Assembly: GCF_001194135.2 (NCBI RefSeq)
Contig: NC_068987.1
Span: 9,152,469 to 9,194,222 of the forward strand
From: Octopus bimaculoides
Taxonomy: Eukaryota
Length of the DNA stretch: 41,754 nt
Direction of reading: 5' to 3'
The notes under the pieces are model-generated. The model was given only the letters and a program-made list of their open reading frames with translations, made no database searches and was not told the origin of the DNA. How positions within the stretch are numbered: position 1 is the stretch's first letter; every line of letters begins with the position of its first letter. This document shows, piece by piece, positions 1 to 41,754 of this stretch. Position numbers and translations under genes: made by a program.

Positions 1-74
1 TATATATCTGAGTGTGTGTGTATGTGTGTATATCTTTATATATATGGATTATGTATATACATAGATAAACACAT

Positions 75-75
75 G

Positions 76-128
<53 letters not shown>
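75..128. repeat. (CA)n microsatellite
   Basis: Uninterrupted CA run. Confidence 0.95.
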
Positions 129-133
<5 letters not shown>

Positions 134-429
134 ACATATTTAGATATACAAATCGACGCACTGAAACTTCTCACCACTTAATAGGAAGAGAAATGACAAT
201 GAAGAGTAAACAGGACGTTTGCGCTGGGAAAACGAAGTGATGTTATTGACTACAATTGTACTGAGACAGCATGTCCAGTCCGACGAGACAGTTGATTCGT
301 TATGGGTTGGAACGTTGGAGAACCGGAATTTAAGTCCGAGTGTAGGTTTTGTTCAGGAAGTGTTTTCTAGGAAACACAATGTTATCGCAATGTTCTCGTA
401 CACTGAGAAAACAGAAGAGGGCAGATGGC

Positions 430-442
430 ACATACACACATG

Positions 443-474
<32 letters not shown>

Positions 475-1035
475 CATACATAGTGCATACATACATACAT
501 ACATGCGTGCATACATACATACATACATATATACATACATACGTGCATACATACATACATACATACATACATACATGCGTGCATACATACATACGTGCAT
601 ACATACATACATACATACATACATACATACATACGTGCATACATACATACATACATACATACATACGTGCATACATACATACATACATACATATATACAT
701 ACATANNNNNNNNNNATACATACATACATACATACATACATACATGCGTGCATACATACATACGTGCATACATACATACATACATACATACGTGCATACA
801 TACATACATACATACATACATACATACAAACAAGCAAAGAATCATACATACATACAAACATACATACATATACACAAACATATACACACTCATATACATA
901 CACACATATATACAAACATCATACATACATACAAACATGCATATATACATACATACATACATACATATATACATACATATATACATACATATAAACATAC
1001 ACACACTCATGCATACATACAAACTTACATGCATC
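430..1035. repeat. Long imperfect (CATA)n array with interspersed CGTG/TGCG variants; spans a 10-N gap
   Basis: Direct reading; source of the HTYI/MYVC pseudo-ORFs. Confidence 0.95.
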
Positions 1036-1038
1036 ACT

Positions 1039-1375
1039 CGGTACCAATACATTGTGAGGAAATTTGTTAGACGGAAACTGTGTGGAAGCCCCTCATAGAC
1101 TCCAGCGTGTTTATGTGTGTGAGTGTACGCGTGTGTATGCGTATGTGTGTGCGTGTGTGATCGTGTTCGTCTAACACCAGCGCTTGACGACCGGTGTTGG
1201 TTTGCTTACCTTCTCGAAACCTAACGGTTCGGGTAAAAGTGAGCGATAGAATAAGTGGTACAGACACAAAGGAAAGCATATGTACTGGAAATCGATGTGT
1301 TCAACTATAACCTTCAGAGAACGATACCCCAGCATGGCCACAGTCAAATGACTGAAACAAGCAGAGGATAAAAGA
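1039..1375 (+). mobile_element. SINE family B, 5'-truncated diverged copy (partial head, internal TG microsatellite, tail)
   Basis: gttagacggaaactgtgtggaagccc head remnant and ccagcatggccacagtcaaatgactgaaacaag tail match the copies at 19626 and 32345. Confidence 0.8.
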
Positions 1376-1399
1376 ATGGAGAGGCAGGACTATGCAGAA

Positions 1400-1465
1400 T
1401 GAAGAAGAAGAAGAAGAAGAAGAAGAAGAAAAAGAAGAAGAAGAAGAAGAAGAAGAAGAAAGAAG
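1400..1465. repeat. (GAA)n microsatellite in a purine-rich tract
   Basis: Direct reading. Confidence 0.9.
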
Positions 1466-1967
1466 TATTGAAAAAAAAGAGAAGAAGGAAGGAAGTAAAA
1501 TGATAAAGAAAATTCTTAGAACAGGAAATACGGGATGAAAAGAACAAAGAGAAGGAAAAGAGGAGGAAGCAAAATATAAAGTAAAGAAATATGAACAATA
1601 ATCAAAAATTGATAAAAAAAATATGAGAGGAAAACCGGATAAAAATACAAGACAACTCCTTTAGGGTTTCATACAAATACATACATACATATATATATAT
1701 ATATACACATATATACTAACTACATAAACACACTCCTACAAACTTACATAAACACATACAGATATCTTCATATATAAACCTATGCGCGTTAACATAACAG
1801 AACTACACAGAACACACGTGTACATACAAGCACATACAACCACACACACACACACACACATAGACACACACATAAACACGAACACACATACAAACATATG
1901 CAAGCATACAGGTACCTTCAAACACAATCCCATGCAAGCTAACATACATGATAGAATCGCATTCACA

Positions 1968-2021
<54 letters not shown>

Positions 2022-2308
2022 CTCACTCACAGATAGAAAGAAATATATACATGTACGGATGTAAGCTTCATACGCATAAAAAGAAGTCACGTCTTATATG
2101 CATATTGAGGCACAAAAATGTCACTGCACAATAACTGAAAAACCTACGCACTCATCTACGTCCATATGCATAAAGCGAGACAGACTTATATATCATATAT
2201 GCAGCCAGGTTCTAAATGGCTGCAGACAAGAATTTATGATGAATTTATGAATCTTTTAACTTTACCACCTACACCAACAACATCTCTCTCTCTATATATA
2301 TATATATG

Positions 2309-2310
2309 TA

Positions 2311-2366
<56 letters not shown>

Positions 2367-2420
2367 ATAATAATAATAATAATGATAATAATAATAATAA
2401 TAATAATAATAGTAATTTAT
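2309..2420. repeat. Compound (TAG)n(TAA)n microsatellite
   Basis: Direct reading. Confidence 0.95.
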
Positions 2421-2592
2421 TAAGTAACAAGAAGATGGATTTGATATTAGTCTTTATTTTGCACTACGATCGTTTCGACCTATCCTGCTTCTGTCCCTTA
2501 TGGGATGACACCAGGCAGCCAAAACTGTGCCAGTGGTTTACTCAACACTTTAACACACTAATCGACATCGAGTCCAAAATATTACACACACA

Positions 2593-2595
<3 letters not shown>

Positions 2596-2641
<46 letters not shown>

Positions 2642-2721
2642 AGATAGACAGACACACGGCTAGTTAGATAGATAGATAGATAGATAGATGAGTAGATAAA
2701 TAGACAGACAGACAGACAGAC

Positions 2722-2790
<69 letters not shown>
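2596..2790. repeat. Compound (TG)n, (GATA)n and (GACA)n microsatellite
   Basis: Direct reading. Confidence 0.95.
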
Positions 2791-2792
<2 letters not shown>

Positions 2793-4059
2793 CAACTAGG
2801 TCGTCAAGCGGAAATGGAAGGATAAAAAAAAAAACGACTCGAAGACAAAATTCTATCTCTGCACTCATTAACAGAACATTATTCCATATCTGAAGACTAT
2901 ATTCCGTTTGTTACAACCTCCCTCACACTTACCGCTCGCACCCCGGCCACCACTCAAGCTTTGTGAGGAAGCCTTCGTAAATGAGGTGTTTTGCGTTTAG
3001 CCTACACGTCACGACCGACTTAAATGTCATCATGGCCGCATTATTCTTGCTTGATTGCTTTCTTTCTCTCTTTCTTTCTTCATTCCTTCCTTGTTTGGTT
3101 TTTAACGGAGAGGTGGGCCGAACGAAACATCTTCGCTATGGTACTACACCTACCATTTTTCACTTGACCTTACCTTCGCTTGAGTAATACTTCTTGTTTT
3201 CGTCCACACACACACAAATACATTAACGGAATGGAGACGGTGGTAATGATTAAATATGGCATTTAAAACTATCCATAATAATATTTTATGGGATTTCGAA
3301 GGTGGATATTAAGATTGGGAAAATAAAACAGATTATAGTTGATAGATTAAAGAGTGTGAGCGGTGAAGTAAGATGAGGATTAGATAAAAGCTGGATCAGG
3401 GTAACTTTGAAGTGGTGGTTTGGTAAAGTTGCGTACTTATAAGGATAAAGAGATGGTTAGGGGTGTGCGTAAGAAAACAATAACGTAAGAAAGAAAGAAA
3501 GAAAGAAAGAGCGGAGGCAAGGAAGAAAGAAAGAAAACAAGAGCTGAAGGGAAGGGATTATCCCGGCAGACTGCTTTTCATTTGAGCATAAATATCTAAG
3601 CAACATCAAAACGATGATACGATGATGCTTCCTAAGAGGTGTTCATTAGGAACCGAACAGAATCATAAGCGTAGCTGGAGTGGCGGTGGTAGGGATAGGG
3701 CTGTCCTGTGTCCGAGCGACGCTTTTGGGTCTGCTGTATAAGGCTGTGTAGGCTTGTGGGCCCGTATGGGGGGCAGAAAACTCAAGAGCTGCTCTGGGCC
3801 GCATACACTCTAACCCGAACAGAGGGCAATGTTTTCAGATTAAGTCAGTTGTAATGGCTAAAACATACTGAATAACTTAGAGCCATCACTCAAAAGCCAA
3901 TACAGCATGTAAATGTACAGAGATTTCGCTAATTGTTTTGGGGACCTATTCAATTGTGAAATGATATAGTTAATCTCTTAGAACCTGCCATCCTTAACAA
4001 AGCAAAACATTCAAGAATATGACAGCTGAAGGAAGAGAGGACTGCATTAGTATAGTACT

Positions 4060-4215
4060 CGACTCGGACTTACTTCATCTGAAAGTACACTGCAGAAATG
4101 TGAAAAGTAGTTCCTTGCTCAAGGTTACACTACCATGCTCCCGGTTAAGAAATCGAACCCATGGTCTTATATGATCGTGGGTTCAACACCCTAGCCATTA
4201 GGCTACGTATCTTCA
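4060..4215 (-). mobile_element. Diverged tRNA-derived SINE, D-type head with CORE-like segment
   Basis: Reverse strand reads gtgaagatacgtagcctaatggctagg...gggttcgatttc (A/B boxes), then gtgtaaccttgagcaagg; similar to 9454-9669. Confidence 0.6.
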
Positions 4216-4341
4216 CCAAACTCAAAAATATAAATGCGATTTTCCTTTCCTTAGTACATTCAGAAGCTATTTATTTGTTATTGGTTGCTTCCAGTTGTCT
4301 GTGTGTCTATGACTTATGCAAGTTTCACAAGGCACGAAAAG

Positions 4342-4495
4342 CCAGGCGCTAGCGTAGCTGTGTAGTTACAAACTATCAGGATCGGTTCCACTGTGCGATG
4401 CTTTGAACAAGTGTCTTCTACAAATGCCCAGTACCGACCAATACTTTGTGAGGGAATTTGGTAGACGGAAACTATGTGGAAGCCCGTCGTATATA
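4342..4495 (+). mobile_element. SINE family B head fragment, diverged
   Basis: aacaagtgtcttcta...ttggtagacggaaactatgtggaagcccgtcgtat matches the B head. Confidence 0.75.
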
Positions 4496-4574
4496 CGTGT
4501 GGAGAAATATAATTGATTAATCAATGATTACTTCAAAGCGCTTTCTTTCTATTGGAAGGAAATTATCACAGATC

Positions 4575-4654
<80 letters not shown>

Positions 4655-4705
4655 ATATGTATATATATGCATGTATATATGTATGTATATATGTATGTAT
4701 GTATA

Positions 4706-4738
<33 letters not shown>

Positions 4739-4755
4739 CTATCTATCTATCTATC

Positions 4756-4826
<71 letters not shown>

Positions 4827-4880
4827 GTATAAATAATATATATATATATATATATGTATAAATAATATATATATATATAA
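4575..4880. repeat. Compound (TA)n/(TG)n/(TATG)n/(TATC)n microsatellite
   Basis: Direct reading. Confidence 0.95.
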
Positions 4881-5555
4881 GTTACACTATTATTTATATT
4901 ATTTATACTATTATTTGATTGAACGCCACGCATCCATTTCCAAGTAAGTTCATCTTATACATACATACATACATATACAGGCGCACACGCACATAGATAC
5001 ACACCCACCCACTGCACATTACGAAATCCTCTTAAAATTTCGTTCATTCACTTTTCCGGGCTTGTTCTCGATTCTGACTCAATCACTCCCGCGGAAGTTA
5101 GACCATTATTATTGCCAATTTTCTGCGAAATATACTGGAAGGTAAAGAGTTTCTCTCCAACTCCACTCTCGGTGTGAAACTAGACTCAACTATAAAACGT
5201 TGGAAAGGACAAAAACCTCGTTCTTAGTACATTCACTCTCATCCACACTACAACATCCGTCATTGTAGCCATCAGTCATTGGTAAATTGTATGCCTCCGC
5301 ATTGTCAATGGGAACAGATCGAATCACATGCATATGCCCAACATCCGGATTGCCTTTTTTCTCGCTAATAGCTATTCATCATAATTCCATCGTTCAAGTG
5401 TGTGTTGGAAGGTATAGTATACATTGATTCTTAGATGTGATTGTGTCAGGGAAACTAATCCGAAACTAGCAATACATTCCTCAGAAGTATTGCCGGGCCA
5501 AAAATTGCATGGGTCATTTTACAGGGTTTTTTTAGGTCAATATTTACTTGGAATT

Positions 5556-5769
5556 AAGGTGGTGAGCTGGCAGAAACGTTAGCACGCCGGGCGAAATGCT
5601 TAGCGGTATTTCGTCTGCCGTTACGTTCTGAGTTCATATTCCGCCGAGGTCGACTTTGCCTTTCATCCTTTCGGGGTCGATAAATTAACTACCAGTTGCG
5701 TAATGGGGTCGATCTAATCGACTGGCCCCCTCCCCAAAAATTTCGGGCCTTGTGCCTAGAGGAGAAAAG
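5556..5769 (+). mobile_element. tRNA-derived SINE family A, full-length (copy A1)
   Basis: A box tggcagaaacg, B box gagttcatattcc, body gtcgactttgcctttcatcctttcggggtcgataaatt; flanked by 17-bp repeats at 5539-5555 and 5770-5786. Confidence 0.9.
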
Positions 5770-5786
5770 AATATTTACTTCGAATT

Positions 5787-6017
5787 AAGGCGGCGAGCTG
5801 GCAGAAACGTTAGCACGCCGGGCGAATTGCTGAGCGGTATTTCGTCTGCCACTACGTTCTTAGTTCAAATTCCGCCGAGGTCGACTTTACCATTCATCCT
5901 TTCGGGGTCGATTAAATAAGTATCAATTACGCACTGGGGTCGATGTAATCGACTTAATCCCTTTGTCTGTCCTTGTTTGTCCTCTCAGCCTCCGCCCCTG
6001 TGGGCAATAAAGAAATA
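5787..6017 (+). mobile_element. SINE family A with variant tail (copy A2)
   Basis: Same head and body as A1; tail ttaatccctttgtctgtccttgtttgtcc...tgtgggcaataaagaaata is shared with 13491-13570. Confidence 0.9.
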
Positions 6018-6152
6018 AATATTTACTTCGAATTCTTTCTCACTTTTTTCTGTTGTAACTCCTAGCCGTTATCTGAGATACATTAACTCGCTAGCCATTT
6101 TCGCCATGCTGGAAGTAGCTCCCATTATTATTATTATTATTTTTAATAATGA

Positions 6153-6378
6153 TAAGCTGGCGAGCTGGAAGAATCGTTAGCACGCCCGGTAAAATACTTT
6201 GCAGTATCTCATCCGTCTTTACGTTCTGAGTTCAAATTCCTCCGAAGTCGACTTTGCCTTTCATACTTTCAGGGATCGACAAATTAAGTACCAGTGAAAC
6301 ACTGGAGTCGTTGTAATCTACTAGTCCCCTCCCCACAAATTTCAGGCCTTATACTTTTAGTAGAAAGGATTATTATTA
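6153..6378 (+). mobile_element. SINE family A (copy A3)
   Basis: ggcgagctggaagaatcgttagcacg...gagttcaaattcc...ggccttatacttttagtagaaagg. Confidence 0.88.
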
Positions 6379-6399
6379 ACAATGATAATCGTTTCTATG

Positions 6400-6655
6400 A
6401 TAGGAACAAAGGTTGAAATTTGGTGGGAGGAGGCTGGTCGATTACATCGGTCCCAGGGTTCAACCGGTACTCGTTTCTTCGACCCTGAAAGGATGAAAGG
6501 CAAAGTTGACTTCGGTGGAATTTGAACTCAGAACGTAGGCAAATTTGAACTCAGAACGTAGGCAAATTTGAACTCAGAGTGTAGAGAGCCGGAGGAATGT
6601 TGCTCAGCATTTTGTCCGGCGTGTTAACGATGCGGCCTGCTCGCCGCTTCCCAAT
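6400..6655 (-). mobile_element. SINE family A (copy A4) with internal 23-bp triplication
   Basis: Reverse complement of the A consensus; the unit aatttgaactcagaacgtaggca repeats at 6519, 6542 and 6565. Confidence 0.85.
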
Positions 6656-6951
6656 GAAGTAATTAGGGTAAAAATCTGTAGTACCCAAATAGAAACCCGA
6701 CGAGTAATATACATCCCTTTTAAGCGCATCCTCTTTGATGCTCCAAGTATGTCCAAGGGACATCATTGTTCTAACCATTTACCATCTGTCTGCAGAAAAT
6801 AAGATTGACAGACTACCAATGACATCTACCCAACTGCTAGAGTGCTATGAGAACCTGATAACACTCCAGATGCAAGCTCCCATGCTCGTTTTACGCTTGG
6901 TTTATGACAGCAGTGAAATACTCAAGCAGTAAGAAAGTATGTCTATCAAAT

Positions 6952-7166
6952 AATTTCTCTCCTATAGGCACAAGGCCTGAAATTTTGGGGGAGGAAACTA
7001 ATTGATTATATCGACCCCAGTGTTTCACTGGTACTTAATGTATCGACCCCGAAAGGTTGACAGGCGAAGTCGATCTCGGCGGAATTTCAACTCAGAACGT
7101 AGCGACGGGCGAAATACTGCTAAGCATTTCGTCCAGCGTGCTAACGGTTCTGCCAGCTCACCACCT
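6952..7166 (-). mobile_element. SINE family A (copy A5) with 14-bp TSD
   Basis: Full reverse-strand copy; flanks tatgtctatcaaat (6938-6951) and tatatctatcaaat (7167-7180). Confidence 0.9.
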
Positions 7167-7180
7167 TATATCTATCAAAT

Positions 7181-7396
7181 GATGATTTCAAATTTTGCCA
7201 CAAGGGCAGCTTGGGGGAAGTGGGGATGAGTCGATTACTTCGACCCAGTGTTCAACTGGTACTTATTTCATCGACTCCTAAAGGATGAAAGATAAAGTCG
7301 ACCTCGGCGGAATTTGAACTCAGAACGTAGCGACGGGCGATATACCGCTAAGCATTTCGTCCAGCGTGTTAACAATTCTGCCAGCTCGCCGCCTTA
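7181..7396 (-). mobile_element. SINE family A (copy A6)
   Basis: ggcggaatttgaactcagaacgtag...gccagctcgccgcctt, followed by (TAA)n. Confidence 0.9.

Positions 7397-7434
<38 letters not shown>
7397..7434. repeat. (TAA)n microsatellite running into gap
   Basis: Direct reading. Confidence 0.9.
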
Positions 7435-8116
7435 NNNNNNNNNNNNNNNNNNNNNNNNNNNNNNNNNNNNNNNNNNNNNNNNNNNNNNNNNNNNNNNNNN
7501 NNNNNNNNNNNNNNNNNNNNNNNNNNNNNNNNNNNNNNNNNNNNNNNNNNNNNNNNNNNNNNNNNNNNNNNNNNNNNNNNNNNNNNNNNNNNNNNNNNNN
7601 NNNNNNNNNNNNNNNNNNNNNNNNNNNNNNNNNNNNNNNNNNNNNNNNNNNNNNNNNNNNNNNNNNNNNNNNNNNNNNNNNNNNNNNNNNNNNNNNNNNN
7701 NNNNNNNNNNNNNNNNNNNNNNNNNNNNNNNNNNNNNNNNNNNNNNNNNNNNNNNNNNNNNNNNNNNNNNNNNNNNNNNNNNNNNNNNNNNNNNNNNNNN
7801 NNNNNNNNNNNNNNNNNNNNNNNNNNNNNNNNNNNNNNNNNNNNNNNNNNNNNNNNNNNNNNNNNNNNNNNNNNNNNNNNNNNNNNNNNNNNNNNNNNNN
7901 NNNNNNNNNNNNNNNNNNNNNNNNNNNNNNNNNNNNNNNNNNNNNNNNNNNNNNNNNNNNNNNNNNNNNNNNNNNNNNNNNNNNNNNNNNNNNNNNNNNN
8001 NNNNNNNNNNNNNNNNNNNNNNNNNNNNNNNNNNNNNNNNNNNNNNNNNNNNNNNNNNNNNNNNNNNNNNNNNNNNNNNNNNNNNNNNNNNNNNNNNNNN
8101 NNNNNNNNNNNNNNNN

Positions 8117-8142
8117 GAAGAGGAGGAGCAGAAGAAGAAAAA

Positions 8143-8183
<41 letters not shown>

Positions 8184-8398
8184 AAAGATGGAAAAGAAAT
8201 AATATAAAAGGAAGAAGAAAAAGAAGAAGAAGAAGAAGAAGAAGAAGAAGAAGAATATGATGATGATGATGGAGGGACAGGAGAGAAGAAGAAGAAGAAG
8301 AAGAAGAAGAAGAAGAAGAAGAAGAAGACGATGATGGAGGGAGAGTAGGAGAATGTGGACAAGAAGAAGAAGAAGAAGAAGAAGAAGAAGGAAGAAGA
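8117..8398. repeat. (GAA)n/(GAAA)n/(GAT)n purine-rich compound microsatellite
   Basis: Direct reading. Confidence 0.92.
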
Positions 8399-8583
8399 AA
8401 CTACAACCAGAAGAATATCGGTGTCTCAGAGTGTCAAAAGAAAAAAAAAATCAGAAAAGAAAATTTAGTGCAAATCGATGACTAAAATTTTACTTTGTTC
8501 ATGTCTTCCAGTCACAGCTAAAAACAATATCTGACTTGGTTGCTATTTTTCTAGTTTTTTCCTTAACGTACGGATCATTTATG

Positions 8584-9007
8584 CCGGAAGTGACAAAAAT
8601 ATTTGCTTGTCATTGAAGTGTCACGTGAACAGGAAGTTTCAACATAAATATAAATAATCCACCCTTACTGGCACCTACTCACGCATATAAGTGTGTGTGT
8701 GTGTGTGTGACATACACATATAAGAAACGATACTTACATATAGTAATACAATATACGTGTGTGTGTACGTGTGCGTGTTTATAATTAGAAATACATATAG
8801 AAACACACACACACACACACATACATATATATATGCGTATATCAGCACACACACACACACACGTACGATATGAACAGAAACAAACAACAAACACATTGTC
8901 ACAGGCATTTCTATACCCACGCCCATCATGTCGTAATGTGTCACATGAAGGAAGTGAGTGTGAATCTATTTCTGGTATTAATATCACGTAGGTAAATGTC
9001 ACATGAC
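8584..9007. promoter_or_regulatory. Candidate cis-regulatory cluster: ETS cores plus extended E-boxes
   Basis: ccggaagtg 8584-8592; gtcacgtga 8620-8628 with caggaagt 8630-8637; gtcacatga 8940-8948 with aggaagtg 8949-8956; gtcacatgac 8998-9007. Motif match only. Confidence 0.3.
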
Positions 9008-9306
9008 AGGTGAAGCATATTTGTAGAAGAGATAACGCTCATCGCAACACAAACTTTCACACACACACACACACACACACACATACGCATATCTTTACGT
9101 ACACACACACACACATACATACATATATGTATGTACGGATGTGTGTGTGTGCGCGCGCGTCTGTGTGTGGCCTGATGCATTTACAAGGTATCTACGAAAT
9201 GAAAACTTCTTATGATAGCATGAAATTGTGACATTATCATTACTTAGTCATGATTAACACAAGCGAACTCGGTCGACTGTGTAAATATTTTATTTCATAC
9301 ATACAT

Positions 9307-9359
9307 ATAGATCATATCAGCTGGGACCCTCGTCGTCGACGTAACCGTCGGAGTGCTCC
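9307..9359 (+). mobile_element. Extreme 3' fragment of the SINE C/D tail
   Basis: gatcatatcagctgggaccctcgtcgtcgacgtaaccgtcggagtgc resembles gatcggatcaactggaaacctcgtcgtcgtaaccgacgaagtgcc at ~17800-17845. Confidence 0.65.
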
Positions 9360-9388
9360 TATCTACCTAATCTATATTATTATACACA

Positions 9389-9453
<65 letters not shown>

Positions 9454-9455
<2 letters not shown>

Positions 9456-9669
9456 TTAACGTAGTTCTCAGGGAGATTGAGCGTGACACAGAGTGTGACA
9501 AGGCTAGCCCCTTCGAAATACAGGTACGACTCATTTTTGCCAGATGAATGGACTGGAGCAACGTGAAATAAAGTGTCTTGCTCAAGGACACAACGCGTCT
9601 CTAGGAATTGAACTCACGACCTTACGACCGTGAGCCGAATTGCCTAACCACTGAGCCACGCACCTTCAC
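9454..9669 (-). mobile_element. tRNA-derived SINE family D (head, CORE-like segment, tail shared with C); tail ends in a TG microsatellite
   Basis: Reverse strand reads gtgaaggtgcgtggctcagtggttagg...gagttcaattcc, then tgtgtccttgagcaagacact, then gccttgtcacactctgtgtcacgctcaatctccctgagaactacgttaagg. Confidence 0.85.
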
Positions 9670-9849
9670 TCCCCCCATATATATATATGTATACATGTAT
9701 GCATATTCATATTGTTCAAAATAAAATTTGTGTGCAGTTAACTACTTTTTATTTTTATTTTTATAGTTTTCACTATGATTCACTCACTACGTGGAATATT
9801 ATCTTATCGAACCTTTTCATACATAAACACACAGACACACACACACACA

Positions 9850-10272
9850 CATATTTCAAAGTTGTTGTGAAAATGAAATTACTTAATACAGTTTTTAAGC
9901 ATAAAGGGGATTTTTTAAAAAAATTATTTTTCAAAAGAAGTTATAATGTTTTATCAGGATATTACTAACCTTTTTTTTTTTTTTGCAAGAAGTTTTTTTC
10001 GTAGTGTGTGAACGTTTTCGATTAAGCTTTTCAAACGCGCGTGCTTTTACTTATATACATACAAACATTCATGCATACATGCATATTTCAAAGTGTTTGT
10101 GAAAATTACTTAATATAGTTTTTAAGTATAAAGAAGATTTTTTTTTTAAATGATTATTTTTTTAAAAAGTTATAGCCTTTTATCAGGATGTTGCTAACCA
10201 TTTTTGGAGGAATTTTTTTCGTAGTGTGTGAGCGCTTTCGATTAAGCTGTTCAAATACACGTGATCTTAGTG
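9850..10272 (+). repeat. Diverged direct tandem duplication, ~200-bp unit, period ~232 bp
   Basis: catatttcaaag...ttttatcaggat...tttcgtagtgtgtga...ttcgattaagct begins at 9850 and again at 10082. Confidence 0.85.
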
Positions 10273-10305
10273 ATATATATATATATATATATATATATAC
10301 ACTCG

Positions 10306-10639
10306 TGGCACTCCGTCGGTTACGACGACAAGGGTTCTAGTTGATCCTGCTCATGACTGAGCATTCCACAGATACGTGTACCCTTAACTTAGTTCTCGGG
10401 GAGGTTGAGCGCGACACAAAGTGTGACAAGGCTGACCCCTTGAAATATAGGTACAACAGAGACAGGAAGAAAGAGTGAGAGAAAGTTATGGTAAAAGAGT
10501 ACAGCAGGGTTTACCACCACCCCGTGCCGGAGCCTCGTGGAGCTTTAAATATTTTCGCTCAATAAACACTTACAACGTCCGGTCTGGAAATCGAAACCGC
10601 GAGTCCGCTGCCCTAACCACTAGGCCATTGCGCCTCCAC
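10306..10639 (-). mobile_element. tRNA-derived SINE family C, with internal deletions
   Basis: Clearly homologous to 11549-11931; reverse-strand head gtggaggcgcaatggcctagtggttagggcagcgg...ggtttcgatttcc. Confidence 0.88.
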
Positions 10640-10670
10640 TATATGTATATATATATATATAAATATAAAT

Positions 10671-10702
<32 letters not shown>

Positions 10703-10704
<2 letters not shown>

Positions 10705-11016
10705 TTGCTGTAGTTTCAGCTCAGAGCTGCGGCCATGCAGATGCACCGCCGTTTTGCTACACTTTTATTACTGAAATCCTCCTCCAATATGTGGCACTTG
10801 GTGAAGAATGGAGTTTGATGTAGCAACCCTCATTTGCACCTCTTGCCGTGAGGTAGGTTCATCTGGGACTCTCGACAGGAAAAGGTCCAGCTTTGATTTA
10901 AAAACGCCTACATCTACTTTGTGCAGGTTCATCAGGCTCTTTGGGAGAATATTGAAAAGCTGTGGACCCCTGAAACCCAGGCTGTTGCAGTAACTGGTCC
11001 TGAAACGCGATGATTT
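10703..11016 (-). mobile_element. 5'-truncated CR1/L2-group LINE: ORF2 C-terminus plus 3' UTR
   Basis: Open frame 11016->10768 encodes KSSRFRTSYCNSLGFRGPQLFNILPKSLMNLHKVDVGVFKSKLDLFLSRVPDEPTSRQEVQMRVATSNSILHQVPHIGGGFQ*. The GPxLFNxLP...FKxxLDxFLxxVPDEP...SNS pattern is typical of the post-RT C-terminus of CR1/L2-group LINEs (from recall); followed by a short UTR and (TA)n. Confidence 0.85.
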
Positions 11017-11393
11017 ATATATAATTCTTCAACAAGAATAGTATTGACAGTGACTTCGAGGACTCGGCCAGCTAAGCCTTCATAGAACTCAACTGACCAA
11101 AACTTCGATGCCACTGTCATTACAAATTTTGTTAAATAATAAATTTGTATTTCCACAAATTTATGTAGTAGGGTGTACTGTGTTTACTTAGATCAGTGAT
11201 AAGTGAACCAGTGAAAAACGAGGATAGTTAAAACTGCTAATCTTTATACACAAATTAAAAGGCTTTATTTTTAGAGCCACAGTTTCCCCACATATTCCAC
11301 AATGGTGGGCGTAGGTGTGGCTGAGTTGTGAAGAACCTTGCTTCTTCCCAACCATGGTGTCTCAGTCCTATTGCGCGGTGATTTCTACTATAG

Positions 11394-12042
11394 CAGTTGT
11401 TTTCAATCAGGGTTCATATGATCCTTGGGTGGTGCGGTCCATATCAGATTTTGCTGTTAAAGTTTATATGCAATTAATTGGTTATACTTCCACAACACAC
11501 AATATCTTAACTTCTTTTCAATACAACTCCTAATAATATTTAATTATGTTGTTGGCACTCCGTCGCTTACGACGTCGAGGGTTCCAGTTGATCCGATCGA
11601 CGGAACAGCCTGCTCGTGAAATTAACGTGCAAGTGGCTGAGCACTCCACAGACACGTGTACCCTTAACGTAGTTCTCGGGGAGATTCAGCGTGACACAGT
11701 GTGACAAGGCTGACCCTTTGAATTACAGGCACAACAGAAACAGGAAGCAAGAGTGAGAGAAAGTTGTGGTGAAAGAGTACAGCAGGGTTCGCCACCATCC
11801 CCTGCCGGAGCCTCGTAGAGCTTTAGGTGTTTTCGCTCAATAAGCACTCACAACGCCCGGTCTGGGAATCGAAACCGCGATCCTATGACCGCGAGTCCGA
11901 TGCCCTAACCACTGGGCCATTGCGCCTCCACTATGAAATTATAACAGGATTTTTTTAAACATCATATGACTTTGAGGTTCCATCTGAGTAAAATAGCAAT
12001 CACAGGGGTTCCATAGTTTTAAAAAAGGGTTGAATACTACTA
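11394..12042 (+). mobile_element. hAT-type MITE (host of a SINE-C insertion) with 8-bp TSD
   Basis: Left end cagttgttttcaa, right end ttgaatactacta (10/13 inverted match); TSD tactatag (11386-11393) / tactagag (12043-12050); body homologous to 25237-25345. Confidence 0.8.
11549..11931 (-). mobile_element. tRNA-derived SINE family C, full-length and young-looking
   Basis: Reverse strand gtggaggcgcaatggcccagtggttagggcatcggactcgcggtcataggatcgcggtttcgattcccag (A and B boxes); nearly identical to 20131-20439. Confidence 0.92.
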
Positions 12043-12159
12043 TACTAGAGCCTCGAGCCGACCAATGTCTCGCGAATGAATATCTGGTACACAGAAACGG
12101 TGTGAAAGCCCACCACATACACACACACACACACACACACAAAGACACAAATGTGTGTA

Positions 12160-12192
<33 letters not shown>

Positions 12193-12499
12193 GTGCGAAC
12201 GTTCGGTTGTGTGTGCGTGTGAGTGTGCGTTTCTTGCATACAACTACTAGACAAAAGCAGAAGCTATAAGACGAGGAGGGTGGTGGTGATGGTGGTAGTG
12301 GCGGTGGTGGCGGCGGCTTATATCTTTTGTGTAACAATTTATAGGAAGTTAATTATGAACCTTGGAGAAATACCTTCTCACAGACTATACAATTCTGCTG
12401 TTCTTTTTCTAATATATGTGCATTTATGAGCAGCCAAGATTGACTTCTGTGAAAATACTACACACAAATCTCTGAGGTGCTTTGTCTTTATATTCTATA

Positions 12500-12910
12500 T
12501 CTTACTTGTTTCAATCATTGGACTGCGGCCATGCTGGGGCACCGTTTTTGAGAGTTTAATCGAACAAATCGACCCAATTTATTTTACACAATTTATATCG
12601 ATCATTTTTGCCGAACCACTATTTACTTCACTGACATAGAGAAGTAGGACTCGTCGAGGACTTAGCTATAAGTTAATTAGCATATCACGAAATTGCCCCC
12701 GAGAGAAGGAAAACAGGAAGGATGAAGAGCAAGAGAGATAGACAGAGATATATATATATACGACGGGCTTCTTTCAGTTTCCGTCTACCAAATCCACTCA
12801 CAATGCTTTGGTCGGCCCGAGGCTATAGTTGAAGACACTTGGCCAAGATACTGAAGCCAGAACCATGTGGTTGGTAAGCAAGCTACTTACCACACAGCCA
12901 CGCCTGCGCC
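12500..12910 (-). mobile_element. SINE family B: tail (12500-12625) and head (12761-12910) separated by unrelated sequence
   Basis: ggactgcggccatgctggggcacc tail; cgacgggcttctttcagtttccgtctaccaaatcc...cttaccacacagccacgcc head. Confidence 0.8.
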
Positions 12911-13202
12911 GAATTGTTTAAATGATTTAATTATTTATATAATCGTACCGGAGTTCATTGTTGAACATGTATCCTCGTTTACTGCTGATTCATTGATCAG
13001 TGATTTAGCATGACACTACACGCTCAATTGTGAACCATATTACATTTATCACGGATTGATCTGTGATAACACGGGTCGGCGATCAGTTGAAGAGTCTGTT
13101 GGTACCGCAAAAGCGCGCCTCAAGGACCCCCCATAATGCCCAGCTACCCAGAATGCATTGCCTACCGTTTGTGTTCACATGATCGTGATGCAAGTTCTTT
13201 TA

Positions 13203-13490
13203 TTCTTCTACTTGTTTCAATTATTTGACTGCGGCCATGCTGGAGCACTGCCTTTTAGTCGAACAAATCGACCCCAGGACTTATCATTGTTTTTAAAGCC
13301 TAGTATTTATTCAATCAGTCTGTTTTGCCGAGCCGCTAAGTTACGGGGACGTAGACACACACTAACACCGGTTGTCAAGAGGTGATGGGGGGGGGCGACA
13401 AACATGGACACAAAGACACGCACACACATACATACATACATACATATATACATACATGCATATACACACGACGGGCTTCTTTCAGTTTCT
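13203..13490 (-). mobile_element. SINE family B (tail, internal microsatellite, partial head), broken by a SINE-A variant tail
   Basis: ttgactgcggccatgctggagcactgcc...cgacgggcttctttcagtttc, then an abrupt switch. Confidence 0.85.
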
Positions 13491-13570
13491 TATTTTTTTA
13501 CTGCCCACAAGGGGCTACACACAGAGGGGACAAACAAGGACAGACAAACGGATTAAGTCGATTATATCGA
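13491..13570 (-). mobile_element. 3' fragment of the SINE-A variant tail
   Basis: ttattttttactgcccacaaggggct...gacaaacaaggacagacaaacggattaagtcgattatatcga is the reverse complement of the A2 tail. Confidence 0.8.
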
Positions 13571-13665
13571 AAAGGAACAAACAACAACAACAACAATATA
13601 AAGTGAGTACGAATAAGTTGTACGCTTAAGGAACTGGCCATACCATCGAATACAGGGAAACTACG

Positions 13666-13920
13666 GTGCAGGCATGGCCGTGTGGTCAAGAAGCTCGCTT
13701 TGCAGCCACGCAGTTTCGGGTTCGGTCTCGCTACGCGGCAACTTCGGCATGTGCTTTTTATTATATCTCGGAGCTGACCAATGCCATGGGAGTGGTTTTG
13801 GTAGAGGGGAAACTGTGTGAAAGCCGTCGTATGCATATGTGTGTGTGTGCATGTGTGTGTGTGTATCTATGTACACTCCTTGATAACTAGCGCTTGTTTG
13901 TACACATCCACGTAACTTAG
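13666..13920 (+). mobile_element. SINE family B, diverged and 3'-truncated
   Basis: gcaggcatggccgtgtggtcaagaagctcgc...ggtagagggaaactgtgtgaaagccgtcg...gtaacttag. Confidence 0.7.
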
Positions 13921-14072
13921 GACAGTGACCATGCTGGGGCACTACCTTGAAAGATTTTGTCGAACAAATCGACTCCCAGTACTTATTCTATCGGTTTCTT
14001 TTTGCTGAACCGCTAATTTACGGGGGTGTAAACAAAGCAACACTGGCAGTCAAGCGGTGGTAGGAGACAAAT

Positions 14073-14108
<36 letters not shown>

Positions 14109-14200
14109 TGTATATACGACAAGGCTTCCACATAGTTTCTGTCTACCAAATTCACTCACGTAGCATTCATTGCCCCAGGGCTGTAATAGAAGATACTTTC
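13921..14200 (-). mobile_element. SINE family B, diverged, abutting the previous copy in inverted orientation
   Basis: ccatgctggggcactacc...ctgaaccgctaatttacgg...ggcttccacatagtttctgtctaccaaattcactcac. Confidence 0.75.
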
Positions 14201-14654
14201 TCCGGGTACTATTCTTTAGGAATGAAGTCGAAATTAAATGGCTTTAAAACGATCTTGGATCGAAAAGTTCCTTCTTTCATCTGTGACGGACAACAATTCA
14301 CTGACAACTTCTGAGACTTAAGCCCACAGACTAATAAATAAACGTATGACCGAATAAAATGAATTAATGAAGTTCCTTTAAAAGTGGATGCAATTTTATC
14401 AGCATTCGTGCACCACCATCTTGCACTTAAAAGAGCTTCCGCTGTCATCTCAATAGAAAATAAGGATTTTCTCTCTGTTATGCAATGAGGGAAGGATGAC
14501 TTTACTGCAGGTATAGTCAAATTACATCCGTCTAAAATAAAGTTGCTACGCTAAATATAGCAAACCAGTTCAACGAGTTTAGAGTTAGTCTTCGGCTAAC
14601 TACTTTCTTATTTTGTGAAGTCTACATATAATTACGGAAACTTAGAACTAAAGC

Positions 14655-14711
<57 letters not shown>

Positions 14712-14744
14712 CATCGTCGTCGTCGTTATTATCATCATCACCAC

Positions 14745-14806
<62 letters not shown>

Positions 14807-14823
14807 CCACCACCACCACCATC
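14655..14823. repeat. Compound (TAT)n(CGT)n(CAT)n(CAC)n microsatellite into gap
   Basis: Direct reading. Confidence 0.95.
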
Positions 14824-15445
14824 NNNNNNNNNNNNNNNNNNNNNNNNNNNNNNNNNNNNNNNNNNNNNNNNNNNNNNNNNNNNNNNNNNNNNNNNNNNNN
14901 NNNNNNNNNNNNNNNNNNNNNNNNNNNNNNNNNNNNNNNNNNNNNNNNNNNNNNNNNNNNNNNNNNNNNNNNNNNNNNNNNNNNNNNNNNNNNNNNNNNN
15001 NNNNNNNNNNNNNNNNNNNNNNNNNNNNNNNNNNNNNNNNNNNNNNNNNNNNNNNNNNNNNNNNNNNNNNNNNNNNNNNNNNNNNNNNNNNNNNNNNNNN
15101 NNNNNNNNNNNNNNNNNNNNNNNNNNNNNNNNNNNNNNNNNNNNNNNNNNNNNNNNNNNNNNNNNNNNNNNNNGAAGTGAAATCGATTAATTAACATAAA
15201 TTCGATCATGTGATATTGTTAACATCCGTTTGAGGGACAGACGACATCCTTAAGTGCAATTAGAGAAAATATAAACAAACAGACAAACAAACAAACAAAC
15301 AAAATAGTCATAAGATACTAAATAACAACAACGCAACCACAAACAAATAAACAAACACTGAACAGTTACATATTTCGATCTACTTCAGTAGCCGTGATTC
15401 AACCAATGCCTTTTGTGTTGCTTGCGTGTATTAAATAGGCCATTT

Positions 15446-15567
15446 TCCATGGTTCCGGGTTCAGTCCTGCCGCGTGGCACCTTAGGCAAGTGTCTTCAAC
15501 TATAGCGTCAGACCAACCACAGCCTTGTGGTCAGATTTGGTGGACGGGAACTGAAAGAAGCCTATTG

Positions 15568-15585
<18 letters not shown>
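15446..15585 (+). mobile_element. SINE family B head fragment followed by (TA)n(TATG)n
   Basis: catggttccgggttcagtcc...gcgtggcaccttaggcaagtgtcttcaactatag...gaactgaaagaagcc. Confidence 0.82.
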
Positions 15586-15643
<58 letters not shown>

Positions 15644-16014
15644 TGTATGTATATGTGTATATATGTTGTTGTTGTGTGTGTGATGGGCCGCCCAATACAT
15701 TGTTGTATCGGGAACGGGAGCTATAATGCTATTAAAACGCCTCTGACTACCGTAACTCTCAACGTGTTTCAGCCTTATGAGACCTCATTAGCAGAATATA
15801 GTTTAACAGTAATTGCAAGATCTTAAAGCACAACATGAAAGGAAATAAATATAAGCCAGCAAAATATGTGATGACTGTGCAGAGACAGTAATTCACTCTG
15901 CTTCTAATTAGCAAGACTTTATCAAAGCTGAATACGTTATGAACATGTCAAAGACAAGGTTGTTCTTTTTAATTATTTGTTACTCTACGAAATCTGTCTG
16001 GTGCCTCCGTTACT

Positions 16015-16213
16015 TTAACTCTTTTAATACCAACCCGCCGAACACTGCCCTATTTCTTTGATACAAGCTTCCTGTTTTAATGTGGTTTAAATTAAAACCT
16101 TCCATCAAATTTTTTTGTTAATTTATGCTTTAAATACCAATTTAATAACGACGTATTTACTTCAGTAAATTCTTCAATGTTTTCAAAATCAACCGACGCA
16201 GAGAAAGGGTTAA
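16015..16213. mobile_element. Possible piggyBac-like MITE (TTAA-bounded)
   Basis: Left ttaactcttt and right aaagggttaa give a short imperfect TIR with TTAA at both ends; single copy in the window. Confidence 0.35.
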
Positions 16214-16734
16214 AAGCTGACCTCAGCGGAATTTGAACTCTTTTCTAAATCAATTTATACGAACCCCAACAAACACACACTCACACGCCCGCATGTACAT
16301 GTTGTTTATTCTCTTCCTCAGATTAACTCAAGAAGCGGACGTAACACAAGATTTTCTTTTCTCGAGACCACGCTCTCTTTCATAGAATTAATAGTGAAAT
16401 GCTTTTCCCACCCTCTTTTCTATTCGCTTATTCAACGAAAACTAGGTGTAATGCAGAAGAAGCGTTTTTTTCCTTTATCTCCCTCCACTCCACTACACAA
16501 ACCAGTCGGATGTAACATAAATCTCTCTTCAAACGTTGCTCAACAAACAGAAAATAAACCTTTTGCCACGCTCAAAATACGGAAATTGTGAACATAAGTT
16601 AAGAAGTAAGTACTATACTAAGTATTAACATAAATAGAGAACATAACAAACAGGTTGTCTTATTTATATAATTAAAAAAAGTAACTCTATAGAAAATCTG
16701 TAAAGACACACTTAAAGGTGAATAAATTTGTATT

Positions 16735-16905
16735 CTGAATGTCGAAATTTATTTCTGTATCCTGAAGCTGCTGAGTGGTACTGCGGACATGTGAGTAGAA
16801 TATCGCAGGAAAGAATCGCAAGACAGATTCTTCAAACCGAATCGACCAGCGGGAAACGTAGAAGTAGACCAAGAATGAGATAGTTGAATAGTATCCATAG
16901 TAAAA
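16735..16905 (+). pseudogene. Decayed RTE-clade LINE fragment (post-RT C-terminal region)
   Basis: Frame reads EWYCGHVSRISQERIARQILQTESTSGKRRSRPRMR*LNSI, matching the RTE motif WxGHVxRMxxxRxxKxIL....GKRxRGRPxxRWxDxI, with a frameshift and a stop. Confidence 0.7.
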
Positions 16906-17419
16906 GTCGGTGACGCTCGGAAATCCAGCGGGAATGGGTAATGACCATATAAAGGAGGTGCCTAAGGACGGTAACCACAAGAATAGTAGGCAGGAAAATG
17001 AATGGATGGATGGGTGAAAGATCAAGGGCACGAAGAATAATGTAAAGGGAATATACCAGAACGAAACCAAAGGTGTTTTGGAAAGAAGAACGATAAAAAA
17101 ACAAAATGGCAGGGGTGGGGGAATAGGAACCAATGGAACAAACACGACCAGTTGAATATTGGAAAGGGAATGAGGTGACCCCCAAACGCGGAAGTAACTA
17201 AATATTGGAATCTCTACAGAGAGACTCCAATGTATGATCGAGAAGATACTTAGAGGGGTAAGTTGAGGAAATAGATCAATTACTCAATGAAGAGGTTAGG
17301 GTTAGGGTTTTGGGAAAAACCTACGAAATATTAAATGAAATTAGAAGAAAAGAGATATAAAAAGACTTCCGGTGTTTAGTATTGGTGGGAGGTTAATAAC
17401 ATTTTATATATTTCCTTTT

Positions 17420-17620
17420 GTCTTTGTCTTAGCCATTGGATTGTGGTCATGCTGGAGTACCGTCTTGAAGGGTTTCGTCGAACAAATCGTTCCTTGTACA
17501 TATTTTTGGAAAGTCTTGTACTTATTTTATCGCCTTTTTCTTTTGCCGAACCGTTAAGTTATGGAAATGTAAACAAACTAACACAAATTGCCAAGCAGTG
17601 GTGGTGGAGGACAGAAAAAG
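17420..17620 (-). mobile_element. SINE family B tail, diverged
   Basis: ggtcatgctggagtaccgtcttgaaggg...ttttgccgaaccgttaagttatgg. Confidence 0.75.
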
Positions 17621-17665
17621 AAAACGGCATACAAATGCGCGCGCGTACACACACACACACACACA

Positions 17666-17845
17666 GTATTTCAAAGGGCCAGCCTTGTTGCACTCTGTGT
17701 CACACTGAATCTCCCCGAGAACTACGTTAAGGGTACACACACGTGTCTGTGGAGTGCTCAGCCACTTGCACGTTAATTTCACGAGCAGGCTGTTCCGTTG
17801 ATCGGATCAACTGGAAACCTCGTCGTCGTAACCGACGAAGTGCCA
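17666..17845 (+). mobile_element. SINE C/D shared tail, 5'-truncated
   Basis: gtatttcaaagggccagccttgttgcactctgtgtcacactgaatctccccgagaactacgttaagggtac...ggatcaactggaaacctcgtcgtcgtaaccgacg. Confidence 0.88.
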
Positions 17846-18719
17846 CGAGATGTGTGTTTGTGTTTGTGTTTGTGTGCGTGTGTAAACCTATTTCCCCCAT
17901 ATTTTCTATTCATTTATCACTAGTTCATTTAACACGGTGTTTTGTTGTTGTTTTTTTAATCAAACACCCGTGACAAACAAGGAAAGCTATGATACAGTTT
18001 AGTAAAAAAACGATTCAGGCGTTACTAACTGTTACATTAATCTTGAGTACAAAACAATACTGAGATTTAGAGTACGTACTCATAAAAAGAGTACATAAGT
18101 ATTATCGATGCCATTCTGGTCAAGTGAACCTTTCACTAAAAAGGCGTTCCAGGCAAGCCCATCCCGTTTCATTTTGGTATTGCCTGTCTAGCAATACATC
18201 ACACAATGTCAGTATTCACTTTAAAGACGGTATTAGGATAATTTCATGACGATTTAGTTGCTATTTCTAGCGGGTTAATGCGACAGCGGAAAAGGCTCAT
18301 TTATTACGTCGATATGGCGTAGCATACTGTAAAGAAGATTGATTCAAGTACACATTGTGTGATATCACAGACTGGCTGATCGATAATGGAAAATACTCAT
18401 CAAAGAGGCTAGCTGTTTTATAAGGAGTCTCCAATATACGTTACTATATATGGTGTGTAGTGCAATTCGATAAAATAGGCCGATAATCTTCTGCGCCATC
18501 GACAACAACATCCGGCTTCAATACACGCCGCGCCTGCGCCTAAATCCATTCTATTTCAGCGTTAACATCCTTTCTCATATTTATCGTTTGATGCATCTAT
18601 CTTCTTGTTTACCCGCCTATCTATCTATCGTTCGATCGATCAATATTGTCAATCCATCGATCGGCTGCTTTATTAATTTCATCAATCAATCAATTTGGCT
18701 ACCTGTTTAATGTACGTTT

Positions 18720-18848
18720 GTATGTATATTTTATGTATATATGAGTGTGCGTGCGTGTGTGCGTGTGCGAGTGTGTGTGTGTGTATTATATACTGTTATA
18801 TTATATGCGATATACATCATATAAATATACTGTACGTGTGTATTACAT

Positions 18849-18879
<31 letters not shown>

Positions 18880-18884
18880 CATTC

Positions 18885-18933
<49 letters not shown>

Positions 18934-18935
18934 AA
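18720..18935. repeat. Compound TG/CA/TA microsatellites
   Basis: Direct reading. Confidence 0.85.
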
Positions 18936-19029
18936 TGAGGCGCTCGCGCACATGTACGCGCGCGCGTACACACAAGCTTGTACATATATCCAAATCGATG
19001 CCATCACCGAGAAGCTTCTCAAGGATTTC

Positions 19030-19150
19030 TCTTTTACTGCGGCCAGGCTGGGGCACAGCTTTCAGTGGTTTTATTCGATTATATCGACCACGTTGTTTAT
19101 TTTCGTCTGGTACTTATTTTATTTGACTAGTATTTATCGAATGGTTAAGT
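19030..19150 (-). mobile_element. SINE family B tail remnant
   Basis: ttactgcggccaggctggggcac...tcgattatatcgacc...tggtacttattttat. Confidence 0.6.
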
Positions 19151-19319
19151 AACACTTTGCCGTAAAAGGATGCCATATGACGCAACGCTTTAGACCGCTA
19201 TCCACAAACACAAACAACACACACTCACATATATATACACATAAATAATTACACATATAATCATACATACATAAATACATACATCAAAAGTTCAGGAAAA
19301 AGAGAACATTTATGGTGAA

Positions 19320-19516
19320 TTAATCTCTTCTACTCTAGGCTCAAGGACCGAAATGTTTGGGGAAGGGGACAGTCGATTAGATCGACCCCAGCACACAACT
19401 GATACTTAATTTATCGACCCCGAAAGGATGAAAGGCAAAGTCGATCTCAGCGGAATTTGAACTCAGAACGTAAAGACAGACGAAATACCGCTAAGCATTT
19501 CACCCGGTGTGCTAAA
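19320..19516 (-). mobile_element. SINE family A, 5'-truncated
   Basis: tcttctactctaggctcaagg...cgaaaggatgaaaggcaaagtcgatctcagcggaatttgaactcagaacg. Confidence 0.9.
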
Positions 19517-19625
19517 GTCAGTTTACAGTCCTCCCTAACAAGACTGTTGGATGCATGCATTTCGGAGTGGTTATTGCTTCTTCAGCAGCAAAGGTCGGAC
19601 TAATATATAAAAATGGGTACATACA

Positions 19626-19996
19626 GGAGCTGCTGTGTGGTAAGTAGCTTGCTTACCGACCACATGGTTCCGAGTTCAGTCACACTGCGTAGTACCTTGG
19701 TCAAGTGTCATCTCGGACCGACCAAAGTTTTGTGAGTGGATTTGGTAGACGGAAACTGAAAGAAGCCCGTCGTATATATATGTGTGCGTGTGTGTGTGTG
19801 CGCGCGCGCGTGTACTCCCACCACCGCTTGACAACCGATGTTGGTGTGTTTACGTCCCCGCAAATTAGCGGTTAGGCAAAAGTGGCCGATTTAATAAGTA
19901 CTAAGTTTACAAAGAATAAGTCCTGGGGTCGATTTGCTCGACTAAAGATGGTGCTCCAGCATGGCCGCAGTCAAATGACTGAAACAAGGAAAAGAG
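19626..19996 (+). mobile_element. SINE family B, near full-length (tRNA-like head, CORE-like segment, internal microsatellite, LINE-like tail)
   Basis: ctgtgtggtaagtagcttgc (A box region), gagttcagtc (B box), gtaccttggtcaagtgtc (CORE-like), tail ggtgctccagcatggccgcagtcaaatgactgaaacaag. Confidence 0.92.
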
Positions 19997-20130
19997 TACA
20001 TACATATATACATACAGATACACATATATGTTTTCATATACCAGTACACACATACACAAATACACACACACACACACAAATACACACAGATTTGTGTTTT
20101 TGTATGGTCACAACCAACTGGCTAGAACTA

Positions 20131-20439
20131 GTTGGCACTCCGTCGCTTACGACGTCGAGGGTTCCAGTTGATCCTATCAACAGAACAGCCTGCTCGTGAA
20201 ATTAACGTGCAAGTGGCTGAGCACTCCACAGACACGTGTACCGTTAACGTAGTTCTCGGGGATATTCAGCGTGACACAGTGTGACAAGGCTGACCCTTTG
20301 AATTACAGGCACAACAGAAACAGGAAGTAAGAGTGAGAGAAAGTTGTGGTGAAAGAGTACAGCAGGGTTCGCCACTATCCCCTGCCGGAGCCTCGTGGAG
20401 CTTTAGGTGTTTTCGCTCAATAAACACTCACAACGCCCG
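20131..20439 (-). mobile_element. SINE family C, head lost in assembly gap
   Basis: Near-identical to 11549-11860. Confidence 0.92.
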
Positions 20440-21282
20440 NNNNNNNNNNNNNNNNNNNNNNNNNNNNNNNNNNNNNNNNNNNNNNNNNNNNNNNNNNNNN
20501 NNNNNNNNNNNNNNNNNNNNNNNNNNNNNNNNNNNNNNNNNNNNNNNNNNNNNNNNNNNNNNNNNNNNNNNNNNNNNNNNNNNNNNNNNNNNNNNNNNNN
20601 NNNNNNNNNNNNNNNNNNNNNNNNNNNNNNNNNNNNNNNNNNNNNNNNNNNNNNNNNNNNNNNNNNNNNNNNNNNNNNNNNNNNNNNNNNNNNNNNNNNN
20701 NNNNNNNNNNNNNNNNNNNNNNNNNNNNNNNNNNNNNNNNNNNNNNNNNNNNNNNNNNNNNNNNNNNNNNNNNNNNNNNNNNNNNNNNNNNNNNNNNNNN
20801 NNNNNNNNNNNNNNNNNNNNNNNNNNNNNNNNNNNNNNNNNNNNNNNNNNNNNNNNNNNNNNNNNNNNNNNNNNNNNNNNNNNNNNNNNNNNNNNNNNNN
20901 NNNNNNNNNNNNNNNNNNNNNNNNNNNNNNNNNNNNNNNNNNNNNNNNNNNNNNNNNNNNNNNNNNNNNNNNNNNNNNNNNNNNNNNNNNNNNNNNNNNN
21001 NNNNNNNNNNNNNNNNNNNNNNNNNNNNNNNNNNNNNNNNNNNNNNNNNNNNNNNNNNNNNNNNNNNNNNNNNNNNNNNNNNNNNNNNNNNNNNNNNNNN
21101 NNNNNNNNNNNNNNNNNNNNNNNNNNNNNNNNNNNNNNNNNNNNGACGCCACCAACTGCAACAACACAAGCACCTTTTTTTTCTTCTAAACTGTTCAACG
21201 CAATAACCCAAAAGGTACTCAGCTGTCACAAGCAATATGATACAAGTGGCCAGACTGAACGGATCGCTATTGCAATAGTCCT

Positions 21283-21296
21283 ACAATAACAGCAGC

Positions 21297-21334
<38 letters not shown>

Positions 21335-21897
21335 CGATGACAACAACAACAACAATATGCTTCCCAGCTTGATTCGTGCGCAGCCAGAAGAGACAGTCAC
21401 ATGCAACCATACATAACGTAAATACATTCAAGCATACATACATACACAACTTGCATACATACATATATACATTCAAGCATACATACATACATAACTTGCA
21501 TACATACATACGTTCTAGCATACGTACATACACAAATACAAACAGACATACGTACACAGGTACATAGATACATATGTACCTACATACTTACATAGATAGA
21601 CGCACACACGTTCATACATACATAAATACATTTGTACGTACATACATAACATGCATGCGCACATACATGATATACACACGTGAGTACATACATACATGCA
21701 CACATTGGGACACTCGAATATACGCTGTAATGCACTAAAATTGTATTCATAGACAGACATTGATCTCCGCACCTCATGATGCCTGCGGGTATAAGCGTCT
21801 GTATGTATGTATGTATGTACATTTGAATGCATGCATGTATTTATGTACGTACGAATGCATGTATCTATGTGTATGTGCGTATATACATATATATATA
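21283..21897. repeat. (AAC)n followed by degenerate (CATA)n/(TATG)n arrays, including a ~45-bp unit duplicated at ~21424-21510
   Basis: Direct reading. Confidence 0.85.
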
Positions 21898-22224
21898 NNN
21901 NNNNNNNNNNNNNNNNNNNNNNNNNNNNNNNNNNNNNNNNNNNNNNNNNNNNNNNNNNNNNNNNNNNNNNNNNNNNNNNNNNNNNNNNNNNNNNNNNATA
22001 TAGGTTATGAGCGATAGTGGTGTCAATTAGACCCAGAGGTTTCAGGTAATGCTGAGTAAGTGCTATGGACAGACCACGGTTAAACTCCAGGTTCGGTGAT
22101 TATGCGAATCAGGAGTCCAACGTATGTGAATACAAGGATTTACTTTTCGTAATGTGATAAAAGACCAAGGGTGTGTATAATATAGAACATTTATAAATAG
22201 AATATGTACATATATATATATATA

Positions 22225-22375
22225 TTTCTCTCCTTGTTTCTTTCTGTGTTCCTTTCTGTGGAAGAGCGTAGGCCCGAAACGTTAAAGACTTTCTCTATTC
22301 CCGAGCGTTATACTAATACATCCATTTGTTGTTTACACCACTTGTCTTCGTCTGTTGTTTTTTCGTGAATTCTCA
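22225..22375 (+). mobile_element. Family E: probable Penelope-like element terminal-repeat relic with a degenerate hammerhead-like core
   Basis: cttt-ctgtgga-a-gagcgtaggccc-gaaac-gtt-aaag; homologous segments at 23215-23305, 37455-37575 and 40425-40612. Confidence 0.55.
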
Positions 22376-22704
22376 TATATATATATATATATATATGAAA
22401 CCGGTATGTGTAAAAGTTACGAAAAATCATTATATATGTCTTATATATGCAAACTGTTTAACGCCTTGAACATTCAAAAGTTATCGCATATCCCATGAAT
22501 GAAGCATTGGTCAAACTTAGTAATCGATGGTGCCTGTCAACGCAGCAGCAGCAGTAGCAGCAGTAGCAGTGTTACTAGTAGCAGGAGGAGTGGAGGAGGA
22601 GAAAGATTATCACCGATTCAATATTTCAAGAAAGATCATTGGATTACCAGAATCGTTAGAGAGTTGGAATGTTTTATTTTGGGATGCTTGCTCCGGGTCT
22701 TTGC

Positions 22705-22800
22705 TTGTAAGTTCAAACCCCATGGAGGTTCAACTCGACTCGGCCTTTTTATCCTTCTCGGGTTGATTAATAAAGTACTAGATGTATACTAATCCGATTT
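22705..22800 (+). mobile_element. SINE family A internal fragment, very diverged
   Basis: gtaagttcaaacccc...gactcggcctttttatccttctcgggttgattaataaagtac. Confidence 0.5.
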
Positions 22801-22834
22801 AATCGATATAATAAGCATTAGATTTTAAAATAGA

Positions 22835-22920
22835 TACCTGTGTCAATTTGATCGACGGAGCATTTTAAGACAATGTCCCGATGTAGCTGCAGTCCAGTGA
22901 CTGAAGCAAGTAAAATAAAT
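22835..22920 (+). mobile_element. SINE family B tail remnant
   Basis: gtcaatttgatcgac...gctgcagtccagtgactgaagcaagtaaaat. Confidence 0.6.
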
Positions 22921-23214
22921 ATAATCTTCATACTCAAACGAGAATAAAGATCATTCAATTCTTTATGTAGAGTTTGTGTATGAATGGAATTAGTTGATGA
23001 TTCAGACGTCAATTACTCAGAGTTTTCTCATAGGCAAGAAAGCGTGCGTGTATTCAATTAAATAACCACGATGAGTAATTGCCGAGATCAGGTTGATTAG
23101 ACACGTGCTTTCATGACTATGAAACTCTGAGTAAAGTCCATGTGACTCTTCGTCACTCGGCAACTCTACTCACGGATACTTCCATTTATGCTGACGAAGG
23201 CAGGTGTATGAACA

Positions 23215-23305
23215 ACAAGCAAGTGTACTAGTTTGACGCTCGAGAAAATTTTAAAAGTCTTTTACGTTTCGAGCAACAGAAAGGAATAAGAGAAAATAAA
23301 CAAAG
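23215..23305 (-). mobile_element. Family E relic, internally deleted
   Basis: Reverse strand ttcctttctgttgctcgaaacgtaaaagactttt...gagcgtcaaactagtac. Confidence 0.5.
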
Positions 23306-23351
23306 AGATAATGAAAAAAAAAAACTTTAGATTTCAGCAGTCCAACATGAC

Positions 23352-23394
<43 letters not shown>

Positions 23395-23429
23395 GGAGTA
23401 AGCATATAAATGTGAAGGAAGGTGGAAAA

Positions 23430-23570
23430 AGGGTTCGGCAAAAGAGACCGATAGAATAAGTACTAGGCTTAACAAAGAATAAGTCCCGGGGTCGATTTGC
23501 TCGACTAAAGGCGGTGCTCCAGCATGGCTGCAGTCAAATGACTGAAACAAGTAAACGAGTAAAGAGAGTA
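23430..23570 (+). mobile_element. SINE family B tail, well preserved
   Basis: ggttcggcaaaagagaccgatagaataagtactaggc...aaggcggtgctccagcatggctgcagtcaaatgactgaaacaagtaaa. Confidence 0.9.
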
Positions 23571-24179
23571 GATATATAACACATAATACATATATATTTA
23601 TATACACGTATATATGTAACACATATAATATATATAATGTATATATGTCTATGTCTGTATATAAAAAATATATATATGTTAACGTTTATATATATAATGC
23701 ATATAATATGTATATACATAATACATATACATATAACATGTATAATATATATTGCATGAGTGTGTGTGTATGTGTGTAATACACACACTTATATAACACA
23801 GTATATAAATATCATTTCGCATATTTTATATCATGCAACTCGTACTGTGTGACACACCCTTCATTAGTTGTCGTCGATTCAAGATCAAAGCAGTATCAAC
23901 AACTTCCGACAGTCTTGTTCCCCGCCAGCAATACAAAACAGCATTGATAGTACTATGGAGTGTTCGGATATATTTTCGCCTACACTGAGGTACCCTCTTA
24001 CCCTCCGACATCCATGCAAGCTCCACAAAAACCGGATGCAGCTGGTTGGAATTGTGTCAGTGACCAGAGGAAGTAAGCGAGAAGTGAACATAACAGTTTT
24101 TTTTTTCTACGTATGTCAAGAGCTAAAATGATTCACTCACGCTGTAATACGCATGTGTGTATATATGTTATATATAATT

Positions 24180-24500
24180 GAGTGATAGAGCAACGAACGC
24201 CAGCAAAGCGACACTGGGGTACAAATACACGAAGCCCAATATACCCATCATGACTACCCGTCTGATAAGGGTACACCAGGCACATGCGTCACAACCATAT
24301 GTGCGAGACATGGTGATCTCATATCAAGATAAACAAAGCATGACCTTGCAGGTGGGGCCCAGTTAGAATTTTATTCAGGTCGATTAGCCCATCCCGCTCA
24401 CAAGGTCCCTGAATAAGGTATGTTTAAGGATGATGAACAAAATAACCACGTTTCCAGGCGTGAATGATTCAAATCCCGCAAAAAATTCCTCTCAACACAC
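24180..24500. mobile_element. Unclassified, probably interspersed-repeat-derived non-coding segment
   Basis: GC-richer island between microsatellites (catcatgactacccgtctgataagggtacacc...gcaggtggggcccagttag). I recall it as a recurrent octopus repeat, but there is no second copy here. Confidence 0.3.
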
Positions 24501-24740
24501 GTGTTATGTATGTATGTATGTATGTATGTATGTATGTATGTATGTATGAATGTATGCATGCATGCATGTATGTATTCTTGTATGTAGGTAGGTAGGTACG
24601 TCCGTCTGCGAATGTGTATGCTTGCGTGTGTCTGTGCTGAAAGTGTGTATATGCGTGCAAGTAAATCGTTGATAGTAACATCGAAGTTTCAGCGATGTGT
24701 GTGTGTCTGTGCGTGCGTGCGTGCGTGCGTGTGTGTGTGT

Positions 24741-24776
<36 letters not shown>

Positions 24777-25236
24777 NNNNNNNNNNNNNNNNNNNNNNNN
24801 NNNNNNNNNNNNNNNNNNNNNNNNNNNNNNNNNNNNNNNNNNNNNNNNNNNNNNNNNNNNNNNNNNNNNNNNNNNNNNNNNNNNNNNNNNNNNNNNNNNN
24901 NNNNNNNNNNNNNNNNNNNNNNNNNNNNNNNNNNNNNNNNNNNNNNNNNNNNNNNNNNNNNNNNNNNNNNNNNNNNNNNNNNNNNNNNNNNNNNNNNNNN
25001 NNNNNNNNNNNNNNNNNNNNNNNNNNNNNNNNNNNNNNNNNNNNNNNNNNNNNNNNNNNNNNNNNNNNNNNNNNNNNNNNNNNNNNNNNNNNNNNNNNNN
25101 NNNNNNNNNNNNNNNNNNNNNNNNNNNNNNNNNNNNNNNNNNNNNNNNNNNNNNNNNNNNNNNNNNNNNNNNNNNNNNNNNNNNNNNNNNNNNNNNNNNN
25201 NNNNNNNNNNNNNNNNNNNNNNNNNNNNNNCTACAT

Positions 25237-25345
25237 CAATGGTTCTCAACTGGGGTTCACATGGCCCTTAGGGGGTCCATATAAGATTTTGATATTAAAC
25301 TTTATGAGCAATAAATTGCTTATACTTCTACGATACACAACGACC
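25237..25345 (+). mobile_element. hAT-type MITE left end, truncated
   Basis: caatggttctcaactggggttcacatgg...ggtccatataagattttg...aaactttatgagcaataaattgcttatacttctacgatacacaa is homologous to 11394-11510. Confidence 0.75.
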
Positions 25346-25462
25346 GAAATTTTTTTTTGGGGGGGGGGACCAGTCGATTCGATCGACCTCAGTACGCAAC
25401 TGGTACTTAATTTATCGACCTCGAAAGGATGAAAGGCAAAGTCGACCTCGGCGGAATTTGAA
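25345..25462 (-). mobile_element. SINE family A, truncated at the B box
   Basis: ggaccagtcgattcgatcgacc...cgaaaggatgaaaggcaaagtcgacctcggcggaatttgaac, then stops. Confidence 0.88.
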
Positions 25463-25474
25463 CAATATGGCTGC

Positions 25475-25887
25475 TGAAGTAGTTGTATGCTGTCAACTTA
25501 ATGTGACAGTCCCCTGAAGGGAATAATACTACTATTGGTTAGACCTAGGAAGCTGCACCGCTTCCTGTCGGCCTTGACACATTTCCTGTGTCATTATGTT
25601 TACGATGTGGGAGACAAGCACCTCTACCCAGCTAAGCCTGCATCCAGAGATATGTTTCTGAGTCTTTCTGAGTATTTCTGAAGCTGATGACGAGAAAAGA
25701 CTCAGAAACATGTCTCTGGATGCAGGCTTAGCTGGGTGGAGGTGCTTGTCTCCCCCTTGTAAACATAAGGCCACAGGAAATGTGTCAAGGCCGACAGGAA
25801 GCGGTGCAGCTTCCTAGGTCTAACCAACAGTAGTATTATTCCCTTCAGGGGACTGTCACACTAAGTTGAGAGCATACAACTACTTCA
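25475..25887. repeat. Long near-perfect inverted repeat (fold-back): arms 25475-25667 and 25696-25887, 28-nt loop
   Basis: Arms aligned by eye: about 10 differences in ~193 bp, from tgaagtagttgtatgc...gagtcttt to aaagactc...gcatacaactacttca. Confidence 0.97.
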
Positions 25888-26091
25888 TCGTATCACTACT
25901 GCATAAATCTCTCTGGGAGATTTAGAAATGTATTATTTCTAAATATGGCTGCTGAGTCAAGGAACCAACTGGAAATTATGTTACTTTTATCATAAGTGAA
26001 TTTGAAAATTGGAAAAAAACCGAAACAACAGACTCAACTTTAAAATTTGGGGATAACATCATTAGTAGGATATTTGATTAGCAAAAATCAT

Positions 26092-26305
26092 ATGATGAGC
26101 TAGCAGAATCGTTAGCACGTCGGACTATATACACAACAACATTTCCTCCGACTTATTTTTACATTCTGAATCCAATTCTGCCAACCTCTGCTTTGTCTTT
26201 CTTCCTTTCCAGGTCGATTTTATAAAGTACCAGTCAAGTACTAGAATCAATGCAATCAACGTAACCCCGTCCCTAAGATTCATAGCCTTGCGCCAAAATT
26301 TATTA
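26092..26305 (+). mobile_element. SINE family A, strongly diverged
   Basis: gatgagctagcagaatcgttagcacgtcgg...tttccaggtcgattttataaagtaccag...ccttgcgcc. Confidence 0.65.
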
Positions 26306-26677
26306 CTTGTCGATGCACAGAGGGGGAAAAAGACAGATACCATTTTAGGGATCAAAAACTGTGCTATTTACGGATTTTCAAGGACACTATTTTAGGATTT
26401 GTAATGGCCACTTGAACTACTTGTAGCAATGTCAAGAGTTCTTTTTTACTAACAGTTTGCTGTCGATGTGTAAGCCAAGGTGCAGATACAGTGTATGTAT
26501 GTTATATATGACGTATATAATATATAAATTATACATATATGCATACACAAACACATGAATGTATTATATGGGTGTGTGTGTGCATTTTCTGTGCATGTGC
26601 GTGCGTACGGACGCCTGTGTGTGTGTGTGTGTGTGTGTGTGTATGAATTATGTATGTACATGCGAGCTTTTGTGTGT

Positions 26678-26790
26678 CTCCACCCAGTGGACAATCAGTG
26701 TTGTTTTGTTCACGTCCCGTAACTTTGCGATTCGGCAAGTAATTACGGGGGTTGATTTGATAGACCAAACCTTCAAGGGGGTGCCCCCCC
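26678..26790 (+). mobile_element. SINE family B tail remnant
   Basis: gttcacgtcccgtaactttgcgattcggcaa...ccttcaagggggtgcccc. Confidence 0.5.
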
Positions 26791-27002
26791 CCAATATTTG
26801 AGATTGATCTTAGGAATAAAGAAAGTATGTACAGAAGCTCTGTTGTTAATCCTGCACAATTAGAAAACAGAGACAGCGAGAGACAACATATATATACTTG
26901 TAGGCGGTACTCCAGCATGTGCGTGTGTGCGGGCGCCTGTGCGTGTGTGTGTGTGTGTGTGTGTAAAATCGGAGATATAGCAAGCTATCACAAAACAGTT
27001 AA

Positions 27003-27210
27003 ATAATAGGCACAAGGCCAGAAATTTGTGGGGAGGGGCACAGTCGATTACATCGACTCCAGTACTTGACCGGTTCTTAATTTATCGACCCCGAAAGGAT
27101 GAAAGGCAAAGTCGACCTCGGCGGAATTTGAACTCAGAACGCAGCGGCAGACGAAATACCGCTAAGCATTTCGTCCGGCGTGTTAACGTTTCTGCCAGCT
27201 CGCCGCCTTA
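27003..27210 (-). mobile_element. SINE family A, full-length
   Basis: ggcacaaggccagaaattt...gccagctcgccgcctt; its 5' flank matches that of A1. Confidence 0.92.
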
Positions 27211-27577
27211 ATTCGAAGTAAATATTGACCTAACTGCCATCCTGACATTCTCAAAGGTCAAGTATAGGCATGAGTCTATACGCTTCATTGAAGCCAGCAA
27301 ACGTCTTTTTTTTTTTTTTTGGCCGTCGTATTTGCTTCTTGATGCCAGAGGTTGAATATCTTTCAAAGTTTAACACTGGCAACACACACATACAGACACG
27401 TTTCACTTAGGATTACCTTTTTTAAGACGATACACACAGAAAACTATTGCAGAGCATCAGTGAACCTCAAAAATTTGTTGATCGTTTTGATGCCAGCATG
27501 TGATATCTCTAGCCTACTTGTGTTACGGTAAAAATCACAGAGAAAATTTCTCAGAAGACTTCAGCATATATCAACGA

Positions 27578-27885
27578 CATCATTTAACGTCCATTTTTGT
27601 AGCGGGACGGGTTAAACGATTCAACAGGAACTGGCGACTCTGAGGACTGAGCTAAGTTCCAATGTCTGTTGCTAGATGCCCTTCCTAAAGCTAACACCTT
27701 TACAGAATCTACTGGGTGCTTTTCGTGCGACACCGACACCATTGAAGTCATCAAGTAACTCGCAAGATAAACCCTTCAACTGTGTGGGGAGGAGTTGGAT
27801 TGAGGAAGGTGGCTTTATGCCAGGTGATGAGAGGTTAACGTATGATTGCAGGACAGGGGTGGTACATGGATTCCCCAGCTGGAGA
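27578..27885 (-). mobile_element. Probable RTE-tailed non-autonomous retroelement remnant
   Basis: catcatttaacgtccatttt...gatgcccttcctaaagctaac...gggtgcttttcgtg resembles RTE-type 3' ends as I recall them; single copy. Confidence 0.4.
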
Positions 27886-28138
27886 AGAGAGATTGTGGTC
27901 AGGTTCAAAAATTAAAAATCCCAATATAAAAATTGACTGAAATGACGCCATTTTAATTCTGCACTTCTTGCCATTGAGGACTAATTGTTGTGTTTAGCTA
28001 GAAAAGAAGTTCCAGCGTTTAACTTTTTTAAGGTTAAGTGAAACCAGAGTGACAACAACCATCATACAGTTTCATTTTAGACACCTTATGTCATTGAAAC
28101 CCTTCACCAATAACATGCATCCAATGATCCGTCAGAAT

Positions 28139-28182
<44 letters not shown>

Positions 28183-28247
28183 ATATATATATATATATAT
28201 AAATGAGGGTATATATGTATATATATGTATGTATACATATATATATA

Positions 28248-28422
28248 CACGATGGGCTTCCGCACAGTTTCCGTCTACAAAATTCAATCACAAAGTATTA
28301 GTCGGCCGGCTCAGGTATATTGTAGATGACACTTGCCTAAGTTACCGCTCTGTGGGACGGGAACTGAAACCAAGTGGCCTGCAAAGCGAGCTTCTTTAAT
28401 ACACAGTCATACTTTCGCCTGT
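28248..28422 (-). mobile_element. SINE family B head, diverged
   Basis: cgatgggcttccgcacagtttccgtctac...gacacttgcctaag...gtgggac...atacacagtcatac. Confidence 0.75.
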
Positions 28423-28884
28423 AATTTTCCAAATTCCATCAGGTCCTTCTACAATCCAATCATACTGTTTCAGTGTTAAAGCAGAAGCAGCCAACACACT
28501 CCTTACGAACCTGACCCTACCTATACCTGTGCAAACCTGATTGGCTAACGATGAGACCATTATACTTTCCGGATGTAGCAAAGATGATGTACGTATACAT
28601 ACCAGAAATTCTCATAATTTTTGTTAGTGTACATACGATATTCCACTTCAAGAGATTTTGAATTTCCATGTGTCGAAGCTTATATAATGTTCAACAACAA
28701 CCCCAAGATCAGATGTTAGCAGCAGCTGCGCTGCATGAAGAAAGAGACCAGCTTTTTCTGTCACACACAGCTTACTTGTAAGATGTTGGAAAGCCGAACA
28801 ATCTTTATGCAATTAAGTTCTCTAGAGGTGGGAAACCTATGCTCTGCACATTATAATGAAGCACTTCATTGAAAACTATTTGTC

Positions 28885-29345
28885 ACTGTGTAGTTAAGAA
28901 GCTTGCTTCTGAACGATGTTATCTTGGGTTCGATCCCATTGCACGGCACCTTTTGGGCAAGTGTCTCCTACTATAGCCCCGAGCCGACCAAAGACTTGTA
29001 AGACGATTTGGTAAATAGAAACTGTGAGGAAGACTGTCATGCATGTGTGTATGTGTGTGTGTGTGTGTGTATGTGTGTGTGTGTGCGCGTGTGTGTGTGT
29101 GTGTGTGTGCGTGCGTTTGTGTTTGTACTGTGTTTTTCCACTCACCACCACGGCTTCATAACTGGTGCTGGCTTGTTTACGTCCCTGTAACTTAACGGTT
29201 TAGCAAAACAGAACCCATAGAATAAGAACCAGACTCTACAAAAAAACCTCAAAGTACTTAGGTAGATTTTTTTCAAACTAAAACCCTTCAAGGCGATGCC
29301 CCAGCATGGCTGCAGTCCAATGACTGAAACAAGCGAAAGATAAAA
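28885..29345 (+). mobile_element. SINE family B, full-length diverged, with internal TG microsatellite
   Basis: gtgtagttaagaagcttgc...gggttcgatcc...gggcaagtgtctcctactatagcc...ccccagcatggctgcagtccaatgactgaaacaag. Confidence 0.85.
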
Positions 29346-29416
29346 AACTTTATTTTTCTTTTCTTTTTTTTTTAATTATTATTCATCAATTATCATCATA
29401 ATCATTACTACTACTA

Positions 29417-29449
<33 letters not shown>

Positions 29450-29614
29450 TCACTATTATTGACTGCAAATTTCCCTATTATACTGAATATAGTATTGCAT
29501 TTAGGTAGAATAATCGTTATTGTTTTTTCAAGGAAGTAGACTCAAGCTAACTCATGTGTTTCTCTGTCAACACCGGAAATCCTATTACTGTGTACGAATA
29601 CACATTCAAATGTC

Positions 29615-29686
29615 TGTCTATCTGTCTGTCTGTCTGTCTGTATGTGCATGTGTGTATGTATGTGCATGTGTGTATGTATGTGCGTT

Positions 29687-29768
<82 letters not shown>

Positions 29769-29909
29769 CATGTATGTGTGTGTATGTATGTGTGTGTATG
29801 TATGTGTGTAAGAATGTGTGTACGTATGTATGTATGTCGGTAGGTAGGTAAGTACGTATATAGTTATGCATACAAGCATATAAACCTATTACTCTCTCTC
29901 CTGTGTGTG

Positions 29910-29950
<41 letters not shown>
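29615..29950. repeat. Compound (TCTG)n, (TATG)n and long (TA)n microsatellites
   Basis: Direct reading. Confidence 0.92.
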
Positions 29951-29951
<1 letters not shown>

Positions 29952-30887
29952 TTGCAAGATTTTTTATGTGAAATCGTGTGTTGAAACAGATGTTGTTGTA
30001 CTTGGGGATGGTCATATTGCCAGTTTAGCCAATAAGAACACACGCACTGTATATTTGGTGTTAATTTGCTTCAGCTTTATATTACATTAATCTTATTTCG
30101 GCCAGAGTTCTTTCGTCACACTTCTGTGACCGCATCAAAAACATAGACACGTTGAAGGAGACGCATGCGTAGACACATACAATAGGAATACAAAATACAN
30201 NNNNNNNNNNNNNNNNNNNNNNNNNNNNNNNNNNNNNNNNNNNNNNNNNNNNNNNNNNNNNNNNNNNNNNNNNNNNNNNNNNNNNNNNNNNNNNNNNNNN
30301 NNNNNNNNNNNNNNNNNNNNNNNNNNNNNNNNNNNNNNNNNNNNNNNNNNNNNNNNNNNNNNNNNNNNNNNNNNNNNNNNNNNNNNNNNNNNNNNNNNNN
30401 NNNNNNNNNNNNNNNNNNNNNNNNNNNNNNNNNNNNNNNNNNNNNNNNNNNNNNNNNNNNNNNNNNNNNNNNNNNNNNNNNNNNNNNNNNNNNNNNNNNN
30501 NNNNNNNNNNNNNNNNNNNNNNNNNNNNNNNNNNNNNNNNNNNNNNNNNNNNNNNNNNNNNNNNNNNNNNNNNNNNNNNNNNNNNNNNNNNNNNNNNNNN
30601 NNNNNNNNNNNNNNNNNNNNNNNNNNNNNNNNNNNNNNNNNNNNNNNNNNNNNNNNNNNNNNNNNNNNNNNNNNNNNNNNNNNNNNNNNNNNNNNNNNNN
30701 NNNNNNNNNNNNNNNNNNNNNNNNNNNNNNNNNNNNNNNNNNNNNNNNNNNNNNNNNNNNNNNNNNNNNNNNNNNNNNNNNNNNNNNNNNNNNNNNNNNN
30801 NNNNNNNNNNNNNNNNNNNNNNNNNNNNNNNNNNNNNNNNNNNNNNNNNNNNNNNNNNNNNNNNNNNNNNNNNNNNNNNNNNNNNNC

Positions 30888-31272
30888 ATGGTGTTTGGGG
30901 TGATCACTAGTGATGGCGAGGCTTCTATTCAACTTCCCGCACGGCCTCACACTCAACACGGAGACCTACATCAAGTGAGTGGTGGAAGTAACGTTGCCTT
31001 AGGCGAAGAGGTTGACTGCTGGAAGAACCTCTTTCTGGCAGCAGGACTCTTCACCATGTCACACAAGCATCGCCCCTAACATCTAGCCACCTAACTCCCC
31101 AGACTGCAACGCCTTTCATAATTATGTGTGAGGAGCAGGTGAGCGAGAGACCAACAAAACTCCTTGTAACACCAGCAATGAACTGAAGGCAAAGATTATG
31201 GCAGCATTCACCGACTTAAACAAGGAGACTGTCCAGAAGAGTTCGACGTCGTCTGGAGGCTGTGGTTGAAGT
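30888..31272 (+). pseudogene. Decayed Tc1/mariner transposase C-terminal half, DD37D/maT-like
   Basis: MVFGVITSDG / FPHGLTLNTETYIK*VVEVTLP*AKRLTAGRTSFWQQDSSPCHTS / IAPNI*PPNSPDCNAFHNYV*GAGERETNKTPCNTSNELKAKIMAAFTDLNKETVQK / RRLEAVVE. This has the QQDxAPCH and WPPNSPDxNPLD motifs, with stops, frameshifts and a deletion; the 5' part is in the gap. Confidence 0.9.
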
Positions 31273-31380
31273 CGCTAGGCTTAAAAAGCAAGTACTGGGG
31301 TCAATTCATTCGACTAAAAAAAATTCAAGGTGGTGTCCCAGTATGACCGTAGTCTGATGATTGATACAAATAAAAAGATT
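31273..31380 (+). mobile_element. SINE family B tail remnant
   Basis: ctaggcttaaaaagcaagtactggggtcaattcattcgactaaa...ggtggtgtcccagtatgaccgtagtc. Confidence 0.7.
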
Positions 31381-31691
31381 AAAAAAAGGTATATACACAT
31401 ACACACACACACACACTCATACATACACACACTCACACGTACACACGCACACACACAGATGCACGCACCCACACACGCACACGTACACACGCAAACGTAC
31501 ACACGCACATATACGCTGATACTCACGCAGCCGCCAAAAGAAGGCGTTTAGTTATAGTATCATAGTATGAAGTTGTTGACAGCTAAAGTAGGCGCCTGAA
31601 TAGGAAGGTCTTCATCAGAGACAAACAAGGCAATTATGTAGTTAAGGATATATTATACTATGCCCCCAGAGCGACGAAATGTCCCTTACTC

Positions 31692-31885
31692 CAGCGTTTT
31701 TCAAACTTTTTTTGCCGCGACCCATTTTATTTATCTCACGACGCACTGAAGGGTGGGGACCCACAGTTTGCAAAACGCTGGTTTATACCCGCTTGCGTTT
31801 TTTTCTTTCCTTCAATTTGTCGCGACCCATTTTATTTATCTCGTGACCCACTGAAGGGTCTGGACCCACAATTTGAAAAACGCTG
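31692..31885. mobile_element. Two tandem copies of a ~90-bp hAT-type MITE
   Basis: Copy 1 cagcgtttttcaaac...gtttgcaaaacgctg (31692-31780). Copy 2 (~31794-31885) repeats cgcgacccattttatttatctc...actgaagggt...gacccaca and ends ttgaaaaacgctg. Confidence 0.8.
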
Positions 31886-32344
31886 TCCTAATCCATCTCC
31901 ATTGTTCACTGAATGGATGGATGGATGGATGGGTGGATAGAGGGAGGGATGTGTATTTATTTATGGGTACATGGAGACAATGACTCAAACATACAGATAA
32001 AACCTTCGGTTTTAATGTACAAAATACATATACAATGTATACATGCAAAAAGCGCGAAGGCAGACTCAAAAGGTTTCAGAAGATTAACAATCAAGTATGA
32101 CTATATAGATATATATTGTCTATAGAGCAAAACTTACTCAGGTTGCATAGACTCAAACACTTGGATTCCCCTTATAGCTATTCTTTACCCCGCTGGCTTG
32201 GTCCGCCATCGGAGTGGAAGTTCAAATCATTTCAGCGCCACTGCTTTCAATATTGAGATTCAGTCGATCTCATCTGTTGACTCTTGGCTGAGAGAGAGAG
32301 TGAGCTGATATGCGGCGCGAACATTTGGCCACTCTTTCCTCTCT

Positions 32345-32550
32345 TTTACTCATTAACTTGTTTTAGTCATTTGACTGCGGCCATGCTGGAGCACCGCTTT
32401 TTAATCGAACAAATCGATCCCAGGACTTATTCTCTGTAAGCTTAGTACTTATTCTATCGATCTCTTTTGCGGAACCGCTAAGTTACGGGGACGTAATCAC
32501 ACCATCATCGGTTGTCAAGTGATGTTTGGGGGACAAACACAGACACACAA

Positions 32551-32639
<89 letters not shown>

Positions 32640-32772
32640 TATATACGATGGGCTTCTTTCAGTTTCCGTCTACCAAATCCACTCACAAGGCTATGGTCGG
32701 CCCACGCAGTGGGACTGAACTCGGAACCATGTGGTTGGTAAGCAAGCTACTTACCACACAGCCACTCCTGCA
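32345..32772 (-). mobile_element. SINE family B, near full-length with internal (CA)n(TA)n and a deletion in the CORE-like part
   Basis: ttgactgcggccatgctggagcaccgc tail to gcaagctacttaccacacagccactcctgc head. Confidence 0.92.
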
Positions 32773-33855
32773 CACTATAAACAAATAATTTGTGCGACAA
32801 AAGCTGAACGCTCATATCCCGTCTTCGACGGAAGAATCCATCGTGTGATACACATATAGTGCAAAAACAGCCAACAGACTGCGATAGTCAATAAAATAGA
32901 AATGAAATTTTAAAATTTATTCTCTCTGTGCAGCGTGATGCCAAATGATTCACGACCTGGTGGTGGGAGAGCCCTGGTTTAAATTTCAGAATTAATAGCT
33001 TTAAGATAGAGATATGTTCAACCTTAACTCGCACGAGATTGTGTGCGTTAGAGAGATAATATGTGAGAGAGGCGGAAGTAAGGTAAAAGAGAAAGGAAGT
33101 AAGGTAAAATCTGGCGTTAAATCGGTGACAAATTGGGTGTTATGATCTTTGTAGGGAAATTTTTAAAAAATCTTTATATTGCTCGTCTGTTTATGTGTCA
33201 AGGTGCTCATGTCTGTAAGACAGAGAAGATAGAGAGAGAGTCTAAGAGCGAGAGAGAGAGAGCGTGACAGTGCGAGAGAGTAAGAGAGACAGACAGAGAT
33301 AGACAGATAGGAAGGCAGACATAGAGAGACGGAGAGAGTGACAGAAAATGAGAGAGGGCGAGAGAGGGGATAAGCAGACTTGCATCCGTCGTAACCGCTT
33401 GACTTTCAACATCATAACCGAACCATAAACATGAATTTTGTATGTGTGTCTGTTAATATAAATATCAGTTAACATATATACATATATACCTCAGAATGAT
33501 TCGCATGCAACACGACTGCATCTCTCTCTCTCTCTCACACACACACACATACACACGAAGCTAATTTAATATATTACATATATACCTGCGTATGTGTTAT
33601 ATGCGTGTATGAACGTGTGTGCGCACGCATGTCGGAGTGTGTGCTGCATTTGGTTGTTTGTATATATTTGCACTATAAATATCAACATAGACGCATACAG
33701 TGAGCAATATTTGGCGAGGATAAGGCGTTCGTAAATACACATATACACGTTAATGTAGATGCAGGCGTATCAATGGACCCGAGTCTACATAGAAAGCGAC
33801 ACAAAAGCACAATCACTGCTCATATCCGGCAAATAAATTTTTTTAATTTTTTTTA

Positions 33856-34124
33856 TTTATGCGCCCTTTTAAAGCCTAGCCAGGCTCATGGACCCCGTTT
33901 CCCGGTTTCTATGGCGTATGTGTTCCCCCCAGTTGGACGGGACGCCAGTCCATCGCAGCGTTACTCAAGAAACAGGAAAGAGTGAGAGAAAGTTGGGGCA
34001 AAAGAGTACAGGTGTTTAGGTGTTTTCGCTCAATAAACACTCACAAAGCCCGGTCTGGGAATCGAAACAGCGATCCCCCAACCGCGTGTCCGCTGCCCTA
34101 ACCACTGGGCCATTGCGCCTCCAC
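33856..34124 (-). mobile_element. SINE with family-C head and a different tail
   Basis: 33968-34124 matches the C head (internally deleted); 33856-33967 on the reverse strand reads gctgcgatggactggcgtcccgtccaactggggggaacacatacgccatagaaaccggg...aaagggcgcataaa. Confidence 0.85.
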
Positions 34125-34444
34125 GGCAAATAAAATACTCCAAGATTTCTAATGCTTCGTCCTCTCTAGTCTTAGACAACATGCTTCTAAAACCCTCAAA
34201 GTAACCCCAAAATCGCTGAGGCTCGTAACTTTCTAACGATCTCTCCCTGTGATCCTTTAACGATAGTTAAGTCTCCATCTTAACGACTGTTAGCTTTTCT
34301 TTTTTAGGGGCCGAAAATATTTTAGATCTGATGAAATGTTAACCCTTAAGTTCAAAATGAGACCTACTAAAGAAATAATCCTTCCAAATCTGAGCAACGC
34401 TGATTTTTGGAAAAGAAAAGGAAAAAAAAAATATTTACAATCAC

Positions 34445-35212
34445 ATGATTTCGGGTTCAGACCCACTGCGCGGCACCTTGGGCAAGTGTCTTCTACTATG
34501 GCCTCGGGCCGACTAATGCCTTGTGAGTAAATTTGGTTGATAGGAACTGTGTAGAACCTGTCGTGTATGCATATATACATGTATGTATGTATGTATGTAT
34601 GTAGGAGTGACTGTGTAGTAAGAAGCTTGCTTTCCAACAGCATGGTTCAGGGTTCAGTCCCACTGCGTGGCACCTTGGACAAGTGCCTTCTACTATAGCC
34701 TCGAGTCAACTAAAGCCTTGTGAGTGGGTTTGGTAGACGGAAACTAAAAGAAGCCTGTTGTGTATATATATGTATATACCTATGTGTGTGTATCTTTGCG
34801 TCTGTGTTTGCTCTCCCACCACCGCTTAACAAACGGTGTGGGTGTGTTTACGTCCCCGTAACCCAACGGTCCGGCTAAAGAGATCAATAGAATAAGTACC
34901 AGGCTTGATTTATTCGGCTAAAATTCTTAGACGCGTTGCCCCAGCATGGCCGCAGTCTAATGACTGATACAAATAAATGAATAAAAGAATATGCATGTAT
35001 GTATGTATATGTGTGTGTGCGTGTGTTTGTATTTATTCCTCCACTATCGCATGACAACCAGTGTTGGTTTGTTTACATCCCCACAACTTACTTAAGCAGT
35101 CGGGCAAAAGACACCTGCTGAATAACTACTAGGGATTAAATTATTCAACAGAACCCTTCAAGGTGATGCCCCAGCATAGGCGCAGTCCAGTGACTGAAAC
35201 AAATACAAGATA
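34445..35212 (+). mobile_element. SINE-B nested in SINE-B: outer head 34445-34565, inner full copy ~34603-34988, outer tail ~35030-35212
   Basis: Order is head, microsatellite, head, microsatellite, tail, microsatellite, tail, all on the + strand. Confidence 0.75.
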
Positions 35213-35479
35213 CTAAAAATTCATCCTAAATTAAGGCGGATAAATAACGAAGGTCACCTAATTAATTAGCACCCAGTCACTCACAAACACACATCTACCT
35301 CTTGTAGACGCATTACGCGCTGGTCTCTCCTTCTGTCTATTTTACTGCTACTACAACGGTATATGCTCATTTGAACTAACTAGTAACATACTATCGCCTA
35401 CAATATCTACTCGTCTCTTATCATATCCCCCATACTGTGCATATGTCTCTCTCTCCCTCTCTTACTGTTTCTCTGTCTG

Positions 35480-35516
35480 TCTGTCTCCCCCTCTCTCTCT
35501 CTCTCTCTCTCTCTCT

Positions 35517-35554
<38 letters not shown>

Positions 35555-35560
35555 CTGCCT
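35480..35560. repeat. (CT)n(TATC)n microsatellite
   Basis: Direct reading. Confidence 0.9.
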
Positions 35561-36274
35561 TTCTGTCTCTCTCCAACTAAGCTCCAACACTAAAATCTAT
35601 ACTTAATCCTTCCACTTTATAACATTAATCCACTCGAATCCTTCGCCGCCTATGTTTTCTTCTTTTCTTTTCTTTTTTTCTTCTTCTTTCTTTTCTTTTC
35701 ATTTTTCACGCTGTCGTCGACCTACAGATATTCAAAATATGAACATCAGTCGTATTGATCTGATCTGACAAGTCTNNNNNNNNNNNNNNNNNNNNNNNNN
35801 NNNNNNNNNNNNNNNNNNNNNNNNNNNNNNNNNNNNNNNNNNNNNNNNNNNNNNNNNNNNNNNNNNNNNNNNNNNNNNNNNNNNNNNNNNNNNNNNNNNN
35901 NNNNNNNNNNNNNNNNNNNNNNNNNNNNNNNNNNNNNNNNNNNNNNNNNNNNNNNNNNNNNNNNNNNNNNNNNNNNNNNNNNNNNNNNNNNNNNNNNNNN
36001 NNNNNNNNNNNNNNNNNNNNNNNNNNNNNNNNNNNNNNNNNNNNNNNNNNNNNNNNNNNNNNNNNNNNNNNNNNNNNNNNNNNNNNNNNNNNNNNNNNNN
36101 NNNNNNNNNNNNNNNNNNNNNNNNNNNNNNNNNNNNNNNNNNNNNNNNNNNNNNNNNNNNNNNNNNNNNNNNNNNNNNNNNNNNNNNNNNNNNNNNNNNN
36201 NNNNNNNNNNNNNNNNNNNNNNNNNNNNNNNNNNNNNNNNNNNNNNNNNNATATATATATATATATATATATAC

Positions 36275-36435
36275 ATACGATGGGCTTCTTTCTGTTTCCG
36301 TCTGACAAGTTAACTTAGAAGGTCTTGGTCGACCCGAGGCTATAGAAGAAAACACTTGCCTAATGTGCCAAGCAGTGGGACTGAACCCGGAGCCATGTGG
36401 TTGGGAAGCAAGCTTCTTAATACGCAACCTCGTCT
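36275..36435 (-). mobile_element. SINE family B head
   Basis: cgatgggcttctttctgtttccgtc...cgaggctatagaagaaaacacttgcc...gtgggactgaacccggagccatgtggttggg. Confidence 0.85.
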
Positions 36436-36879
36436 AGGGATATTTTATCAACGAGTAATAAAAGCTTTTTGTTGTTGTTGTTGTTCTCGGATGTGGGCCA
36501 TAAATTCCGTCACTGGAGCTGCAGACGAAACTCGCTTTGTGAATTTTGATAAAGAGAGCAGAACAATGGTTTGGTGCCAATGAAATGCATGCTGGGGCTT
36601 GATCAATCCCGGCTGAGTCAACTTGGCAAGTGGGGTCTGCTGTTGAAGGAACCGAAAATTCCATGACACCCGAGACGTATCACTGATGATGTACCCCAGA
36701 GTAACCCCAGAGCCATCTGCGAGATGTATTTTAAAAACTTAAACTAAGCAAAACTGAGAACGGGAATGTTAGTCTCAAATATATTGCAAGCATTTTCTGA
36801 CACACTTAAGAAATTCTTGGGCTCTGGTTACATTGTACCCCCTGCACTTCCTTTCATAATAACTACTCATTCAAGCGCA

Positions 36880-36880
36880 T

Positions 36881-36935
<55 letters not shown>

Positions 36936-36998
36936 TATAGATAGATAGATAGATACATACATACATACATACATACATACATACATACATACATACAC
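36880..36998. repeat. (GATA)n(CATA)n microsatellite
   Basis: Direct reading. Confidence 0.95.
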
Positions 36999-37040
36999 TT
37001 GTATTTGAACGTCTTTCTACACACGTAAATGAGCGTAGGA

Positions 37041-37366
37041 TTGGCACTCTGTCGCTTACCACGACGTGAGTTCCAGTTGATTCGATCAACAGAACAGCCT
37101 GCTGGTGCAATTAATGTGCAAGTGGCTGAGCACTTCGCAGACATGCGTACCCTTAACGTAGATCTCAGAGAGATTCTGCGAGACACAGAATGCGACAAGG
37201 CTGGCCCTTTCAATTACAGATGCAAACTCATTTTTGCTAGCTGATTGGACTGGAGCAACGTGAAATAAAGTGTTCTTCTCCGGGACACAACGCACCGCCG
37301 GAAATCGAACTCATGATCTTACGATCGTGAGTCGAATACCCAAACCACTATACCACGTGCATTCAC
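37041..37366 (-). mobile_element. SINE family D, full-length (D head plus tail shared with C)
   Basis: ttggcactctgtcgcttacc...cccttaacgtag...ggactggagcaacgtgaaataaagtg...gaaatcgaactcatgatc...ccacgtgcattcac. Confidence 0.85.
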
Positions 37367-37454
37367 AAGTGTGCAACATGTAAACATACAAACACACACA
37401 AAGTTAACATTAAGCGCATATATAAGCATACATAAATATGGCCCAAAATAAGAA

Positions 37455-37575
37455 AAACACAAAGACGAGGTGAACAAACAGAATATATAAAGCTCATTTA
37501 TGTTCAGCAAGAAATGGAATACGTCTTTAGCGTTTCGAGCCTACGCTCTTTTTCTACGGAAAGGAGAGACAAGTA
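37455..37575 (-). mobile_element. Family E relic (Penelope-like)
   Basis: Reverse strand cctttccgtagaaaaagagcgtaggctcgaaacgctaaagac. Confidence 0.5.
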
Positions 37576-38371
37576 GAGAAAAAATGGAGAGAAAAGAAAT
37601 CGTGTCTGAATTAAACACATATAACATGGAGGTAAACACGCTCACGCAAAGATAACATTAAGTCTATGCATACATATGTACACGCAAATATATACAGTTA
37701 TGCAATTTCACATTAGAATGGATCTGAGTACATAAACAACAAAGTACGTATATAAGCCTAAGTTATATCCGGGGGACAATGACGAGACCTCTACTTAGTT
37801 TCTCGATAACTAGAAAATGCAAACAAATCTCCTTCAAAATCACACCTATTTTTCTTTGAAATATTCCACATTTGATAAGACTGAGGAAACAATGTGCCTG
37901 GAAAACTGTGGAATGGTCATGGATGTATTGTCTTTGATTATAGCTCCATCGAATCGCAGCTGACCGTGTGTTAAACAACATTACCAGCCATACACACGCA
38001 CATACACATACACAAACAAACATAAACACACAGACACACACTCACACATTTACGCTGAAATACACCAAGCAGACCCAAACAGGAGATAGATCTCACACGC
38101 ATATTCGTACAAAACTATGGATATACATATACATACATACACATTGATAGGCATACATACTTACACAAATACATATACAATGGTAGAAGTATATACATAT
38201 TACAGAGACAACGATAGACACACACACACCACACAAACTAGACAAACATACAAACATACACACGTCAACGCCTCACCATATTTGTCTCTCTTTCTCTCTC
38301 ACTATGCGTGTCTGTCTATTTGTTTGTCTCTCTCTCTCTCTCTCTCCTTGTCTCTCTCTCCTCTTTCTCCT

Positions 38372-38404
<33 letters not shown>

Positions 38405-38769
38405 TACACATTCACATCTCCACTTACACCCACACACAAGGACGCATAATCGTTGGCGAGTCGGTTGGCTTTAGTGACTCAATCTGCAAGTGTGTATCTG
38501 AGTGTGTGTGCGTGAGTGCGTGTGTGTGTGCGTGCGTGCATGCGCATGTGTATCTTTGTGGACATGTGCAATGATTTCCCTCTTTCTAAGTGTATGTGTG
38601 TGCATGTAGCTGTCTATGTGTCTGAGTACAAATGATCGATCGTCCATCAAAACATGCATATACAATATGTATACACTGTAAACATACATATACATGTATA
38701 CATGTAACAATACACACACACACATACATACATACACACACACATATATATAGATATATATGTATATAT

Positions 38770-38990
38770 TAAGGCGACGAGCTGGCAAAATCGTTACCAC
38801 GCCGGGCAGGCGGCATTTCGTCCGTCCTCACGTTCCGAGTTTCGAATTCTGCCAAGGTCGATTTTGCCTTTTATCCTTTCTGGATTGATAAATAAAATAA
38901 AATAAGTACCAGTTGAACACTGGCGGGGGGTTGGCGATGTAATCGACTTATCCTCCCCCTAAATTACTGGCTTTGTGTCGAAATTAGTAA
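38770..38990 (+). mobile_element. SINE family A, diverged
   Basis: taaggcgacgagctggcaaaatcgttaccacgccggg...ggtcgattttgccttttatcctttc...aagtaccagttgaacactgg. Confidence 0.85.
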
Positions 38991-38997
38991 TCAAAGG

Positions 38998-39372
38998 CTC
39001 AGGCGTGGCTGTGTGGAAAGAAGCTTGCTTCCCAACCACATGATTCCGGGTTCAGTCCCACTGCGTGGTACTTTCGGTAAGTATAGTCTCGGGCCGACAA
39101 AAGTCTTGCGAGTGGATTTGATAGATGAAAACTGAAAGAAGCCCGTNNNNNNNNNNNNNNNNNNNNNNNNNNTGTGTGTGTGTGTGTGTGTGTGTCTGCG
39201 TTTATCTCCCCATCATCGGTTGACAACCGGGATTGGTGTGTTTACATCCCTGTAACTTAGCGTTTAGGCAAAGACCGGCAAAATAAGTATTAGGAATTTG
39301 TTCGACAAAAAACACGTCAAGGCGGTGCTCCGGCATGGCCGTAGTCAAATGACTGAAACAAGTAAAAAAATT
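38998..39372 (+). mobile_element. SINE family B, near full-length; internal microsatellite spans a gap
   Basis: caggcgtggctgtgtggaaagaagcttgc...aaggcggtgctccggcatggccgtagtcaaatgactgaaacaagt. Confidence 0.9.
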
Positions 39373-39379
39373 GAAAATG

Positions 39380-39665
39380 TAAGAAGGCACGTGTGTGTGC
39401 GCGTGTGTGAGTGTGTGTGCGTATGTATGTGTGTGTCTATGTGTGTATGCGTGCGTGTATGTGTATGTGTGCGTGCATGCGCGTGTATGTGTGCATTTGT
39501 GTGCGTGTATGTGTATGTATGTTTGTGTGCGTGCGTGTGTATGTGTGAGCGTATGTCTGTGTGTCTGTGCGTGCGTGTACATGTGTGTAAGTATGTGTGT
39601 GTGCACGCGTGTATACGTGTGCGTGTGTGTGCGTACGTGTGTATGTGTGTTCGTGTCTGTCTGTA
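39380..39665. repeat. Degenerate (TG)n array
   Basis: Direct reading. Confidence 0.9.
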
Positions 39666-39982
39666 AATATGCAAGAAGCATGCCTGTCATCCGTGCAAGA
39701 GACATTGTAGAAAATACATGGTAGAGATGCTTGCTGTTCCGTCAGACATCGGCAGACGGCAGTATACTAAACGGAGTCAACTGTTTGACCTCATTTGCTC
39801 ACAGGTATCCAAGCAACAGGTGATACACCCTGCTGGCTTCTAGGAGTGTCGGGAAGCGCTTATTATGGCGTTCATGCGTTTCCTTCAACGCTATACAGAT
39901 CAAATGAAAACAAGCGATCGAATCTCGTTCGCGGATTTGATTCGTCGAAAAACTTACCCTCCTATGCTTTTTTTTTCGCGCT

Positions 39983-40109
39983 CATACATACATACATACA
40001 TACATACATACATACACATACATACATATATATATATATATACATACATACACACACATATATACATGCATGCATGCATACACACATATATATACACACA
40101 TACATACAT

Positions 40110-40152
<43 letters not shown>

Positions 40153-40420
40153 CACATACATACATGCATGCAACATACATACACACACATACTTAAATTC
40201 ANNNNNNNNNNACATACATACATGCATGCAACATACATACACACACATACTTAAATTCATAAATACATATACATACATATATATATTTGTATATATTTGT
40301 GTATAAACACATTCACATACATGCATACAAACACATACATACATACATACATATATACACGCACACATACATAGATACATTCCTACTTACATTCATACAT
40401 ATATACATACATATATATAT
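39983..40420. repeat. Degenerate (CATA)n/(TA)n array
   Basis: Direct reading. Confidence 0.9.
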
Positions 40421-40424
40421 ATAA

Positions 40425-40612
40425 CCTCGTGGACATCGGTGGCGATTTTTTCTTCCTCTGTTTTCCCCTTCTTTGAACATTCCTTGTGTCCGACGAAGGG
40501 CTTCGGCCGAAACGTCATACTTTCTCTTTCCTTTCTCGAGCGTCTAATAACACTATCCGTATCACGTCCTCACGTTGTTGTTTTTTGTTATTGTTTTTTG
40601 TATTTTTTGAAC
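40425..40612 (+). mobile_element. Family E-related Penelope-like relic containing a minimal hammerhead-like motif at 40486-40520
   Basis: gtgt-ccgacga-ag-ggc ttcg gcc-gaaac-gtc-atac; the downstream ctcgagcgtctaataac segment resembles the other E copies. Confidence 0.55.
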
Positions 40613-40613
40613 T

Positions 40614-40614
<1 letters not shown>

Positions 40615-40668
<54 letters not shown>

Positions 40669-41060
40669 GTATACATTTATGTATAAACACACACATACAT
40701 GCATACATTCATACATGTATACATACATTTAAACATAAATACCATACTCGTGCATATAATTCCACACATAAATCCACTCCGTACACACACACATACACAC
40801 ACATACACACACAAACACACACACACACACACTCACACACTCGCACTACTTCATATACACATACACATCATATATACTCATACACTCATATCATATACAA
40901 ACACACGCACACCCGTCATATTCAAACACGTACATACATACATTCAGCATATATAAGCACATACACACACAGCGTATATATACACATGCATCATATACAT
41001 ACACACAACATTTATAAACACACTCGACACACGCATTATATACGAACGTACGAACACATC
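40615..41060. repeat. (TA)n and degenerate CA-rich array
   Basis: Direct reading. Confidence 0.85.
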
Positions 41061-41126
41061 TTCAGACAGCAGACGGCGCTAAATAACTAGGGTGTTATCC
41101 CGTTCACACCCTGACAAGCAGACATG

Positions 41127-41159
<33 letters not shown>

Positions 41160-41494
41160 TCAAATTAGTCACAGACAAGAGTATTAACCACTATTTCACA
41201 CACACACACACACATAGATGTTATAAACAGCCATCAGACGGAGGAGACGTCGATTTTAAAACCGTTTGACGCCTCTCATTCGCATCATTATCACGGCGGC
41301 GGCGGCCACCAACACCACCATACTCTGCGTGATAGGGGAAAGAGAAAACGAAACCCGGCTGAATCGGACTACAACCATAGGAAGGTGGTAGTAGGATGAG
41401 TGGGTGGTATTTAGCACAACGATCTTTGTTAGAAGTGTGTTACACTACGAATCCTAAGACCCAGTCATCGGCAATGCTGCAGCCAGTAATAATG

Positions 41495-41680
41495 CTTCAA
41501 ATGTTGGTGCAGGATCAGCCAAATTTAGAAGGACAGTACTAGTGATCGAACGGTTCTTTATTTATCGACCCCGAAAGGATGAAAGGCAAAGTCGATTTCG
41601 GTGGAATTTGAAATCCGAACGTAGAGACGTGCGAAACACCGCTAAGCATTTTGTCCGGCGCGCAAACGATTTTGCCTTTC
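41495..41680 (-). mobile_element. SINE family A, diverged, followed by (TAA)n/(TGA)n
   Basis: tatcgaccccgaaaggatgaaaggcaaagtcgatttcggtggaatttgaa...gctaagcattttgtccggcgcg. Confidence 0.85.
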
Positions 41681-41694
41681 CCTGCTCGACGCTT

Positions 41695-41696
41695 TG

Positions 41697-41730
<34 letters not shown>

Positions 41731-41754
41731 TGATGATGATAGTAATAATAATAA
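41695..41754. repeat. (TAA)n/(TGA)n microsatellite
   Basis: Direct reading. Confidence 0.92.

What the first reader, a model, noticed from the sequence alone, without database searches (positions are those of the whole stretch)
25475..25887. 413-bp near-perfect fold-back of otherwise unique sequence: candidate hairpin-RNA (endo-siRNA/ADAR) locus or novel foldback element
Seen: arms 25475-25667 and 25696-25887 are reverse complements with about 10 differences and a 28-nt loop. The arm sequence matches none of the SINE, MITE or LINE families here. The ends (tgaagtag...ctacttca) have no TA, TTAA or 8-bp TSD. On a + transcript the mismatches include two A-C pairs (25501/25861 and 25534/25828) and several G-U wobbles. 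Established: long near-perfect palindromes are unstable and usually purged; Drosophila hpRNA loci of this architecture produce endo-siRNAs; A-C mismatches are favoured ADAR sites. Inference: a recent inverted duplication, a member of an undescribed foldback TE family, or a long-hairpin RNA gene silencing a cognate sequence. A weak hint of a target is the right-arm frame KHKATGNVSRPTGSG, which loosely resembles Tc1/mariner N-terminal TGxVxRxxGSG motifs, and a decayed maT-like transposase lies 5 kb away.
Basis: partly seen in the sequence, partly recalled or inferred. Interest (0 to 1): 0.75.

Follow-up and report, generated by a model that had tools for sequence, protein, structure and literature searches.

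The report
Head-to-head retroelement insertion in octopus DNA
The 413-bp fold-back is real, but together with a 54-base one-sided extension it lies between two copies of a 14-base target duplication, which marks it as one old retrotransposon-type insertion (most like a truncated Penelope-like element) and not a purpose-built hairpin-RNA gene.

Summary
Arms 25475-25667 and 25696-25887 are reverse complements with 9 mismatches, 1 indel and a 28-nt spacer, and the arm sequence is unique in the window. It brackets the fold-back plus a 54-nt extension found only beyond the right arm (25888-25941). This anatomy matches published descriptions of Penelope-like element (PLE) insertions: two 5'-truncated copies placed head-to-head, a one-sided 3' "tail", and a target-site duplication around the whole unit. 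PLEs prime reverse transcription on both target strands from two start sites. The host is an octopod-like cephalopod, and PLEs are abundant in octopus genomes. Against membership, there is no hammerhead ribozyme, no coding similarity, and no second copy could be reached because no cephalopod DNA collection was searchable. The arms differ by 4.7%, so the insertion is old (roughly 7 My), not recent. Nothing supports the Tc1/mariner hint. Hairpin-RNA or ADAR activity remains an untested possible by-product. Best reading: a dead PLE-type insertion (confidence 0.45), or at least a retro-type insertion flanked by a target-site duplication (about 0.7). Interest is low.

The parts
25464..25477 (.). 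Left copy of the 14-bp direct repeat AATATGGCTGCTGA, the putative target-site duplication. Its last 3 nt (TGA) also pair as the first 3 nt of the left arm, so the boundary is uncertain by up to 3 nt.
   Evidence: Exact match. Significance (0 of 3000 shuffles; 1.1% of random window placements).
25475..25667 (-). Left arm. This is the inverted, 5'-truncated copy (sense strand is minus, outer end is the 3' end). It lacks the 54-nt tail.
   Evidence: 193 nt, 95% complementary to the right arm.
25655..25684 (+). 10-nt unit TTTCTGAGTN repeated about 3 times at the centre. The first unit is the inner end of the left arm, and the other two make up most of the 'loop'.
   Evidence: TRF (25655-25681, period 10, 2.7 copies); sequence.
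25668..25695 (.). 28-nt spacer between the arms. It consists of about 17 nt of slipped 10-mer copies followed by TGATGACGAGA.
25696..25887 (+). Right arm. This is the direct 5'-truncated copy (sense strand is plus).
25888..25941 (+). One-sided 54-nt extension ('tail') beyond the right arm. It contains two small stem-loops, AAATCTC/GAGATTT and TTTAGAAAT/ATTTCTAAA (the last 2 nt of the second stem lie in the right TSD copy). It has no counterpart beyond the left arm.
   Evidence: Sequence; the mini-hairpins appear in the fold; it has no other copy in the window.
25942..25955 (.). Right copy of the 14-bp direct repeat AATATGGCTGCTGA.
25231..25463 (-). Context, not part of the element. This is a 5'-truncated copy of the abundant tRNA-derived SINE, ending exactly at the left TSD copy. 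Other copies continue with TCAGAACGTAG... at this point.

Best explanation
The fold-back is the body of a single, old, dead retrotransposition-type insertion of about 464 bp (25478-25941). It consists of two 5'-truncated copies of the same roughly 200-250-nt 3'-terminal sequence joined head-to-head. The right copy carries a 54-nt terminal extension that the left copy lacks, and the whole unit is flanked by a 14-bp target-site duplication. This is the insertion architecture described for endonuclease-containing Penelope-like elements (PLEs). The proposed mechanism is as follows. The PLE enzyme cuts both target strands a few to about 14 bp apart. Each 3' end primes reverse transcription of element RNA. 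Priming starts at one of two nearby internal sites, so one copy ends 54 nt further out than the other (the 'tail'). Both cDNAs stop early and are joined at their 5'-truncated ends, and gap repair produces the TSD. Later the central 10-mer slipped into about 3 copies, and the arms accumulated 4.7% differences. Directly shown here: the inverted repeat, the one-sided tail, the flanking 14-bp repeat, the central slippage, and the absence of coding capacity. Inferred: that the repeat is a TSD, that the enzyme was a PLE reverse transcriptase/GIY-YIG endonuclease, and the order of events. Any double-stranded RNA made when the locus is transcribed would be a by-product.
For: (1) The arms are 95% complementary, and the differences rule out chance.
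(2) An exact 14-bp direct repeat brackets the fold-back plus tail. It was reached in 0 of 3000 flank shuffles and 1.1% of random window placements. A length of 14 bp fits target-primed insertions; to my knowledge it exceeds the TSD of any DNA-transposon superfamily.
(3) There is a one-sided 54-nt extension at the outer (3') end of one arm only.
(4) The literature describes this anatomy for PLEs. [quoted passage not shown]
(5) PMC3846280 describes inverted pLTRs of 181-218 bp, a 31-bp tail at the 3' end of one inverted pLTR, TSDs of 8-10 bp around the whole insert, and head-to-head as the commonest arrangement.
(6) PMC11167929 shows that the enzyme cleaves and extends both strands, and that the tail equals the stretch between two reverse-transcription start sites.
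(7) PMC4209133 reports paired motifs 100-700 bp apart on opposite strands and attributes most of the motifs it found, largely single ones, to truncated PLEs.
(8) The host is an octopod-like cephalopod. PLEs form one of the six TE orders annotated in Octopus vulgaris, with 30 recently active Penelope families (PMC13282606).
Against: No hammerhead ribozyme is present. Rfam shows none even at E <= 10, and a relaxed min-HHR descriptor finds none on either strand. Canonical EN+ PLEs carry one in the pLTR, although Naiad and most Chlamys PLEs do not (PMC8557442). The tail is 54 nt, longer than the usual 30-40. The TSD is 14 bp, compared with 8-10 bp in the rotifer examples. All sense frames are closed and have no Pfam or protein-database relatives, so nothing links the arms to a PLE ORF. 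Only one copy is known. No cephalopod genome could be searched at the DNA level, so family membership rests on architecture alone. The 14-mer was found after the fact, and its left copy overlaps the arm by 3 nt.
Confidence: 0.45

Rival explanations
1. The insertion was made by a LINE reverse transcriptase (target-primed reverse transcription of a LINE 3' end, SINE or other RNA). The inverted copy arose by twin priming or by snap-back self-priming of the first cDNA strand.
For: A 14-bp TSD is typical of LINE-mediated insertion. An inverted copy lacking the last 54 nt is what internal priming by the second strand would give. LINEs (RTE, CR1, Dong-R4, L1-Tx1) and hundreds of SINE families are active in octopus (PMC13282606). 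A LINE ORF2 fragment lies in the window. The two small stem-loops in the tail resemble 3' recognition hairpins of stringent-type LINEs (own knowledge).
Against: In classical twin priming the inverted and direct segments are adjacent, non-overlapping parts of the RNA (own knowledge: Ostertag & Kazazian 2001). Here both are the same 192 nt. There is no poly(A) or microsatellite 3' tail. The arm and tail show no similarity to any SINE or LINE piece in the window. PMC8557442 states that inverted repeats plus a tail are not seen in non-LTR TPRT.
Confidence: 0.2
2. A local inverted duplication arose by fold-back priming or replication template switching, and the 14-bp flanking repeat is coincidental or a by-product of microhomology-mediated repair.
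For: The arm sequence is unique in the window. The centre shows slippage-type 10-mer repeats. No family member was found anywhere.
Against: An inverted duplication yields inverted flanks, not direct ones. The 14-mer is non-repetitive and was reached in 0 of 3000 shuffles. The negative searches are uninformative, because the searchable collections hold almost no host DNA (control).
Confidence: 0.08
3. It is a member of a fold-back or MITE-type DNA transposon family with 193-bp terminal inverted repeats.
For: It has long, near-perfect inverted repeats with a short spacer. TIR elements, including Tc1-Mariner, are recently active in octopus (PMC13282606).
Against: No TSD abuts the arm ends: the flanks are GGCTGC and TCGTAT. 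The only flanking repeat is 14 bp, lies 54 nt outside the right arm, and is longer than any DNA-transposon TSD. There is no second copy in 41.7 kb of repeat-rich sequence. There is no transposase-related frame.
Confidence: 0.07
4. It is a selected hairpin-RNA locus. It would be transcribed and processed into endo-siRNAs that silence a cognate sequence, or kept as an ADAR substrate or sponge.
For: A 193-bp near-perfect duplex would form on either strand. Cephalopods edit RNA heavily (own knowledge). Rotifer Penelope copies with inverted structure yield small RNAs whose polarity switches between halves (PMC3846280).
Against: No target was found in the window or in the protein collections. No RNA family matched above threshold; there were only generic sub-threshold miRNA-hairpin hits. 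The mismatches show no compensatory or A-to-G pattern. The window contains many other inverted SINE pairs able to form dsRNA, so this one is not special. The TSD and tail show that the structure was born by transposition, not by duplication of a target gene.
Confidence: 0.05
5. It is an assembly artefact: a chimeric fold-back join in a short-read draft assembly.
For: The window is a gapped draft with 10 N runs, one only 245 bp upstream. PLE-type inverted structures are known to trouble short-read assemblies (PMC8557442).
Against: The arms differ at 10 positions. A fold-back chimera of one template would give identical arms. Both junctions, the tail and both TSD copies lie in one continuous 4969-bp contig piece (25231-30199).
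Confidence: 0.05

Closest known systems
Penelope-like element insertions with an inverted pLTR and 'tail' (e.g. Pen2a_Av of Adineta vaga; Naiad, Penelope and Poseidon elements)
   Same: Two copies lie head-to-head with variable 5' truncation. The arms are about 190 bp, compared with pLTRs of 181-218 bp. A short extension is present at the 3' end of only one of the inverted copies. A TSD encloses the entire unit. The structure has a palindromic, slippage-prone centre.
   Different: There is no internal ORF and no direct pLTR; only the two terminal fragments are present. There is no hammerhead ribozyme. The tail is 54 nt, not 30-40. The TSD is 14 bp, not 8-10. No sequence link to any PLE could be tested.
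L1 and other LINE 5'-inversions by twin priming
   Same: There is a TSD of LINE-like length. The structure has an inverted 5' part and a direct 3' part. The inverted part lacks the extreme 3' end.
   Different: In twin priming the two parts are different, adjacent stretches of the RNA. Here they are the same stretch, forming a true palindrome. There is no poly(A) tail.
Drosophila hpRNA loci (endo-siRNA hairpins)
   Same: Both have a long, near-perfect inverted repeat with a short loop, able to form a duplex of about 190 bp.
   Different: hpRNAs arise by inverted duplication of a target gene and have identifiable targets and Dicer-2-dependent siRNAs. Here there is a TSD-flanked insertion, no target, and no expression data.
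Foldback (FB) elements and MITEs
   Same: Both show long inverted repeats making up nearly the whole element.
   Different: Those elements have TSDs of 2-11 bp directly abutting the inverted repeats and occur in many copies. Here the arm ends have no TSD, and the flanking repeat is 14 bp and asymmetric.

Membership tests
Penelope-like element (PLE) insertion | An inverted 5'-truncated copy lies adjacent to a direct copy (head-to-head inverted repeat). | tested here: met
   The arms 25475-25667 and 25696-25887 are 95% complementary, and their inner ends are the truncation points. The feature definition comes from PMC8557442 and PMC3846280.
Penelope-like element (PLE) insertion | An optional short extension ('tail', usually 30-40 bp) is present at the 3' end of only one of the inverted copies. 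| tested here: met
   A 54-nt extension (25888-25941) lies beyond the right arm only and inside the flanking duplication. It is longer than the published 30-40 bp.
Penelope-like element (PLE) insertion | A target-site duplication encloses the whole complex unit. | tested here: met
   An exact 14-bp repeat lies at 25464-25477 and 25942-25955. It was reached in 0 of 3000 shuffles. Published examples are 8-10 bp.
Penelope-like element (PLE) insertion | A hammerhead ribozyme motif lies in the pLTR. This holds for canonical EN+ clades and is absent in Naiad and most Chlamys. | tested here: not met
   Rfam gave no hammerhead hit at E <= 10. A relaxed min-HHR descriptor gave no hit on either strand. 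CUGAUGA...GAAAC..GUC at 25684-25714 lacks helix I and a proper helix II.
Penelope-like element (PLE) insertion | Sequence continuity with an element encoding a PLE-type RT and a GIY-YIG endonuclease. | not testable with these tools
   No cephalopod genome is searchable by DNA. Within the element, no frame matches Pfam or the protein collection. A simple motif search found no reverse-transcriptase-like context (one stop-interrupted YVDD match near 9343) and no GIY-YIG motif in the window.
Fold-back / MITE DNA transposon | Terminal inverted repeats are directly flanked by a short (2-11 bp) TSD. | tested here: not met
   The arm ends are flanked by GGCTGC and TCGTAT. The only direct repeat is 14 bp and lies 54 nt beyond the right arm.
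Fold-back / MITE DNA transposon | Multiple dispersed copies. | tested here: inconclusive
   There is no second copy in the 41.7-kb window.
LINE twin-priming inversion | The inverted and direct segments are adjacent, essentially non-overlapping parts of the source RNA, with a 3' poly(A) or simple-repeat tail. | tested here: not met
   Both segments are the same 192-193 nt, and there is no A-rich or microsatellite tail at 25941.
hpRNA (endo-siRNA hairpin gene) | The arms are homologous to a target gene elsewhere. | tested here: inconclusive
   There is no homologue in the window or among 5.8 billion proteins. The genome itself could not be searched.
hpRNA (endo-siRNA hairpin gene) | Transcription and Dicer-dependent 21-23-nt small RNAs. 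| not testable with these tools
   No RNA data are available.
microRNA precursor (Rfam sub-threshold hits MIR6020, mir-61, mir-147) | Score at or above the family's gathering threshold. | tested here: not met
   The scores were 49 bits against 118, 36 against 77 and 28 against 57. These are generic hairpin matches centred on the loop. Nothing reached gathering threshold.

The most novel reading that the evidence does not exclude
A retroelement-born 193-bp hairpin, created in one step by PLE-type double-strand priming, is transcribed in octopus tissue. It has been co-opted as an endo-siRNA precursor that silences its own PLE family, or as a dedicated ADAR substrate. That would make PLE insertions a ready-made source of hpRNA genes in cephalopods.
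Probability: 0.05. Interest if true: 0.6.

Novelty: new member of a known kind. Interest (0 to 1): 0.2.

Why it matters
Mainly as a caution and an annotation aid. Tight near-perfect fold-backs in invertebrate genomes can be created in a single step by retroelements that prime on both target strands, so they should not be read as hairpin-RNA genes or as recent palindromic duplications without checking for an asymmetric tail and a TSD. If the PLE assignment holds, this copy would give the two 3' end points (25887 and 25941 equivalents), and therefore the two reverse-transcription start sites, of an octopus PLE or PLE-dependent non-autonomous family. Such insertions also add to the pool of dsRNA-forming structures available to ADAR and RNAi in cephalopods. 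This window already holds many inverted SINE pairs, so this locus is not exceptional in that respect.

Tried and rejected
- **Protein searches of the arms.** I searched the 93-aa ORF spanning the loop, and all three sense frames of spacer + right arm + tail, against 5.8 billion proteins. There were no hits. The arms are therefore non-coding, and I found no annotated target.
- **Pfam on all six frames at E <= 10.** The only hit was a spurious, sub-threshold FliG_C match. I rejected the Tc1/mariner HTH hint.
- **Rfam.** Nothing reached gathering threshold. At E <= 10 there were only generic miRNA-hairpin matches far below threshold, and no tRNA or hammerhead hit. ARAGORN found no tRNA. A tRNA-SINE head in the arm, which I suspected by eye (TAGCTGGGTGG resembles an A box), is not supported.
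- **Hammerhead ribozyme.** CUGAUGA at 25684-25690 followed by GAAAC-AU-GUC looked promising. It fails helix I and the closing pair of helix II, lies partly in a slipped 10-mer, and is not found by a relaxed descriptor. Rejected.
- **Exact-pattern DNA scans with arm 24-33-mers.** I scanned viral, metagenome and prokaryote contigs and got 0 hits. A control with the host's most abundant SINE core found a single metagenome contig from some other invertebrate, so these negatives say nothing about copy number.
- **Search of 20 kb of Octopus vulgaris DNA plus two small loci for the arm.** Only chance-level matches.
- **Literature search for the SINE core sequence.** No paper found.
I did not pursue it, as it is peripheral.

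Full report
**Observation.**
Arm 25475-25667 (193 nt) and arm 25696-25887 (192 nt) align as reverse complements with 9 mismatches and one single-base indel (extra G at 25604). They are separated by 28 nt. On a plus-strand transcript there are two G-U wobbles (25625/25738 and 25651/25712), not several. The remaining differences are G-G, U-C, A-G, U-U and U-C. Folded as RNA, 25464-25956 gives -376.6 kcal/mol against -139 +/- 6 for dinucleotide shuffles (z = -37). The minus strand gives -365.5 (z = -35). A sensitive blastn (word size 7) of 25231-26400 against the whole window finds the self-inverted match and SINE copies in the flanks, but no other copy of the arm, spacer or right-hand flank up to 26056.

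An exact 14-bp direct repeat, AATATGGCTGCTGA, lies at 25464-25477 and 25942-25955. It does not abut both arms. On the left it runs into the arm, sharing its last three bases. On the right it lies 54 nt beyond the arm. I took the 105-nt stretches at each end of the palindrome. A common substring of 14 nt was never reached in 3000 shuffles of those flanks. It was reached in 1.1% of random placements of the same geometry in this window. I did not inspect those placements, but suspect they are mostly simple or interspersed repeats. The 14-mer itself is not low-complexity. The bounded unit is therefore: 14-mer, left arm, spacer, right arm, 54-nt extension (25888-25941), 14-mer. The extension has two small stem-loops (AAATCTC/GAGATTT and TTTAGAAAT/ATTTCTAAA), visible in the fold. 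It has no counterpart outside the left arm.

**Centre of the palindrome.**
The inner end of the left arm and most of the 'loop' consist of a 10-nt unit, TTTCTGAGTN, present about three times (TRF: 25655-25681, period 10, 2.7 copies). The right arm has the complement only once. Roughly 17 of the 28 spacer bases therefore look like slippage, either at the joint or afterwards.

**Surroundings and host.**
The window is a gapped draft assembly with ten N runs. It is full of microsatellites and copies of one tRNA-derived SINE. The sequence immediately left of the 14-mer (25231-25463, minus orientation) is a 5'-truncated copy of that SINE. In ten other copies the consensus continues with TCAGAACGTAG... 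where this copy meets the 14-mer. Another copy lies inverted at about 26057-26302.

A LINE ORF2 C-terminal fragment at 10771-11028 (minus) matches a 'Hypothetical predicted protein [Octopus vulgaris]' at 59% identity. It also matches an ORF on a contig of assembly GCA_024449705.1 at 66% identity. A 20-kb O. vulgaris locus shares several of the window's repeat families at 75-88% identity. The host is therefore an octopod-like cephalopod. I could not determine the exact species.

**Search for relatives of the arm.**
- None was found among 5.8 billion proteins, using either the 93-aa ORF across the loop or all three sense frames of spacer + arm + tail.
- Pfam on six frames gave nothing relevant at E <= 10.
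- Rfam gave nothing at gathering threshold and only generic, far sub-threshold miRNA-hairpin matches at E <= 10.
- ARAGORN found no tRNA.
- Exact 24-33-mers from the arm were absent from viral, metagenome and prokaryote contig collections.
- A control with the 23-mer core of the host's most abundant SINE found one metagenome contig only. That contig carries a different SINE sharing the core.

The DNA negatives therefore carry no information about copy number in the host genome. No tool here can search a cephalopod genome by DNA.

**Interpretation.**
A direct repeat around an inverted structure is what an insertion leaves, not what a local inverted duplication leaves. Its 14-bp length fits target-primed reverse transcription. 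To my knowledge it exceeds the TSD of any DNA-transposon superfamily. The arm ends themselves have no TSD (flanks GGCTGC and TCGTAT). The remaining question is which retro-type process makes a true palindrome with a one-sided terminal extension.

The published description of Penelope-like elements matches point by point:
[quoted passage not shown] In Adineta vaga the inverted pLTRs are 181-218 bp. [quoted passage not shown] The whole insert is flanked by 8-10-bp TSDs, and head-to-head is the commonest arrangement (PMC3846280). Biochemistry of an Anolis PLE shows that the protein cleaves and extends both target strands. It also shows that reverse transcription starts at two nearby internal sites, and that the stretch between them is the genomic 'tail' (PMC11167929). 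In Schistosoma, paired PLE ribozyme motifs 100-700 bp apart on opposite strands were also noted, and most of the motifs found there, largely single ones, were attributed to truncated PLEs (PMC4209133). PLEs form one of the six TE orders annotated in Octopus vulgaris, with 30 Penelope families showing recent insertions (PMC13282606).

On this model the element here is a pair of very short (193 nt and 220-274 nt) 5'-truncated copies primed from the two strands. The equivalents of 25887 and 25941 would be the two start sites.

**Evidence against PLE membership.**
- Canonical EN+ PLEs have a hammerhead ribozyme in the pLTR. I found CUGAUGA at 25684-25690 followed by GAAAC-AU-GUC, but helix I does not form and helix II is 3 bp closed by a C-A mismatch. 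Part of the motif lies in a slipped 10-mer. Neither Rfam nor a relaxed min-HHR descriptor reports a ribozyme. Naiad and most Chlamys PLEs also lack one, so this lowers the assignment but does not exclude it.
- The tail (54 nt) and TSD (14 bp) are longer than the published examples.
- All sense frames are closed in both arms, so the source was non-coding at its 3' end or non-autonomous.
- Only one copy is known.

I therefore put the PLE reading at 0.45 and the broader statement 'single retro-type insertion with a TSD' at about 0.7.

**Rivals.**
- LINE-mediated insertion with twin priming or snap-back synthesis (0.2) explains the TSD and the missing end of the inverted copy. However, classical twin priming joins different, adjacent RNA segments, and there is no 3' A-rich or simple-repeat tail.
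- A local inverted duplication with a coincidental 14-mer (0.08) conflicts.
- A fold-back or MITE DNA transposon (0.07) fails the TSD test.
- An assembly fold-back (0.05) should give identical arms, not ten differences. Both junctions lie in one 4969-bp contig piece.
- A selected hpRNA or ADAR locus (0.05) is not exclusive of a TE origin. It has no support here: no target, no conservation data, and no A-to-G or compensatory pattern (4 transitions against 5 transversions). The window also has many other inverted SINE pairs of 100-214 nt at 76-85% complementarity that could form dsRNA.

**Age.**
If the arms were identical at birth, the 4.7% difference (JC 0.048) means about 2.4% per arm. I used the octopus TE clock implied by PMC13282606 (JC 0.065 at 18 My and 0.09 at 25 My). 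This gives about 7 My. This is an inference that ignores gene conversion. The duplication is not recent.

**Verdict.**
This is a real, statistically unambiguous fold-back. Its most likely nature is ordinary: a dead, truncated, head-to-head retroelement insertion of the Penelope-like type in an octopod genome. It is probably a new (or at least unidentified here) member of a known kind. The hairpin-RNA idea remains an untested possible by-product. Interest is low (0.2).

Noticed in passing
window 5555-7397: A dense cluster of at least eight copies of the same tRNA-derived SINE in both orientations. They form long imperfect inverted repeats (e.g. 5555-5768 with 6955-7168, 214 nt, 85% complementary). 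If transcribed, these are potential dsRNA/ADAR substrates and are more typical of this genome than the fold-back.
   Followed up: partly
window 25404-25448; locus L001 6537-6588: The SINE core GTCGACTTTGCCTTTCATCCTTTCGAGGTCGATAAA is shared at 96% identity with a different tRNA-headed SINE on a marine metagenome contig (Ga0066187_1002493). This suggests a SINE core domain conserved beyond this host, similar to a MetaSINE-type core (from memory, not tested).
   Followed up: partly
window 10771-11028 (minus): A LINE ORF2 C-terminal fragment (...LFNILPKSL...FKSKLDLFLSRVPDEP...). It is 59% identical to an Octopus vulgaris hypothetical protein (P0002, chromosome OX597824.1) and 66% identical to an ORF on a 746-bp contig of GCA_024449705.1. 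This is the basis for calling the host an octopod-like cephalopod.
   Followed up: partly
window 25350-25369: A run of T10 immediately followed by G10 inside the truncated SINE copy, 245 bp from an N gap at most. It could be a real homopolymer pair or a sequencing or assembly oddity.
   Followed up: no
window 25684-25714: CUGAUGA-CGAGAAAAGACUCA-GAAAC-AU-GUC resembles a hammerhead catalytic core at the joint of the two arms, and an AUG overlaps the GUC. It fails helix I and helix II and is not detected by Rfam or by a descriptor search. It is probably chance, partly created by 10-mer slippage.
   Followed up: yes
window 25591-25608: Five of the ten arm differences (including the indel) cluster within 18 nt (TGTCATTATGTTTACGATGTGGG against TGGCCTTATGTTTAC-AAGGGGG). 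This suggests one complex mutational event and not independent substitutions.
   Followed up: no
whole window: There are ten N runs (10-705 bp) and pervasive (TG)n, (ATGT)n, (TATG)n-type microsatellites. Many listed ORFs are translated microsatellites. Among ORFs of at least 55 aa, I recognised no ordinary protein-coding sequence by eye apart from the LINE fragment.
   Followed up: partly
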